Part shown: positions 1 through 64,000 of the stretch, one piece after another
Position numbering within the stretch: position 1 is the first letter of the stretch
Layout of the letters: each line of letters begins with the position of its first letter
Virus record (IMG/VR): IMGVR_UViG_3300022839_000006
Span: 29,896-93,895 of that record
Length of the DNA stretch: 64,000 bases
Origin: a virus
Reading direction: 5' to 3' (one strand)
The notes under the pieces: model-generated
Databases searched by the model: none
What the model was told of the DNA's origin: nothing
What the model saw: the letters and a program-made list of their open reading frames with translations, nothing else
Program-made: the position numbers and the translations under genes

Positions 1-1
1 T

Positions 2-457
2 GGGATCGGTGTTCACTCTTACAACGACGTCAAAATCTCCAATTTACTGAGACAAATATCTGATGAACAAGCATTGTGTCTTCAACAGAATGTGTATTTT
101 GAAGCGCGCAACCAGAGTAGTCTCGGGCAACGTGCTGTTGCATGGGTTACTCTGAACCGTGTCAAACACACAAGATATCCTGATACCATTTGTGATGTTG
201 TGTGGCAAACAAAACAGTTCAGCTGGACACATGACGGCAAACCAGATCGGCCATCAACGGGTGTAGTTGAACAGCGCGCATGGGAAAAGGCAAAAACAGT
301 TGCCAACAAGGCACTGATTCGTTGGCTCCAAGACGAAGAGGGTCCTGTCGAAAGTGCAACAATGTTCCACGCTGACTACGTGACGCCCTTTTGGACAAGC
401 AGCTACGATCGTGTAGCCCAGATCGACGCACACATTTTTTATAGTTCCGACCGTTGA
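2..457 (+). CDS. SleB-like cell wall hydrolase; open reading frame runs from the window edge and is 5' partial
   Basis: Frame is open from base 2. Contains VAWVTLNRV...YPDTICDVVWQTKQFSW, typical of SleB-family N-acetylmuramoyl-L-alanine amidase / cell wall hydrolase domains. Confidence 0.6.
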   Translation, partial: GIGVHSYNDVKISNLLRQISDEQALCLQQNVYFEARNQSSLGQRAVAWVTLNRVKHTRYPDTICDVVWQTKQFSWTHDGKPDRPSTGVVEQRAWEKAKTVANKALIRWLQDEEGPVESATMFHADYVTPFWTSSYDRVAQIDAHIFYSSDR

Positions 458-503
458 TTGACCACTCACTACATAATGTGATATACTGGAGCTCTATGAC
501 ACC

Positions 504-782
504 ATGAGAATAACGATAGACGACATCACATACGAATCTGTATACTATCCATATTACCGCCTAGAAAAGAATGACGATTTCTCTGTTTATGGGATCAGAT
601 ATCCGTCAGGGTTTAATGAGACAGTGTTGGTGTTTGGTGTGGACGAACCCTTGAAAGAACTCCACGTATATTCTGAATTTCTCATAAGGGAATATGCTTT
701 GGAAGATGATGATGCTTTGACACCGCGTGCAATGAGATTAAAGCAAGATGTAAAAGACTTGTTTGTAGTCGTGGTGCCATGA
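504..782 (+). CDS. hypothetical protein
   Basis: 92-aa ORF in a co-directional tightly packed array; stop overlaps next start. Confidence 0.4.
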   Translation: MRITIDDITYESVYYPYYRLEKNDDFSVYGIRYPSGFNETVLVFGVDEPLKELHVYSEFLIREYALEDDDALTPRAMRLKQDVKDLFVVVVP

Positions 783-1132
783 TTGAATTTAGAATTCTTG
801 TCTGTGGTGGTAGATACTATGGTGACAGATATAAGGTTTGTAGTGTGTTGGACAGTGCAACAAAAGCTGTTGGTGACGTAATTATTATACACGGCGCTGC
901 GACAGGAGCAGACACACTTGCAGCAGAATGGGCCAAAGATCGTGGTTTTGAGGCCGAGGCCTACCCTGCTGATTGGGCCAAATACAAAAAATCTGCAGGA
1001 TTTGTACGAAACACGTTGATGCTCAAACAAGGTAGACCTAAATTGGTGATAGCATTCCCTGGCGGAATTGGCACAAAAATGATGATCGGTCTTGCCGAAA
1101 AAGCTAATGTTCCTACAAGGATATACACATGA
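779..1132 (+). CDS. DUF2493 / SLOG-family Rossmann-like protein
   Basis: ILVCGGRYYGDR...IIHGAATGADTLAAEWAK...AFPGGIGT matches the phage-associated DUF2493 pattern as I recall it. Confidence 0.5.
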   Translation: MIEFRILVCGGRYYGDRYKVCSVLDSATKAVGDVIIIHGAATGADTLAAEWAKDRGFEAEAYPADWAKYKKSAGFVRNTLMLKQGRPKLVIAFPGGIGTKMMIGLAEKANVPTRIYT

Positions 1133-1413
1133 TAGATACTTATACTAAGATAGCATGCATTGTGTGCTCAAAAGAGCTTCACAATTTGAACCGCAATACT
1201 AGAGATGGAATACCGATTGAAGTGCATCCTATGTCTGGATTGCACTTCTCGACAAGTGGACATTACGGATCAGGAATATTCGATCCAATGGGCACACGAG
1301 AAACACTTGATGTTGCTATTTGTGACAAATGTGTGATGGAAAACCTTGATAAAGTTCGTGGTACAGGTAAAGCAGGCTTGTTAGATGTCGACACGGACGA
1401 TTTGGATCTTTAA
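1129..1413 (+). CDS. hypothetical protein with Cys pairs (CxxC...CDKC)
   Basis: 94-aa ORF, ATGA overlap with upstream gene. Confidence 0.45.
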   Translation: MIDTYTKIACIVCSKELHNLNRNTRDGIPIEVHPMSGLHFSTSGHYGSGIFDPMGTRETLDVAICDKCVMENLDKVRGTGKAGLLDVDTDDLDL

Positions 1414-1517
1414 CCAAATCGTCCTCGCTTGTATTATGTATAAGTGTTGATGTACAATTAAACTAATAGAATACAGGACCGTAAACCCAGGTTTGATAAT
1501 ACAAAGGCGTTAAAATA

Positions 1518-1892
1518 ATGTTCGATATAGAAAAACTCAAAGTTGGTGATGTCTTCTTTTCCATAGACGAAGATAACAATATCATACGTCGTAAAAAAAT
1601 CCACAAAGTGATTGATGGCCAAGATTGGTGGAGATATGATATCCATATAAGAACATATTCAATCGCCACGCACGAGGTACTTGGAATTGTGAGATCCACG
1701 CTGCAGGGTGTGTGGATCGAAGGCGGTGCGTGGGATCTACTCGCGAAACATCATGTTAAAACCGAAAGTCGTGGTGAAACCTCGTCCTATTTTATAACAG
1801 ATGATGAACCGGAACATGGATATTTCCATCGCAAATCAGACGCGACGGAAGCAATGAAACTTCTAGAATTTGAGGCGAGGGGCGCGGCGTAA
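1518..1892 (+). CDS. hypothetical protein
   Basis: 124-aa ORF, AAAATAATG start context. Confidence 0.45.
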   Translation: MFDIEKLKVGDVFFSIDEDNNIIRRKKIHKVIDGQDWWRYDIHIRTYSIATHEVLGIVRSTLQGVWIEGGAWDLLAKHHVKTESRGETSSYFITDDEPEHGYFHRKSDATEAMKLLEFEARGAA

Positions 1893-2050
1893 GTGTTTGT
1901 TTTTGAACAGGTTCGCAAAGCTACCAAGTAAAACGAAAAGTCCTACGTACGACGAGTATCGTAGTCTGACACAGTTAGGCGAGCTTTCAAGCACCAAGGT
2001 GCTTGAGCTACATATAGGCACTATTAAGAAATCCAAACGGAGACAAACAA

Positions 2051-2776
2051 GTGAAAGTGAAAATAGGAAAATATACATCTTGGTTCGGTCCATATCAACT
2101 TGCAAGTGCACTTTGTTTTTGGGCCAAACCTGTCAAAGATGAACATGACATGATGGGCGAACCTGATTGGGTTCATAAGTTTGGTGAAATGCTCGCTTAT
2201 GGAAGCGCTGCGCCTGAATCAGATGATCTTGTCTGGGAGGATAAACGTCGTAAAACGTGGCTGTATAGATTTCTCGATTGGATCCAATCAAAAAAGAAAC
2301 GCAAGGTGATTGTGAAGCTTGAGCCTTATGATACGTGGTCAATGGACAATACACTTGCTCTAATCATCTTGCCTATGTTGAAACAGATTTTGGACCAGAA
2401 ACATGGTTCACCGTTTGTAGATCATGAAGACGTCCCTTTGGAAATGAGACCAACAAAGGAACAATATGATGGGCACATGGAAACAGGAGACACAGATCTA
2501 GACCCACTGTTTCACGACCGTTGGACCCATGTAATATCTGAAATGATTTTTGCTTTTGAAACAGAGGCAGGGTCCACACAAAACTGGGAAGAAGGTTTTG
2601 TCACTGGGCACAACGACGCGAGATTCGAAAAGATTGATGAAGAAGGTACACTAGAGCTTGTATACGGACCTGATCATACAGAAGTGATAGATCAAGAGTC
2701 CCGGGACCAATACCAACAACGGATTCAAAACGGATTCAGACTTTTTGGCAAGTATTATTCGAATCTTTGGTCATGA
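2051..2776 (+). CDS. hypothetical protein
   Basis: 241-aa ORF with GTG start; no recognisable motif. Confidence 0.45.
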   Translation: MKVKIGKYTSWFGPYQLASALCFWAKPVKDEHDMMGEPDWVHKFGEMLAYGSAAPESDDLVWEDKRRKTWLYRFLDWIQSKKKRKVIVKLEPYDTWSMDNTLALIILPMLKQILDQKHGSPFVDHEDVPLEMRPTKEQYDGHMETGDTDLDPLFHDRWTHVISEMIFAFETEAGSTQNWEEGFVTGHNDARFEKIDEEGTLELVYGPDHTEVIDQESRDQYQQRIQNGFRLFGKYYSNLWS

Positions 2777-2993
2777 AAAGAAAATTTCCCATCCTAATTA
2801 AAAGCAAAGGCTGTTCATCTTCTGGAAAGCTGACTGTTAAATGTGTGTCTTCAAGTTGCATCACGTAGTTATACAGTTTCAAAGAGCTCCTTAAAGGACT
2901 AAATATGTGCAGAAGAGGCAAAGCATACACGGTGGAGTTTTAGTATGAAAACCACGACTACCTCTCGTGAATGTGTGTACTGTAAAAGGGTAG

Positions 2994-3410
2994 ATGGAAA
3001 TGGTTAAAGTGATTTGGTTTGTGTTGGGGATTCTGCTTCTCGGTGTTGCATATCTTGGCGTAGTCCTACCAGGAATCCCATGGAGCACACCTGCTGTGGG
3101 TGCTGCTTATTGTTTTGCAAAATCCAGCACAAGGATGCACAAATGGATATACAGTCACAAATTGTTTGGTCCTTTCTTGGTTGGTTGGCAAGAAAAAAGA
3201 ATATTTCCACTAAGATTCAAGTTTTTTATGGTAGCAACAATGTCAACTTCACTAATATCTCTGTGGTTCACTACAGGTAACATACTTGCAGTGATGTGGT
3301 CTGGTGGGTTTATGTTGTTGGTTGGGATTTGGGGTTGGAGATACCCAAGTTCGGACGACGAACACCAAAAAAGAGTAAAAAATCAAAAACGTATAGGGTG
3401 GTTAAAATAG
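2994..3410 (+). CDS. DUF454/YbaN-like inner-membrane protein
   Basis: Hydrophobic N-terminus with LPGIPW motif and a second pair of TM segments, as in YbaN/DUF454. Confidence 0.5.
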   Translation: MEMVKVIWFVLGILLLGVAYLGVVLPGIPWSTPAVGAAYCFAKSSTRMHKWIYSHKLFGPFLVGWQEKRIFPLRFKFFMVATMSTSLISLWFTTGNILAVMWSGGFMLLVGIWGWRYPSSDDEHQKRVKNQKRIGWLK

Positions 3411-3532
3411 ATGGAAATGGTGCGCTAAATATGTTATATACTGCATCGAACCACCTTCAATTTCGATGCAGTATATAACGTTGGCTATTAATAATCAGTG
3501 GACTGTGTGTCCGCGTACAATTGAAGGAAAAA

Positions 3533-4143
3533 CAATGAGTAAAAAAGCATCAAATTTCGACTTGGCTGATATTTTTGGCAAGCAGACAAAACAAGACGAC
3601 AAAAGTTTCTGTAAGCCTATTGTGCACATACACGAATTTTATCTGAGCGGTGTGATAGAATCCGCTGATGCTTATATCCAGTGGTTTGACACAATTCGCC
3701 ATGCTGGGTCCAACGACGCAATAAAAATATACATAAATTCGTATGGTGGAGATATAAATACTGCAATTCAAATGTTGAGAATTCTTAACGATACAGAAGC
3801 GACCGTAATTGTATCTATCGAAGGTGCGTGTATGTCGGCAGCTACTATGGTGTTGATGGTAGCGGACAGTGTTGAAGTTTCACCACATTCGCAAATTATG
3901 TTCCACAACTATTCAGGTGGTACTATCGGAAAGGGCAGTGATATGCATTCGCAGATAGAATTCGAAAGAATGTGGTCTATCAAACTGATGAACGGTGTGT
4001 ATGAAGACTTTCTGTCGAAAGAAGAAATCCAAAAACTTTTAGATGGTAGTGATTTGTGGATGGATGGCGACGAAGTTGTTAAGCGATTGGAAGCAAAAAA
4101 CAAGAAAGATAAACCTAAGTCCAAGTCCAAGAAAAAATCATAA
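3533..4143 (+). CDS. ClpP-like (S14) serine peptidase, stand-alone
   Basis: SYGGDINTAIQMLRIL, catalytic Ser region EGACMSAATMV and His region IMFHNYSGGTIG align to the ClpP GxASMG / MIHQPxGG motifs; Lys-rich tail. Start taken at MSKKAS (RBS GGAAAAACA), not the upstream in-frame ATG. Confidence 0.6.
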
Positions 4144-4218
4144 GAACAAACTAAAATATGCACATGCCTGTTGACAAGCCCCACGAATTATCATATAAAA
4201 TAGATAAAGAAAAGGGGA

Positions 4219-4478
4219 TGTCAATGCGTATCACTGCTGAAAATATCACTTCTATCGCAATCGGAACCAGAGTTGTTATGAACTGGGGTGCATACTACCC
4301 AACAGAAGAAGGTCTTGTAGTTGATTATAAAATTGTACCTCCTTCGAAATTCTTTCCAGCCAAATACGTGGTTGTTGTAGAAGGTTCTAACGGTCGAATC
4401 CACGACACGTCAGAATTTATAAATTCCGGAGTGGGTGTTTATCTTGAGAGTGTTTTTATGCAACCGAAAAGCTACTAA
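4219..4478 (+). CDS. hypothetical protein
   Basis: ORF with GGGG RBS before the MSMRITAEN start. Confidence 0.45.
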
Positions 4479-4607
4479 GAAATAGCGTAACCCACTGCGC
4501 AGAAAGAAAAGATAACGATTTTGGATTTAATTTGGATGCTATCCCAGCGCTCACTGACCTGCAACAACAACACTGTATCAAGATCTGTGCCATTAGGAGG
4601 ATAAAAG

Positions 4608-4817
4608 ATGACAAATAATCGCAGTCGCATTGCTACTCTCATGCAGGTTAGTTCGGCAATAACAGTTGATGAAATTTCTGAGATAACAGGAATTTCTACT
4701 CTGGAAGCGCAGGAAATACTGATAACAATGGACGATGATGGAGACGTGTTGATGCGTAACGGATTTTACCGCGCATCTGAATTACTCAAGACCAAGAGAA
4801 TACAACAAGGAAAATAA
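4608..4817 (+). CDS. small hypothetical protein (possible winged-helix DNA binding)
   Basis: 69-aa ORF, RBS AGGAGGATAAAAGATG. Confidence 0.45.
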   Translation: MTNNRSRIATLMQVSSAITVDEISEITGISTLEAQEILITMDDDGDVLMRNGFYRASELLKTKRIQQGK

Positions 4818-4821
4818 TCAG

Positions 4822-5004
4822 ATGAGACTTTTTTTTACTGAGCACACAATAATCAATTTAAATTCGATTTGCTCTGTTGACATCAAAAATAACATCGTCA
4901 ACACCGTGGACGGTAACCATACAGTAATGCTGAGTCTACAAGAAACAAAAAATCTCGTTTCTGCCCTGAGAGAGATCCACAATCAAAACTATCGAAGAAC
5001 ATGA
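4822..5004 (+). CDS. small hypothetical protein
   Basis: 60-aa ORF immediately after upstream stop. Confidence 0.3.
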   Translation: MRLFFTEHTIINLNSICSVDIKNNIVNTVDGNHTVMLSLQETKNLVSALREIHNQNYRRT

Positions 5005-5184
5005 TCGAATTCGTACCGTGATGGTCGGCATGCCTGTTGCATGAAAAATATCCCATTAACAAGCATGTATTGCCCCACATGTTAATGAAGGGCTCGGTAA
5101 TTATGCCTCTGTTGGTAATTATGGTAGATGTGGGCGATTAATACGCACACAAAAGAATTTTGATGTAAAACAAAGGAACGCACC

Positions 5185-5349
5185 TTGATACACTTTCTAA
5201 TTGTACTTGCCGCACCTATTATCGCACTTGCGGTAGGTTATTTGTATGGCTGCAATAATATCGAACCAGATTTCGATTGGAAAAATGACGATGCTCTTGA
5301 AAATAAAACTACTGAAGAAATTCAGGCAGAAATTGAAGCACTAGCATAA
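5185..5349 (+). CDS. small membrane protein, TTG start (not in ORF track, <60 aa)
   Basis: AAAGGAA RBS 7 nt before TTG; a single TM helix then an acidic tail; followed by a 12-bp-stem hairpin. Confidence 0.3.
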   Translation: MIHFLIVLAAPIIALAVGYLYGCNNIEPDFDWKNDDALENKTTEEIQAEIEALA

Positions 5350-5453
5350 TACAAAGCCAAATGGCAACAGTGTGATGTTGTTGCCATTTGAAAATCCAAG
5401 AAACAAAAAATGTTTTTATTTTGGCATGACGCCAGTGTAAGGATTGGAGCAAA

Positions 5454-6137
5454 ATGAGTAAAACAAGATATATAGGCGATGTGCACGGCCACGTTCATGA
5501 ACTACAACTGGTCCTAAACAATCTTCCTGAGGACGTCACGTCTGTTGTTCAAGTTGGTGACATGGGCGTGGGGTTTGGCAAAGGCGAATATTGGCACACG
5601 TCTCTTGATGAAATGATGGTCCACAACAATGCAAAATTCATTCGAGGAAATCACGACTCGCCCGATGAATGCAAGAAGATGGAATCGTGGATTCCTGATT
5701 CAACAGTTATTAATGATGTAATGTATGTGGGAGGCGCGTGGTCAATTGACCACCATTGGAGGACTATGGGGATTAATATTTGGGAGGATGAAGAGCTCTC
5801 TTATACTGATCTAGACATTGCTATCGACACGTTTAAATTTGCACGGCCAAGAGTAATGGTTACACACGATTGTCCTGAAGAGATCTCTCTCGAACTGTTT
5901 ATCAAAACGGGAAACAGTATAGGCGGCGGAATCCAATTCAAAACTAGGACCGCATCTGCACTACAAACCATGTTCAAACATCACCAGCCTGATTTGCACA
6001 TTTTTGGTCATTGGCACACGGATGTTGATGAAGTTGTAAATGGGACAAGATTCATTTGTCTTGGCGAACTCAGTTATTGTGATGTGGACGACGACACTCT
6101 CGAAATTGTGTGGCAAAAAACGATCAGATCGTTTTAG
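5454..6137 (+). CDS. calcineurin-like metallophosphoesterase
   Basis: GDVHGH...GDMG...GNHD...GHWH motif series. Confidence 0.7.
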   Translation: MSKTRYIGDVHGHVHELQLVLNNLPEDVTSVVQVGDMGVGFGKGEYWHTSLDEMMVHNNAKFIRGNHDSPDECKKMESWIPDSTVINDVMYVGGAWSIDHHWRTMGINIWEDEELSYTDLDIAIDTFKFARPRVMVTHDCPEEISLELFIKTGNSIGGGIQFKTRTASALQTMFKHHQPDLHIFGHWHTDVDEVVNGTRFICLGELSYCDVDDDTLEIVWQKTIRSF

Positions 6138-6152
6138 AATTAAGGAGCAGGT

Positions 6153-6518
6153 ATGAGCAGTTACAGATTTGAGAATTGGGTCATTATAAAATTTAATAGT
6201 GCGGACCCACACTACAGAGTTCTTGGCGGAAGATCAGGCAGCTACCTTGATGGTAGCAGTTGGCGCATGAACAGCGGCGTCACAAGTGTTGAAAGTAGAA
6301 TTGACCATTACGTGAGTCAAGGCAAAAGGAAAGAATTCCTTTTGTATGAATTCTATGGTGCGAGCGGATCTTGTTACACATGCAACAAAGAATCTTACGG
6401 TCTCAAAATGAACAACGCACATGTTTGGAACGAGTTGGAAGAAATCTACGGCGATAAAGTCGAACTAATGGACGAAGATACAGATTGGCTGAACATGGAT
6501 TGGCTGATCAAAGCGTAG
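6153..6518 (+). CDS. hypothetical protein
   Basis: 121-aa ORF, RBS AAGGAGCAGGTATG. Confidence 0.5.
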   Translation: MSSYRFENWVIIKFNSADPHYRVLGGRSGSYLDGSSWRMNSGVTSVESRIDHYVSQGKRKEFLLYEFYGASGSCYTCNKESYGLKMNNAHVWNELEEIYGDKVELMDEDTDWLNMDWLIKA

Positions 6519-6523
6519 TATTA

Positions 6524-6904
6524 TTATGGGTTCCAGTATCCCATTTCTCCAGTTGTCGGATTGTAAACAGTGTAGAAGAAACCTGTAGGCAATGTGCTAG
6601 TTGGTGCTGTACCTGTGGTGTTTTCTCTAACTGGTTTGACAATTAGTGTATTTGCTACTACGTTGTCCAATTGGATGTTGGTTGCATTAATAACAATACT
6701 ATTCGCTGCTTGACTGGCCAACCCAGCTCTAGCACCAATTGCTATTGCAGCCGTGCCTTGATTGTTTCTGCCCGCTTCGATGCCTATTGCTATTGCTAAC
6801 GTGCCTTGGGATTGTGTTGCTGCATAATTACCAATCGCCACTGAACTCACCAGTTGTTGTACTTGACCAGCACTGTGGCCGATAGCAATGGCGTTTTCGT
6901 TTTG
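6524..6904 (-). pseudogene. tail-fibre-like repeat protein (AIAIG / Hep_Hag-like repeats) lacking a canonical start
   Basis: Open frame runs 22 codons above the only in-frame start (GTG at 6850) and continues the AIAIG repeat. The upstream promoter/RBS cassette copy has ACG where the paralogous cassette has ATG. Confidence 0.4.
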
Positions 6905-6945
6905 GTTGTCCTCTATGTATTTTTAAGATACTTTTATACTATTTC
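6903..6945 (-). promoter_or_regulatory. copy 2 of ~45-bp late promoter/RBS cassette (TATAAAAGTATCTTAA...ATAGAGGA)
   Basis: ~90% identical to 9010-9056; in this copy the start codon position holds ACG. Confidence 0.5.
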
Positions 6946-6960
6946 TTCTATGAGTTTGCT

Positions 6961-7860
6961 TTACCAAAACTTTAGTTTCTTGGCTGCTTTTTTAGCTGCA
7001 TTTGCCGTGGCTTTGGCTGCATCTTCTGCTGCTCTACCTGCCTCTGCCGCTGCTTTATCAGCTGCACGTTTTGCACCTGCGGCAGCTTTAGCGGCTGCAT
7101 CTGCTCGTCGCTGTGCTTCTTCAGCGGCTGCGTGTTCTGCGTCTGCCGCGGCTTTAGCAGCCCGCGAGGCTTCAGCAGCCCGCGAGGCTGCCGCCACTGC
7201 TGGCTTTGTATCTACGCTGACACTTAGGTCAACATCAACACCTGCTAGCACAGCAACTTCGCCACTTACTCCTATAGTAGCAACACCGTCGTCCATAGTT
7301 GCTCCGCCGCCAACTTCAGCACCTGCTTGAACACCGATACTTGTACCACCAGTTGCAGCACCACCATTGCCAGAGCTGTCATAAGCACTAGAAGTATTGT
7401 CAACACCTACACTTGCTCCAGCAGTTGCACCTGCATGGCCTTCTGCACCGTCTTTGCCGATTTGTGCAGATGCACCGGCACTTGCTCCTGCTTCTGCATG
7501 TACTGAGGTTTCATTCTTAACTTGAACACCCCCAACTTGTTGGCTTACACCAGCAGTTGCTTCTGCACTTGCACCAACTTCTGCACCAACTTCTGCATAA
7601 GCATTACCACCACTCACGCCTGCACTTGCACCAGCCTCAGCATGGGCCTCTGCACTAGCACCTGCTTCTACTGTTGTGTCCCCATATGATGTACTAGCAC
7701 CCGCCTCTACACTGACTCCAGCTCCTGCTGTCGCGGATGCTGTAGTGTCAGTTACTTCAGTGCTAGTTCCAGCATGTGCTTCTGTGCCGGCATGTGCTTC
7801 TAAGTTAACACCGCCTACATTTGTTTCTGCGCTTGTACCTGCTTCTACTTCTTTATTCAT
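6961..7860 (-). CDS. Ala/Gly-rich low-complexity protein with Ala-Lys/Arg-rich C-terminal helix
   Basis: AAGAGGA RBS before MNKEVEAG; 8-nt overlap with upstream gene. N-terminus has EAGAS-type repeats and the C-terminus reads AAKAAADAEHAAAEEAQRRADAAAKAAAGAKRAADKAAAEAGRAA. Confidence 0.5.
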   Translation of the reverse strand: MNKEVEAGTSAETNVGGVNLEAHAGTEAHAGTSTEVTDTTASATAGAGVSVEAGASTSYGDTTVEAGASAEAHAEAGASAGVSGGNAYAEVGAEVGASAEATAGVSQQVGGVQVKNETSVHAEAGASAGASAQIGKDGAEGHAGATAGASVGVDNTSSAYDSSGNGGAATGGTSIGVQAGAEVGGGATMDDGVATIGVSGEVAVLAGVDVDLSVSVDTKPAVAAASRAAEASRAAKAAADAEHAAAEEAQRRADAAAKAAAGAKRAADKAAAEAGRAAEDAAKATANAAKKAAKKLKFW

Positions 7861-8173
7861 TGTAATTGTCCTCTTCTTTTCTTTTTGCCAAAGCACTGCC
7901 TGTTAACAACGCACCAAACGCCAGATGAAACATACCAGCGCCTTTAAGTGTAAGTGGTTCATAAGGCGCCCACACTAATTCTATTAATTGCATTTGGATG
8001 TCATGATCTACTTCTGATTGTCCAAATACAGATGTATCTAATTGATCTCTGGTTGCTACAATCCAAGTAGGAATAATTACAAAATCAAATACACATATTA
8101 ATGCATATATGAGAGCAAGAAGAGGTTTCCAACCTTCATTTTTTTGTAGCCATACGAAAAATCTTTTCATCAC
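7853..8173 (-). CDS. small 2-TM membrane protein with charged C-terminus (holin-like topology)
   Basis: 106 aa, two hydrophobic segments, KRKEEDNYNE tail, AAGGAAT RBS. Confidence 0.45.
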   Translation of the reverse strand: MMKRFFVWLQKNEGWKPLLALIYALICVFDFVIIPTWIVATRDQLDTSVFGQSEVDHDIQMQLIELVWAPYEPLTLKGAGMFHLAFGALLTGSALAKRKEEDNYNE

Positions 8174-8283
8174 TATTCCTTATCATGTAATATTGATAGA
8201 TTTTTTATAATGATGAATCATTATCATTCTATCTCTCTTTGTTTAATTCTAATATATTGATGATACGTTATATAAACTGAATG

Positions 8284-9009
8284 TTAGATTCTAAAATCTG
8301 TGTACAAATCCGCAGTTGTTGTGCCAAAACTAGTAACGATCAATTGGCCTGTTGCATTGTTTTTTATGCTACCAGTCCCAAATCCACCTGTCGAATTAAT
8401 GTCGCTCACACCACTGTCTACGTCTAGATCAGTACCACTAGCATTTTTAAACATCACCACTACCTTCTTACCAAGAACAATGTTTGTATATGCCACGGTA
8501 ACAGTTTCTCCTGTTATTGTGGCCAATACGTAATTGTCAGTAGCGAAGTCAATTGTAAGTGTTGAATCAGCACCAAACGAACCTGCGTTGCGCGTCCCGC
8601 CTTTATACGTTGTTGCTGCAATCATTGCATTTGCGTCACGTGCAACAATTTTGTTAGCAGTTGGTGTAGCTGTCGCATCGACAGCTAGTGTCCCTGATGC
8701 AGTTATGGTACCATCTGAACTAATGTTGACACCTGGGCCTACTTTGATCCCGCCAATTCTATTCTCTGTTCCAGGAAGCAAATTCATGATGCTGCCGTCC
8801 ATGTTGAATTCAGGGCCTGGCTGGACAGAACCAAGCGTTGCTGCTGTTGCTGCTGCTATGGTCTGTGGTATGCCACCAACTGTTTCACCATCGGAAAGCC
8901 TTAACAGCCCTACGTCTAAATCGAAGAACATTTCACCCTTCACACCAATATAACTTGCAGCATCAGTGCCACCCATATTATCAGTAAAAATCTTTGATGT
9001 TGTGGTCAT
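8284..9009 (-). CDS. tail-fibre-like protein
   Basis: Gly/Thr/Ser-rich beta-type sequence (IGGIKVGPGVNISSDGTITASG); preceded by a TATAAAAG box and GAGGA RBS. Confidence 0.6.
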   Translation of the reverse strand: MTTTSKIFTDNMGGTDAASYIGVKGEMFFDLDVGLLRLSDGETVGGIPQTIAAATAATLGSVQPGPEFNMDGSIMNLLPGTENRIGGIKVGPGVNISSDGTITASGTLAVDATATPTANKIVARDANAMIAATTYKGGTRNAGSFGADSTLTIDFATDNYVLATITGETVTVAYTNIVLGKKVVVMFKNASGTDLDVDSGVSDINSTGGFGTGSIKNNATGQLIVTSFGTTTADLYTDFRI

Positions 9010-9056
9010 CTTGGTTATCCTCTATGCATCTTATTAAGATACTTTTATACTATTTA
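9010..9056 (-). promoter_or_regulatory. copy 1 of ~45-bp late promoter/RBS cassette driving the tail-fibre-like gene
   Basis: Minus strand reads AAATAGTATAAAAGTATCTTAATAAGATGCATAGAGGATAACCAAGATG. Confidence 0.5.
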
Positions 9057-9134
9057 TGTGTTTTGTAAATTTGATCGAATTGACATTAAGCTAAGTAGCC
9101 ATGTATTGTGAATGACACAAACAGGAGAATTACA

Positions 9135-9425
9135 ATGCCGTCTAATAAACATCTAAAGCATTCCTTAGATATAGCTTATGAAGATATCATGGCTTCTGAA
9201 CAGCTTGTCAAAATGGTCAGACAAGGTGGAAAATCAGAGCAACTAGCTCAATACATCAACTTTATTTTGTCTGAAAATGTAGAACATGTCAGACCCTTTT
9301 ACGATAATGTAAACACCAAGGGCTGGGAGTCAGTTGTCCCAGATCCAGATCCTTTTGTGAGACCTGTATCGAACCCATCAAAGAAAAAACGCAATCAACT
9401 ACGTGCAAAGCGAAAGAAAAAATAA
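9135..9425 (+). CDS. hypothetical protein with basic C-terminal tail
   Basis: RBS ACAGGAG before MPSNKHLK; C-terminus KKKRNQLRAKRKKK. Confidence 0.45.
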   Translation: MPSNKHLKHSLDIAYEDIMASEQLVKMVRQGGKSEQLAQYINFILSENVEHVRPFYDNVNTKGWESVVPDPDPFVRPVSNPSKKKRNQLRAKRKKK

Positions 9426-9464
9426 AAATGTCTGTCACTGTCTTGTTTAAAAGGAATTTGAAAA

Positions 9465-9641
9465 ATGTTCTACCGCTTTAATTCTGGAAATTTTGTAGAA
9501 GCTGACAGCTTCCAAGAAGCTCAAGAGATTGCTATCCACTTGATACAGCAAGAAACAGAAGAGCCTAGAAAATGGCACAAATGCACGTGCTTAGGCTTTC
9601 AACATCGAATTGGTTGTCCGGAACACAATTGGGTCGATTGA
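9465..9641 (+). CDS. small hypothetical protein (58 aa)
   Basis: AAAGGAA RBS; ORF checked by hand. Confidence 0.3.
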   Translation: MFYRFNSGNFVEADSFQEAQEIAIHLIQQETEEPRKWHKCTCLGFQHRIGCPEHNWVD

Positions 9642-9780
9642 ACAGCCAAAACCGCTGCACAAGAAATGATTGAGCATCTTGATGAAGTGTGGATTTGTTT
9701 GATGCTCTGCTAAATTGGTGGTTGACTTCGCCCTTTGCAAACGGTACAACTAAGGCATAGGCAAACAAGAGGACAATGAG

Positions 9781-9972
9781 ATGAACGGTTACAAAGCTTT
9801 CTGGAAAGACAAAGAATGTGAAGTTTATGCAGACACTTCATATGCTGCACAAACCCAGGCAGTGGTTCAATTCCAGAAAATGGCTGGGCGCAAGAAAGTC
9901 AAATCATACGACGTCACAGTTGTGATCTGCGAGAAGAACGACTCACTAATCACGCATACTTTTTCGGAATGA
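9781..9972 (+). CDS. small hypothetical protein
   Basis: 63-aa ORF with GAGGAC upstream. Confidence 0.4.
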   Translation: MNGYKAFWKDKECEVYADTSYAAQTQAVVQFQKMAGRKKVKSYDVTVVICEKNDSLITHTFSE

Positions 9973-10136
9973 TGGCTGACACTGAAGTGTCCAAGTTAAT
10001 GTGCTGACAGATCAAGGAGAAATGAGATGATTATCTGGAAAGATGTTCCAATTGAAATTGTCGAAAAGGGCACGTTGACACCTGACCATCCATCTGCTAT
10101 AACTGATGTATAGAGCAAGTCAAAAAGGACAATGAC

Positions 10137-10424
10137 ATGGGTCGTGGAAAATATAGTGTTTCAGGTTACAAAAAATGGCCAGAAGGTTACGAGTTCAGTT
10201 ACAATCGTTACGGACAAGAATGTGCTCCTTGGACCGCTGAAATGATTAAGGACCCAGACCAAACCTATGACTCCAAGACAATGTTTGGCAATTATGATGA
10301 AGATGGATATGATAGCTATGGTTATTCATGTTTCGATGAAAATGGAACTGATGTTGGCTGTGGAAATGGGATCGACCGAGAAGGCTACACAGAACACGAT
10401 TACCTGTCAGAACAAGACTGCTGA
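10137..10424 (+). CDS. hypothetical acidic Tyr/Gly-rich protein
   Basis: 95-aa ORF, RBS AAAAGGACAATGACATG. Confidence 0.45.
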   Translation: MGRGKYSVSGYKKWPEGYEFSYNRYGQECAPWTAEMIKDPDQTYDSKTMFGNYDEDGYDSYGYSCFDENGTDVGCGNGIDREGYTEHDYLSEQDC

Positions 10425-10495
10425 CACGGCCTAACGACTTCACTATAGTCTTCCTATATGTAATTCACTCCCTCTGCACGAAAGGCACCGTCCAC

Positions 10496-10843
10496 ATGAG
10501 TAATGACACAACACGTGATAAGATTGCATTGATTCACGCACACGAGCGCCGCTCTGAATGGCCTGACGCACAAGACTTTTATGCAGCAGATGCTATCATC
10601 GCGGCTTTGTCAAGTGTGATTAAGCCACTGGCATGGGAGAAATCCGAATGTTATAAAGCCTTCGTTTCAGGTGATATGGTTGTACAGCATGAACACGACG
10701 AAAAAGGCAAAGGGACATGGACATTCGGACTCATGGACAATCAACTAATATCCGAGCACCCAACATCAGACGAAGCCAAAGCCGCAGCCAACAACCACTA
10801 TTGCGCTGCATGTCTGTTGCCGTTTGGTATAGTGTTGTCATGA
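10496..10843 (+). CDS. hypothetical protein
   Basis: 115-aa ORF. Confidence 0.45.
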   Translation: MSNDTTRDKIALIHAHERRSEWPDAQDFYAADAIIAALSSVIKPLAWEKSECYKAFVSGDMVVQHEHDEKGKGTWTFGLMDNQLISEHPTSDEAKAAANNHYCAACLLPFGIVLS

Positions 10844-11795
10844 CCGAGTGCCGAGCGTGATGTGTTCTGCTATTACATTGTGACTCTATCAGTCAAAGAC
10901 AGTAGAGGATCGTAATAATTATGCATGTCCATACAACTCAAAAGGATAATCTAATGAACATTGATTACAGCAAACTTCCCTTTCACATGCAAGACGGAAC
11001 AGGCGTTACATCGAGAATGGTATCCCACCAGGAGGATTCCTGTCAGCAGTAATTTGCAACGACTTGAGCGGGTGCATACGGTAAAGCAGACCACCACAAT
11101 CGCAGTGTAATTGAAGACTGGATTAGGTTCTTCCACAATGATGCTCCAGCAGATTGTTCGGGAAGCGTAGTCGCATTTAACGATTGGTGCAGGTCAGGCG
11201 GAACGATGAAAGGTGTTATGACATGAAAGTTTACATTTACTTAAATAACTGGCACATTGATTAGGAGACGTTTGGGACTGATATCGTCTGGGTGTCAGAT
11301 CAACTACATCCACCATATTCCAGATCTGAAATTAATGCATGACCAAGTGGAGTTTTGGGAAGATGGGACCAAACAATGGTCCAAGGAACATGACGGAAAA
11401 ATGTCACTAAATTGGATCTGATAAATAGAAGACAACCCAATGTCTAAACTTGCATTCATGGATGCAGAAACAAAAGAATACTTTGTCAACGAGAAATTTG
11501 ACAAGTTTAATTTCTCGTTGGACATCAACAGGGCAAAACTTTACTTTAGAACTCCTGGGGTTTTGAGTGGGTCAAACTCAAAACAAAAAGACAGTTGACA
11601 TTGGTTGAAGTTAAAATTGATAATAGAGGCACATCACTATTTCTCGATGAATTACATGATGGTCGACTCAAAGAGTTCCAGCGTCTAGATCTATTGGCAA
11701 CAAAGAACTTGGAAGAAATGGAGACATCGTCATATTATCGGTGGCGAACACCAAGGAAAGAACTTACAACTTAATTAACCAAAGGAGTTTTGGTA

Positions 11796-12809
11796 ATGAC
11801 TAAAGAATTTGATACACTTGTAACGGTAATGAGGATGCAACCATTCCACCTTGGTCACCAAGCAGTGATCGGCGCCGCATTGAAAAATGCACACGAAGTA
11901 ATAGTGGTAATTGGATCTAGCTTCCAACCACGAACCACAAAAAACCCATTTACATTTGAAGAACGCAAAGCCATGGTGCTTGCATGTTATCCTGATCTAC
12001 CAGTCCGAGTGGTTGGGGTTCGGGACTATCCTTATGACGACAATGCTTGGGTGTCTGCTGTTCAACATGTAGTGGATTCGGTTAAGACTGGTACTCGAAC
12101 AGGGTTGATTGGGCACTCCAAAGATTCAAGTTCATACTACTTGAAAATCTTTCCGAATTGGCGGAAACATGTGGAAGTTGAGAATTATCAGGGCATTAAC
12201 GCAACTGATATCCGATCGGATTTATTCTCCAATGGAGTATATTTTACGAGTGGTGTTTTGATGCCGCGATCGGCGCTGGCCTCCATGTCGATGGCATTGT
12301 TGGAAGGAACGTGGTGGCCTGATCTCAAAGAAGAACATACGCAGATTAAAGCATACCACGAGAAATGGGAATCAGCACCATATGCACCAACCTTTGTGAC
12401 AACGGATGCAGTGATTGTGCAATCTGCTCATGTGTTGCTAATCAAACGTGGCAACTTCCCGTTCAAAGATTGTTGGGCATTGCCAGGTGGGTACCTCGAA
12501 AAAGACAAGACAATTGAGGAAAACGTGATCAAAGAGCTCAGAGAAGAAACGTGCATCAAACTTCCTGCTAAGGTTCTTAAAGGTTCCATCAAGTCAACTC
12601 AAGTGTTTGATCACCCTGACCGTGATCCCAGAGGTCGTACCGTTACACACGCCTTTTATATTGATCTTGGATTTCCAGATGAGAAACTGCCCCGAGTAAA
12701 AGGTGCGGATGATGCAGTCCACGCAGAATGGGTTCCTCTCAGTCAAGTGTCAAGTGACATCATGGCGTTTGACCACTACTCTGTTATTTCACACTTTGTA
12801 AAAATTTAA
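11796..12809 (+). CDS. nadM: bifunctional NMN adenylyltransferase / Nudix hydrolase (NadM-Nudix)
   Basis: N-terminal nucleotidyltransferase (H/T)xGH motif MQPFHLGHQAV; C-terminal Nudix box GGYLEKDKTIEENVIKELREETCI; AAAGGAG RBS. Confidence 0.8.
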   Translation: MTKEFDTLVTVMRMQPFHLGHQAVIGAALKNAHEVIVVIGSSFQPRTTKNPFTFEERKAMVLACYPDLPVRVVGVRDYPYDDNAWVSAVQHVVDSVKTGTRTGLIGHSKDSSSYYLKIFPNWRKHVEVENYQGINATDIRSDLFSNGVYFTSGVLMPRSALASMSMALLEGTWWPDLKEEHTQIKAYHEKWESAPYAPTFVTTDAVIVQSAHVLLIKRGNFPFKDCWALPGGYLEKDKTIEENVIKELREETCIKLPAKVLKGSIKSTQVFDHPDRDPRGRTVTHAFYIDLGFPDEKLPRVKGADDAVHAEWVPLSQVSSDIMAFDHYSVISHFVKI

Positions 12810-13210
12810 ACAAGTCACACAACGGAGAAAAATTATGGAAAATCTGATCGAGGCATATTGAGCGAGAAAACAAAAGGAAACAATAAATGACAGCTCAGCA
12901 GAAATGAAATCAATTGACGACAATCTTTATTCTGGCCATGGAAGATACCGTGGTGTGTATATTGAATTATATGAGGGATAAAATGAAACGAACAGTTAGA
13001 ATTGCATTGAGAATTATTGGTTAACTATTACATGGAATGGGCATGTGACGCGGGACTGGCCGGTGGGGAACAATATACTCGATATTGCCAAGACATTACT
13101 GTTCTATATTTCCAGAAGATGTACTTTATGAAGATGTAACAAAAGAATACAGTTGACAACCAACACACTATAATATAAATAACAATATCATTAACTAGAG
13201 GAGTTCTATA

Positions 13211-14710
13211 ATGAAAAATATTCTAAGCCTGCTTACTTCCATCATGCGTACCGATGGATACAAGACTTCACAATTCTTACAATACCCAGCTGACACGCAA
13301 TACATCAGCTCATATATTGAATCGCGCGGCGGCGCTGACACCAGTGTATTCTTTGGTCTACAAGCATTCATCAAAGACTATATGCAAACCCCCATTACTC
13401 AATCCGATATCAACTTTGCAGAAGCAGTTTTTACAAAGTACGGTACTCCCTTCAACCGAGAAGGTTGGGAGATCATCGTCAACGAGTTTGATGGGTATCT
13501 GCCACTGGAGATTGAAGCGGTTCCAGAAGGTACTGTTATGACAACCAGAAACATCCAAGTTCAAGTTGTAAACACTGATCCCAGAATGGGATGGTTGACA
13601 TCATACGTTGAAACTGCTCTGCTACGTGGGGTATGGTATCCTTCAACAGTGGCAACCAAATCTCGCGAGATGAAGGTGATGATTGCACAGGCACTGTTCA
13701 AAACCAGTGACATCCCACTTGATATTCTAATGGGGCCTGTGTTGAATTTCACTCTCAATGACTTTGGTGCTCGTGGTGCGTCATCCACAGAGACTGCCGT
13801 TCTTGGTGGGATGAGTCACCTTGTAAATTTCTGGGGCAGTGACACAATTGAGGGCATGATTGGCACACATGTTTACTATTCTGCTGATATTACAGACGTG
13901 TCTACACCTGTTGTTGCAGGGTCAATCGCGGCAAGTGAGCATAGTAGTATTACCAGCTGGGGCAAGGAAAACGAAGGTAAAGCATATGCCAATATGATTG
14001 ACCAGTTCTCTGCGCCTGGTAAAATTTACGCCTGTGTCAGCGATTCATACGACATCTACAATGCAACCAAAAACATTTGGGGATATGAACTCAAGGTTCA
14101 AGTAATTGAATCGGGAGGCACTCTGGTTGTACGTCCAGACTCAGGTGATCCCGTTACTGTGCCAATCGAAATCCTTGACATTCTGGCAGAGCAGTTTGGA
14201 TACACTGTAAACAGCAAGGGATTCAAGGTTCTTGCGCAGCGTGAAGATGGGTCCGCCATTGTGAAAGTCATCCAAGGTGATGGTCTTGATGTGGTCACCA
14301 TGAAACAATTACTGGACAATGTGATTGAGGCTGGATACAGTGTGGAAAACATTGCGCTGGGCATGGGCGGCGGACTCTTGCAAAAAGTAGACCGTGACAC
14401 TCTGAAATATGCCATGAAGGCTTCTGCCAGATGCGATTCAGATGGAGTATGGCATGATGTGTTCAAAGATCCTATTGCAGATCCTGGCAAGACTTCCAAG
14501 AAAGGTCGGCTGGGACTGATCTACGAATGTGGAGTTGGTTCATGTGGTTACCGGACACTGCCCAAGGAATTTGCAGATGAAAAAGGCAATATCCTGCGTA
14601 CAGTGTACCGGAATGGCGTGCAATTAATTGACGATGATTTTGAAACTGTTCGAACACGGGCAGGTCTGAAAGAATCAGAATACAATCCACAACCAATTGA
14701 ACGATTCTAA
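13211..14710 (+). CDS. nadV: nicotinamide phosphoribosyltransferase (NAMPT/NadV)
   Basis: 499 aa; MRTDGYKTSQF N-terminus and FGARGASSTETAVLGGMSHLVNF core typical of the NAMPT family; RBS AGAGGAG. Confidence 0.85.
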   Translation: MKNILSLLTSIMRTDGYKTSQFLQYPADTQYISSYIESRGGADTSVFFGLQAFIKDYMQTPITQSDINFAEAVFTKYGTPFNREGWEIIVNEFDGYLPLEIEAVPEGTVMTTRNIQVQVVNTDPRMGWLTSYVETALLRGVWYPSTVATKSREMKVMIAQALFKTSDIPLDILMGPVLNFTLNDFGARGASSTETAVLGGMSHLVNFWGSDTIEGMIGTHVYYSADITDVSTPVVAGSIAASEHSSITSWGKENEGKAYANMIDQFSAPGKIYACVSDSYDIYNATKNIWGYELKVQVIESGGTLVVRPDSGDPVTVPIEILDILAEQFGYTVNSKGFKVLAQREDGSAIVKVIQGDGLDVVTMKQLLDNVIEAGYSVENIALGMGGGLLQKVDRDTLKYAMKASARCDSDGVWHDVFKDPIADPGKTSKKGRLGLIYECGVGSCGYRTLPKEFADEKGNILRTVYRNGVQLIDDDFETVRTRAGLKESEYNPQPIERF

Positions 14711-14826
14711 ACAAAACCTAATAGTCCAAGTGGGTGTCTACTTGGACTATTTTCGTGACAATAACAGTTGACATCATGCTTTGTAGACTGTAAAATTATA
14801 TTAACAGCAACAAAGGAATGTGTAAC

Positions 14827-14970
14827 ATGAAGATCTTAGCAACAAACAAAGATTTCAGAGTTGAGTTTAACCAGTCCTCAACATATTTCGTTATAGACAA
14901 CAACGGAGATTGCTGGAAAACCTACAAGAGTGAAAAAGCCGCAATCAAATATATGGACAGCGTCGCATAA
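14827..14970 (+). CDS. small hypothetical protein (47 aa)
   Basis: TTGACA-N17-TAAAAT promoter upstream, RBS AAAGGAA. Confidence 0.3.
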   Translation: MKILATNKDFRVEFNQSSTYFVIDNNGDCWKTYKSEKAAIKYMDSVA

Positions 14971-15298
14971 CAGTTTTCATGTGGCACCAAAGGAAATTAC
15001 ACCACGATCTATTATTTTCGTTGATAATGAAATGAATGAATATGATCAAGGTCGAAAAGACGTTCTTCTGGAACTGCTGACAAAGTTCAAGCCCTCACGA
15101 ACTTTACGGACATGCGTAATTACCCAGTGTGATTGTTGTGGGCGACAGCTTCACCCATTGAACACTTCAGGATATGGCACGTGTGATGCTTGTAAAATTT
15201 CACACAACTATGGTCAGGATTCGTTTGACATTCGATTGGCATATATGCTAATAAAGCGCGCAAACAGTATAACCAATTTGGAAACTGATAATAGATAA
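14930..15298 (+). CDS. hypothetical Cys-containing protein
   Basis: 122-aa ORF with GTG start overlapping the preceding small ORF; the true start may be the internal ATG. Confidence 0.4.
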   Translation: MKKPQSNIWTASHNSFHVAPKEITPRSIIFVDNEMNEYDQGRKDVLLELLTKFKPSRTLRTCVITQCDCCGRQLHPLNTSGYGTCDACKISHNYGQDSFDIRLAYMLIKRANSITNLETDNR

Positions 15299-15309
15299 AG
15301 GTGACTGAC

Positions 15310-15504
15310 ATGACGAAAAAACTGCACCCACACTCGGAACTAGAATATGTCAAGTGGCAGGCTGAAGTATTCAAACAGAATGACCGAAATAACAAGGAGA
15401 AGATAAAGAATGAAATGGAAGACCAAATCCAAAATCAAAGCTGGCTCACGAGACAACATGCATCCCTGGTTCGTTCGTGTAAAAAGCTATACTATATCTT
15501 TTAA
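15310..15504 (+). CDS. small hypothetical protein
   Basis: RBS AAAGGTGA before MTKKLHPH. Confidence 0.4.
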   Translation: MTKKLHPHSELEYVKWQAEVFKQNDRNNKEKIKNEMEDQIQNQSWLTRQHASLVRSCKKLYYIF

Positions 15505-15599
15505 GTAATTGCTTTGATGATGTACTGTGATAACTCGTTATGTCCACACTAAGCGCTTAGTGACGCTAAAGGACTGACTCAGTACATCTTCTAAGCATT

Positions 15600-15683
15600 G
15601 CCCAAGTACTCAAGTAGCTGATGTGGTCTTAGCGCCGAGTTGAAGCCTCGGAGATGTCTGTTCGATTCGGACCTTGGGCCCCA
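15600..15683 (+). tRNA. tRNA-like element (possible tRNA-Phe GAA) with an atypically long D-region
   Basis: 7-bp acceptor stem GCCCAAG/CTTGGGC then discriminator and CCA. T-arm is GTCTG-TTCGATT-CGGAC. Anticodon arm CCGAG-TTGAAGC-CTCGG has U33 and a purine at 37. The segment between acceptor and anticodon stem is ~9 nt longer than a canonical D-arm. Confidence 0.4.
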
Positions 15684-15726
15684 TATTACAACTGTCCTAT
15701 AACTTATGTACTAAAGGAGAAATAAG

Positions 15727-16173
15727 ATGATTGAGTATACAGTTAAAGTTAATGACACCGGAACTAAGTCTTGGTATCTCAACGGTAAGCTACACCGAGA
15801 AGACGGTCCTGCTGTTGAGTTGGTCAACGGTAATAAGTTCTGGTACCTTAACGATAAGCAACACCGAGAAGATGGTCCTGCTATTGAGTATGGCAATGGT
15901 GATAAGTGGTGGTACCTTAACGATGAGCAACACCGAGAAGATGGACCTGCTGTTGAGTACATCAATGGTTATAAGTCTTGGTACCTTAACGGTAGGCGAC
16001 ACCGAGAAGATGGTCCTGCTATTCAGTATAGCAATGGTAATAAGTCTTGGTACCTTAACGGTAGGGGCCTAACGGAGGCAGAACATAAAGCTGCTACTTC
16101 ACCTAAGGATACTTGTAATGGTAAAGAAGTAGTAATTGATGGTATTACTTATGTATTAAAGGAGAGTAAATAA
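15727..16173 (+). CDS. MORN-like tandem-repeat protein (4 copies of W-Y-L-N-G-x-x-H-R-E-D-G-P-A repeat), paralog 1
   Basis: AAAGGAGA RBS; internal ~72-nt periodicity; C-terminal LTEAEHKAATSPK...GKEVVIDGITY. Confidence 0.6.
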   Translation: MIEYTVKVNDTGTKSWYLNGKLHREDGPAVELVNGNKFWYLNDKQHREDGPAIEYGNGDKWWYLNDEQHREDGPAVEYINGYKSWYLNGRRHREDGPAIQYSNGNKSWYLNGRGLTEAEHKAATSPKDTCNGKEVVIDGITYVLKESK

Positions 16174-16174
16174 G

Positions 16175-16555
16175 ATGATTGAACATACAGTTAAAGTTTA
16201 TGACAATGGCACTAAGCAGTGTTACCTTAACGGTAAGCTACACCGAGAAGATGGCCCTGCTATTGAGTGGGCCAATGGTTCTAAGTGGTGGTACCTTAAC
16301 GATGAGCAACACCGAGAAGATGGACCTGCTGTTGAGTACATCAATGGTTATAAGTCTTGGTATCTCAACGGTAAGCTACACCGAGAAGGGGGACCAGCTA
16401 TTGAGCATAGCAATGGCGATAAGTATTGGTATCTTAACGGTAAGCTACTAACGGAGGCAGAACATAAAGCTGCTACTTCACCCAAGAAGAAGCCTAGTTG
16501 TAGTGGTAAAGAAGTAGTAATTGATGGTATTACTTACACCCTAAAGGAGAAGTAA
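16175..16555 (+). CDS. MORN-like tandem-repeat protein, paralog 2 (recent tandem duplicate)
   Basis: Nearly identical N-terminus MIEHTVKV, same repeat and C-terminal module, same RBS. Confidence 0.6.
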   Translation: MIEHTVKVYDNGTKQCYLNGKLHREDGPAIEWANGSKWWYLNDEQHREDGPAVEYINGYKSWYLNGKLHREGGPAIEHSNGDKYWYLNGKLLTEAEHKAATSPKKKPSCSGKEVVIDGITYTLKEK

Positions 16556-16556
16556 G

Positions 16557-16613
16557 ATGATTGAGTATACAGTTGAAGTTAGTGGCAGCGGTGCCATTGG
16601 AAGTTATAATTGA
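16557..16613 (+). pseudogene. truncated third copy of the MORN-like repeat gene (18 codons, MIEYTVEV...)
   Basis: Same AGGAGAAGTAAG RBS and start as paralog 1, then an early stop. Confidence 0.4.
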
Positions 16614-17006
16614 TACCATGAAACAGGCGCATTTGACGTAGAGGGCACAAATTAATTCGTTTCGCATGCCGATTATGCTTGTGGTCTGTGTCGCGTCACG
16701 CTATAAGTAATGCATAGCAAAGAAGCACACACCGGAGAATGACAATGACAAACCCAGCACACACAAAAGAGCAGATCGCAGCAGCAGCCGATTGTGAAAA
16801 AACATTCTTGCGCTTGATGAAAAAAGCAGGAAAGCCGGTGCGCAAATGAGCGCCGCACAGGACTACATCAACGATGCCCAAAACCGAATGGAAAGGTTGC
16901 ATCGTATCTCGGAAATGTACGCAGGCACGGAACGAGCGTTTGCGGCCATCCGATGTATTGAAAAGCGAAAAGCGCGAATGGAACCCACTACCACAGGAGA
17001 CAGAAA

Positions 17007-17564
17007 ATGAGTGACATCCCAAACAGCCGCCGCAGTCCGATGGAGCACGAACGGGACATGCCGGACGCGCCGACGAACCGCATTGGGCTGCATGCGGACA
17101 TAATTAACATCCCGATTAAAGAGATCAACGGCCCGTTTTACGGACAGTGCGAGTTGGCATACAAGAATGGCCACCGCGATGCGCGACACGCGGCGGCTGA
17201 ATTGGCGCTATCGTTTGAACGCGAAGCCACCGCCGCGCAGGCCGAGATTGCTAGGCTGCGGGAAACTAACCGCTCACTTAACCGCAGAACGCAACAAGCC
17301 GAGAGTGTCGCATACAACAACGCGGGTCGATGGAAGCGAAAGCTAGAACGAGTGAAGGCATTTGCTGATCATATGCTTACCACCAACATGCGAGTCAATA
17401 AGCGGGAACGCGAGGCAAAGGCTGAGGTTGCCGCACTGCGCAAGCGAGTGCAGGCGGCGGATGCAATGGCGGATTCGTGCGAAACATACTTCGAAAGCGC
17501 ATGTGACATGACCTTTGTACTTGAAAAGCTAAAAGCCTACTGCGACACGGACGCCAAGCCATGA
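17007..17564 (+). CDS. coiled-coil hypothetical protein encoded in the GC-rich island
   Basis: 185 aa; strong G/C third-position bias consistent with coding in this frame; ATGA overlaps on both ends. Confidence 0.55.
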   Translation: MSDIPNSRRSPMEHERDMPDAPTNRIGLHADIINIPIKEINGPFYGQCELAYKNGHRDARHAAAELALSFEREATAAQAEIARLRETNRSLNRRTQQAESVAYNNAGRWKRKLERVKAFADHMLTTNMRVNKREREAKAEVAALRKRVQAADAMADSCETYFESACDMTFVLEKLKAYCDTDAKP

Positions 17565-17712
17565 CCGCAGCAGAGCGCAACCGCCGCAAGCGCCGCAGGG
17601 TTTAAAGCGCTACCTGCGGGGTGGATGCCAGTGGTGTACGCTGCAAAGGTCGAGGCATACGCCACTGGGGCGACCGAAGGCAAAATCGAACAATTCATAA
17701 GGGAAAAAAGAC

Positions 17713-17961
17713 ATGGCCAAATATTTAACCGACGAACAACTTTCCGAAATGGTGCGCCCAGCGACTGAGGCCGTTCCGACAGGTTCGCGATGGCGGCACA
17801 GCAAAAGCGGCGGTGTCTACATCGCGATGCAAGTTGCTCTGTCTGAGGGCGGGCATGAACCTGTTGTTATTTACCGTGAGGATCGCAAGGACGCACCTAT
17901 TTGGGTGCGCGTGGCACGTGACTTCTTGGACGGGCGTTTTATTCGCGCTGACCTTACTTAA
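17713..17961 (+). CDS. DUF1653-family protein
   Basis: RWRHSKSGGVYIAM...HEPVVIYRED...PIWVRVARDFLD matches the YRHYKGG...VVY...WVRP DUF1653 pattern; RBS AAGGGAAAAAAGACATG. Confidence 0.6.
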   Translation: MAKYLTDEQLSEMVRPATEAVPTGSRWRHSKSGGVYIAMQVALSEGGHEPVVIYREDRKDAPIWVRVARDFLDGRFIRADLT

Positions 17962-18025
17962 TAGGAGCAAGCGCAGCCAATGACTTGCCGCTGGGGCGAT
18001 TAATTTAATAATGGAGTATGACAGA

Positions 18026-18187
18026 ATGCAGCACACACTACAGACTGACCTTAACCACGAGATTAACGATCTCATCGAGGAGTGGATTGCCGAAAACCCC
18101 GATGCGACAGTGGCCACAGTTGAAAACGCGATTGTTGACGCCGGTAATGACTATTCTGCCCGTGTGTACCAGAAGTTGACGACGTGA
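18026..18187 (+). CDS. small acidic hypothetical protein (53 aa) in the GC-rich island
   Basis: GGAG RBS; hand-checked ORF. Confidence 0.4.
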   Translation: MQHTLQTDLNHEINDLIEEWIAENPDATVATVENAIVDAGNDYSARVYQKLTT

Positions 18188-18239
18188 ACAGACACCTCTT
18201 CGTGCCGGGTATTACCACAGTCTAATACAAGGAGCAAGT

Positions 18240-18635
18240 GTGAGACTTGCATTTTGTGACGTCGAAACTAATGCTATTGATAACCCAGATAGTATTTGGC
18301 TCGTTGGTGGCAAGATGGCGTGTACTGGTGAGGCATTCAAGTTCGATAATATCCACACTGACTTGGTTGCCCGTAAGGCAGCTACACAGTGGCATCTATC
18401 ACTAGATAAGATGGTTGGTCATAACTTCATTTCGTATGGTCTTCCCCTCTTAAACAAGTGGCTAGACACCAAGCTGGACCCTCAGAAGGTCCTTGATACC
18501 CTTGTCCTATCACGTACCATCAACTTCAACATCGAGACGCCACACCACCAGGCTAAATTCAGGCACACTATTTTAAGGGCTACATTTGCCATGATCCATC
18601 AACAAAATGCTCTTAGATGTGCAAATAACACTTGA
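18240..18635 (+). CDS. DnaQ/DEDD-like 3'-5' exonuclease, short/possibly truncated
   Basis: GTG start after AAGGAG; Exo I-like CDVETNAID and Exo II-like VGHNFISYGLPLL; no clear Exo III. Confidence 0.4.
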   Translation: MRLAFCDVETNAIDNPDSIWLVGGKMACTGEAFKFDNIHTDLVARKAATQWHLSLDKMVGHNFISYGLPLLNKWLDTKLDPQKVLDTLVLSRTINFNIETPHHQAKFRHTILRATFAMIHQQNALRCANNT

Positions 18636-18691
18636 CATGTAGATGCGAATAACATAAAAAGGTGTTATCAACAAAGCATAGGATATGCAAA

Positions 18692-19501
18692 ATGACAGAT
18701 GTGATTGAAATTCAAAAAACAGATGCTCGTACCAAGATGCTTCAACGTGTTCTGAATCTGCGAGCAAGAGCAGAAGATTCTGGTTCGTCCGAAGCAGAAA
18801 TGAACACAGCATTTGTTATGTGTGAGAAGCTAATGGATTCGTACAACATCGAGGAAGCAGAGCTCGCGATTGCAGAGGCCTCAGGCGAAATCAAGCTAGA
18901 TGTGATCACAAAAGAAGTTGACACTTCCATTCGCAAAGGCAAGAAACAGCTTCACAAAGTCCTCAACTGTCTAACTGGAATTGCAGCCTTCACTGAGACG
19001 CAAGCGGTATATTCTAAATGGGCAGGAACAGCGACGTTCACAGGTCACCGTCCAGATGTTGCGCTTGCAGATTTTCTTGTTGCGGTGATTAAAGAGGCCC
19101 TTGACCGCGAGTACGATTCATATCGGCGGAATACACCTGCAGTAGGATATGGAGCAAAAACATCGTTTACCAACGCCATGTCATACCGTGTCAATTGTCG
19201 ACTTAAAGAAATGGTAGCAGAGCGCACTGCGACTCGCGAATCAAATAAAGTAAAAGCAAAACAGCAGATGATCGAGAACGAGGCAACAGCAACATCTACA
19301 GCACTTGTAGTCTCAGAGATTGCGGAACAAAAAGCAAAAGAAGTTTCGTCTGAATTCGCTAAAGCACATCCCCGAGTCCGTTCTGTGTATACGCACTCCC
19401 GCTCATCAAACGGCACTGCACATGGTGCAGGTCGAACAGCAGGTGATAGGGTCAATCTGGGCCGTGCAATTGGTCAAGGGACAACAAAGTCTCTTGCATA
19501 A
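18692..19501 (+). CDS. hypothetical protein
   Basis: ORF from MTDVIEIQ; coiled/charged middle and a Ser/Thr/Gly-rich C-terminus. Confidence 0.5.
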   Translation: MTDVIEIQKTDARTKMLQRVLNLRARAEDSGSSEAEMNTAFVMCEKLMDSYNIEEAELAIAEASGEIKLDVITKEVDTSIRKGKKQLHKVLNCLTGIAAFTETQAVYSKWAGTATFTGHRPDVALADFLVAVIKEALDREYDSYRRNTPAVGYGAKTSFTNAMSYRVNCRLKEMVAERTATRESNKVKAKQQMIENEATATSTALVVSEIAEQKAKEVSSEFAKAHPRVRSVYTHSRSSNGTAHGAGRTAGDRVNLGRAIGQGTTKSLA

Positions 19502-19562
19502 GGTTGACACCAAACGGTAGGTGATGTATAGCTTGTAGTGTAGAAGCGGTGGAGAAATTGAC

Positions 19563-20012
19563 ATGCTACATACGATTGATTCGACAGGTTGGGACACACT
19601 CACATCTTGGTGTGTCCCAACCGCGATCAGTTTTCTTTCTGGGATTCCTCTGATCCATTCTCACTCTCGTGCCGCGTTTATTCAAGACAAGGCCTTGAAA
19701 GAGGTTAAGGGCGTGTACGCTGCAGAGGCGCTGTTGATGCTCAGAGAACAGGGATATAAAGGCGAGAGGGTCGATCTCAGCAGCCGATACAATGATGCCC
19801 CCAGGCTCAAGAAATTTCTCGAAGGTCGTACATCATGGGAGAAGGGCATGCCTCTCATGATTCAAGTTGAGGATTCCAAAGATTTCTGCCATATGATTGC
19901 AAGTCATTATGGATATGCCGCTGACAATCATACAATGAAGCCTGTTGCAATTGACAAATTCCCTCACCTTAACAAATATGTGACATCAGCTTGGGTTGTG
20001 TCAAAACTTTAA
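19563..20012 (+). CDS. hypothetical protein
   Basis: 149-aa ORF. Confidence 0.5.
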   Translation: MLHTIDSTGWDTLTSWCVPTAISFLSGIPLIHSHSRAAFIQDKALKEVKGVYAAEALLMLREQGYKGERVDLSSRYNDAPRLKKFLEGRTSWEKGMPLMIQVEDSKDFCHMIASHYGYAADNHTMKPVAIDKFPHLNKYVTSAWVVSKL

Positions 20013-20023
20013 TGGAGAATAAT

Positions 20024-20197
20024 ATGAAACTACTTTTAGGACTACTGTTTGTTCTTATGGTTACGTTCGTGCCGTTTGTACTGATCTGGGCAGTGAACAT
20101 TCTATTTCCGATTGCTGCCATCCCGTTTACATTAGAGACTTGGTTGGCTGCATTTGTGATCGGCTCTCTGTTTACTAAAACCACTTACACGAAATGA
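20024..20197 (+). CDS. small 2-TM membrane protein
   Basis: MKLLLGLLFVLMVTFVPFVLIWAVNILFPIAAIPF. Confidence 0.4.
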   Translation: MKLLLGLLFVLMVTFVPFVLIWAVNILFPIAAIPFTLETWLAAFVIGSLFTKTTYTK

Positions 20198-20448
20198 TGG
20201 AGAACACTGTGAATGGACACAAATTGGACGGCAATGCGATAGCTGTAGATGCGTATTACAATCAAAATATAGTGACAGACAATGCAATGAACATTCTTGA
20301 AGCGTTGTCAAATTCGGAGTTTGAAGATATTGCACAGGAGCTGTCTGATTGTGACGACAATTTTGATTATGCTGCACCAGAAGATGCAGTACTTGATTAT
20401 ATCGTTGCCAATATTGGGTTGTTTAACCCAGACCTCGAAGAAAGATGA
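20194..20448 (+). CDS. small acidic hypothetical protein
   Basis: 84-aa ORF with ATGA overlap. Confidence 0.45.
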   Translation: MMENTVNGHKLDGNAIAVDAYYNQNIVTDNAMNILEALSNSEFEDIAQELSDCDDNFDYAAPEDAVLDYIVANIGLFNPDLEER

Positions 20449-20583
20449 ATCACATGGACAGCAAACCAACCGTAACGGAAGTAAAGCTAAGCGAAAATAC
20501 AATTACTGAGATGTTTACTGTACTAGGTGCACACGTTTCTGGAACCACGCCTCTTGATTATTTTGATCAATGGGGTGATGAGG

Positions 20584-20796
20584 ATGAATAAAGTATTGGA
20601 GTTTCTAAAACTGTGGATGTCATCTGTTGCTGTCATAACTGCCATAATCCTGGTGCTCCTTATCTTCATTTCAATAGTAGTGTGGAGCTTTCCTATAGCA
20701 AATCCGTTCACCTGGTTGTTGCTGCGACTCGTCCTATCAATTGGTTTTATTTTTGCATGTATCCTCACACTTTTCGACATTTTTGAGGGATTGTAG
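20584..20796 (+). CDS. small membrane protein
   Basis: Start at MNKVLEF; two hydrophobic helices. Confidence 0.4.
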   Translation: MNKVLEFLKLWMSSVAVITAIILVLLIFISIVVWSFPIANPFTWLLLRLVLSIGFIFACILTLFDIFEGL

Positions 20797-20852
20797 TTCA
20801 CATTACACGTCTAGTCAGCTATGTTGTATGAGCAGCAACCTGCGTTTTAATT

Positions 20853-22871
20853 ATGAAAACAATGAGGAACTTAATGACAAACTTTTTAATCTTTTCGAGG
20901 CTTGTACGTGACCAATTCGATAAAATGTCGGAGGGTGAACTACACGTCACAGACATCTCCACAGACGTTCTGTGGGACACGTACATGTCGTCGTTCCCAG
21001 AAGGAACGGATCCGATGTACAAAGAACGGACCGAACACGATTGTAATTGCTGCAAGCAATTTATTCGTAACATCGCAAACGTGGTTTCTATTAAAGATCT
21101 AGCAGTCACAACTGTTTGGGACGTTGCGGTGCGTGACGCTCCATATCCATACAACAAAGTTGCACAAGCAATGTTTGAGATGGTACAGGCAAGTAATGTC
21201 CATACGATTTTCCACAAGTCTGAATCGCATTATGGTCAAGAAACAAATTTTCAACAGCTTGAAGACAAACAGGTGATCGAGTGGCATCACTTCGAAGCTA
21301 AGTTGAAGCCAAGATTTGTGTCTGATGATGGTCCCACCTTGATCTCTGAAGCAAATTCGAACGCTCAGGTGTTCCGTCGTGGTCTTGACGAGCTAAGACT
21401 GTCGGCAGTCGAATCGGTTTTGGATCTGATCAATTCCAACAGCATTTATCGTGGTGAAGAATTCACATCAATCGTGTCTGAGTTCAAAAAACTGAAAGCT
21501 GCATACAGCAAATTGAACTCTGACAATGCAAGAGCAACGTTCATCTGGGAAAACTTGTCCAGCTTTGCATCGCGTTTTCGCAACACTGCTATTGGAACTT
21601 TGGTTCAAGACCTATCCAACGATGTCGAACTGGAGTCGGCAGTCCGGATGTTCGAATCCAAAGTCGCGCCGGACAATTACAAACGGACGACATCACTCAT
21701 TACACCTAACATGATTAAAGATGCAATGAAGACGGTTGATGATTTGGGAATTGCAGACAGTCTACAGCGCCGCTTCGCAATCCTTGCTGATGTAAGTGTG
21801 AATGATGTGCTTTTTGTCGATAATCAATCGCGAAGTCTGATGAAAGACAGTGGTCTCACTCAATTGCTTATGGAGGAGGTAAAACCAAAGCAGGTGTCGA
21901 CAGACCGTGCAACCAAGATCACCATTGAAGACTTCCTTGAGACTGTTCTCCCCCGTACAGAATCTGTAGAACTTCAGATGAAAAACACAATGTCAGGCAA
22001 TTTGATGAGTCTGACTGCTCCAATTAACGAAGATGCCCCCAAACTGTTTAAATGGAACAACGGTTTTTCATGGTCCTATAACGGCAATGTGGCCGACTCC
22101 ATGAAAGAAAAGGTAAAGCGTGCAGGTGGCAATGTTGATGCCCAACTACGTGTAAGTCTCAATTGGTTCAATACGGACGACTTGGACATTCATGTAAGAG
22201 AGCCTGATGGTAACACCATCAACTTTAGTAACAAGTCTGGCAAACTTGATGTAGACATGAATGTTAGCCAGCCTGTTCGTGATGCTGTAGAAAATGTTCG
22301 CTGGCTGTCAAAGCCTGCAGACGGGACATATACTGTTTCGGTGAAGAATTACACAGTTCGCGAACGTGTAGATGTTGGCTTCAATCTTGAAGTAGAGTCG
22401 GATGGGATACTGTATGAATTCTCTTATGCTAAACCTGTCCATGGGATGGTGCAAACTATCGAAATTGATGTTCGAGACGGCAAAGTGATGAAAATCGAAA
22501 AGCTCGCTGGTGTAGTAGAAAACTCTTCGGCCAAGGACATCTGGAACCTCAAAACAGAAGCGTTCGTCAAAGTCAACACCATCGTTACAAGTCCAAACTA
22601 CATGGAAGACGATGGTGTAGGGAACAAGCATTGGTTCTTTGTACTTGATCAGTGTGTAAACCCTGACGCAACACGCGGATTCTACAACGAGCAGCTCCGT
22701 GGCGATCTTACAAAGCACCGAAAGGTATTCGAGATCCTTGCAGACAAATTAAAATGTGAGCACACGACGGATCAGATGAGCGGAGTGGGATTCTCGTCTA
22801 CAAAGAAAGATGCTGTTGTCGTTCACGCTAAAGGTAGTACACTTAACCAACTATATGAAATCAACTTTTAA
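20853..22871 (+). CDS. large hypothetical protein (672 aa)
   Basis: Long uninterrupted ORF; no motif I can assign confidently. Confidence 0.6.
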   Translation: MKTMRNLMTNFLIFSRLVRDQFDKMSEGELHVTDISTDVLWDTYMSSFPEGTDPMYKERTEHDCNCCKQFIRNIANVVSIKDLAVTTVWDVAVRDAPYPYNKVAQAMFEMVQASNVHTIFHKSESHYGQETNFQQLEDKQVIEWHHFEAKLKPRFVSDDGPTLISEANSNAQVFRRGLDELRLSAVESVLDLINSNSIYRGEEFTSIVSEFKKLKAAYSKLNSDNARATFIWENLSSFASRFRNTAIGTLVQDLSNDVELESAVRMFESKVAPDNYKRTTSLITPNMIKDAMKTVDDLGIADSLQRRFAILADVSVNDVLFVDNQSRSLMKDSGLTQLLMEEVKPKQVSTDRATKITIEDFLETVLPRTESVELQMKNTMSGNLMSLTAPINEDAPKLFKWNNGFSWSYNGNVADSMKEKVKRAGGNVDAQLRVSLNWFNTDDLDIHVREPDGNTINFSNKSGKLDVDMNVSQPVRDAVENVRWLSKPADGTYTVSVKNYTVRERVDVGFNLEVESDGILYEFSYAKPVHGMVQTIEIDVRDGKVMKIEKLAGVVENSSAKDIWNLKTEAFVKVNTIVTSPNYMEDDGVGNKHWFFVLDQCVNPDATRGFYNEQLRGDLTKHRKVFEILADKLKCEHTTDQMSGVGFSSTKKDAVVVHAKGSTLNQLYEINF

Positions 22872-22882
22872 GGATAAAAAAT

Positions 22883-23281
22883 ATGAATATGTTTGAACGT
22901 GCAACACGTAGTAAATATACTTTTGCGACAAGTGTTGGCCTCATCGGTGTAACAGATCTTTGGGACCTGCCACTGACCTCACAGCGTGGTGCAAACCTGA
23001 ACGACGTAGCGAAAGAAATCAATCGTGTTTTGAAATCGCAAGACGAAGATGACTTTGTGTCCATGTCTATCAATGTGAAAAAGACACAAAACGAGTTCAA
23101 GCTCGAACTGGTTAAGTACATCATCTCCGTAAAGCAGGCAGAGAATTCAGCAAGCCTCGAGAAAAAGACCAATGCAATGCGCAAAGAGAAGTTACTTGCG
23201 TTGTTGGCTAAGAAAAACGACGATGCTCTTGAAAGCAAAACCATCGAAGAAATTCAACGGGAAATCGAAGCTCTGGCATAA
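22883..23281 (+). CDS. hypothetical protein
   Basis: 132-aa ORF, RBS AAGGATAAAAAATATG. Confidence 0.5.
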   Translation: MNMFERATRSKYTFATSVGLIGVTDLWDLPLTSQRGANLNDVAKEINRVLKSQDEDDFVSMSINVKKTQNEFKLELVKYIISVKQAENSASLEKKTNAMRKEKLLALLAKKNDDALESKTIEEIQREIEALA

Positions 23282-23289
23282 GAAAAAGA

Positions 23290-23658
23290 GTGGTGATGGC
23301 AAACACTATCACCACTCCATCTACTGACACGCTTTCCACACAAAAAACAAATCGGAGAAAAGTAATGGAAGATCAAACACAAAACGTCGAAGATTGCTCG
23401 GGACAGAGCGAGTACGCCACTGAAGAGGATGCGCGCGCTGATCTGATCAATACCAACGCAGGAACTGTCCTCGAGGAGATTATGAACTTGCTCGAAAACG
23501 GCACATTGGACGAAGATACACTTTTGGCTGACACCTATGGGAGAATGGCTGCTCTTGAAATGATTGGGTTTTCTACTCTTGAATTGGCAGAATCTGCTAT
23601 GGAAACATCAGAATTTATGATTGATGTAAATAGCGAACCTGTTGATGGGGAGGAATGA
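23290..23658 (+). CDS. acidic hypothetical protein, paralog A
   Basis: Shares LENGTLDEDTLLADTYGRMAALEMIGFST with the next ORF. Confidence 0.45.
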   Translation: MVMANTITTPSTDTLSTQKTNRRKVMEDQTQNVEDCSGQSEYATEEDARADLINTNAGTVLEEIMNLLENGTLDEDTLLADTYGRMAALEMIGFSTLELAESAMETSEFMIDVNSEPVDGEE

Positions 23659-23662
23659 AAAC

Positions 23663-23896
23663 ATGACCAAAGAATTGCAGAAGCCTGAGACGTTTGTCAC
23701 TCAGATGGTGATGGATATCCTCGCGCGGATTGACAGCGGATCCTTAGATCATGCTACATTTTTGTCTGAGACATACGCACGTGTGGTGTGTGCGGAGATC
23801 TTAGGATATTCGACAGACAGCATGCAGACAGATGCAAAAATGGCTGCCAAGGAACTAAGTGACATCGCCTACGAAAAAGAGCCGAAAGATTTCTGA
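23663..23896 (+). CDS. acidic hypothetical protein, paralog B
   Basis: IDSGSLDHATFLSETYARVVCAEILGYST is similar to the preceding ORF. Confidence 0.45.
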   Translation: MTKELQKPETFVTQMVMDILARIDSGSLDHATFLSETYARVVCAEILGYSTDSMQTDAKMAAKELSDIAYEKEPKDF

Positions 23897-23944
23897 TTTG
23901 ATGTGGTATAATCACAATTGATAAAGTAATTATGTGTGTAACAC

Positions 23945-23976
23945 AACACACCTCTACTTATAAGTAGAGGTGTGTT
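23945..23976. repeat. 32-bp perfect palindrome (16-bp arms, AACACACCTCTACTTA|TAAGTAGAGGTGTGTT)
   Basis: Verified base by base; lies between the paralog B stop and the helicase start. Confidence 0.8.
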
Positions 23977-24003
23977 CAAACTGAAAAAATGTGAAAGAGT
24001 ATT

Positions 24004-25119
24004 ATGTGGAATGATCAACAAAAAGCAGCGCTCGTTGATGTAAATAGGTGGTTCATGGAATACAAATCGGCCCCAAATAAAAGATCAGTAAAACCTTGGT
24101 TTTCTCTGCAAGGTTTTGCGGGAACGGGAAAAACGACACTGGCAAGGCACTTTGCTGAAGGGATTGATACGCCTGTTTTCGCAGCCTTTACAGGGAAAGC
24201 AGCTCTTGTCATGCGTAAAGCAGGGTGTGAAGGTGCGAGGACAATACACAGTCTGATCTACATTGCAGAACAGCATAAGACGACAGGTGCACTCACGTTC
24301 AGGCTAAACAAGCAGAGTGCGTTGGCTGATGCGGACCTGTTAATCATTGACGAATGTTCGATGGTCAACGAGGAGATTGGCAAGGATCTGCTGTCTTTTG
24401 GAGTTCCGATTCTTGTTCTCGGCGATCCAGAGCAGTTGCCTCCTGTCGATGGAGCAGGCTTCTTCACATCACGTAAACCTGATGTTATGTTGACAGAGAT
24501 CCACAGGCAGGCTAAGGACAGTCCTATTATTCATCTTGCTACAATTGCAAGGTCAGGGCAGATGCCTGACATCGGAACATATGGCGATTGCAGAGTCGTC
24601 TCAAAGATCTCGTCCTCTGATGCACTTGATGCTGATCAGATCCTTGTTGGGCGAAATGTTACACGAGAAGATTTGAATCGCAAGATGAGAAAAATGTTGA
24701 AGTTTACGTCTGACATGCCTTCTGCTAAAGAAAAACTGATCTGCCTAAAAAATGATCGCGATCTTGCCATTTTCAACGGTGGAATGTTTACAGTGCTCGA
24801 GCCAATTCAGAACAAATACAAGACCCAATTCAGCTCCTATATGGTGAATTCAGAGGACGATGAGGATCGTCAGCCATTCACTATCAAAGTCCACAACAGT
24901 TTCTTCGTATCAGACGTCCCTGTACCAAACTGGAAACTACTCAAAGGATCGCAAAGTATGGACTACGCATACTGCATTACGACACACAGAGCTCAAGGTA
25001 GCCAATGGGGCAACGTCCTTGTGTATGGGTCTGAATCGTACGTGTTTCGTGACGATCAATACAGATGGCTTTACACAGGGATTACACGTGCACAAGAAAA
25101 ATTAACTCTTGTGGTGTGA
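24004..25119 (+). CDS. dda: Dda/RecD-like SF1 DNA helicase
   Basis: Walker A GFAGTGKT, Walker B LIIDECSM, VLGDPEQLPPV, TEIHRQ, YAYCITTHRAQGSQW, TGITRA. Confidence 0.8.
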   Translation: MWNDQQKAALVDVNRWFMEYKSAPNKRSVKPWFSLQGFAGTGKTTLARHFAEGIDTPVFAAFTGKAALVMRKAGCEGARTIHSLIYIAEQHKTTGALTFRLNKQSALADADLLIIDECSMVNEEIGKDLLSFGVPILVLGDPEQLPPVDGAGFFTSRKPDVMLTEIHRQAKDSPIIHLATIARSGQMPDIGTYGDCRVVSKISSSDALDADQILVGRNVTREDLNRKMRKMLKFTSDMPSAKEKLICLKNDRDLAIFNGGMFTVLEPIQNKYKTQFSSYMVNSEDDEDRQPFTIKVHNSFFVSDVPVPNWKLLKGSQSMDYAYCITTHRAQGSQWGNVLVYGSESYVFRDDQYRWLYTGITRAQEKLTLVV

Positions 25120-25163
25120 AAGACAATAATGTAAAATGTTTTGAACACAGACAAGGAGAGATT

Positions 25164-25739
25164 ATGAGCAGGGACATTTGGTTCTTCAGCGACCACCATT
25201 TTGGACAATCGAGTATTTTGAAGTTTACCGACAAGGACGGAAATCTTGTTCGTCCTGGCTTTGCTGATGTCGCTGAGATGGACAACTACATGATTGAAAT
25301 GTGGAACGCATCGATCAAACCAGGCGATATTGTATATCATCTTGGAGACATTGCATTTGACAAGCAAAAGTTCACTGATTCAATATTGAATCAGTTACAG
25401 GGAAGGATTCGATTGGTAGTCGGCAACCATGATGATATTAAGTTGATGTCATCGTTGCCTAAAATTCAAAAGATTTTAGAGAGTCGAAGGTTTGATGATC
25501 ATATGTTCATTGCCAGTCATAGACCATTGCACCCTCACAATCTGTGGAACCATAGAAAGATGTGCCCGTTGATTAATCTGGTCGGACACATTCACAGTAA
25601 CGATCCTCCACCTGACCAATACATAAACGTCTGTGTTGAGAGGACAGGATACAAGCCAATACACATCGACGACATTGCACAACAAGCACATATAATGATT
25701 CAAAATTTAGAGGAGGCATACAATGAGCAAATTACCTAA
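25164..25739 (+). CDS. metallophosphoesterase
   Basis: FFSDHHFGQ...HLGD...GNHD...GHIH; RBS AAGGAGAGATTATG. Confidence 0.65.
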   Translation: MSRDIWFFSDHHFGQSSILKFTDKDGNLVRPGFADVAEMDNYMIEMWNASIKPGDIVYHLGDIAFDKQKFTDSILNQLQGRIRLVVGNHDDIKLMSSLPKIQKILESRRFDDHMFIASHRPLHPHNLWNHRKMCPLINLVGHIHSNDPPPDQYINVCVERTGYKPIHIDDIAQQAHIMIQNLEEAYNEQIT

Positions 25740-26874
25740 GAATCCGCTTCCGTTTTCGGTTCCTGGTTGCTACCTTGCGGGTGGGGCGATTCTTTCCACA
25801 GTAACCAAAACAGAAATATCAGATTATGATCTTTACCCAAAGTCTAAAGAGGCGATGATCACGCTGTTCTACATTTTGCAAGAATCGAACTGCTTTGTGG
25901 TCAATTATTCGGACCGAGCGGTGACATGGAAGTGCAATGACGTTGTAAAAGACAATGGCGAGCGCGGCATCATTCAGGTGATGACGTTTGACACATTTGA
26001 AAATCCCGAAAAGATTTTTGACTTTTTCGATTTCTCTGTTTGTATGGGCGCATTTGACACAGATACGCTTGAATACCATTTTCACAAAGACTTCTGGCCT
26101 TCTGTGGCAAGCAGAACACTGTACTTCAATCCTAAGACAAAATACCCATTAAATAGTCTGACACGCGTCAGTAAGTACACGTCCAAAGGATACCACTTAC
26201 CTAAGACACAGTCGATCAAAATGTCTCTTGCTGTGATCAACTCAGGGATGCCAACATCGTGGGAAGAACTTGAAGCAGCCATTGGCGGATCTTACGGCAG
26301 ACAGATCAAAATTATGGTTACGGATAAAGAATTCTCATACGAAGCTGCATTGGAAATTCTGGGCGATCTTGTTCTTGATATCGATGTAGTGACTGAATCG
26401 TACGACAAGATTAAGGCCGAACACCTTGAGGTGAGCGTCACTGGCTCGACTGTTCCAATTCTAACAATTCCATACAGTAACAACAGCATGAATTCAAGCT
26501 CCAAAACATATAAAATAGTTAATGGCGCTGCTGTTCCTATGGACGCTGCTGAAAAGACTGCTTTGACGTTGCTCGGCGTCAATATGGAGGAAATTGACCC
26601 TAACACGATGTTTAACGGATACAAGTGGATGACACATGTAGATGGCAACACGTATGAAGGACTCTTCAACTTCAAAAGGGTTCAATACACAATGAAAGAA
26701 GAAACCGGTGAGATCACAGGACTATACAACACTCCTGAAATGGCACTTCAGCCGCCAAGTTCAGCACAAACTTCACTGTGCATGTTTTCATTCGTTGCAT
26801 CAGACATAACCAGTGCAACGTCGAGAGATTTTCACGTCAAGCGTTCCACATTTCAAGAGGTGGTCAAATGTTGA
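25723..26874 (+). CDS. hypothetical protein, possible Pol-beta-superfamily nucleotidyltransferase
   Basis: N-terminal GCYLAGGAIL followed 14 aa later by DYD resembles the GG...DxD head-domain signature; the rest is unassigned. Confidence 0.4.
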   Translation: MSKLPKNPLPFSVPGCYLAGGAILSTVTKTEISDYDLYPKSKEAMITLFYILQESNCFVVNYSDRAVTWKCNDVVKDNGERGIIQVMTFDTFENPEKIFDFFDFSVCMGAFDTDTLEYHFHKDFWPSVASRTLYFNPKTKYPLNSLTRVSKYTSKGYHLPKTQSIKMSLAVINSGMPTSWEELEAAIGGSYGRQIKIMVTDKEFSYEAALEILGDLVLDIDVVTESYDKIKAEHLEVSVTGSTVPILTIPYSNNSMNSSSKTYKIVNGAAVPMDAAEKTALTLLGVNMEEIDPNTMFNGYKWMTHVDGNTYEGLFNFKRVQYTMKEETGEITGLYNTPEMALQPPSSAQTSLCMFSFVASDITSATSRDFHVKRSTFQEVVKC

Positions 26875-27158
26875 AACTCGTAGAAATAGTCCTCCATGTT
26901 GTTAGTTTTCTCACAATGGTCTTGATTAGTCTAGCATTGTGCGGTTTGACTATCTCTGTGTTGTTGGGGATCACAATGTTCTTGACATGGACCGTGCCTG
27001 CAGGAGCGCTGTTCCATTGGGGCATTCTTAGAGGGCTGGTTGTAATATCAATAGGAGTCTCGTTGTGTTGGGCCATTTCGTCTGAAAGCAAGGAATGGGT
27101 GGACGAATCACTTGAGACATTAAAAAACGGACCAATTCAATTTTCAAAGGGAGAATAA
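26868..27158 (+). CDS. membrane protein (3 TM)
   Basis: Start overlaps the upstream stop (ATGTTGA). Confidence 0.45.
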   Translation: MLKLVEIVLHVVSFLTMVLISLALCGLTISVLLGITMFLTWTVPAGALFHWGILRGLVVISIGVSLCWAISSESKEWVDESLETLKNGPIQFSKGE

Positions 27159-27160
27159 CA

Positions 27161-27328
27161 ATGGCTACAGCAGAACAATACGCAAACTGGTGCATGGGAC
27201 TAATTCGAGGAGACGATCACATTGTTGATGATATATATTCAGCAATGTACGATGATGGTTTTATGGACGATGATCAAGAATGGACTATCGTCGATGCCGA
27301 TGCCGATGATGATGATGATGACAGCTAA
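27161..27328 (+). CDS. small highly acidic protein (55 aa)
   Basis: RBS AAAGGGAGAATAACAATG; followed by a 10-bp-stem hairpin. Confidence 0.3.
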   Translation: MATAEQYANWCMGLIRGDDHIVDDIYSAMYDDGFMDDDQEWTIVDADADDDDDDS

Positions 27329-27491
27329 GTTAAAATGTGGAGTGTCATAAAAAGCACTCCACATTACTGTTGGTTATGTATACGGACGAAGAGCCCAAGT
27401 TTGACTACAAGGAGCAAGGACTTCCTGTTGCAGATCGCACAGATCTGAAGTAAAGTCAGAGAATATAATTATTAGTTAAGGAACAAGGCAT

Positions 27492-28838
27492 ATGCACGAT
27501 ATTATCAATGCTCTGTGTGAAAACAACAGTGCAAACTACAAGCTCGGCGTTCTGAAGGAACATAAGAGCAACGAACAGCTCAAGCGTGTTTTGATGATGA
27601 CATACGACAAGGTTGCATATCGTTACTACATTACGATGAACCATTGGAACAAACCTGAGACATCTCCGTTTGTTTCCAACTCAATCCCAACATTGTCTTT
27701 AGACGATGCTCTCGACTTTCTGGAGACTAAGCTGTCCACAAGAGAGGTTACAGGCAACGCTGCGATTGAACAGATGGATGTGGTTTTTAGGTCTCTCTCT
27801 GATGAAGATCGCAGTGTAATGACGAAGGTGTTGAACCGCGATCTTCGGATTAATTGTGGACGAACACAGATTAATAAGGTGTTTCCGAGCCTGATTAATA
27901 GGCCCGTTTACATGCGCTGCGGAATCTACAACAAAGACACTGCAAAGAAGATTAATGTTGTAGGGGCCATTGTTCAGCTCAAAGCGGACGGCACGTATCG
28001 CGAGTTCGTGTGTGATGCAAGTGGCACGTCATCAAGCTCGCGATCGGGTGAAGAATATGAATATCCTGTGCACTTTGATCTAATGAAGGATTATCCAAAC
28101 GGACACTATTTTGGAGAATTGACAGTGATCAACGAAGACGGCACTGTGATGAATCGCGCTGAGGGCAATGGTCTTATCAACAGCAGTGCACCTCCTCATA
28201 GTCAAATCGTGTTCGACGTTTGGGATTACGTCACTCCCGAAGAGTATGCGACAGCTACGAAGAAAGAGAAGTGCAAGACACCATACGCCACACGATTGGC
28301 AGAGTTGCGCAAAATTCTTATTGACAATACATCTCCACAAATCAGACTGATCGAAACGCATGTTGTAAACACCATGAGCGAAGCTCTTGGACACTGTATG
28401 AAATGGATGAACGATGGACTTGAGGGTGCAATTCTAAAGGACTCGAACTCTGTGTTCCGTGACGGCACCAACCCACAACAATTGAAGTTGAAGCTGGTCA
28501 TTGATCTTGATTTGAGGATTGTAGGATTCCAAGAAGGCACTGTTGGAACGTCACGCGAAAAAACATTCGGTGCAATTGTGTTTGAGTCTGACGATGGCAA
28601 GATTAAAGGTCGAACATCAGGGTTCACAGATGCACTATTGAAAGATTTCAATTCCCGTCGTGCAGAAATGATCGGCAAGATTATTACAGTCCAATGCAAT
28701 GATATTACAAAGGGACGAGACAACGATTTTTACGCTCTCTCCCACCCACGGTTTATTGAGGTTCGTGATGATAGAACAGATACAGACACGCTCCAACGTG
28801 CTCTCGAGACCAAGAGAATGGCAATGGATCTGTCTTGA
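27492..28838 (+). CDS. ATP-dependent polynucleotide ligase (likely DNA ligase)
   Basis: Motif I KADGTYR, motif IV/V region EGAILKD...KLKLV, C-terminal OB-like region; 448 aa. Confidence 0.6.
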   Translation: MHDIINALCENNSANYKLGVLKEHKSNEQLKRVLMMTYDKVAYRYYITMNHWNKPETSPFVSNSIPTLSLDDALDFLETKLSTREVTGNAAIEQMDVVFRSLSDEDRSVMTKVLNRDLRINCGRTQINKVFPSLINRPVYMRCGIYNKDTAKKINVVGAIVQLKADGTYREFVCDASGTSSSSRSGEEYEYPVHFDLMKDYPNGHYFGELTVINEDGTVMNRAEGNGLINSSAPPHSQIVFDVWDYVTPEEYATATKKEKCKTPYATRLAELRKILIDNTSPQIRLIETHVVNTMSEALGHCMKWMNDGLEGAILKDSNSVFRDGTNPQQLKLKLVIDLDLRIVGFQEGTVGTSREKTFGAIVFESDDGKIKGRTSGFTDALLKDFNSRRAEMIGKIITVQCNDITKGRDNDFYALSHPRFIEVRDDRTDTDTLQRALETKRMAMDLS

Positions 28839-28881
28839 AAATGTCGTTGATTTACATCTTTAACTGGCGTAAGATGTAAGC

Positions 28882-29064
28882 ATGGAACAATACTTCTTGC
28901 TGTTATCCCTTGCTGTTTTAATCGTGATCTTCGTCAGGGGGACATTTATCGTGTTCAGTCAAAACTTCTTGATGGCAACAATGTTGCTCTTCGTGCTCCC
29001 CCCATTACTTTTTGTTTGGATCGTGTATGTGGGCATTTTCATGAGAACTCAAGATCCAACATAG
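28882..29064 (+). CDS. small membrane protein; its C-terminal codons are formed by repeat R1
   Basis: 60-aa ORF, two TM helices. Confidence 0.35.
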   Translation: MEQYFLLLSLAVLIVIFVRGTFIVFSQNFLMATMLLFVLPPLLFVWIVYVGIFMRTQDPT

Positions 29065-29093
29065 TAACAACATAAAGGACGAATAAAATGAAC
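29029..29093 (+). repeat. repeat units R1 (29029-29061) + R2 (29065-29093)
   Basis: R1 GTGGGCATTTTCATGAGAAYTCAAGATCCAACA recurs at 29372-29404; R2 TAACAACATAAAGGACGAATAAAATGAAC recurs at 30953-30981. Confidence 0.8.
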
Positions 29094-29219
29094 GATTTAG
29101 TATATTACATTGTCGGAAACGTGGTTTTGTTTGGATCAGCGTATGCATTTGGCACTGGTCTGCAACGTTGGTACGACAAATATGCAGAGTCATGGATGGA
29201 GCGTGACGAGAAAAATTGA
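29088..29219 (+). CDS. small membrane peptide (43 aa) started by the R2 cassette
   Basis: RBS and ATG are contained in R2. Confidence 0.3.
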   Translation: MNDLVYYIVGNVVLFGSAYAFGTGLQRWYDKYAESWMERDEKN

Positions 29220-29341
29220 TCGTGTGGCGGACCTATCCGAGAACAGGCCACAGCAGACCACTTGTACAAAAAATGTACAAGTGGCCACCAAAATCGTTTT
29301 TGAGTGTGTGGCGTACCCATTAAAGTAGGAGATTGTGAACA

Positions 29342-29569
29342 ATGACAAAAGATCTACCAACACTACCACGATGTGGGCATTTTCATGAGAATTCAAGATC
29401 CAACAACGACGTGCAAAATACGCCACCAGAAGCATATCTTGAGGGAATAAAGGCTTTGGGTCGAGTGATAAACGATTATCGTGATTGTCTGGCATTTAAA
29501 GGCTATATTCTACACGGCAGCGTCGAAAGTTCTGATCTGTACGCGAAGAAAGAGATCTTCGTACTGTGA
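29342..29569 (+). CDS. small hypothetical protein containing R1 in a different frame
   Basis: 75-aa ORF, RBS GGAGATTGTGAACAATG. Confidence 0.35.
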   Translation: MTKDLPTLPRCGHFHENSRSNNDVQNTPPEAYLEGIKALGRVINDYRDCLAFKGYILHGSVESSDLYAKKEIFVL

Positions 29570-29691
29570 AAGTCAACTGTTGACTTGGACGATCGAACCT
29601 TCATTGTGCGTTGAGAGCATGAAAGAATCACAGCTGGAACGCGGTCAAGAAACTACAAACACGTCCACAATTTTTAACAATGAGGTAAATT

Positions 29692-30156
29692 ATGAGACAA
29701 CTATTTTTAGACTGCGATGGCGTTCTTGCTGATTTTGACAAGCAGTTTGTATTGCTTGCAGGGACAACAGGTCAAACATACGAAGACGAACACGGTTCTG
29801 GAACTTTTTGGAATCTGATACAAAATTCCAAAAAGTTCTTTGAGGACATGCCTCTTATGTCCGACGCTCTTGAGCTGTATGCTGCTGTAAAACATCATCG
29901 CCCTATCATACTCACAGGATGTCCACGCGGGACCTGGTCTGTTCAGCAGAAGCTGATCTGGCGTGACAAACACTTCAAGGGCGTTCCAATGGTCACGTGC
30001 TTGTCTAGGGATAAGGTAGATTACTGTCAGCCAGGAGACGTCCTCGTCGATGATTTCTTGAAGCACAGCCAGAAGTGGATTGATGGCGGAGGAGTGTTTG
30101 TTCACCACACCAATACACCTTCGACATTGCAACAATTGAGCCAAATTGACCTTTGA
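29692..30156 (+). CDS. HAD-superfamily 5'(3')-nucleotidase-like phosphatase
   Basis: LFLDCDGVLADF motif I and downstream HAD motifs. Confidence 0.6.
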   Translation: MRQLFLDCDGVLADFDKQFVLLAGTTGQTYEDEHGSGTFWNLIQNSKKFFEDMPLMSDALELYAAVKHHRPIILTGCPRGTWSVQQKLIWRDKHFKGVPMVTCLSRDKVDYCQPGDVLVDDFLKHSQKWIDGGGVFVHHTNTPSTLQQLSQIDL

Positions 30157-30178
30157 CATGGTAGGAGAACAAAAAATA

Positions 30179-30226
30179 CTGATTGACACTCCTTGACAGA
30201 TATGCTACGTTTAATGTATAAGGAAG
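30179..30226 (+). promoter_or_regulatory. sigma70-like early promoter cassette (TTGACA-N18-TATAAG), copy 1 of 2
   Basis: ~85% identical to 44229-44276. Confidence 0.5.
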
Positions 30227-30393
30227 GGGAATCACTATGTAAACCTTCTACAGAAACGATTTCTTTGTAGAAGGTAGGCATTATGAGCGGTTCAGTGGAA
30301 ACAGTATGATAGATGAAGTGTTTTACTTGAAGAGTATGGGTTATACAGTCGAGTGGTGAAAAACTTCTTTGTGAAACAGGTTTAGGAAAAACT

Positions 30394-30648
30394 ATGAAAA
30401 TGGCTGAAAACGATTTCAACCAACTCAAAGAGATTATTATTGAAAATGATAATATCCACGGTCTAAAAACATCAGATTGGGTTGAACAAGCTAAAATTAA
30501 TGGCTGGTCTGATAAACGTATGCGGTGGGATATGGTTTGGAGTGTAGGCCGTGAAAAGCGGCAAACTTGGTTCGACAAAGTTTACCAGTATCTTGATGAC
30601 GATCACATTGATACCGCGCTTCGTAAAATTGTACAGCAAATGACTTGA
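30394..30648 (+). CDS. hypothetical protein
   Basis: 84-aa ORF, RBS AGGAAAAACTATG. Confidence 0.45.
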   Translation: MKMAENDFNQLKEIIIENDNIHGLKTSDWVEQAKINGWSDKRMRWDMVWSVGREKRQTWFDKVYQYLDDDHIDTALRKIVQQMT

Positions 30649-30975
30649 CACTATATGTTAAACGAGTTGAAAAGTTGATGATGTTATGATTCGTCCAGCA
30701 AACAATTTTTTCAATATCAGTGAGCGTGAAGGATTGAAAAATGAGTAAATTATCCTATCCTGCAAATAAACCATATGTTGCTGGATATTATGGCGTTCTA
30801 TACAACAACCCTGAAAAAGACGGCCAGGAATATCCAAATGTTTGTGGTGGAACACACATCATTTCGTGTGGCATATTCCTGGCACGGACCAACATGTCAC
30901 TGTGTTTTTCCTGAAACATGCCACAGATATTACACTACAAGTGTGCAATTATTAACAACATAAAGGACGAATAAA

Positions 30976-31455
30976 ATGAACAAATTGACATGGGCACGTG
31001 ATGAATTGCGACGTGCGGGATATAGCACAGACGATCCTGAAGACGGTCCAGACAAGTGGATCGCCGAGAATGTAATTCAACTGCTCCAAGTATTTTCGGA
31101 ACAGGGACACAGTGGCTCTTCAGCACCGTTTGCAATTAGAATTTTTGAGCAGCTTGCATCATGGAAACCGCTTACACCGCTTACAGGCAATGATGAAGAG
31201 TGGCAACATTTCGACAATGAAAGTATCAGCCAAAATATTCGCGATTCGTCAGTGTTCAAAAACATTGACGGTGTTGCATATTGGACTGAAGGTAAAGTGT
31301 TCTGGGAATGGTTTTCTTATGAAGGTGGTGAGCCCTACAAATCGTATTTTACAAATTCGGAGAGTAGTGTGGACGTTGCATTTCCGTGGTCGAGACCTGA
31401 CTCCCCCCAGTACGTTTTCAAACCAAATAGCACTTACCCAAACGAAGAGCGCTAA
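30976..31455 (+). CDS. hypothetical protein started by the second R2 cassette
   Basis: 159-aa ORF; identical 29-nt upstream/RBS/ATGAAC. Confidence 0.5.
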   Translation: MNKLTWARDELRRAGYSTDDPEDGPDKWIAENVIQLLQVFSEQGHSGSSAPFAIRIFEQLASWKPLTPLTGNDEEWQHFDNESISQNIRDSSVFKNIDGVAYWTEGKVFWEWFSYEGGEPYKSYFTNSESSVDVAFPWSRPDSPQYVFKPNSTYPNEER

Positions 31456-31592
31456 TTAGAAAGAACAAAAGAAAATGGTGATACTTGCCTTACTTGGCGC
31501 TATTATGGTTGGTTGTATTGTTGGATATGGAGTAATGACTCTTTCCTACAATCTCATGCTAAAGAACAAAAATGGAAAAGGAACAAAAAACG

Positions 31593-32441
31593 ATGATAAT
31601 TAAAATTGTCAGTGCAGTGTTTGCAGGGATTCTAGCTCTTACAGTCGTAGGTGGAAGTTGGTACACGGTCGATCAAGGTGAACTAGGTGTCCAGCTCCGC
31701 AACGGTGCTTTGGTTGGTGTGGCTGAGCCAGGGCTTGGTTTCAAAGTGCCCGTGATCGACAAAGTTGTTGACATTGACCTTCGCAGCCAAGTCAAAATCT
31801 ACGAAAATGTTTTGACGTATAGCCGCGATCAGCAGACAGCAAGTCTTACTGTTAGCGTAAACTTTCGAGTGCCACCTGGCGAGGTCGTTAGCGTCTATCA
31901 AGATTATGGAAGTGTGGAACGTCTTGCTGATAGACTACTCGATCGTCAAGTCATGGACGAAACTAAGAATGTTTTTGGTCGGTTTAATGCAGTGACTGCT
32001 ATTCAAGAGCGGAGCAGACTTGTAGTGGAGATTCAACAGGCAATTCAAGAAAGTGTCGATGGCCCAATCACAATTGAGAGCGTACAAGTCGAAAACATTG
32101 ATTTTGATGATAGCTATGAAAGAGCGATTGCTGCACGGATGGAAGCAGAGGTAGAAGTTCAAAGGATTGGCCAGAATGCAGAGCGCGAAAAGGTGCAGGC
32201 GCAAATTAAAGTGATTCAAGCAGAGGCAGATGCAGCATCCCGTGTGGCACAAGCGACCGCAGAAGCACAGGCAATCACTCTTCTTGGCAATGCTGAGGCA
32301 GAGGCGATCAAAGCAAGGGGCAACGCACTTCGCGATAACCCAAATCTTGTCAGTCTTGTTCAAGCAGAGCGCTGGGACGGCAAGCTACCAACGACAATGT
32401 TGCCCGATATTACAGTACCATTCATGAACATGAGTAACTGA
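31593..32441 (+). CDS. SPFH/Band-7 (prohibitin/HflKC-like) membrane protein
   Basis: N-terminal TM, then YTVDQGELGVQLRNGA...GLGFKVP SPFH core and an Ala/Glu-rich coiled-coil tail. Confidence 0.7.
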   Translation: MIIKIVSAVFAGILALTVVGGSWYTVDQGELGVQLRNGALVGVAEPGLGFKVPVIDKVVDIDLRSQVKIYENVLTYSRDQQTASLTVSVNFRVPPGEVVSVYQDYGSVERLADRLLDRQVMDETKNVFGRFNAVTAIQERSRLVVEIQQAIQESVDGPITIESVQVENIDFDDSYERAIAARMEAEVEVQRIGQNAEREKVQAQIKVIQAEADAASRVAQATAEAQAITLLGNAEAEAIKARGNALRDNPNLVSLVQAERWDGKLPTTMLPDITVPFMNMSN

Positions 32442-32787
32442 TCTTGAACCTTGGCATTGCAATGATTGTCGCGTATATTCCACTCTTCTATTGGATGATA
32501 CACGAGGCTGTTAGGCAGAAAAAAGATTTGAAAAAGATTCGACGACAACCTCGTGTTGAGGTGATCACCTCGACATATTATTCCTGACGGAGATGCTAAT
32601 TTGTGCTGTACAAACAACACAAAGAATATTACGATGCAATCTGATCGGCACGTTCTCTTATCTGGAAGATTTCACAACTGAAACATCTTGTGAAATCTTC
32701 CAGACTGGCATCGACGATGTCGTTGTATTTGATTCTGTTGGACAGACTGCTTTTCGAACAAAAAAGACCACACAATAGAGGTGCAAA

Positions 32788-33396
32788 ATGAACTACAAAT
32801 TTCCTGAAATTAAAACGCTATCTGATGTTCTCCCTCACGTTGAGGGGAGGTCAGAGTTTGTTGTGGCTGAACGTGTGTTTGGCACTGTAGTCAATTATAT
32901 GGTTGCAAAGAAAGACACGTTCGATATGAGTGGTCCTGATGATGTGGGTGGTGCGATTCGTCGTGAATGTCGTGGCATCAAATTTGACTTGGATGGAAAC
33001 ATCATAGCAAGACCCTTCCATAAGTTTTTCAACGTCGGCGAAAGAGAGGAGACACATCCTAACGTGCTGGACTTTTCCGTTGACCACACTGTCTATACAA
33101 AGGAAGACGGTAGCATGGCACATCCCATCATGTTCAACGGCACTGTACGGTGGTGCACCAAGATGGGACTGACAGACGTGTCTGCTTATATGGACACGTT
33201 CTGCGCGAAGAACCCCAAATACAATCAGTTTGCACGTGATTGCATTGCAGATGGCTACACGCCACTTTTTGAGTATGTGGGACCATTTAACAAAGTGGTA
33301 ATTGAGCACAAAGAAGAGAATATGGTGTTGCTTGCTGTACGAAATACCATTACAGGCGAATTTGTCAACATAAACAAGGAGAATGCTAAATGGTGA
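32788..33396 (+). CDS. RNA ligase 1 (Rnl1-type) N-terminal half, carrying adenylation motif I
   Basis: Motif I TKEDGSM (compare T4 RnlA KEDGSL); ORF stops well before motifs IV/V. Confidence 0.6.
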   Translation: MNYKFPEIKTLSDVLPHVEGRSEFVVAERVFGTVVNYMVAKKDTFDMSGPDDVGGAIRRECRGIKFDLDGNIIARPFHKFFNVGEREETHPNVLDFSVDHTVYTKEDGSMAHPIMFNGTVRWCTKMGLTDVSAYMDTFCAKNPKYNQFARDCIADGYTPLFEYVGPFNKVVIEHKEENMVLLAVRNTITGEFVNINKENAKW

Positions 33397-33699
33397 ATGT
33401 TGGAGCACAAGGTGAACTGCGGGGATTACACTCTATGGATATATTCGTCTCAAACATTCCTTGCACAACTTCCCGAGAGTGTGTACCAGCACCTACCAAT
33501 TCGCACATAAACCATAGAAGTTGATATACAGTGCGACGAGTCGTTAAAGAAAATCGTGTGAAGACTTATTTTGAACAAATTGCCAACAATCGTAAAAGAG
33601 CGTGTTCTTTGGTCTCGCAACTGTGGACAACACGTCCACAATCAGTTATCGTTACCCATCGGACAATAGGTTTATAGACAAATCCTACTCAACGTTCAA

Positions 33700-33742
33700 C
33701 ATCAGATATCAGTCGTCAACTCAACTCAACTGATATCTGATG
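33700..33742 (+). other. 13-bp perfect stem hairpin (CATCAGATATCAG...CTGATATCTGATG, 17-nt loop with TCAAC x3)
   Basis: Hand verified; lies in the 380-bp insert between the two Rnl1 halves. Confidence 0.7.
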
Positions 33743-33776
33743 TAAGTTAATAGAATTATACATTTAAGAGGGACTC

Positions 33777-34334
33777 ATGGACATCATAGAAAAAATCAAA
33801 ACGTACGACATTCCTGTTGTAGTGTCACATGGTAGGTATACTTCTGCAGAAGCATTGCTCGAATTTACTCGTCCTCTTGAGGGCATCGAGGGGTTTGTCG
33901 TTGACTTTGACGGCCACAAGGTGAAGGTCAAGGCTGATCAGTATGTCACGCTTCATAGGGTGAAGGACCAGATTCGAACCGAACGTCACATTCTTGAGAT
34001 CATCATTAATGGAAAACTCGACGATGTTCTCCCTATCCTAGACGCAACAGATCGAGTAACCGTTGAAGAATACCAACAGCGTTTTAACGTGGGGTTCGAC
34101 GCAGTTGTGAGTCGAATTGAAGGGCTAGTGTTGCTTGCGCGTGCCCTCCACAGTGGCGACAAGAAGGAAGTTGCCATAAAATTTGTGCCAAATCTCCTAC
34201 ACAAAGAAGATTCAAGTTTCATATTTCGTGTACTTGATGGTAAAGAATTGCGCCCACATATCATCGAGTACGTTCGCAAAAGCGTAGGTAATACTACACG
34301 CTACGACGCTCTTCTCAAATGGCTACAAATGTAG
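33777..34334 (+). CDS. RNA ligase 1 C-terminal half, carrying motifs IV/V
   Basis: EGFVVDFDGHKVKVK ~40 aa from its N-terminus lines up with T4 RnlA motifs IV-V if the two halves are joined; own RBS AAGAGGGACTCATG. Confidence 0.6.
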   Translation: MDIIEKIKTYDIPVVVSHGRYTSAEALLEFTRPLEGIEGFVVDFDGHKVKVKADQYVTLHRVKDQIRTERHILEIIINGKLDDVLPILDATDRVTVEEYQQRFNVGFDAVVSRIEGLVLLARALHSGDKKEVAIKFVPNLLHKEDSSFIFRVLDGKELRPHIIEYVRKSVGNTTRYDALLKWLQM

Positions 34335-34406
34335 TAGGTTGTACTGACTTGTTAAAGGAAGAGGACAACGTGCAATTACGCATGCTGATTACAAAAGGAC
34401 TAAAAC

Positions 34407-35351
34407 ATGACTTTCGTTAAATTTACATCTATTGACAAGTTCGCTGATGCGTGGAAAATGATGCAACGACAAGAAATTGGCCAGATCCAATACCGCTCCA
34501 AAATAAAGCTGCACGGTACAAACGCCGGAGTTCGCATTGAAGGTGGTCAGCCTTTTTATCAAAAGCGTACTACAGACGTTACACCACTTGCAGACAATGC
34601 AGGGTTCGCATCGTTCGCATGTACTGTAGACTGGAAGATTGACGAAGATATTATCATCTACGGCGAGTGGGCCGGAAAAGGCGTTCAAAAATCTGATGCT
34701 GTTTCTTCGATTCCTACAAAGATGTTGTTTGTTTTCGCAGTGAAAAAAGATGAATACATGATCACTGAACCAGCCGCAATTCGTGAGTATGTACCATACC
34801 ACCCACAGATTGTGATTCTACCATGGTTCGACGAACCAACAACACTAGACATCAACGACGTCAGCAGTGCAAAAGCACTTTCAGAACGTCTCAACGTAGA
34901 CGTGGAACAGATTGGATCAGAAGACCCATTCATCAAAGAGCGTTTTGGTATCTCAGGTGTTGGTGAAGGTCTTGTCGTCTCGCCATGTTCAGAAACTGGT
35001 TCGGTCCCACTTTGGCTTTACAACACATATACATTCAAGGTCAAATCTGATGCTCACCTTGTACAGAAAACTAAAGGAATCAACTCTTCAATCTACATTG
35101 AAATTCCTGGTTCTGTCAGAGAATTCTGTGATCAATTCGTCACGGACAACCGATGTGAACAGATGGTTCAAGAACACCTTGAAGGCTCCTATACTATGAG
35201 AGGAATGGGGACATTTCTTAAAACAATCAACGCTGATATTCTGAAAGAAAGCAGAAACGAATTTGCTGAACTTGGTGTAGAATGGAAGATGGTTGCAAAG
35301 GAAATCAATAAACGTACTGCGAAATGGTTCAAATCTAAAAATACAGTTTGA
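34407..35351 (+). CDS. RNA ligase 2 (Rnl2-type)
   Basis: Motif I KLHGTNAG (T4 Rnl2 KIHGTN), YGEWAGKGVQK motif-III region; 314 aa (T4 Rnl2 is 334 aa). Confidence 0.75.
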   Translation: MTFVKFTSIDKFADAWKMMQRQEIGQIQYRSKIKLHGTNAGVRIEGGQPFYQKRTTDVTPLADNAGFASFACTVDWKIDEDIIIYGEWAGKGVQKSDAVSSIPTKMLFVFAVKKDEYMITEPAAIREYVPYHPQIVILPWFDEPTTLDINDVSSAKALSERLNVDVEQIGSEDPFIKERFGISGVGEGLVVSPCSETGSVPLWLYNTYTFKVKSDAHLVQKTKGINSSIYIEIPGSVREFCDQFVTDNRCEQMVQEHLEGSYTMRGMGTFLKTINADILKESRNEFAELGVEWKMVAKEINKRTAKWFKSKNTV

Positions 35352-35381
35352 CAAATAACGACACAGTGTCAGGAGACAGCC

Positions 35382-35729
35382 GTGAACATTTTCAACTGGA
35401 TCAAATCACTCTTCCAAAACCCTGTAGTGGCTCAACCAATTGATGGGCATGTGGTCTTTGATGGAAGACGTATTGCATGTCTTCCATCAAAGACAGCAGC
35501 GGAAGAATTCATTCGAAATCAATTCCAAGAGGTCGATGTCAAAACGGCCCGTATAAATCTAACTGCCAGAGGCAAATGTCGATCCACTCAGGATGGAAGA
35601 TGGAAGGCGTTTAGAAGCAATCTGAAATTGTCAAACAGGAGACGTCAAGATGAAAAAAGAGTTCAAACCAGTAGTGGGTGGACGAGCCAGCATCTGCACA
35701 TGGGAAATAGAATTTTATTTCCTAGATAA
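35382..35729 (+). CDS. hypothetical protein (GTG start); 3' end overlaps the next ORF and the real gene may be shorter
   Basis: ORF track only. Confidence 0.3.
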   Translation: MNIFNWIKSLFQNPVVAQPIDGHVVFDGRRIACLPSKTAAEEFIRNQFQEVDVKTARINLTARGKCRSTQDGRWKAFRSNLKLSNRRRQDEKRVQTSSGWTSQHLHMGNRILFPR

Positions 35730-35907
35730 ACAGCAAGCGAGATCATTCATCAAACTTCTAATCAAAGACGAAATTGATTTTTCGTTTGAATATGAAAAAG
35801 TTCTTGATCAAGCTGACGAACGGCACTATGTTACAGTAACTGGCTGCTGGGCGGCAAACATGGTTCGGGTTGCTCAGATGGCAGAAGAAGTTGACTATGT
35901 TGGATAA
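35650..35907 (+). CDS. small hypothetical protein
   Basis: RBS CAGGAGACGTCAAGATG. Confidence 0.45.
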   Translation: MKKEFKPVVGGRASICTWEIEFYFLDKQQARSFIKLLIKDEIDFSFEYEKVLDQADERHYVTVTGCWAANMVRVAQMAEEVDYVG

Positions 35908-35925
35908 CCAAAAAGGAATATAAAC

Positions 35926-36093
35926 ATGAACAAGGATGCAAAACAGCTGGCCAGAGATATTTATCTACAGGCTCTTAGTAACGCGGCGGGCTTGGCCGAT
36001 CTTACCCAGGAGGTAAGAATACAAATGCTTCAAGAGGCTGCTCAAATATGTATTGATGCTGCTGATGTATTTTACGAAGCAATTGGTGAGTAA
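35926..36093 (+). CDS. small hypothetical protein (55 aa)
   Basis: RBS AAAAGGAATATAAACATG, hand verified. Confidence 0.35.
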   Translation: MNKDAKQLARDIYLQALSNAAGLADLTQEVRIQMLQEAAQICIDAADVFYEAIGE

Positions 36094-36246
36094 GAATCAT
36101 CAAAAAAATCTGGTGCAATTGGCCAATAAATTATGGCACATACAATCTGAAAGCATGGCACGAAATTGCCAGAGGTGTCGTGTTTCTTCCTCTGGTAATT
36201 ATAGCATTCGCCCTGCTCTACTTTTCAGTGTGTTTGATGACAGGCA

Positions 36247-36585
36247 GTGCTGAAGCTGAACGAATTAGAAAAGATGTGCAGTGACATGATCAAAACAACA
36301 AATGGACTAAAACGAAATCACGTAGTTGAAGATGTTAATAGTACATCTGGTTTCTGGCCTGCTAGAATCTGGCGAATATTGGACAGCGAGCATGTGATCA
36401 CAATTTGCACAGGCCTTCATGTAAAAAAGATGCACGTCTCTGAATTGAGAAAGTCAGAGTATACCGGTAGGTGGATGAGCAATCGCAGCATCCGCGAAAA
36501 GACACACTTTCTGGGGATGACTAGACTGAGAGGATTAATTAAAGGCGCTCGGCATTATAATCCCGAACTGATCCCAGAAGAATGA
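36247..36585 (+). CDS. hypothetical protein
   Basis: 112-aa ORF with GTG start. Confidence 0.4.
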   Translation: MLKLNELEKMCSDMIKTTNGLKRNHVVEDVNSTSGFWPARIWRILDSEHVITICTGLHVKKMHVSELRKSEYTGRWMSNRSIREKTHFLGMTRLRGLIKGARHYNPELIPEE

Positions 36586-36603
36586 AACTGGAGTAACAAT
36601 GAC

Positions 36604-36807
36604 ATGAACAGTAGAGTTTATGAAGATCAGGATGGTTTGGAAATTACCACTAAAGATCGATCAATAGAATTTCTGAAATTTGACGGAGGAAAAACGATTC
36701 TTGATGTGGTGATTCATGACAAGAAACTGCAAAATCCCGTAGTGGTGTGTCTAACATCAGATGAAGCAACCCAATTGAAAAACTGGCTGAATGATCAGGG
36801 ATTCTAA
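36604..36807 (+). CDS. small hypothetical protein
   Basis: 67-aa ORF. Confidence 0.45.
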   Translation: MNSRVYEDQDGLEITTKDRSIEFLKFDGGKTILDVVIHDKKLQNPVVVCLTSDEATQLKNWLNDQGF

Positions 36808-37094
36808 ATTTGATAGACAGTTGACACCGAAGTCATTCTGTTATATTTTTATATTATAGAGGAAACACACATGGGGCGACGTGGAATTAGTCAACTGTAC
36901 AGTCCCTTGTGATACTGTCCCAAAGTGGGCAACGTACAGGACCTCAAGACAGCAAAGAGCCAAGCATAGCGTGCAAAATACAAGAAATCAAGTCTAGAGA
37001 TCATGACTGCTCTTGTGGCGCATCGCAGCATAAGTCCCTTCCAGTCCCAACCAATCACTAAAATTTTAACACTCATGAAATAGGAGATGTACTA

Positions 37095-37286
37095 ATGTAC
37101 AATAGAAGTTTTGATCTAGGATTCGTCGCTGGAATAGTAGGTGCTGTTGTAGTGTGTATGGTTATTATTGTCGTCTTCACTACCCCGACTTCAGAGTGGC
37201 AGTCAAATGCCATCGAACGTGGTTATGCACTGTATTGTCCATCGACTGGTGACTTTGCGTGGAAAGATGAATGTGACGTAAAATGA
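37095..37286 (+). CDS. small membrane protein
   Basis: RBS AGGAGATGTACTAATG; single TM. Confidence 0.4.
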   Translation: MYNRSFDLGFVAGIVGAVVVCMVIIVVFTTPTSEWQSNAIERGYALYCPSTGDFAWKDECDVK

Positions 37287-37642
37287 CTTGGAAATTGTTC
37301 CTTGATGATATCAGGTTCCCTGCTGATGTCAGATATGATTATGGTCCCTACCGAGATATTGTAATCTGTCGTAGTATGGACGATGCAGTGTGGTGTGTTG
37401 AACAATATGGTCTCCCTCAATTCATCAGCTTTGACCATGATTTGGCAGACGTTCATTATGAACAGGGCGATGGAGAAAAAACAGGGTTTACATTTGCCAA
37501 GTGGCTATGTGACTATGTCATGGACAACAATCTTCAAATGCCCGAAGATTTTGGTTTTTTTGTACATTCCATGAATCCCGTCGGCGCAGAAAACATCCGT
37601 TGTTATATGAACAACTTTTTAAAGTACTGGCAACACAAATGA
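37283..37642 (+). CDS. hypothetical protein, possible cyclic-phosphate-processing receiver (CPR)-like domain
   Basis: LFLDDIR ... ICRS ... SFDHDLA pattern resembles the receiver-like CPR domain linked to RNA-repair loci; recalled from memory. Confidence 0.35.
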   Translation: MTWKLFLDDIRFPADVRYDYGPYRDIVICRSMDDAVWCVEQYGLPQFISFDHDLADVHYEQGDGEKTGFTFAKWLCDYVMDNNLQMPEDFGFFVHSMNPVGAENIRCYMNNFLKYWQHK

Positions 37643-37998
37643 TGAAAATGTATATTGCCTTATTGGATGAATTTCCTGATCATATGACACCCACTCTTGT
37701 GGCTCATTCGGTGTTGTCTGCACATGATAAATTCTCAGAGAGGCTTATGATTAACGGTCACTCTGGATATTATTATCCTGAATACATAGACTGGTTTGAG
37801 AATTCATTCAAGAAAGTCACATTACGAGTGAACCAAAAAGAGTTTGACAAGATTGCTGCATTGCCAAATGTTCATTTGGGACACGAGAACACCACACTGG
37901 AAGGCAGAAAGGCCTGTGCCGTAGTTTGTCCCATGCCAAATGAAAACTTGCCCAACGTATTGAAGTATGCTAAACTGTGGAAACCCAAGCACGAATAA
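37639..37998 (+). CDS. hypothetical protein, weak PTH2-like similarity
   Basis: MYIALLDEFPDHMTPTLVAHSVLSAH resembles the N-terminus of the clearer Pth2 homolog at 50944. Confidence 0.35.
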   Translation: MMKMYIALLDEFPDHMTPTLVAHSVLSAHDKFSERLMINGHSGYYYPEYIDWFENSFKKVTLRVNQKEFDKIAALPNVHLGHENTTLEGRKACAVVCPMPNENLPNVLKYAKLWKPKHE

Positions 37999-38168
37999 AG
38001 AACACTTGTTGAGCAATCTTCAATTCCAGAGTGACTGTTTAGAGAACCCTTTATTGGAAGTAGACTTTAGGCACACTCCATAGACAATCAATAATTACAA
38101 ACAAGAGTGTGACATGACACGAGAAAGTATCAAGCGAGTGATTAAATTAATCGAAAACGGAGTAAATA

Positions 38169-38387
38169 TTGATGGTAAATGATGTTGGAAGATTGAACCA
38201 AGAAATAAAGATTGCACTTGATCAATACATCAAGACTAACGATGTGTCGCACATGGACAAAGTGCTCGAATTAACAAAAGAACGTGCGAAGTCGTTGAAA
38301 GCTCGCGACTTTGAGACTTTCTATGCAGACAAGGTTGTGCGGTTAGATAAGGGAACAAACACAACCGAGAAAAAGAAGGGTCGATGA
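38169..38387 (+). CDS. small hypothetical protein
   Basis: 72-aa ORF. Confidence 0.4.
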   Translation: MMVNDVGRLNQEIKIALDQYIKTNDVSHMDKVLELTKERAKSLKARDFETFYADKVVRLDKGTNTTEKKKGR

Positions 38388-38454
38388 ATCTTACCATGAA
38401 TAATTTTTACGAAGGGAAGATAGAAGCTTACCGGAAAATGCAGGAGTCAATGAC

Positions 38455-38739
38455 GTGGTGAACATTTGGCGCGATTTAAAATCAGATCCACCCGCTGGCA
38501 ACGAATATGCGGTGATTATTTTCCCTTGTAAAAGCGATTGCGGTGTGCTTTACACAATTAGCAATCCCCATTATGCCCGAGGTGAAAACGCACTCGAAGC
38601 AGGATACACACATTGGTGCCTGTTTACATTGGCTAGTAACCACGACGAGTGGGAAAAATGGCAAGATGATCTGCTGCCCACTACAGGCGGAGATATCAAT
38701 TGCGCCATGGCGCAATTGAAAGACTTCGAGAAGACGTGA
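38455..38739 (+). CDS. small hypothetical protein
   Basis: 94-aa ORF. Confidence 0.4.
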   Translation: MVNIWRDLKSDPPAGNEYAVIIFPCKSDCGVLYTISNPHYARGENALEAGYTHWCLFTLASNHDEWEKWQDDLLPTTGGDINCAMAQLKDFEKT

Positions 38740-38875
38740 GTAGTATTCAAACAGATGATCAGAGAACTGATGGATGGGTTTGAGGATAAGATTCAAGCTT
38801 TGACAGATGCTAGATTTGATCACAAACGTGGCACTCGATTAATCTCTTTCCGAATGGATTCTGAATCCATTTCGT

Positions 38876-39097
38876 GTGCATAATTACTGGGACCACAACA
38901 CAGACAGAGAAGATGAAGCATGGGTTTCGTACACAGATCTTTTGGATCTTGATTCGGTCGATAGGATCAAAAAGGAAACACAGATAGCCAGAGAAACTGA
39001 AAACAATCGCTTGACACTTGAGAAGCTGAAAGCAATCGAGAAAACTGAAAGAGACGACTTGAAGAAACTAATCGACAAATATGGGGTGCCTGAATGA
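38876..39097 (+). CDS. small hypothetical protein
   Basis: 73-aa ORF. Confidence 0.4.
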   Translation: MHNYWDHNTDREDEAWVSYTDLLDLDSVDRIKKETQIARETENNRLTLEKLKAIEKTERDDLKKLIDKYGVPE

Positions 39098-39100
39098 GCT

Positions 39101-39286
39101 ATGACAGAGGCTGTCCTTGCGGCAGAGAATCGTGCTACGAGAACTGTACGTCAAGTGATTGTTACAGAAAACCACACCAAACATTGTAGCAAGCAAGTAA
39201 AGGTGCATACAACATCCGGCGAACACTTTTATGACGAAAGGGGTGCGCTGGACTCATCATGGCCACATGGCATCTTGAACTATTAA
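39101..39286 (+). CDS. small hypothetical protein (61 aa)
   Basis: ORF track; an overlapping 31-aa Cys-rich ORF from ATG 39092 has the better RBS. Confidence 0.3.
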   Translation: MTEAVLAAENRATRTVRQVIVTENHTKHCSKQVKVHTTSGEHFYDERGALDSSWPHGILNY

Positions 39287-39340
39287 TTGGACAATTTAAT
39301 AGGATCAAACTGACTCCATTGTAAATTATTAGGATTAAAC

Positions 39341-39775
39341 ATGAAAACTTTCCAAATCAACCGAGACTCTTGGCACTACAAGCTAAACAAAAACTTCTTT
39401 CAAGACACTTTGATGGAGAGACAGTGGGAACCCAAACACGCCAGCTTCTGTAAATACTGGTCTGCTACTATGTTCAGAATCGTCGGTGCGGCTATCATGG
39501 CGGCTATGACAACTATATTGTTATTTTTGATCGCCTTTGCAATCTGGACCGATCCATTGACTGTCCTGAAAGGCGTAATAGTTTTCATCGGGATCTTCGG
39601 AGCTGTACTGAGCATCGCTGTATTGGTAGATTATGTCCAGACTCGGCCAACTGCTATGCCCAACGACGAACCAAAATCCATGATCGCCATGAAATATTAT
39701 TCCTTCAAGAATAAAATCTGCCCAATGATCGAATTCAAAGATTCAGAGAAACAATATGAAGGATCGATGGAGTAA
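39341..39775 (+). CDS. membrane protein (2-3 TM)
   Basis: 144-aa ORF, central hydrophobic helices. Confidence 0.5.
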   Translation: MKTFQINRDSWHYKLNKNFFQDTLMERQWEPKHASFCKYWSATMFRIVGAAIMAAMTTILLFLIAFAIWTDPLTVLKGVIVFIGIFGAVLSIAVLVDYVQTRPTAMPNDEPKSMIAMKYYSFKNKICPMIEFKDSEKQYEGSME

Positions 39776-39824
39776 AATTCAAAGGACGGCAAATGCGATC
39801 ATCAGAACAGTTTAGGATTGAATA

Positions 39825-40244
39825 ATGAATAGATATGAATTTCAGGACGTAGTGGACTCTATTATGGGCAAGACAGAATACGTTCCTGGTGTTAGAGCAA
39901 ATTCCAAAGCTAGAATTAAAGGCAAAGACCCCTATTTCAGTCATTGCTCAAAGATAACTGCTACATGGGAAACTGGCGGAGTGAGTGGGGGTAGCTGTTG
40001 GGACGATTCCGATCCTGTTGAGTATTCAACCTCTGAACTTGAACCTGATTTTCACCACTTGGATGAGATACTTTCTAAAGTTGCAAGCAACGTCACATTT
40101 CTTGAATACAAAACTCTCATGAAATTAGTGAAGTACGGTACATATATAGAGAACGAGTATTACGGTAACTGTACATACTACGCGACAAAGACGATTACAA
40201 TTGATGACATCTGGGACTTTCTTGTTGCACAAAAACATGTCTGA
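39825..40244 (+). CDS. hypothetical protein
   Basis: 139-aa ORF, RBS TAGGATTGAATAATG. Confidence 0.5.
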   Translation: MNRYEFQDVVDSIMGKTEYVPGVRANSKARIKGKDPYFSHCSKITATWETGGVSGGSCWDDSDPVEYSTSELEPDFHHLDEILSKVASNVTFLEYKTLMKLVKYGTYIENEYYGNCTYYATKTITIDDIWDFLVAQKHV

Positions 40245-40638
40245 GATTATCTTGTTCATTGGTCTTCCTGGCTCTGGAAAAACACACGTGTCTGGTAGGA
40301 TGTGTTCTGAAATCTTTGATGATATCATTGACCTCGATTTGTTGCCACAACAAATCGAGGTTGACTCCATACTTGGTATATGTGATGTTAATTTCTGTGA
40401 TGATAAGATTCTCAGCAATGCTGTTGCGTTTTTCAAGGACAAATATCCCCATTCTCGTGTCAAAAAACATTATTTTGAGAATGCGCCAGACAAATGTAGA
40501 GCCAACGTTGTTCATCGGAATGACGGAAGAAACGTCGAAGGTACAATAAAGAGGTTTGAAAAAATCTACAACCCGCCTCAAGGCTTCCATGAGGTTTGGG
40601 GACATGTAAAAGGAAAAGAGGACAAAAAAGGTGATTAA
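40237..40638 (+). CDS. P-loop kinase (polynucleotide/nucleoside kinase-like, kinase domain only)
   Basis: Walker A ILFIGLPGSGKTH at the N-terminus as in the T4 Pnk kinase domain; no phosphatase domain. Confidence 0.5.
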   Translation: MSEIILFIGLPGSGKTHVSGRMCSEIFDDIIDLDLLPQQIEVDSILGICDVNFCDDKILSNAVAFFKDKYPHSRVKKHYFENAPDKCRANVVHRNDGRNVEGTIKRFEKIYNPPQGFHEVWGHVKGKEDKKGD

Positions 40639-40987
40639 TGTGGCTGTAGGCACTGTTCCTAAGATTAAAAACATAACGGTTGATTCGTGCAAATGGCCTG
40701 ATGGGGCATGTGCTTGCCATGTTGCACAAGAAAATAAGGGTGACGTGTATGGGCGTGTATGGATGCATTGCGAAGAAGGACTGAACTTCTCCAAGGCAAG
40801 CATGACACGTTTTGTGATGTTCTGTCTTGGAAACAATGTGGAAATTGGAGATCTGTATCCATTCGATGCGAAGTTTCCAAGATGTCAAGTATCTGCTTCT
40901 GTTCGATTGCGAAAGGATCAATTCGCTAAATTTGAAAGTGAGACAGGCGGAAAGTTGAGACTGCCCGCTAGAACTGTATTGTGTTGA
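40631..40987 (+). CDS. hypothetical Cys-containing protein
   Basis: 118-aa ORF with GTG start. Confidence 0.4.
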   Translation: MINVAVGTVPKIKNITVDSCKWPDGACACHVAQENKGDVYGRVWMHCEEGLNFSKASMTRFVMFCLGNNVEIGDLYPFDAKFPRCQVSASVRLRKDQFAKFESETGGKLRLPARTVLC

Positions 40988-41050
40988 ATCGTTGTTGACT
41001 GCAAGGCTGTGTTCCTATAACCTAAACATAGGAACACAAAGGAGTCAATC

Positions 41051-41260
41051 ATGCCTGCAGTTACAATTAAGAACATCAACAAAGCTTTGAACGACGCAAA
41101 TCTCCCTTTAGAGATTGTAAAGGGTGATGGATACTTCTGGTTCGCAGCAACGGAAAATGCACCAGCTGGGGTTGAAGATAATGTAGGCAGCATCTACTCC
41201 AACTATCTTCGTGGAATGAGCATAGAAGATTATGTGGAACACGTAAAAGACAGCCAATAA
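41051..41260 (+). CDS. small hypothetical protein
   Basis: RBS AAAGGAGTCAATCATG. Confidence 0.45.
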   Translation: MPAVTIKNINKALNDANLPLEIVKGDGYFWFAATENAPAGVEDNVGSIYSNYLRGMSIEDYVEHVKDSQ

Positions 41261-41280
41261 AAACAGATGAAGGAAACACA

Positions 41281-41490
41281 ATGGACTACATTACAACACC
41301 AAAGACCTCCCAAGAGGCGTATCGACTGATTCACCAGCATGCCGCCATGTGGTTGGCTGGATGTATTGGAAACGGCAGTGCTTGTGATGACTTCTTCCAC
41401 ACAGAGCTGAAACTTCCAAGTGTTATGAGAGAAATTGAATCGCATACAGACTTGGAGGAGCATCGTCCTCGCTTCGAAGACGGATGTTAA
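41281..41490 (+). CDS. small hypothetical protein
   Basis: RBS GAAGGAAACACAATG. Confidence 0.45.
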   Translation: MDYITTPKTSQEAYRLIHQHAAMWLAGCIGNGSACDDFFHTELKLPSVMREIESHTDLEEHRPRFEDGC

Positions 41491-41491
41491 G

Positions 41492-42124
41492 ATGGAACAC
41501 CTGACATTTGTAGTTGCAGACATTCACGGACGCTTTGATCTTCTGGAATTGGCACTAAAAGAGATCGACTTACAGGGTGGGAAGAATATAATCTTTACAG
41601 GCGATTACATTGACCGTGGTCCTCAAAGCCGTGAAGTTGTTGAGCTATTGATTGCAGGCCCTCAAGATAATGATTGTACCTGGTCATTCATCAAGGGCAA
41701 CCACGAAGACATGATTCTCCACTGTATAGACGGAACAGACATCGAATGGTGGATTCAACACGGCGGTGACACAACAATCAAATCGTACGGCAGCAATATT
41801 CCTGCCAAACATCTTCAATGGTTTGATGAGATGCCTCGTTTGCTGTGGGATACACATCGAGTATACGTCCATGCAGGAGTGTCTGAATCACATTCACTTG
41901 ATAATCAGCCTGACCAAACAACACAGTGGCATCGTTACGGAAAGAATGAAGATATTGGCTACCACGATAAACACGTAGTTCATGGACACACAATTGGTAC
42001 AAAGTTTCTTGTAAACCGTACCAATTTAGATGCAGGATCTTTTCGCACGGGAAGATTGACTGTCGGCGTGTTTGATGACAACAAAGAGGGTGGGCCCATT
42101 CGCACGATTGGGATCTCTGTCTAA
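41492..42124 (+). CDS. PPP-family Ser/Thr protein phosphatase (lambda-phosphatase / ApaH-like)
   Basis: VADIHGR...GDYIDRG...GNHE...HAG...GH motif series. Confidence 0.75.
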   Translation: MEHLTFVVADIHGRFDLLELALKEIDLQGGKNIIFTGDYIDRGPQSREVVELLIAGPQDNDCTWSFIKGNHEDMILHCIDGTDIEWWIQHGGDTTIKSYGSNIPAKHLQWFDEMPRLLWDTHRVYVHAGVSESHSLDNQPDQTTQWHRYGKNEDIGYHDKHVVHGHTIGTKFLVNRTNLDAGSFRTGRLTVGVFDDNKEGGPIRTIGISV

Positions 42125-42225
42125 AGTTTTAAAAGAGACTGAGACAATCACATTTTGGAGGATAATTATACTATGAACATTGTTACAATTCCACTTGAAA
42201 ACCATAAATAGTATCGAAAGAAGGA

Positions 42226-42540
42226 TTGTTAAACGTGGTATATTCATACATTAAAAGACTCGGCATAGCTATCTCTATTCTACTCAATGTAATTTTTGGC
42301 GGAGATTCCAACCAGACATTTAGTGCAAGGAATTACGGGTGGAAGAGAGAACAAAAGTTAAATCTTGTCTGGACAATAGACTTACTTTTTCGCGTGTTGT
42401 TTAAAGACGATGACCATTGCCTTCAGTCGTGGGTTTATTGGTATGTGAGAACAAGCTCTTATGAGGTGACGTCCGAAGTTCAAAGAACTCGTAATGACAT
42501 GCTAGAAGGATTGAAGAAAATTGATAAAAATTTACGGTAA
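42226..42540 (+). CDS. hypothetical protein
   Basis: 104-aa ORF. Confidence 0.4.
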   Translation: MLNVVYSYIKRLGIAISILLNVIFGGDSNQTFSARNYGWKREQKLNLVWTIDLLFRVLFKDDDHCLQSWVYWYVRTSSYEVTSEVQRTRNDMLEGLKKIDKNLR

Positions 42541-42772
42541 CCAAACTTGTGCGTTTTGTCTACGTGCTAAACGTCTTGCACATTCCTACAATCTGAGGTA
42601 CGAGTGGGTAGACACAGACATTGACGAGAATCTCGATGAGCTGAGAAGGCTACGTCCTGGTTTCAAAACAATTCCTCAAATTTGGTGGTATGACAAGTAT
42701 GTTGGTGGTTACAATGAGTTTGCCACAGCTGTAGGGGAAACGATAGGTGGTTTTGGCGATGGAAGGCTGTAA
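42521..42772 (+). CDS. glutaredoxin/NrdH-like redoxin
   Basis: IKIYGNQTCAFCLRAK CxxC active site; TIPQIWW...GGY glutaredoxin fold motifs. Confidence 0.7.
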   Translation: MIKIYGNQTCAFCLRAKRLAHSYNLRYEWVDTDIDENLDELRRLRPGFKTIPQIWWYDKYVGGYNEFATAVGETIGGFGDGRL

Positions 42773-42783
42773 GAGGTCTGAGT

Positions 42784-43038
42784 GTGGCACCGCAGAATCT
42801 TGAGAAAATGCTTGTAATGGTCATGGGCCGTGAAAAGTGTTCCTTGGTTGCAGCTCTCGAGATTGTGTTCGATTATTATTGTGTTAATGGTGATGATGTG
42901 TATGATGTTGTAGAATTTCTTGAATGTGGTCTTCCTGATCTAGACACAGTGTCACACTTCATGAAAATCTGGACAGGAGAAGAGAGCGATCTCGTGTTAA
43001 AAACGCGCGCTAAAAACGAAAAATTGAGAGGAATTTAA
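42784..43038 (+). CDS. small hypothetical protein
   Basis: 84-aa ORF. Confidence 0.4.
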   Translation: MAPQNLEKMLVMVMGREKCSLVAALEIVFDYYCVNGDDVYDVVEFLECGLPDLDTVSHFMKIWTGEESDLVLKTRAKNEKLRGI

Positions 43039-43041
43039 ATA

Positions 43042-43431
43042 ATGAATCTACACGACCATTTAAGACGACAGATGGCCTTCAGTAGGGCTACATATGGACC
43101 AGGCGATCGCCTAGGCGGAGTAACAGACCATATTACCAAAGAACTAGTCGAAGTTAAAGAGGCAGGTGATCCGCGTGAATGGGTGGATCTTGTACTTCTT
43201 TCCCTTGATGGTTTGTGGAGAAGCCTAGCTTATGACGGTCAAGACCCATACATTGGAATGTATACAAGCGGAGGCAAAAAGGCATTGGAGAACAATTGGG
43301 ACAACATCCCTGAAATTATTACGTTGCTCATTCAAGAAAAACAATCCAGGAATGAGCAACGAACATGGCCTGATTGGAGAGGTGCTGATCCCACAAAAGC
43401 AATTGAGCGCGATCGATCGATCGAAGGCTGA
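43042..43431 (+). CDS. MazG-like / DUF550-type nucleotide pyrophosphohydrolase-like protein
   Basis: TDHITKELVEVKEAGDPREWVDLVLLSLDGLW resembles the all-alpha NTP-pyrophosphatase (DUF550) fold. Confidence 0.4.
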   Translation: MNLHDHLRRQMAFSRATYGPGDRLGGVTDHITKELVEVKEAGDPREWVDLVLLSLDGLWRSLAYDGQDPYIGMYTSGGKKALENNWDNIPEIITLLIQEKQSRNEQRTWPDWRGADPTKAIERDRSIEG

Positions 43432-43465
43432 TTAGGTTAATAAATAAGCCTAAAAGGGGACGTTT

Positions 43466-44056
43466 ATGATTCTTGCAGGCATTGATTACAGTATGACATC
43501 ACCATCGATATGTGTTCACGATGGTGCAGAGTGGTCGATTGACAATTGCACCTTCCATTACATCGTTCAAAGAGACAAACACCTCGTGGTTACAAAACAG
43601 CTGCGCGGAAGTCTATATCCTGAATGGTCTTTGCTTGAGCAAAGATTTGACAACTTAGCAAAATGGTCACTTGGTGTTCTCCTTGAACACCAAGTTTCTT
43701 CCGTGATGATAGAAGGTTATAGCTATGGAAGTAGCTCAAGTAGACTATTCCAAATCGCGGAGAACGGTGGAACACTAAAGCAAGCAATATGGAAAAGTAA
43801 TATTCCATTTGCAGTCACACCGCCCACTGTAATTAAAAAATTAGCCACATCTAAAGGAAATTCCAACAAAGAAAAAATGTGGGATTCTTTCATCGAGGAG
43901 ACCTCCCTCAATCTGTTCAATATTCTCGGCCAAGAAGAAAAAAAGAATTGGAATCCCGTATCAGACATGGTCGACGCGTACTATTTGGCAAAACACTGCT
44001 TCAACGAACAGCACCCTCTACCCTTTATCTTAGAGCGTAACTCTATTATCGTCTAA
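43466..44056 (+). CDS. RuvC-like Holliday-junction resolvase
   Basis: ILAGIDYSMTSPSICV (catalytic Asp), MIEGYSYG (Glu), DMVDAYYLAKH (Asp-His), in the RuvC/YqgF fold order. Confidence 0.6.
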   Translation: MILAGIDYSMTSPSICVHDGAEWSIDNCTFHYIVQRDKHLVVTKQLRGSLYPEWSLLEQRFDNLAKWSLGVLLEHQVSSVMIEGYSYGSSSSRLFQIAENGGTLKQAIWKSNIPFAVTPPTVIKKLATSKGNSNKEKMWDSFIEETSLNLFNILGQEEKKNWNPVSDMVDAYYLAKHCFNEQHPLPFILERNSIIV

Positions 44057-44228
44057 ATGCAAATTAAGTCAACTGCAAAAAGCGTACAGTCACATTCTTA
44101 TTTGTGGTTGACAGCGTCCCCTTTGTAGGGGATGTTTCAAGAGTAGATCAAATAGGATACACGTTGTGCTGATGCTCGATAATGTACTGAATCGCCTGAA
44201 AAATCTTAACGACGTACAATCGGTTAAT

Positions 44229-44276
44229 ATGATTGACATTCTTTGACAGATGTACTACCTTTAATGTACAAGGAAA
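44229..44276 (+). promoter_or_regulatory. sigma70-like early promoter cassette (TTGACA-N18-TACAAG), copy 2 of 2
   Basis: ~85% identical to 30179-30226 and includes a doubled TTGACA. Confidence 0.5.
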
Positions 44277-44349
44277 TCAATTGTCCAAAATTAACAGCCT
44301 CATCGACGACCATGTAGGCCATCTGAACACGTGATCTAAATTTTATATT

Positions 44350-44568
44350 ATGGAGGGCTACAATATGCTAATCAAACGTGTGAGCGTCATTACAGGAGTC
44401 GAACGTCAACAGGACATTCCTGTTGATCCCAATGACGTGGTCTTGTGGGACCTTGGGTTGGGCAGCATTGAAGAGTTGATGCCATACCTGTCCGACAACG
44501 ACCGAGACTTTATCCTGTCAGGAATTACAACCACAGAATGGCAGGAGGCGTTTGCTGAGTTTGTGTGA
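44350..44568 (+). CDS. small hypothetical protein
   Basis: RBS ATGGAGGGCTACAATATG. Confidence 0.4.
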   Translation: MEGYNMLIKRVSVITGVERQQDIPVDPNDVVLWDLGLGSIEELMPYLSDNDRDFILSGITTTEWQEAFAEFV

Positions 44569-44624
44569 GAATGCTCTTACCTATAAATATCAGCAAATGA
44601 AATCTTTATGAAAAGAGGAAATGA

Positions 44625-44837
44625 ATGTCAACAAAAAAGATGCTGTTTCTAGAAAATCCGTATGATGTGGAGACGCTCCTAGAATGCATTAAGATTGCTA
44701 CAGAACATAATCGAGAATTAGTATACATGGACAGATTGGTAGGAATGTTAAGACTCGATCCTGAGGCCGATTTGATTAATCTAAACTACCGTATAATGCA
44801 CGACTTGTCACTGTTGAAACTCGAACCTGTCGAATAA
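44625..44837 (+). CDS. small hypothetical protein
   Basis: RBS AAGAGGAAATGAATG. Confidence 0.4.
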   Translation: MSTKKMLFLENPYDVETLLECIKIATEHNRELVYMDRLVGMLRLDPEADLINLNYRIMHDLSLLKLEPVE

Positions 44838-45116
44838 AGGAATACATCATGGGAAGAACTACACCTCAAAAGGTCAGCGCAACTGTACATCGACCTCTAC
44901 TCGTCGACAAACGTAGCTTAACAGTGAAAACGCGTGGTTGACCATCACAAAACAGATTCAAGTCGTCTGTTCATTATTGTCCGGACCAACAACTTGAATC
45001 GCGGCACATCGAAAGATCGCGCAAGTAAAACGTTTGTGGCAAAGTAAGAAAATATTAACCTAGAATGAGTAGAGCATTGACCTTTACTCATTCTTTCACA
45101 TCTGAAAGATACTACA

Positions 45117-45494
45117 ATGCTCGATCAATACAGTAACATCGTAAAATTTCCTAATGGCAAAACTGTAAAACCGTCCACACTTCAAACTGAAGATAATATA
45201 GTAGATCAGATCTTCGAATTAGAATCTCCTTTGGCTAAGGAGATTTCAGACACACTCTTGAATTACATCTTTGGTGAAATGCAGCGGACAGGTGCAGATA
45301 TTGATATTGACGATGTGTATCCATCATTGACTCTTGTAATGGGGGCGTTGCAGTCTTTCCAACTGAAATTAATGAACATTCACCATTCACATCAAGACTA
45401 TGCTGATAAAATTTACCGCGGTTCTGACGTTGACCTCCATCTGATTACAGCAGATGCTCAATCATTCTATAAAAATGATAACGGAGATGAATAA
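45117..45494 (+). CDS. hypothetical protein
   Basis: 125-aa ORF abutting rnh. Confidence 0.45.
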   Translation: MLDQYSNIVKFPNGKTVKPSTLQTEDNIVDQIFELESPLAKEISDTLLNYIFGEMQRTGADIDIDDVYPSLTLVMGALQSFQLKLMNIHHSHQDYADKIYRGSDVDLHLITADAQSFYKNDNGDE

Positions 45495-46355
45495 GTGCCA
45501 ATACTAATGGACTACAGCCAGGTCATAATCGCGTCGCTATTTGCCAGCATCGGCAATCACACGAACGTAGAGATATCTGAAGATCTGATTCGACACATGT
45601 TCCTTGTGTCGCTACGCCACAACAGAATGAAGTTTGCTCAAACATATGGCGAGTTGGTAATCTGTTGCGATGGCAAGAATTCATGGCGTCGCGAGTTGTT
45701 TCCATACTACAAGGCGTCGCGTAGATCTGATCGCGAGAAATCTGAACTAAACTGGAGTGAACTGTTTGGAATCATAAACAACATCAGAGAAGAATTGTCT
45801 GACCACTTCCCATACAAGGTCATTAACGTCGATCAATGCGAAGCAGACGACATCATCGGCGTTGTCTGTCACGAAAACGGCACACAGTTAAACAACGGCA
45901 GTGAAAAGTATCTGATCCTTTCAGGAGACAAAGACTATATTCAGTTGCAAAAATATGCCAACATCGATCAGTACGACCCTACACGAAAAAAATTCATTCG
46001 TCACGACAATCCTGATCAATACCTCGTCGAGCACATTCTCAAGGGTGACAGAGGCGATGGCGTTCCAAATGCATTGTCTCCAGACAATTGTCTGGCAATT
46101 GGCCAACGTCAAAAATCAATGACTGCTATAAAGCTTAGTCTGTTTTCAAAATCGCGTGACAACATGGACGAGGAGACACGAGGACGCTTTGATCGGAACA
46201 AGCAGTTGATCGATCTTGGCGAAACGCCTGAGAATTTTCGTCAAGAGATCATTACCGCGTATAACAAAGAAAAAAACATTGGACGCTCTAAACTCTTCAA
46301 CTACTTCATTCAGAAGCAACTCAAACACCTCATGACAGATATACAGGACTATTAA
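45495..46355 (+). CDS. rnh: RNase H / FEN-1-type 5'-3' exonuclease (T4 rnh-like)
   Basis: CEADDIIG, LILSGDKDYIQL and GDRGDGVPN motifs of the 5' nuclease family. Confidence 0.8.
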   Translation: MPILMDYSQVIIASLFASIGNHTNVEISEDLIRHMFLVSLRHNRMKFAQTYGELVICCDGKNSWRRELFPYYKASRRSDREKSELNWSELFGIINNIREELSDHFPYKVINVDQCEADDIIGVVCHENGTQLNNGSEKYLILSGDKDYIQLQKYANIDQYDPTRKKFIRHDNPDQYLVEHILKGDRGDGVPNALSPDNCLAIGQRQKSMTAIKLSLFSKSRDNMDEETRGRFDRNKQLIDLGETPENFRQEIITAYNKEKNIGRSKLFNYFIQKQLKHLMTDIQDY

Positions 46356-46356
46356 C

Positions 46357-46794
46357 ATGCTACTATCACTATCAGAAATTGTAAACAAAACAATTAAACT
46401 CCCTACCAAACAGGAAAAAATTGACTGGCTTCAATCAAATAAAAGCGTTCCACTGTTGACTGTGCTCAACATCATGTATAATAAAGACGTACGGATGTTG
46501 ATTCCTGATTCTGCCCCACCGTGGAAGAAGAATGGTTATATTGGTGTAGAAGGGATGCTATACAAAGAGACACGCCGCCTTAAAATCTTCATTGAAGGTG
46601 GCGGATACGACAACCTTCAACAGACGAAGAGGGAACAATTGTTCATTTCCCTACTTGAAGATGTGGATGACAATGACGCAGACCTTCTGTGTCAAATGAT
46701 TGCACAGAAGTCACTAAAGGGTATGTCACGTACTGTTGTAGCTGAAGCGTTCCCTGAATTAAACTTGAAATCTGAAGTTAAAGAGGATCTATAA
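46357..46794 (+). CDS. hypothetical protein
   Basis: 145-aa ORF. Confidence 0.5.
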   Translation: MLLSLSEIVNKTIKLPTKQEKIDWLQSNKSVPLLTVLNIMYNKDVRMLIPDSAPPWKKNGYIGVEGMLYKETRRLKIFIEGGGYDNLQQTKREQLFISLLEDVDDNDADLLCQMIAQKSLKGMSRTVVAEAFPELNLKSEVKEDL

Positions 46795-46795
46795 G

Positions 46796-46957
46796 ATGGC
46801 AAAATCATTCCGCAAATTCCGTGAAGATTCGTACGGCGATTGGGACGATCAAGACAACGACATCCGCGAAAAGCACAAAAAAATGGAATCGAGACGTGAT
46901 CAACGACGGAAGAAGCTGAGCGAACAGCAGTCAGTAAACGACACAGATGAACAGTGA
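46796..46957 (+). CDS. small basic/acidic hypothetical protein (53 aa)
   Basis: Starts immediately after the upstream stop. Confidence 0.3.
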   Translation: MAKSFRKFREDSYGDWDDQDNDIREKHKKMESRRDQRRKKLSEQQSVNDTDEQ

Positions 46958-47540
46958 ACGAACCATCCTTGTGGATGTTGACGGTGTTCTCTTGAACTGG
47001 ATCGTGTCTTTCGAACGATGGATGCGATCTAGAAACTACAAAAAGAAAAACCGATCAATGTATAGGATCGAAGATGTGTATGGTATTACGTCCTCCGACG
47101 CACACAAAGAGATTGTCAGTTTCCACAACAGTAAATATATTGGATTGCTCCCTTCTTTCAGAGATGCAAGAAAATACGTAAGAAAACTTCACGTGGAGCA
47201 TGGATACGTCTTTCACTGTGTAACTGCTATTCCTGATTCAGATCACATTAAAAAAATGCGACATCAAAACATTGATGGAATATTCGGTTCGAATGCAATC
47301 AAGAAAATTGACTGTGTCACAAAGAGTACTAACAAGGAGGCGATACTTGCACAGTATGCAGGATCGGGCGCTCCATGGGTCGAAGATTTGTACTCTAATG
47401 TCCTCACAGGCCAGAAAGTTGGTCTCACACCTTATATAATGGATCATTGGTACAACCGCCAAGCTGAAGAAGAAAAAGGTGTTGTTCGTGTAAAAAACTG
47501 GGCCAATCTTTACGAACTTATTGTATCTACACATAAATAG
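46947..47540 (+). CDS. HAD-superfamily phosphatase (5'-nucleotidase-like)
   Basis: ILVDVDGVL motif I. Confidence 0.55.
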   Translation: MNSERTILVDVDGVLLNWIVSFERWMRSRNYKKKNRSMYRIEDVYGITSSDAHKEIVSFHNSKYIGLLPSFRDARKYVRKLHVEHGYVFHCVTAIPDSDHIKKMRHQNIDGIFGSNAIKKIDCVTKSTNKEAILAQYAGSGAPWVEDLYSNVLTGQKVGLTPYIMDHWYNRQAEEEKGVVRVKNWANLYELIVSTHK

Positions 47541-47574
47541 ATTTGTAAAGATCTGTTGTAATGAGACACAATTG

Positions 47575-47610
47575 AGCGGTTCTTTTACAGAACCGCTTTT
47601 CGCTTTTTTG
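47575..47610 (+). terminator. rho-independent terminator
   Basis: AGCGGTTC-TTTTACA-GAACCGCT stem-loop followed by TTTCGCTTTTTTGG. Confidence 0.7.
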
Positions 47611-47618
47611 GAGGGCAA

Positions 47619-47855
47619 ATGCCAATATATAGTATCATGAACAAAGAAACTGACGATGTTTTTGAAGTAAACATCAAGTTTGCAGAACTGGACAAATATT
47701 TGTCCGACAATCCCACATACAAACAAGTATTCACAAAATTCCCAAGCTTCGGCGATCCTGTACGTTTGGGCCTTAGAAAGCCTGACGATGGCTTTCGCGA
47801 TGTATTGAGAACTGTCCAACATCACCATAAAAAGGATTCAATCAACACATTCTAA
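47619..47855 (+). CDS. small hypothetical protein
   Basis: 78-aa ORF, RBS GGAGGGCAAATG. Confidence 0.45.
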   Translation: MPIYSIMNKETDDVFEVNIKFAELDKYLSDNPTYKQVFTKFPSFGDPVRLGLRKPDDGFRDVLRTVQHHHKKDSINTF

Positions 47856-47894
47856 CCACGTCCTTCCGTTTCTTTAACAAAAATAGGAGTTCAC

Positions 47895-48623
47895 ATGTCC
47901 ATTAGACGTATGACCAAAACAAGAAAAAAGCAACACACTAGAGAAGCTAACCAAATACTGAATGTGAAATTTGGCATGAAGCAAATTGCACCTATCACAG
48001 ACAACCAAGACTTGTTGTTTGAAGCGTACGAAGAAGGAAAAAACATCCTTGCAATTGGCTCAGCAGGAACAGGAAAAACGTTCACAGCTCTCTATTTGGC
48101 ACTTAAAGACGTTATGGCAAACAATGACTACAAAGAGATTATCATCGTCAGATCATCGGTCCAATCGCGGGAGCAGGGTCACCTGCCAGGCGACGCAAAG
48201 GAAAAGATGGCATATTTCGAGTCACCATACGCTGACATTGTTAATGAGTTGTTTGGACGTGGTGACGCTTATGAAATTATGAAACAAAAGAACACTATTA
48301 GGTTTATGAGCACGTCGTTTATTCGCGGACTTACGTTTGACGATGCGCTGATTATTGTCGACGAATGTCAGTCATGCACGTACCACGAGCTCGATAGTAT
48401 CATAACGCGTGTGGGCGAAGGATCTCGCATCATTTTCTGCGGTGATGTGAAGCAAGACGACCTGAAAACAGGTGGTAGAGGACGAAATGACGTATCAGGT
48501 CTGAAAGACTTTGTGAAGGTTCTCAACAACATGTCCTCTGTTCAAACCATTGAATTCACCATAAACGATGTGGTTAGATCAGGACTCGTCAAGGAGTACT
48601 TGATAGCTAAAGAAGCAGCCTAA
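47895..48623 (+). CDS. phoH: PhoH-like ATPase
   Basis: Walker A AIGSAGTGKTF, DEAH-like IIVDECQS, typical PhoH length and motifs. Confidence 0.85.
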   Translation: MSIRRMTKTRKKQHTREANQILNVKFGMKQIAPITDNQDLLFEAYEEGKNILAIGSAGTGKTFTALYLALKDVMANNDYKEIIIVRSSVQSREQGHLPGDAKEKMAYFESPYADIVNELFGRGDAYEIMKQKNTIRFMSTSFIRGLTFDDALIIVDECQSCTYHELDSIITRVGEGSRIIFCGDVKQDDLKTGGRGRNDVSGLKDFVKVLNNMSSVQTIEFTINDVVRSGLVKEYLIAKEAA

Positions 48624-48687
48624 GCAACCAAGGGGCATGTTTTTCTCTGATTGACATGCCCCTTGTCTCGCATCTACTTCAATTGGG

Positions 48688-48695
48688 TATAAATA
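48688..48695 (+). promoter_or_regulatory. T4-type late promoter box TATAAATA upstream of the PAAR gene
   Basis: Exact TATAAATA ~30 nt before the ATG. Confidence 0.5.
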
Positions 48696-48726
48696 GTTGT
48701 GTAGACTATAAGAGTGGAACATCATA

Positions 48727-49032
48727 ATGTCAGCAGTAGCAAGAGTCAGTGTGGATAATGTGAACACAGGACACGGATGTGATAGTATCGCGGGGATAGA
48801 AGGTCAACTACAAACCAAGGTTTTTATAAACGGTTCTCCTGCCGCTGTTATGGGCGACGCAATTGCTTCTCACACAATACTATCAGGTGGAAGCTGTGTG
48901 CCACACAGCGCTGTCATAAATCAAGGATCGTCAAAGGTTTTCTGTCAAGGGATCGCAATCGCAAGAGTGAACGATTCAGCTGATGCAGGTGCCGTCGCAA
49001 CAGGGTCACCTACCTGCTCTGCTGGAGGATAA
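48727..49032 (+). CDS. PAAR-repeat spike-tip protein (T4 gp5.4-like)
   Basis: GSPAAVMGD and IAIARVND PAAR motifs; ~100 aa. Confidence 0.7.
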   Translation: MSAVARVSVDNVNTGHGCDSIAGIEGQLQTKVFINGSPAAVMGDAIASHTILSGGSCVPHSAVINQGSSKVFCQGIAIARVNDSADAGAVATGSPTCSAGG

Positions 49033-49034
49033 CA

Positions 49035-49514
49035 ATGAAATCGTTAAAAGAATACATGACAACGCGTAAATACGTTTGTGTCAATTACACAAAGGAATCG
49101 CAGAACCGACTCCGGGAATGGGCTCAAAACAATGGGTTTGACCTAAGCATAGGTTTCAACGGTGCAGACCAAGATCCAACAGACTTTAACTTTCACACAA
49201 CAATATTCTATTCCACGAACGACGTTTATCTTAGAAACCAAGAAATGAGCGAGAGTGAGACAGAAGTATTTGTTACAGGCTTTGACATGTTTGGCGACAA
49301 CAAAGATATACCTGTGCTCATTCTTTCGTATTCAGGCGGACTAAAAGACATCCGTGAACATTTCGAAAGACTTGGACTAGAAGATAAGTATCCAAGATAC
49401 CGACCACACATCTCCCTGTCGTATGTAAGGGAACGAAAAGACGTCTCTAAAATGGAGCTACCAGACTTCAGGCCAAAATTTGATAAAATTGCAATACGTG
49501 AGATAAAGGACTAA
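49035..49514 (+). CDS. 2H phosphoesterase (LigT/CPDase-like)
   Basis: Two H-x-T/S-x motifs (HTTIFYS and HISLSY) at the spacing expected for the 2H fold. Confidence 0.55.
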   Translation: MKSLKEYMTTRKYVCVNYTKESQNRLREWAQNNGFDLSIGFNGADQDPTDFNFHTTIFYSTNDVYLRNQEMSESETEVFVTGFDMFGDNKDIPVLILSYSGGLKDIREHFERLGLEDKYPRYRPHISLSYVRERKDVSKMELPDFRPKFDKIAIREIKD

Positions 49515-49517
49515 CTC

Positions 49518-50174
49518 GTGTTTAATCATGAAACTAATTTTGATCTTCCTGAACTAAGTGCTGAATTGACCGAGAAGGGGCGCTTCTACACCACACCTAA
49601 CGGCGACGTGTATCCGTCTGTCACTACAGTTATAGGACACGGCACAGATAAGTCATTTATTCAGAGGTGGAGAGATCGAGTCGGTGACGTTGAGGCTGAT
49701 AAAGTGTTGGCACAAGCTAATCGTAGAGGGACTGCTGTACACGAGATATGTGAGCAGTATCTAAAAAACGATCCGCTATACAAAAAAGGTCACATGCCTG
49801 TGAACATTGCAAACTTTCTTGATATGAAGCCCCACTTAGACAAACACATTACAACAGTTGGCGGCTTAGAGATTCCCCTTTATTCAGACAAGTTTCGTGT
49901 AGCAGGTAGAGTTGATTGTCTTGCGAAGTGGGACAATGAGTGGGCAATTGTAGACTTCAAAACAAGCAGAAGAGTTAAGAAGCACGAAGAAATTCACGGT
50001 TACTTTATGCAAGCGAGTTGCTATGCATACATGGTTTATGAGCGGACCAACGTCGTGCCGAAGAACATTGTAATTGTCATGTCCGTGGACGATTCTGATT
50101 CTTTGGTGTTCATCGAGAAGGCGAGAGACTGGTTGCCAAAATTTGTTGTCGTTCGCAACTCTGTTGACCTTTAA
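49518..50174 (+). CDS. PD-(D/E)xK-superfamily nuclease (Cas4/RecB-like)
   Basis: GRVDCLAKWDNEWAIVDFKTS D...D/E-x-K arrangement; GTG start. Confidence 0.5.
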   Translation: MFNHETNFDLPELSAELTEKGRFYTTPNGDVYPSVTTVIGHGTDKSFIQRWRDRVGDVEADKVLAQANRRGTAVHEICEQYLKNDPLYKKGHMPVNIANFLDMKPHLDKHITTVGGLEIPLYSDKFRVAGRVDCLAKWDNEWAIVDFKTSRRVKKHEEIHGYFMQASCYAYMVYERTNVVPKNIVIVMSVDDSDSLVFIEKARDWLPKFVVVRNSVDL

Positions 50175-50274
50175 CTGAAATCTCTCTACGTTGATCCTAT
50201 GAATTGGTGAGTATACGTAACCGCCTTTTCAGCCTTCTGCACACGATTGTTACCATTGTATTTGAAGGAAAACT

Positions 50275-50586
50275 ATGAAAAATAAACTAACAATCATCGT
50301 AGAACAGAACCTAGGAATCTTTCTTGGTAATCATGCAGGCATTGCAATTTTCAGTTACAGCGACGCGACGCTTGCCACAAAAGCATATGGATTCAGAAGC
50401 AAAGATGATGCTAAGAAGTACGTTCGGAATTATCTTAAACACATGAAAAACAATGTTGAATATGTTGTTGTTCCGTGTCCACATCGCGAACATTATGTGA
50501 CAGTAGTCGATCTAATTAAGGCAGGACATGCGGACCTTGCTGCAGATCTGTTTCTGAACATGTCCGCACATCCTACATTGCAATAA
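50275..50586 (+). CDS. hypothetical protein
   Basis: 103-aa ORF, RBS AAGGAAAACTATG. Confidence 0.45.
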   Translation: MKNKLTIIVEQNLGIFLGNHAGIAIFSYSDATLATKAYGFRSKDDAKKYVRNYLKHMKNNVEYVVVPCPHREHYVTVVDLIKAGHADLAADLFLNMSAHPTLQ

Positions 50587-50734
50587 AAGGAGAACACCAA
50601 TCGCACATGTATTTGTTGCTGCGTTATACGCAGCAGGTCTCTATCTTTCTACACACGGTTTTGTAGGTGGTACTTATCTACTGTTTGGACTGCTTAGCAT
50701 ACACGTTATCGTTCTCGTACTTGCAAGTTCTGTA

Positions 50735-50947
50735 ATGTTGGGAATTTCTCATAGAAAGGCAGAAGGGAAAGCTAAAATACTACCAGGAAATGTGCTGTTA
50801 GGTCAAGTGTTTGTTGGAATTGCAGGTTATCACATGTTTATGATGGGTCACCTGTTGATTGCAGGAGTAATATCCACTACGCTCACAATTGCAGTTGTTG
50901 GGGATCTTGTACGCATGTTGACAACAAAGGACAAACCAACACAATGA
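50735..50947 (+). CDS. membrane protein; the hydrophobic frame is open ~45 codons upstream with no ATG/GTG/TTG
   Basis: First ATG at 50735; upstream in-frame sequence is TM-like. Confidence 0.3.
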   Translation: MLGISHRKAEGKAKILPGNVLLGQVFVGIAGYHMFMMGHLLIAGVISTTLTIAVVGDLVRMLTTKDKPTQ

Positions 50948-51372
50948 CTGTCCCTGTACTCTACATCATAATGAGAACAGATCTCGACTCGATGAATTCA
51001 GGCAAGGCAATGGCCCAAGCGTCCCACGCATCTAATGCGTTTGTAAAGGCTTGCAACAAAGCAATAGAGACAAACACAAACTCTCAACCACTAAGTGACG
51101 CTTTTGAAAAATGGCAGAACGAAACGGCTCAGGGATTTGGTACTGTCCTCGTGTTAGAAGGACAGACGATGAGTAGCATTGAGGATTCAATCGAACTGCT
51201 CTATGGTTACGGACACGTTGCAGGTGTTGTTCACGATCCTACCTATCCAATACTCGATGGATATGCAGTCCACCACATCCCACTCTACACATGTGGATAC
51301 GTTTTTATCGAAGACAAAAGCCTACACACAGCCGCCTCTGACATTCTAAAACACTACAATCTACACAAATAA
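50944..51372 (+). CDS. PTH2-family peptidyl-tRNA hydrolase-like protein
   Basis: LYIIMRTDLDSMNSGKAMAQASHAS matches the PTH2 N-terminal signature. Confidence 0.6.
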   Translation: MTVPVLYIIMRTDLDSMNSGKAMAQASHASNAFVKACNKAIETNTNSQPLSDAFEKWQNETAQGFGTVLVLEGQTMSSIEDSIELLYGYGHVAGVVHDPTYPILDGYAVHHIPLYTCGYVFIEDKSLHTAASDILKHYNLHK

Positions 51373-51401
51373 CAATGAAACTGCTTGAAAGGCAATATAT
51401 T

Positions 51402-51671
51402 ATGAACGACGTAACAACAGACACAGCAAACGACACAACATATAGCGTGACAGCGGACGAACTCCGCTCATTCATTGAGCGATATGAGCGTCTTCAGATT
51501 GAGAAGACGGACGTTGGCGATGCTCAGAAAGAGGTGATGGCCGAAGCTAAAGGGCGTGGGTATGACACCAAAGTTCTACGGAAAATCATCGCACTCCGTA
51601 AGCGTAGTAACGGTGACGTTCAAGAAGAAGAGGCCGTACTTGAAATGTACAAAGAAGCGTTGGGAATGTAA
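51402..51671 (+). CDS. DUF2312 / GapR-like DNA-binding protein
   Basis: LRSFIERYERLQIEKTDVGDAQKEVMAEAKGRGYDTKVLRKIIALRKR...LEMYKEALGM closely tracks the DUF2312 (GapR) consensus. Confidence 0.65.
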   Translation: MNDVTTDTANDTTYSVTADELRSFIERYERLQIEKTDVGDAQKEVMAEAKGRGYDTKVLRKIIALRKRSNGDVQEEEAVLEMYKEALGM

Positions 51672-51798
51672 CCACACAATACATGCACGCTGAGAAAGGA
51701 ATGCTTGTATGTCCTTTCTCAGCGTGTGTTGACCTTATAGTCAATGGGCATATAGTGCAAGAAGTACAAAAATAACACAAGATCAGTCGAGGATAAAA

Positions 51799-53259
51799 AT
51801 GTGTACAAATAACGAGCTGGTCGCACTTGCAACAAAAATTGTCAAGTTGATAGGGAACGCTAAACAACACAAGGACAAGGTCCTACAAAATATTGATTCT
51901 GATCTACACGCACGTTTTGTAGAGTCGACAAGCTTCATGCCTGAGGATACCAAACTCTCACAGAGAGTTGCACATGGCCTGACAGGAATCGATCGTATGT
52001 TGATATGCGTTGTATGTGGTAACACACACATGAGAATATACCCTCCTTCCCAAAGAGATTATTGTTGTAAAGGGTGCTACTTTTCAGACACAAAAGCAAT
52101 GAAGCAACGCGTAAGTGTTGTAGATCAAACTGCACGTGTGAAGAAGATGGCACACACCAACAAAGTAAAGTACGGATACGAATTTAATAGTCAAAGACCC
52201 GACGTCAAAAAACTGTTGAGCAAATCTAAATTGGAACGTACCAATCCCGAGGCTGTAGACAGGCTCGCAGATAAGCTGTGGCTTGAAGAACAATACGCTA
52301 AACAAACCTCCGTTGAAATTTCAAACACTCTAAACGTGCATTACAGCACTGTTCTTTTCCACTTGAGAAAACATGGGATAGAAATAACACCATATGCAAA
52401 CACGAGTGCGGTTGAACGTAGTATAAACCAATTCATACTTGACAGTGGTGCACGAACAACAACGTCCACTCGTAACATTCTCACAGGCAACAGAGAGATC
52501 GACATCTATGTCCCTGAAAAACACCTCGCAATTGAAGTTAATGGGCTATATTGGCATAGTAGCACAGATTTCACCAATTCGGCCAAGCACTTAACCAAGA
52601 CGGAGGAGTGTTTGAGTAACGGGATTCGGCTCATACACATATCTGACGAAAAGTGGTTCACGAAGCCAGATGTTGTAAAGTCTATGCTGTTGAATAGACT
52701 CGGCATGTCTCAGACACGAATACATGCAAGACAATGTACGGTCAGGTCTGTAGATCCGTCTACATCCAACGAATTTATTAACAGAAACCACATCAATGGC
52801 ACAGCAAACGCAAACAAGAAGTATGGTCTATATCACAATGATGTGTTGGTATTGGTAATGACGTTTAGTAAATCACGGTATTCTAAGATGCACGAGTGGG
52901 AGTTAATAAGGTTGTGTTCTGCTCACAATACGGTTATTGTAGGAGGAGCATCTAAAGTATTTCAACACTTCATTAGAGAGCAGTCGCCTATCAGCATTAT
53001 GACTTATGCTGATAGGCAATATGGAGAGGGACACGCATATCCAAAACTTGGCTTTAAATTTTCTCACATTACCAAGCCAGGATATTCCTGGACAGATGGC
53101 AATAAAACTTACAATAGAATCAACTTTCAAAAACACAAACTCCACAAACTACTAGATGTCTATAGTGACAGCCTGACAGAAAGAGAAAACATGATTAACA
53201 ACGGATATCGTTTATATTTCGATTGCGGTCACAATGTTTATGAGTGGAGCCAACAATAA
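51799..53259 (+). CDS. hypothetical protein with Zn-ribbon, HTH and a possible endonuclease-like region
   Basis: CVVCGNTH...CCKGC Cys cluster; HTH-like ISNTLNVHYSTVLFHLRKHGI; IDIYVPEKHLAIEVNGLYWH resembles restriction-endonuclease-like/DUF559 cores. Confidence 0.45.
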   Translation: MCTNNELVALATKIVKLIGNAKQHKDKVLQNIDSDLHARFVESTSFMPEDTKLSQRVAHGLTGIDRMLICVVCGNTHMRIYPPSQRDYCCKGCYFSDTKAMKQRVSVVDQTARVKKMAHTNKVKYGYEFNSQRPDVKKLLSKSKLERTNPEAVDRLADKLWLEEQYAKQTSVEISNTLNVHYSTVLFHLRKHGIEITPYANTSAVERSINQFILDSGARTTTSTRNILTGNREIDIYVPEKHLAIEVNGLYWHSSTDFTNSAKHLTKTEECLSNGIRLIHISDEKWFTKPDVVKSMLLNRLGMSQTRIHARQCTVRSVDPSTSNEFINRNHINGTANANKKYGLYHNDVLVLVMTFSKSRYSKMHEWELIRLCSAHNTVIVGGASKVFQHFIREQSPISIMTYADRQYGEGHAYPKLGFKFSHITKPGYSWTDGNKTYNRINFQKHKLHKLLDVYSDSLTERENMINNGYRLYFDCGHNVYEWSQQ

Positions 53260-53286
53260 AAAAGGCGGACCGAAGCCCGCCTTAAT
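53258..53286. terminator. terminator hairpin between convergent genes (canonical on the minus strand for g23)
   Basis: AAGGCGG(GCTTCGGT)CCGCCTT stem with a TTTTTTATTG run on the minus strand. Confidence 0.7.
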
Positions 53287-53320
53287 TGATCTGGTTTGTT
53301 CCAGATTCTTTTGGTGTTTA

Positions 53321-54622
53321 TTAGAACAGGTTGTTAACAACCACTTTGCGGTAGTACTCGTTCGTTGCAGACTGCAGACGACCAAGTCCTTGAGCGCTAC
53401 CTTCTGCAAAAGGATTCGCGACCATGCCGTAGCGTGTCTTGAAGCCGATTTTTGGTTGGAAGCTATTCTCACCGATTGCACGCACCATCTGAAGCGGAAC
53501 ATATGGGCAGTAGAAGATTCCCGCATCAAATGAAGAGGAGCCTTTGTAGCCGACTACAAGGTAGTTGTTGCCTGCATATGGATCGATGTATACGCGGTAA
53601 CGACCATTAAGAACACCTGCGAAAGTATTGCCTGTGTCATCAACTTGTAGGTTGTTGCTGTTAAGTGCTGGTGTATAATCAAGTACGCCTGCCATCTGAA
53701 GTGCGGAAGCAACATCAGAAGAACAAATTACCAGATTGCCTTTGCCGCGACGAGTAGCTTTTGCAATTGCGTTTGCTTCCGTCTCGATTTGGAACATCAG
53801 ACCCTTGAACTTCTCAACAGACCAGCGACCGTTTGCATCGACATCAAGGTCGAACACACCTGGCGTTGCTGTTCTTTGAGCTCCGACGACTGCGTTAGTA
53901 AAGATTGTACGTACAACTTCACGGTTGATTTCAACAAGAATCTCGCTCGAAAGAATGTTTGCGAGTTCTGTTTCTGCGTCAAGACCGTGAACAGCACGAA
54001 GATCCTGTGCAAGTTCAGTGGTGTATTCCGCTTTCAGTGCGCGTGTTTTTGCTTCAACAGCAACTTTTTCAATTGAGAAAGCCATTTCTGCGAAGGGTGT
54101 TGCACCACCTGCAGCACCAAGTGCTTCTGCAGCTGCTGTGTTCATGCCCGTACCGAAGTCTGCGTTACCTGGAAGGCCTGCTGTGTTGGCTGTACCAGTA
54201 CCACCAAAGGCGGTGTTGGCTTCGTTGTAGAATGCTTCGTCGCCTGCTTGTGATGCATACTTGGAGCGCATTGCAAAGATCAGGCCAGTTGGACCTGTCA
54301 TTGGCTGTACGCCACAAATGTCGTATGCAATCAAATTTGGCATTGCACGACGAACCAGGCTGATAAGTACTGGGTCATAACCAGCGACTGGACCTGCAGC
54401 AGCTGCTCCGGCAGAGAAGCCACCAGTCCCAGCATCGTTGGCTGGCGATTCATTGAGCAATGAAGTCATTGTAACGCCCGTACGATCTTCTGCAAGTGCC
54501 TTCTCAGTGTTCTCAAGAATTGTTGCAGTCACGCCACGACGGTACTTGTCTTTGATTGATTCGAACTGATCGTGGTCCAGAATCGGTGCCCACTTTTCTG
54601 TTAGAAGATTATGTTGACTCAT
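53321..54622 (-). CDS. g23: major capsid protein (T4 gp23-like)
   Basis: IAYDICGVQPMTGPTGLIFAM core, 433 aa, sits at the end of the g20-g21-g22-g23 block. Confidence 0.85.
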   Translation of the reverse strand: MSQHNLLTEKWAPILDHDQFESIKDKYRRGVTATILENTEKALAEDRTGVTMTSLLNESPANDAGTGGFSAGAAAAGPVAGYDPVLISLVRRAMPNLIAYDICGVQPMTGPTGLIFAMRSKYASQAGDEAFYNEANTAFGGTGTANTAGLPGNADFGTGMNTAAAEALGAAGGATPFAEMAFSIEKVAVEAKTRALKAEYTTELAQDLRAVHGLDAETELANILSSEILVEINREVVRTIFTNAVVGAQRTATPGVFDLDVDANGRWSVEKFKGLMFQIETEANAIAKATRRGKGNLVICSSDVASALQMAGVLDYTPALNSNNLQVDDTGNTFAGVLNGRYRVYIDPYAGNNYLVVGYKGSSSFDAGIFYCPYVPLQMVRAIGENSFQPKIGFKTRYGMVANPFAEGSAQGLGRLQSATNEYYRKVVVNNLF

Positions 54623-54669
54623 CTCTTAGTCTCCTTATTGAGTTGTTATTCGTATTATAGCTTTATTTA

Positions 54670-55722
54670 TTATTTAAAGTTTTTCATGGCTGATGCGTAG
54701 GCATTGATCGAATCATACTGCGAAATCTTCTTTGGTGCTGATTCTTCAAGAGTCGGTGCACTGTTTTCTTCATCGAGGCTTTCGCTGATTACAGTATCTT
54801 TCTTTACTTTAAAGAAAGATTCTTTGAGAGTTTTCAGGTTTTCTGTATAAGCTACGTGATCTGAATTGTCAAGTTTTTCAGAAAGTACGCGAAGGCGCTC
54901 TACTTGTGCTACAGACAGTCCTTCGACCATTGTTTCAAAAATCTGTGCTCCACGAAGTGTTTTGATCTCTTCTTCGAGGTCAAGACGATCGTTGATTGCA
55001 CGGCTTGCTGTTGCTTTCATCGTGGAAAGCTCTTCTTCAAGACCTGCAACAATGTCGATTGTTTCTTCATCGATCTCTACATTGTGATCGTAAAACAGCT
55101 CTTTGAGACCGATCATCAGCGATTCAGCCATCTCTACTTTGATGCCTGATTCAACAGCAACAGTGTTTTCTTCCATCCACTCTTTAACAACATAATCAAG
55201 ATAACCGTCAAGATTTTCAACAATGTCGTCTAGTGATTCGGACAGTGCGGCGTCAAACTGCTCTTTAAGATCAGCCTCAACAGCCTCAACAACGCTGGCA
55301 GACTTTGCTGTTGCAGCTTCGTGAACAGCAGCTTCGAACACAAGCGTTGCTTTACCTTTAAAATCTTCAGAAAGGTCAAGACCTTCGAACAGGTCAGAAA
55401 GGTCAAAAGACTCGCCCATGCCCGCTTTCATCTTTTCAGACTTCATCGTCTTGCTGTGCATGGCTTCATCCGTGTCGTCCTCGTCATCCATGTCATCCCC
55501 GTCATCCATGTCATCCATCTCAGATTTCATTGCTTCGACAGCAACAAGAGGCTTGTTTGTCTTTTTTGTTACACCATCGGTAACTGTTTCCGCATCTGGG
55601 TCTACTTGTTGCATTACATCTGCTGAACTGCGCTTAGCTTTGCCACCAGCCGCATTGACAGGAGCTTCAACCGAAGATACTCCGTCGGCAGACATTACTT
55701 TTTCTTCTAGGTTATTTGCCAT
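54670..55722 (-). CDS. g22: prohead scaffolding protein (gp22-like)
   Basis: Very acidic coiled-coil protein (DDMDDGDDMDDEDD) between protease and MCP; TATAAATA box upstream. Confidence 0.7.
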   Translation of the reverse strand: MANNLEEKVMSADGVSSVEAPVNAAGGKAKRSSADVMQQVDPDAETVTDGVTKKTNKPLVAVEAMKSEMDDMDDGDDMDDEDDTDEAMHSKTMKSEKMKAGMGESFDLSDLFEGLDLSEDFKGKATLVFEAAVHEAATAKSASVVEAVEADLKEQFDAALSESLDDIVENLDGYLDYVVKEWMEENTVAVESGIKVEMAESLMIGLKELFYDHNVEIDEETIDIVAGLEEELSTMKATASRAINDRLDLEEEIKTLRGAQIFETMVEGLSVAQVERLRVLSEKLDNSDHVAYTENLKTLKESFFKVKKDTVISESLDEENSAPTLEESAPKKISQYDSINAYASAMKNFK

Positions 55723-55829
55723 AGTAGATTTTTCCTTTTTGTTTATAGATCACGATTATTTATAATATTTTATTTCTCAAGGTTATTTATCAAGATGAGA
55801 ATTTCTATTTAAAACAAAATTCCCAACTG

Positions 55830-56591
55830 TTACTTTCTTAGTGTGGACATGTAGCTTTCAAACATCTTCAAAGCTTTATGCTCGTCAATTTTTTTAGAGG
55901 GCTTGTTAAACGATTCTTTGATTGTCATTATTGCGTCTTCGAGCATTTGAAGGCGGTCCATTGCTTGATTAAATAGCAGCGCATCAATAGACTGAACCAC
56001 AGCTTCTTCAACAATTGGCTCGTCAAAAGCTCCTTGGTTCCATGTAGACGTCGCCATGTCAAAAAAGTACTGAGTGTTCTCCATAATTCCCTTTACAAAG
56101 CAGTTGGGCCCGCTGGGATCTGTCACAATGTCAACAGTTGCTAAATGGAAATCGCCTTGAACTTCCATGATTCCTTCTTTCGATTGCTTTACAGAACCTA
56201 GGCCACGCGTCGATACGCCAATCTTCACACCTTCATCGATGAACGTCTTTACAATATTGCCCATTGGTGTGCCAAGAATTTTTGCTTTTCCAATAAAGTT
56301 GGAACCATCACGACCCATTTCTATGATAAGATGTGATGCACGGTCACCGTTGATCTGAGGTCCGTCTGGATGGCCAAGCTCGCCTAATGCACGCTTAGTT
56401 TTAACAAATTGCTCATTGTAGCGGTTCATTTCTTTTTCAAGAATATTAGATGGATACATGCGGCCGTTTCTATTCTTAATGTCACCTTGCATGAAGATGC
56501 CTTCGATGTAATGTGACTTGTTGCCACTCTCATTAGCCTCAACAAGAACAGCAATGTCTTCGTTGAATACCTCTGTCATCAGTAATGCCAT
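55830..56591 (-). CDS. g21: prohead core protease (gp21-like)
   Basis: KSHYIEGIFMQGDIKNRNGRMYP resembles the T4 gp21 N-terminal region; correct position. Confidence 0.7.
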   Translation of the reverse strand: MALLMTEVFNEDIAVLVEANESGNKSHYIEGIFMQGDIKNRNGRMYPSNILEKEMNRYNEQFVKTKRALGELGHPDGPQINGDRASHLIIEMGRDGSNFIGKAKILGTPMGNIVKTFIDEGVKIGVSTRGLGSVKQSKEGIMEVQGDFHLATVDIVTDPSGPNCFVKGIMENTQYFFDMATSTWNQGAFDEPIVEEAVVQSIDALLFNQAMDRLQMLEDAIMTIKESFNKPSKKIDEHKALKMFESYMSTLRK

Positions 56592-56634
56592 GTCGGTTGC
56601 TCCAGTTTGCTTTTGTTTCTTCTATTTATCAATT

Positions 56635-56874
56635 TTACGATTTGTACGAAACGGGAGTGCACAAGATACTAGTAGAACCGGATATTGTGTTTTCTGGTAT
56701 CTTTTCAACGAAAGTCACAGAACCTGCCGGTGCAGTAAAAGAAGCCACATCGCTGTTAGCGTCTGCAATAGTTATGACTGACACAGAGTTTGCATATATG
56801 CGAATCAATCGCCCATTATAAACAGTGTCCGCAGTCGTGACGGACATTTCAATCGCCAGAGGTTTTACAATCAT
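56635..56874 (-). CDS. small prohead-core-associated protein (79 aa)
   Basis: ATGA-coupled to upstream gene, in the T4 gp67/gp68 position. Confidence 0.45.
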
Positions 56875-57572
56875 GATTCTAAGACCTCTTTTGCAAACTT
56901 CAAAATGTCTCGGAATCCTCTTTTGTCTTTCATTGCTGTCTTCATCATTGATTTCTTGTTTGATGAACTCAACTCGTCGAACATCTGGTTGAGCATCTTG
57001 GTCTCAGGTTCTTTAAGCGTTACAGAAGATCCGTCGCCAAGCTGCACATTGCCTGTTTTAAACGCTTCGTTGGTCCCTTCAGAGACATCTTCGTGTCTGT
57101 CTGTTTTTTGTTTGTTCACTGCACGCGTGACAACTTTTCTACGATTTTTCAAATAATCATCGGAGCTGTCCACATCACCGTCATTGTCAATGTCATCATC
57201 TTCTTTTCCGACGGCATCGAGTGCTTCTTTCATTGCCTTGGAGATTGCCTTGGAGATTGCCTTCCGACGGTTGTGCAAATAATCATCAGAGCTATCTACG
57301 TCACCGTCATTGTCAATATCTTTGTCCTTGCGATTATCAAAGTCTTTTTTGAGCGCATCTTGATCGACCTTGTCCAGCTTTTCATATACAGCCTTGTCTT
57401 GCCCTGCCGCATAATCAGCGAGACGCTTAGCCTTTTTCATTACTGAAGAGTGTTGACTCTCTTCAGACTCGGGATGATCTAAGATGTTGAATGTGTGCTT
57501 GGCCTTGAAATCAATTTCGTCTACTGATGTTGGTTGGGCCACTTCTGCGATAAGTTTCTTGAACGATTTCAC
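56871..57572 (-). CDS. acidic prohead core protein (gp67/68-like) with internal duplication
   Basis: Two copies of [15 protein letters not shown](H/K)NRRK; overlaps portal stop. Confidence 0.5.
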
Positions 57573-59275
57573 CGTGCTTTTCTCCGCTTTTCTTTATAAT
57601 GTTGAAATGTGTTTTTATTATTTATCTGAAGCGATTCTTCTGATGGAGGAGTATCTTGTTCTCCATCACTGTCGTCCGTTTCGGAGTCTGCATCATCATC
57701 CACTTCATCGTCCACTTCATCATTATCCACTTCATCGTCGCTACCACGATCGTCCATATCATCAGGATCGCGATAGAGACCTGCTGCGCGCTCAGCAGCA
57801 ATTTGAGCTTGCATCTCCATCGTTTCGGTTTCTGACATGAATAGAACATTTTTCTGAACCCATTGACGAGAGAAGTACTTGCCAACTTGCTCTTCCATTT
57901 CTCTTATCGTACCGATCTTTTCTTTTAGAATCTCCATCTCCTTGAGCTCTTCAAAGTAGCTATCTTTCATGAAGTCGTAACGAACTTCGTCTTTAATGTC
58001 CTTCCATTCGTCGGGCGTTAATACACCTTTCAATATGAGCTGTTTTTCAAGTATAATATCGAATAAGATGGAGAAGCGGGTACGAAGACGTCGAACGAAC
58101 TTTCCGAAGCGCATTTCGTCGCGTGTCATTTCCGACACTCGACCAAACGAATAACTATTTTCAGATTCCAATCTGGATACAGGAACACCAAGCGATTTGT
58201 AGAGTTTTTTCTGAAAGTATGCTAAGTTGTCGTTATCGCCGAGTGACGCACCACCAGGAAGCGAGTCTACTTCAGTGCTACGATTTCCTTCTCTTCTTGG
58301 AAACCAAAAGTCTTCTGTCATAGTCATAAACTTACGACTGTCGCTCATTTCGCCAGTACTTGAATTGTACTGAAGTTTATTCTTGTGTCTTGCCATCATA
58401 TCAGCTAGGTATTGCTCTGCCTTTGCTTTTGGCAAGTTGCCCACATCGACGTAGAATATTCTACGCTCTGGTGCGCGAGTCAACGTGTAGATTACAGTAG
58501 CATCTTCTAGTACTCTTAGCTGATTGAGTGGCTTAATTGCACGGTGTAGGTGTGATAAAACAAGTGACTGATTTTCATTCATCAGACCTGATGTAACACG
58601 TGCAATTGAGTCTTTTGCAATTTTATATCCGTTTGTCACTTGACTGCTTGCAGAACCGCCCGAGGACGAAACGCCAAAGCCGCCATCTGAATACATAAAA
58701 TATTCTGACTTAATTCTTTTCAGTGGGAGACCGGTCTGTCTATCTGCTGTACTGGAATCGTTTTCACGAATTAGTCGTACTTTACGAGGATCGAGATATC
58801 TAAGCTCCTGAATTCCCTTTCTGAGATTGCTCTCATCAATTATAATATGATAATTAATTCTACCATCCACAAAAAATCTTTGAAAAATGTCGTAACCTTG
58901 GTTCGAAAAGTCGAGTAGGTGAAGAACATTTTCAAACTCTTCTAAAATTGCGCTCTTTACCTTATCAGGCAGTTCAACACCATCTAGTACAATTGTAACT
59001 ACTTTTTGATTTGCCGAAACAGAGATTGATTCGTTTACAACCTCGTCTACGGCTTGTTGAACTTCAGGCTGTAATGCCATGGATCTATACCTAGTCACAA
59101 GTTCCGATTCGTTTTTGGCTGTTCCTTCAATGTCAAGGAAATATCCATACGACCCGCCGGTAGCAGTTGCTTCTACGTTAACCGCGCCGTCATCGTTTTG
59201 CGGAGCTGCAAACGATGACGGCTGGTATTCGTCTTTATTATTGCGCTTAATTTCAAAGCCAAATAATTTTGCCAT
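57569..59275 (-). CDS. g20: portal vertex protein (gp20-like)
   Basis: 568 aa, position and length; acidic C-terminal tail. Confidence 0.8.
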
Positions 59276-59291
59276 AGTATAAAGTCCCTTA

Positions 59292-59828
59292 TTAGGTTAC
59301 AGGGTTTCCAGTAGTTCCGCCAACGACAGTCCACAGGTCATATTGGAACGTAGTGGTAAACTCTTCAATAGTGTCAGTTGTTTCCCAGGACAGTGCAATG
59401 TCGCTAACTGCGACGGGGTAGATCCCTTGGAAGTTATATATACGCAGTGTAGCACCATCTTTGCCGTACTGTGTAATAATAGCATCTGATTTATAATCCT
59501 GTGGCAATGCTCTTGAATTTGCCACATGACTGTTGATTGCGTTTGACCAAGCTTCCAGTGCATTGCGCACTGCAAAGTCTTCGTCGTTGATGATTGTTAC
59601 TGTCCAATCTTCGAAGGTTCTATCACCTGCATATTTAATCTGGCGACCAAAGTATGGAACTGTGTAGGACCCAAGGTTAGATGAAGGAATAGCAGCAGTT
59701 TTAGCCATGAATGGCACTTTAAAATCTGCTACGCCCAAGACTGGATTTGCAATTTGTACTTGGAAGAGGGTGGGACGTGCTCCACCCCCCACTAACTGCG
59801 ATTTAAATTCATTGACTGAGAATGACAT
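59292..59828 (-). CDS. g19: tail tube protein (gp19-like)
   Basis: ARPTLFQVQI and AGDRTFEDWTVTIINDE align to T4 gp19 ARPNLFQVEI / AGDRTFDDWTVTVMNDE; TATAAATA box upstream. Confidence 0.75.
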   Translation of the reverse strand: MSFSVNEFKSQLVGGGARPTLFQVQIANPVLGVADFKVPFMAKTAAIPSSNLGSYTVPYFGRQIKYAGDRTFEDWTVTIINDEDFAVRNALEAWSNAINSHVANSRALPQDYKSDAIITQYGKDGATLRIYNFQGIYPVAVSDIALSWETTDTIEEFTTTFQYDLWTVVGGTTGNPVT

Positions 59829-59860
59829 GTTAATTGTTCTCCTTGTTATATCTATTTATA

Positions 59861-61726
59861 TCAGAACTGTTGACCGACAATTTCGTCAAATTCGACACCA
59901 GTTCTAGTTGCAACAAATGTCAGTTCGATGAAGTTGATTGATCTTGCAGGTTTGATAAAGATATTCGAGCGGAATTTATTGGCATCAATAACGTCAGCCG
60001 TGTTTACCGTAGCATCAGAAACAACACGATAGTCGATAATGCCGCGACGGCCTTGAATATCACGGAGGAACGGATCCACAATCTGGCGGAATTGGTTCTG
60101 TGTGAACTCATCATTGAACTCGAAAAGGAATTGTGCAGAAATTGTTGCAATTGCCTTTTCTACTGTAATGAATAGACGACGTACGTTAATCCGCGTGAAT
60201 GCACTTCCAGTTGCGGTGCCTAGACCTGTCTTGTCGCCGAATAGAATTGTCCCCTGACCTGATTGTGCAATCACTGGGTTAACATCACGGCCGTAAAGTT
60301 GATCACGCTGTGCTTTAGTTGGATTGAATGCAAGCTTGATAACATTGCGTACCCGTCCCTTACGGTAACCAGCTGGTGATTCCCACGATTCGACACGAGC
60401 ACAAAGGCCTGCCATATCACCGTTTAGTGGAGTCCAGCGATACTGGTCATTGTACTTATCATAACGGTACTTATAACCACTGTCCATAAACCAATATGAC
60501 GAATTCTGCATGGACGTTCTAAAGCCTATAACATTGTTCATTTTGTCCTGTTCGGAAGCAACACCAACAACATCAGTAATTTCTGGCGATATAAATGCAA
60601 TGCAATCTTTACGATATTCAGCAACATTTGAAACGATGTAGTTTGCAAGGTTAGAACCACTTACTGCTTTGCCTTGGAGAAGAAAGGAAATATCAATGTC
60701 ATTTGCTTCTCTGTATAGGTCATAACCGAAAGCAATTGTACCAAGCGATACTAGGCTTTCTGATAGACTGTCGACACCAAGTGCAAAGGTCAGATATTCA
60801 CGCTGCGCGGTAACAACACCAGTAGTAACGTCACCAATATTATCTTCGCCTGCTTCAATGTATGCAGATCTTTCTTCGATGTACGATCTATAAAAGATGT
60901 TCGTGCCGTCAGTTGTTTTAGTACCAGATTTAATTGCTAGGTTTTCAAACTTTTCAAGTATTTGACCAGCAGTGCCTGATACCAAGCCTGTTCTGTCAGT
61001 TACAATGATGTGCATCTTACTAGCTTCTGGAGCTTCACCGAACGCGTCGGCATACGCCCAACGGCGCGTAACATCAGTAGGAATGTTCACCATTGTGAAT
61101 CGCTCTCTAAAGATGAACGAGTGCACATATTCAAATTCAGAACCAGAAGTCGGTGTGGTGCTAAGAGTTTCAAGAGCAAGGATTTCCATGTCCTGGTAAC
61201 CACTTGACGTGTCAATGCGTAGAACATCGCCTATCTTTACATTAATATCAACAAGAGCTTGGTCTGTTGTTATATCTAATGTTTGCTCTCTGAATGTGAT
61301 GTCATATGTAGTTGCAATGCTAAACACATCTTCTGCGAAGCCACTTTCACCAATTTCGGATGTGGTGATATATGAAATTTCAATGCCGTTTGCGATGGTA
61401 CCTGGGTATTTCGCCTTAAAAACAACATCGTCTGCTATATTTGAAACAGTTGCTGTACTAGCAGTATCATCTACTACACGGGTCACGTATAGAGCATTTG
61501 AATACGAGAGGTAATCAGCAGCGGTAAAGAATGTTTCCGCATTGTGATCTGTAGGTTGGCCGAAAACATTAGCAAGTTCTATTTCTGAAGAGATTAGAAC
61601 TCTTTCGTTTACAGGACCCCAGCGGAACACACCTGCGATTGCAGCTGGTAGCGTGGTGATTGCGGGAATTGTGGTAGTAAGATCAACTTCTCTTACCGTT
61701 ACTGATGGACTTACAGAAAAAACCAT
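59861..61726 (-). CDS. g18: tail sheath protein (gp18-like)
   Basis: N-terminal ...AIAGVFRWGPVNE resembles T4 gp18 ...ALAGKFQWGPAFQ; 621 aa. Confidence 0.8.
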   Translation of the reverse strand: MVFSVSPSVTVREVDLTTTIPAITTLPAAIAGVFRWGPVNERVLISSEIELANVFGQPTDHNAETFFTAADYLSYSNALYVTRVVDDTASTATVSNIADDVVFKAKYPGTIANGIEISYITTSEIGESGFAEDVFSIATTYDITFREQTLDITTDQALVDINVKIGDVLRIDTSSGYQDMEILALETLSTTPTSGSEFEYVHSFIFRERFTMVNIPTDVTRRWAYADAFGEAPEASKMHIIVTDRTGLVSGTAGQILEKFENLAIKSGTKTTDGTNIFYRSYIEERSAYIEAGEDNIGDVTTGVVTAQREYLTFALGVDSLSESLVSLGTIAFGYDLYREANDIDISFLLQGKAVSGSNLANYIVSNVAEYRKDCIAFISPEITDVVGVASEQDKMNNVIGFRTSMQNSSYWFMDSGYKYRYDKYNDQYRWTPLNGDMAGLCARVESWESPAGYRKGRVRNVIKLAFNPTKAQRDQLYGRDVNPVIAQSGQGTILFGDKTGLGTATGSAFTRINVRRLFITVEKAIATISAQFLFEFNDEFTQNQFRQIVDPFLRDIQGRRGIIDYRVVSDATVNTADVIDANKFRSNIFIKPARSINFIELTFVATRTGVEFDEIVGQQF

Positions 61727-61810
61727 TTGTTTTGTTCTCCTTTGACATAATAGCTTTATTGAACTAGTTTCACTTTAATCCTATTTATTATAATTGAGTT
61801 CTCACACAAT

Positions 61811-62623
61811 CTAGAGCCAGCTGTTGTACCGTACAGGCATATCATCTTCTTCTAGCTCGTCACCTATACTTACAAAGCCGAAAGGGAGTAATTCTTCCTC
61901 TATTTGTTCTTCGCTCTTTTCACGCAATTTCATCATTGTGTTGATGTCAGTCAGGTCTTTGAAGTAACCTTGATCAGTTAACCACGAAAACAGAACCAGG
62001 GTCATAACAAGATCATCGTGTGAGCCAGATTCTGCCTCATATGATAGACCCTTCTTAGAGAATTTGGAAAGCTCTTGAATGGTGTTGAAATCTGGAACGA
62101 GCAATTGGTTCTGCTCGATTAACATTTTTAGAATTGAACAGCCGATAGATTTTACTGATTTTGTTGTTCTGATACCTCGATCTACATTCTTACCAAAACC
62201 GCCAGAGACTCTTTTTCCCGACCGGCCTCCATTTTCTGTCATGACAAGATTTTCATATCCATAGTCAAGGAAAAGAATGTCTGATACCTGACCACCTATG
62301 TCATTGACCTCGACCATAACATGTGCTTCATTATAAAGCGTCGCAACTCTAAATATAGTAGCGGCATAATCAACAGGGCCAGTAAAATTATCTCTAAATG
62401 TACACACTTGCTTGTACGGCATTTGAGTTATGTCCAGAACAGAGAAAGCAGAATAATCCAAACCTTTGCCACGAGAAACATCAACTACCATTGCATATGT
62501 ATGACCAGTAACAACAGGGTCATACTGAAGCAGGCCCTCACTTTGAGTCACTGGTTTTGAATGTGCCATTTCTTTGAGTTTCTGTCCTGCGATCAAAGTA
62601 CCAGAGCTGCCAAGGAATTCGCA
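61811..62623 (-). CDS. g17: terminase large subunit C-terminal (nuclease) extein
   Basis: Begins CEFLGSSGTLI straight after the intein HN; RNase-H-like nuclease domain with MVVDVSRGKGLDYSAFSV. Confidence 0.75.
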   Translation of the reverse strand, partial: CEFLGSSGTLIAGQKLKEMAHSKPVTQSEGLLQYDPVVTGHTYAMVVDVSRGKGLDYSAFSVLDITQMPYKQVCTFRDNFTGPVDYAATIFRVATLYNEAHVMVEVNDIGGQVSDILFLDYGYENLVMTENGGRSGKRVSGGFGKNVDRGIRTTKSVKSIGCSILKMLIEQNQLLVPDFNTIQELSKFSKKGLSYEAESGSHDDLVMTLVLFSWLTDQGYFKDLTDINTMMKLREKSEEQIEEELLPFGFVSIGDELEEDDMPVRYNSWL

Positions 62624-62956
62624 GTTATGAGATACCATATTATTAGTATAATATTTGTGGCCGTTGCTCACTTCAAGCGCGTCGTATACATCCGCAGTTT
62701 CATTCTTATCTATAGAAAGAGTTGCTACTCTCGAATAGCCGCTCTTCGTTTTCAATCTCGATCCTATATATAAATTCTGCGCTTGTATAAACCCTGCTTC
62801 AGTCTCTATTTTATGATCCAGCGTACATTCTAATAGATTGCCGATTTCATCTACAATGGTTACTATACCGGTAGTGGTTTTTTTATACACACCGTGAAAA
62901 TCCGCCCATCCACTGTCCGTTAGTATTTCATACTGGGTGTTGTTCTTTTTCGTCAT
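62624..62956 (-). other. intein C-fragment (111 aa: blocks B, F, G) translated from its own ATG and RBS
   Basis: Block B GNLLECTLDHKIET, block F ADVYDALEV, block G NNMVSHN then Cys+1. Confidence 0.7.
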
Positions 62957-63140
62957 GGTAGGTCCTTTGTGGGAATGCCTTTTCTCTATGGTGTTGTTCT
63001 TATAGCAGCCGGCACCACATCACATGTTTCAGCGCGCCACAGAACGAGAAGCGGACTTCTCGTTAAATCTCCTTTATTCTTTCTTCTGGAGTCGTTCGCC
63101 GCGATTTGTACACGTGTGTTTTCTCATCTCCATCCTATTT

Positions 63141-63148
63141 TATTTATA
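63141..63148 (-). promoter_or_regulatory. late promoter box TATAAATA inside the 203-bp gap between the terminase halves
   Basis: Minus strand reads GATTTATAAATAAAATAGG ~185 nt upstream of the IntC start. Confidence 0.45.
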
Positions 63149-63162
63149 AATCAAGGAATTCA

Positions 63163-63258
63163 CAAGTGCAAATTTTCATAAAGTTCTTCTATGAAGATCG
63201 TTTTTATCTCGCCTGTTTCTTTGTCTCTTATGGTGATTTGAGTGTTGCCCTTCACGCA
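63163..63258 (-). other. intein N-fragment (32 aa: block A only) fused to the end of the terminase ATPase ORF
   Basis: C-VKGNTQITIRDKETGEIKTIFIEELYENLHL then a stop; block A C-x-x-G-x-T. Confidence 0.7.
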
Positions 63259-64000
63259 GCAATATTCTTGCGCAAACTTGTCTTGGTCGTGATCAAGAGC
63301 TTCGAGAGTTTCCTGTTTCCAAGCTTCACCTCTGCCTGGGACATCATTCCACATAACACGTACAAACTCATATCCGTTGGTGCCTTCCTCTGCACCTTTA
63401 CAGGTTTTCCAATAGTGGTTAATGCCATTTGGAGTTGAAGTCATTAATAATTTTGTTGTCTCGCCGGACGAAATTGTAGGATAAACAGAGGCGAAGAATT
63501 CATCGTACCCTTCGATAAACGCGACCTCGTCGAGATACAGAAACGAGATTGACTTGCCTCGAATTGCACTTGATGACGTAGTGCCTGCATATATCTTACA
63601 ACCGTTTTCTAATTCTATAGAGCCTTTGTTCCACTCCTCTACGCCTTGCTGTAGCCACCTAGGGAGCGCCTCGTACGCAAGCTGAATTCTATTGAGAACT
63701 TCTCTTGCAGAGTCACCTTTATTTGCAAGGATTGCTGCTGTCTTATATTCGTTAAATAGAATATAGTGTAGAATCACGGCTGCGGCAGTTGTGGTTTTGC
63801 CACTTTGCCTTGCTGTCAACACCGCAACTCTTCTATTATCTGTAATTTTACGGACAATTTCCTCTTGGTAACCGTACATTTCAAACGGTATAAGCCCTTT
63901 GTCTACGTGCACAATTTTTATATATGTCTTGGCAAAATATACCGGATCGTTGGCACATTTCATGTACTCTTGTAGTAATTCCGGCGTCCATTCAATTGCG
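63259..64000 (-). CDS. g17: terminase large subunit N-terminal (ATPase) extein; 5' end beyond window
   Basis: Walker A TARQSGKTT and Walker B FLYLDEVAF; frame is open to the window edge. Confidence 0.75.

What the first reader, a model, noticed from the sequence alone, without database searches (positions are those of the whole stretch)
61811..63258. Terminase large subunit interrupted by an atypically split (trans-splicing type) intein
The g17 ATPase ORF ends ...AQEYC then CVKGNTQITIRDKETGEIKTIFIEELYENLHL and a stop. That 32-aa tail is a textbook intein block A. After a 203-bp gap with stops in all three frames, a new ORF begins. It has its own RBS (AAAGGACCTACCATG) and a TATAAATA late box in the gap. 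It starts with 111 aa carrying block B (TLDHK), block F (VYDALEV) and block G (VSHN) followed by Cys+1 (CEFLGSSGTLI...) and the nuclease domain. So the intein is divided after block A rather than after block B. This matches the unusual short-IntN / long-IntC split architecture reported from metagenomic phage TerL genes. Here it sits in an otherwise intact T4-like morphogenesis operon. An essential packaging enzyme would then depend on protein trans-splicing.
Basis: partly seen in the sequence, partly recalled or inferred. Interest (0 to 1): 0.85.

Follow-up and report, generated by a model that had tools for sequence, protein, structure and literature searches.

The report
Split-intein terminase with decayed homing endonuclease
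This T4-like phage encodes its DNA-packaging motor (terminase large subunit) as two genes that must be joined by a short-N/long-C split intein, which is a real but already known and common arrangement, and the 203-bp spacer between them is the wreck of a homing-endonuclease gene.

Summary
A TerL ATPase ORF ends in a 32-aa IntN (63258-63163). A 203-bp gap follows, with stops in all frames. A second ORF then opens with a 111-aa IntN-less intein half (62956-62624; TLDH, VYD, SHN) and Cys+1, fused to the nuclease domain. Removing IntN, gap and IntC restores a 533-aa TerL that aligns without an indel at the junction to the intein-less phiN3 TerL.

The closest solved structure is 6DSL, the CatN/CatC consensus of the AceL-TerL and GOS-TerL atypical split inteins. 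It has the same insertion site and the same split point. An independent assembly of a 99% variant has the same gap, so this is not an assembly error.

The arrangement is common: 556 matches in IMG/VR. In 80 loci examined:
- About 40 carry a GIY-YIG or Vsr-like homing endonuclease gene between the halves.
- About 14 have short, empty gaps that are demonstrable deletion derivatives.
- Seven are contiguous.

The window's gap keeps the endonuclease's late promoter (TATAAATA), RBS and start codon, and possibly its C-terminal end.

This is a new member of a known kind, not a new kind. Trans-splicing itself is inferred, not shown.

The parts
63259..64000 (-). TerL N-extein (ATPase domain), visible part. 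The ORF starts 47 nt beyond the window end. The last N-extein residues are ...FAQEYC (Cys at -1).
   Evidence: Pfam Terminase_6N 1.6e-24. Full 295-aa ORF in the identical contig L005. Collinear with phiN3 TerL.
63163..63258 (-). IntN, 32 aa: CVKGNTQITIRDKETGEIKTIFIEELYENLHL (block A, Cys1).
   Evidence: Aligned with 32 other IntN sequences from related loci. The family profile hits CatN 6DSL_A at E=4e-11.
63160..63162 (-). Stop codon (TGA) ending the N ORF.
62957..63159 (-). 203-bp gap with no ORF. Read here as the vestige of a GIY-YIG homing-endonuclease cassette.
   Evidence: Stops in all frames. No Rfam match. The same gap with 2 SNPs is present in the independent assembly L086. Relatives carry HEG genes at this position.
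63141..63148 (-). T4-type late-promoter box TATAAATA. It sits within ATTCCTTGATTTATAAATAAAATAGG, which is conserved with the 5' UTR of the endonuclease gene in relatives.
   Evidence: alignment with L006, L008, L011, L018, L087 and others. Motif enrichment in the window.
63074..63127 (-). Vestigial start of the endonuclease gene: a GGAG RBS-like stretch, then ATG and 17 codons (MRKHTCTNRGERLQKKE) before a stop. Compare AGGAGATTGTGATGAGTAAAAAT in L008 and L087.
   Evidence: Sequence compared with the HEG starts. This is inference from position and short similarity.
63043..63064 (-). Perfect 9-bp hairpin with a 4-nt loop (AACGAGAAG/CTTCTCGTT). No T-run follows. Function unknown.
   Evidence: The gap as a whole is not unusually structured (z = -1.2).
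62974..63108 (-). Possible remnant of the endonuclease C-terminal DNA-binding end (QIAANDSRRKNKGDLTRSPLLVLWRAETCDVVPAAIRTTP*). Tentative.
   Evidence: tblastn to L013 HEG aa 181-225 is the best HSP in the whole 64-kb window. 0 of 1000 shuffles reach it. The family HMM does not detect it.
62963..62967 (-). Shine-Dalgarno-like AAGGA, 6 nt before the IntC start codon.
   Evidence: Sequence.
62624..62956 (-). IntC, 111 aa, from Met1 to Asn111. Carries block B (T45-L-D-H48), block F (V90-Y-D92) and block G (S109-H110-N111).
   Evidence: Alignment A1 invariants. phmmer to 6DSL_B at E=7.6e-8.
61811..62623 (-). TerL C-extein (nuclease domain), starting with Cys+1 (CEFLGSSGTLI...), 270 aa plus stop codon.
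   Evidence: Pfam Terminase_6C. Aligns to T4 gp17 3EZK/3CPE at E about 1e-44 and to the RB49 nuclease domain 3C6A.

Best explanation
The terminase large subunit of this T4-like phage is a 'fractured' gene. An intein of the AceL-TerL/GOS-TerL family sits at the hinge between the ATPase and nuclease domains, near residue 353 of T4 gp17. It is split after block A into a 32-aa IntN on the ATPase polypeptide and a 111-aa IntC on the nuclease polypeptide.

The most likely mechanism has five steps, all inferred:
1. Both halves are made late in infection, from one read-through mRNA and/or from the late promoter in the gap.
2. The short IntN docks into the partly folded IntC to complete a HINT fold.
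3. Cys1 performs the N-S acyl shift.
4. Cys+1 attacks, and Asn111 cyclises.
5. A 533-aa TerL with the junction ...QEYC-CEFLGSS... is released.

The 203-bp spacer is what remains of a free-standing GIY-YIG homing-endonuclease gene that originally split the intein and mobilised it. Its late promoter, RBS and start codon survive, and probably part of its 3' end. The middle has been deleted.

Shown here: the anatomy, the family membership, the conservation of catalytic residues, the reality of the gap, and the deletion pathway in relatives. Inferred: trans-splicing activity, promoter use, and the dependence of packaging on splicing.
For: - Anatomy and domains.
- Precise in-silico excision gives a TerL collinear with the intein-less phiN3 TerL (61% identity, no indel at the junction). 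The junction maps next to the start of the RB49 nuclease-domain structure.
- Best PDB hits are CatC and CatN, with the same extein context and split point.
- Cys1 is nearly invariant, and the block-B His, block-F Asp, His-Asn and Cys+1 are invariant or nearly so, across 31-35 diverged sequences.
- About 75 of the best 120 protein hits are ~380-aa ORFs that begin with IntC at the same site. An intein-free allele (P0007, 90% identical, junction QEYC|CQF) and a contiguous version of the same intein (P0004) also exist.
- IMG/VR holds 556 matches. In 80 loci, most gaps hold GIY-YIG/NUMOD3 or Vsr-like ORFs. The nearest diverged relative, L087, has an intact GIY-YIG gene in the gap.
- Short-gap loci are exact deletion derivatives of near-isogenic HEG-bearing loci: L023 from L022, L068 from L063, L060 from L034. 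L073 and L077 keep both ends with an internal deletion.
- The window's first ~40 gap bases match the HEG 5' UTR of relatives.
- The independent assembly L086 has the same gap. Exteins differ by 14 synonymous and 0 nonsynonymous changes.
- Literature: Dassa 2009 (PMC2677866) described a terminase split intein fractured at an unusual point, with a 122-aa IntC lacking only motif N1. The review PMC11766414 summarises demonstrated trans-splicing of AceL-TerL, GOS-TerL and Cat-TerL.
Against: - No experiment or proteomic data show splicing for this intein.
- The window's IntC is only about 32% identical to CatC.
- The AF2 model of the fused intein was uninformative (pLDDT 38).
- Evidence for the 3' endonuclease remnant is mixed. 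The pairwise match is significant against shuffles, but the family profile gives nothing.
- Between the two strain variants, IntC carries 2 nonsynonymous changes to 1 synonymous. The numbers are tiny and the changes conservative.
- Whether the TATAAATA in the gap is still an active promoter is unknown.
Confidence: 0.87

Rival explanations
1. Assembly or sequencing artefact: the intein is really contiguous and a frameshift or misjoin created the apparent gap.
For: Contiguous versions of this intein exist in other phages (P0004/L009, L081, L082). One relative (L017) has halves that overlap by 14 nt, which is one frameshift away from contiguity.
Against: IntN (32 aa) plus IntC (111 aa) already make a complete mini-intein, so the 203 bp are extra sequence rather than a shifted reading frame. 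Every frame has several stops. The exact TerL-C protein is on 3 contigs. A 0.9%-diverged variant from a different sequencing run (SRR12693555) has the same 203-bp gap with 2 SNPs. The 5' end of the gap is homologous to HEG upstream regions in many loci.
Confidence: 0.01
2. The two polypeptides work as a non-covalent two-subunit terminase. The intein halves serve only as a docking module, or not at all, and no splicing is needed.
For: The split falls exactly at the ATPase/nuclease domain hinge. Phage genes fractured by endonucleases without any intein can still give active two-piece enzymes (Aeh1 NrdA, cited in PMC2677866).
Against: Residues needed only for splicing chemistry (Cys1, block-B His, block-F Asp, penultimate His, terminal Asn, Cys+1) are invariant or nearly so across loci with only ~40% intein identity. 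Homologous TerL split inteins splice in vitro (PMC11766414).
Confidence: 0.06
3. The TerL gene is a decaying pseudogene in a defective or non-viable genome.
For: The gap contains decayed coding sequence. IntC shows 2 nonsynonymous changes to 1 synonymous between the two strains.
Against: Exteins show 14 synonymous and 0 nonsynonymous differences between the strains. All ATPase and nuclease regions align with T4 gp17. The same architecture recurs in hundreds of viral contigs. The surrounding gp13-gp21 morphogenesis genes are intact. No second TerL-like or intein-like sequence was found in the window.
Confidence: 0.03
4. The 203 bp are removed at the RNA level (group I or II intron) or skipped by the ribosome (translational bypass), giving a cis-splicing intein precursor.
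For: T4-like phages do harbour group I introns and a bypass element (established knowledge). The gap contains a perfect 9-bp hairpin.
Against: No Rfam family matches even at E<=10. The fold is no better than shuffles (z=-1.2). The C ORF has its own conserved Met and RBS. Relatives carry whole endonuclease genes, or as little as 30 bp, at this spot.
Confidence: 0.01

Closest known systems
AceL-TerL and GOS-TerL atypical naturally split inteins and their consensus Cat-TerL (PDB 6DSL). Sources: Thiel 2014, Bachmann & Mootz 2015 and Stevens 2018, as summarised in PMC11766414.
   Same: Same host protein (phage TerL). Same insertion site (QE[YF]x | C...SHN | CEF). Same split point after block A, with a short IntN and an IntC of more than 100 aa that starts M-x(n)-K/R-Y-E-I-L-T-P-x-G. 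Class 1 catalytic residues. Significant sequence similarity of both halves.
   Different: IntN is 32 aa (AceL 25, GOS 37, Cat 30). IntC is 111 aa and only about 32% identical to CatC. It uses Cys1/Cys+1 like AceL, not Ser1 like GOS. The -1 extein residue is Cys rather than Glu. Here the intein is seen in a long phage contig with full gene context and a decayed endonuclease spacer. Activity is untested.
'Fractured genes' of Dassa et al. 2009 (PMC2677866): split-intein halves flanking a free-standing GIY-YIG or Vsr-like homing endonuclease gene, including one gp17 terminase locus split at an unusual point.
   Same: Same overall architecture and evolutionary logic. Relatives of the window (L087, L006, L008, L013 and others) are textbook examples with GIY-YIG/NUMOD3 or Vsr-like (DUF559/MTES_1575) ORFs. 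That paper also recorded one locus without the endonuclease (gp41-7).
   Different: The window has no endonuclease ORF, only its promoter, RBS and start codon, and possibly its 3' end.
TerL genes of cultured phages fractured by the same intein family: Vibrio phages VP-1 (MH363700) and 1.244.A (MG592609), and Shigella phage JK32 (MK962753).
   Same: VP-1 and 1.244.A have the same insertion site (QEYD|C......HN|CSFLGS) and the same split point. JK32 has a very similar IntN (CVSGLTKVTLRDKLTGEIKEYTMLEVK) and IntC.
   Different: In those phages IntN is fused in frame to a long endonuclease-containing ORF. JK32's intein sits at the Walker B site (IYIDE|C...HN|CAFIQNW), not at the hinge. VP-1 also has a second, contiguous intein in Walker A.
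VidaL and gp41-1 phage inteins (PDB 6VGV, 6QAZ).
   Same: More distant sequence relatives of the IntC (E=4e-4 and 2e-3). Both are phage or metagenome mini-inteins. VidaL is also atypically split.
   Different: Different host proteins and insertion sites. gp41-1 is split at the canonical position (IntN 88 aa, IntC 37 aa).

Membership tests
Intein (class 1 protein-splicing HINT domain) | Nucleophile (Cys/Ser/Thr) at intein position 1 | tested here: met
   Cys1 in CVKGNT. Cys in more than 90% of family members, and Ser in a few, as in GOS-TerL.
Intein (class 1 protein-splicing HINT domain) | Block B TxxH, block F Asp, block G His-Asn, and a +1 Cys/Ser/Thr | tested here: met
   T45-L-D-H48, V90-Y-D92, S109-H110-N111 and Cys+1. 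H48, D92, S109, H110 and C+1 are invariant in A1. H, SHN and C are invariant in A3.
Intein (class 1 protein-splicing HINT domain) | Precise excision restores an uninterrupted host protein | tested here: met
   In-silico splicing gives 533 aa collinear with phiN3 TerL, with no indel at the junction. The intein-free allele P0007 has QEYC|CQF at the same point.
Intein (class 1 protein-splicing HINT domain) | HINT fold | tested here: inconclusive
The fold is supported indirectly by sequence matches to solved inteins 6DSL, 6VGV and 6QAZ.
Intein (class 1 protein-splicing HINT domain) | Protein splicing activity | not testable with these tools
   Needs expression or proteomics.
Atypically split TerL inteins (AceL-TerL/GOS-TerL/Cat-TerL) | Host is phage TerL and the insertion site is the same | tested here: met
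   Pfam Terminase_6N and 6C. CatN in 6DSL_A carries the extein EFE before position 1 and aligns to QE[YF]x|C. CatC ends SH(N>A)|CE and aligns to SHN|CE.
Atypically split TerL inteins (AceL-TerL/GOS-TerL/Cat-TerL) | Split after block A: IntN of about 25-37 aa, and IntC of more than 100 aa containing blocks B, F and G | tested here: met
   IntN is 32 aa and IntC is 111 aa. The start of CatC aligns with the start of the window's IntC.
Atypically split TerL inteins (AceL-TerL/GOS-TerL/Cat-TerL) | Halves encoded by separate ORFs, each with its own stop or start | tested here: met
   Reproduced in the independent assembly L086.
Atypically split TerL inteins (AceL-TerL/GOS-TerL/Cat-TerL) | Protein trans-splicing | not testable with these tools
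   Shown for AceL, GOS and Cat in the literature (PMC11766414), not for this sequence.
Fractured gene (Dassa 2009) | Free-standing homing-endonuclease ORF between the split-intein halves | tested here: not met
   No ORF of 50 aa or more in the 203-bp gap, only a 17-codon vestige. No GIY-YIG hit with the family HMM. Relatives do meet this feature.
Fractured gene (Dassa 2009) | Regulatory elements (promoter, RBS) of the endonuclease directly after the IntN stop | tested here: met
   ATTCCTTGATTTATAAATAAAATAGGATGGAGATG aligns with the HEG 5' UTRs of L006, L008, L011, L018 and L087.
T4-type terminase large subunit (gp17) | N-terminal ATPase with Walker A/B plus a C-terminal RNase H-like nuclease, in the gp16-gp17-gp18 gene order | tested here: met
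   (3EZK/3CPE at E about 1e-44). Neighbours gp13, gp14, gp15, a 154-aa ORF, TerL, sheath, tube, portal and prohead protease.
Group I/II intron or other known RNA element in the gap | Match to a curated RNA family, or a fold more stable than shuffled sequence | tested here: not met
   Rfam finds nothing at E<=10. z = -1.2.

The most novel reading that the evidence does not exclude
The endonuclease is gone, but its late promoter, leader and a perfect hairpin have been kept because they now serve the phage. They would give the nuclease half its own late transcript and so set the timing or stoichiometry of the two halves. Trans-splicing would then act as a checkpoint for assembling the packaging motor, rather than as a mere scar of a selfish element.
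Probability: 0.1. Interest if true: 0.55.

Novelty: new member of a known kind. Interest (0 to 1): 0.35.

Why it matters
- It gives a clean natural example, in a long phage contig with intact neighbours, of an essential packaging ATPase-nuclease that probably exists only after protein trans-splicing.
- Together with its relatives it lays out the life cycle of a 'fractured gene' in one host gene: empty site, contiguous intein, intein split by a homing endonuclease, endonuclease deleted in stages.
- In practice it adds a divergent Cys1/Cys+1 member with a 32-aa IntN, and dozens of relatives, to a small family of short-IntN split inteins prized for protein semisynthesis and labelling.
- It does not reveal a new mechanism.

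Tried and rejected
- The search for homologous proteins with the 127-aa IntC fragment alone returned nothing. The full ORF worked.
- The papers on GOS-TerL and Cat-TerL (PMC4661395, PMC7232844) are not held. I used the review PMC11766414 and the PDB sequences instead.
- AF2 on the fused intein without an alignment was useless.
- The profile search with A1 against the PDB is circular, because A1 contains CatC, so it is not used as evidence.
- The GIY-YIG family HMM found nothing in the gap. The 3' remnant therefore rests only on one pairwise match and on analogy with L073 and L077.
- A tblastn hit of the endonucleases at 23589-23470 (-) lies antisense to a + strand ORF and looks spurious.
- A weak IntC-like hit at 4668-4877 (+), E=0.24, covers small unrelated ORFs.
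- Intron, bypass, pseudogene and assembly-error readings were considered and rejected (see the rival explanations).
- Two scripts failed for technical reasons.
Full report
**Observation.** The features are on the minus strand.
- An ORF that runs off the window end ends ...DKFAQEYC|CVKGNTQITIRDKETGEIKTIFIEELYENLHL, with its stop at 63162-63160. The visible part is 63999-63163, and the full ORF is 295 aa in the identical ENA contig L005.
- The next 203 bp (63159-62957) have several stops in each frame, and the two ORFs are in different frames.
- A 381-aa ORF (62956-61811) begins with 111 residues carrying TLDH, VYDALEV and VSHN, followed by CEFLGSSGTLI and the rest of the protein.
- Pfam gives Terminase_6N (1.6e-24) for the first ORF, and Terminase_6C (1.2e-6) plus a HINT family (8e-5) for the second. 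The next gene is the tail sheath.
- In the same contig the neighbours are gp13, gp14, gp15, a 154-aa ORF, the two TerL ORFs, sheath, tube, portal and prohead protease. The 'otherwise intact T4-like morphogenesis operon' therefore holds.

**Is it an intein, and where are the junctions?**
- Removing IntN (32 aa), the gap and IntC (111 aa) gives a 533-aa protein. It aligns end to end with the intein-less TerL of Sinorhizobium phage phiN3 at 61% identity, with no indel at the junction: QEYC|CEFLGSSGTLI against QEYN|NEFLGSSGTLI.
- A metagenomic allele 90% identical in the exteins (P0007) has no intein and reads QEYC|CQFNGSS.
- Against T4 gp17 structures (3EZK/3CPE, E about 1e-44) the junction falls at about residue 353. 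That is just before the point where the RB49 nuclease-domain structure begins.
- The N ORF is therefore the ATPase domain and the C ORF the nuclease domain.

**Which intein?**
- The fused IntN+IntC finds PDB 6DSL_B, 'Consensus engineered intein CatC', as its best match (E=7.6e-8). The alignment starts at the first residues of both fragments. VidaL and gp41-1 follow at lower significance.
- A profile of 33 IntN sequences from related loci, none of them Cat, finds 6DSL_A (CatN, EFE-ALSGDTMIEILDDDGIIQKISMEDLYQRL) at E=4e-11.
- Cat is the consensus of the AceL-TerL and GOS-TerL atypical split inteins, which trans-splice in vitro. Their IntN lengths are 25, 37 and 30 aa (PMC11766414).
- Dassa et al. 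2009 had already noted a gp17 terminase split intein 'fractured at an unusual point', with a 122-aa C part that lacks only motif N1 (PMC2677866).
- Host protein, insertion site, split point and sequence similarity all match, so the window's intein is an allelic, divergent member of that family. Its IntC is about 32% identical to CatC.
- The block-B His, block-F Asp, Ser-His-Asn and Cys+1 are invariant or nearly so across 31-35 family members that share only ~40-60% identity. Cys1 is nearly invariant.

**Is the split real?**
- IntN plus IntC already make a complete mini-intein, so the 203 bp are extra sequence rather than a shifted frame.
- The exact C-ORF protein is on three contigs.
- A variant strain assembled from another run (SRR12693555, L086; 19 differences in 2190 nt) has the same 203-bp gap with two SNPs.
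- Between the two strains the exteins differ by 14 synonymous and 0 nonsynonymous changes. IntN is identical. IntC has one synonymous and two conservative nonsynonymous changes.
- This excludes an assembly artefact and argues against a pseudogene.

**How common is it?**
- Of the best 120 database hits to the C ORF, about 75 are 370-395-aa ORFs that begin with IntC at the same site.
- About 17 are intein-less TerLs.
- About 20 begin with a related IntC at other TerL sites.
- One (P0004) carries the same intein in contiguous form...QEYC|CVKGNTLVTVRAKTSGKVSTMSIEKLYEDQLSGPSKMQDKYEILT...SHN|CQFIGSS.
- IMG/VR has 556 matching stretches.

In the 80 loci retrieved:
- About 40 are split, with a gap of 525-770 bp or about 1.1-1.2 kb that holds a same-strand ORF.
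- About 14 are split, with a gap of -14 to 286 bp and no real ORF.
- Seven are contiguous.

The gap ORFs are GIY-YIG/NUMOD3 endonucleases or Vsr-like (DUF559/MTES_1575) nucleases. These are the two types described for fractured genes (PMC2677866). Cultured phages show the same family: Vibrio VP-1 and 1.244.A at the same site, and Shigella JK32 at the Walker B site.

**What is the 203-bp gap?**
- The nearest diverged relative (L087; its C ORF, P0002, is 71% identical to the window's) has an intact 233-aa GIY-YIG gene between the halves.
- The first ~40 bases of the window's gap, ATTCCTTGATTTATAAATAAAATAGGATGGAGATGAGAAAA, align with the segment between the IntN stop and the endonuclease start in L006, L008, L011, L018, L087 and others. 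That segment holds a conserved TATAAATA, an AGGAG and an ATG. In the window the ATG opens only 17 codons.
- TATAAATA is enriched in the window (7 against 1.9 expected). Several copies sit about 25-40 nt upstream of start codons, as T4-type late promoters do.
- The 3' two-thirds of the gap (63108-62974) give the best tblastn HSP in the whole 64-kb window to the C-terminal 45 residues of one such endonuclease (L013). No score from 1000 dinucleotide-preserving shuffles reaches it. A family HMM, however, sees nothing. I treat this remnant as tentative.
- The comparative pattern supports the reading. L023's 37-bp gap is the last 37 nt of the endonuclease gene of near-isogenic L022. L068's 44-bp gap is the last 44 nt of L063's gene, with the deletion between TTATGAATT repeats. 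L060 keeps only the 5' leader of L034. L073 (188 bp) and L077 (286 bp) keep both ends with an internal deletion, as proposed for the window.
- Rfam finds nothing in the region. The gap as a whole folds no better than shuffles (z=-1.2). No terminator-like site lies in it on the coding strand.
- A perfect 9-bp hairpin at 63043-63064 remains unexplained.

**Mechanism.** Shown: the anatomy, family membership, conserved catalytic residues and the origin of the gap. Inferred from the characterised homologues:
1. Both halves are expressed late.
2. The short IntN docks into the partly folded IntC.
3. Class 1 splicing (Cys1, Cys+1, Asn111) yields the 533-aa TerL.

A non-covalent two-piece terminase is the only rival with appreciable probability. 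It is disfavoured because residues needed only for splicing chemistry are conserved.

**Verdict.** Atypically split TerL inteins were noted in 2009 and have been biochemically characterised since 2014. The arrangement is common in viral metagenomes and in some cultured phages. This is a new, divergent member of a known kind, with a decaying homing-endonuclease cassette as spacer. Interest is moderate to low (0.35).

Noticed in passing
P0031, P0044, P0107, P0047, P0094; L003 (Shigella phage JK32): TerL of related phages carries similar short-IntN split inteins at other sites: just before Walker B (VHN|CNFLYLDE), just after it (SHN|CAFIEGY, and JK32 IYIDE|C...HN|CAFIQNW) and in Walker A (SHN|TTTAVA, Thr+1). 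TerL is an intein hotspot, and one gene can be cut into three pieces.
   Followed up: partly
P0004 = L009/L010; L031, L081, L082, L084, L085; L017: Contiguous versions of the same intein exist at the same site. P0004 keeps the internal Met of IntC after a 5-residue linker (…LYEDQLSGPSKMQDKYEILT). In L017 the two halves overlap by 14 nt. It is open whether contiguous forms are ancestral or re-fused.
   Followed up: partly
L001 (Vibrio phage VP-1, 337-2553) and L002 (Vibrio phage 1.244.A, 520-2481): In these cultured Ackermannviridae the IntN is fused in frame to the GIY-YIG endonuclease in one long ORF. VP-1 also has a complete contiguous intein in the Walker A motif (SGK|CVDHDT...LSHN|TTVVAAF). 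GenBank annotates the pieces only as 'terminase large subunit' or 'coil containing protein' for the N-terminal ORF and 'terminase-like family protein' for the C-terminal ORF.
   Followed up: partly
L058, L059, L077: Some family members have Ser at intein position 1 with Cys+1 (QEFE|SVSSETLIEI...). This is the unusual nucleophile pair reported for GOS-TerL. They carry Vsr-like rather than GIY-YIG endonucleases.
   Followed up: no
window 63043-63064 (-): A perfect 9-bp stem with a 4-nt loop (AACGAGAAG TCCG CTTCTCGTT) lies in the middle of the gap, with no T-run after it. It is roughly a 1-in-200 chance event in 203 nt and is conserved in the variant strain L086. Function unknown.
   Followed up: partly
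window 59853-59860 (-), 55757-55764 (-), 48688-48695 (+), 13174-13181 (+), 44582-44589 (+), 3753-3760 (+): TATAAATA is over-represented in the window (7 against 1.9 expected). Four of these six copies, at 59853, 55757, 48688 and 13174, lie about 25-40 nt upstream of ORF starts on the same strand, for example before the tail-tube gene. This suggests the phage uses T4-type late promoters.
   Followed up: partly
L004 (Sinorhizobium phage phiN3) 1125-1709 and 1709-3340: The phiN3 record annotates two adjacent CDS as 'terminase large subunit' (194 aa and 543 aa). The 543-aa one alone is collinear with the window's whole spliced TerL, so the 194-aa ORF is probably something else.
   Followed up: no
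window 63074 (-), versus L086: One of the two gap SNPs between the strains changes the stop codon of the 17-codon vestigial ORF from TAA to TAG, so it remains a stop. The other (63153) lies just upstream of the TATAAATA box. Neither touches the box, the hairpin or the IntC RBS.
   Followed up: yes
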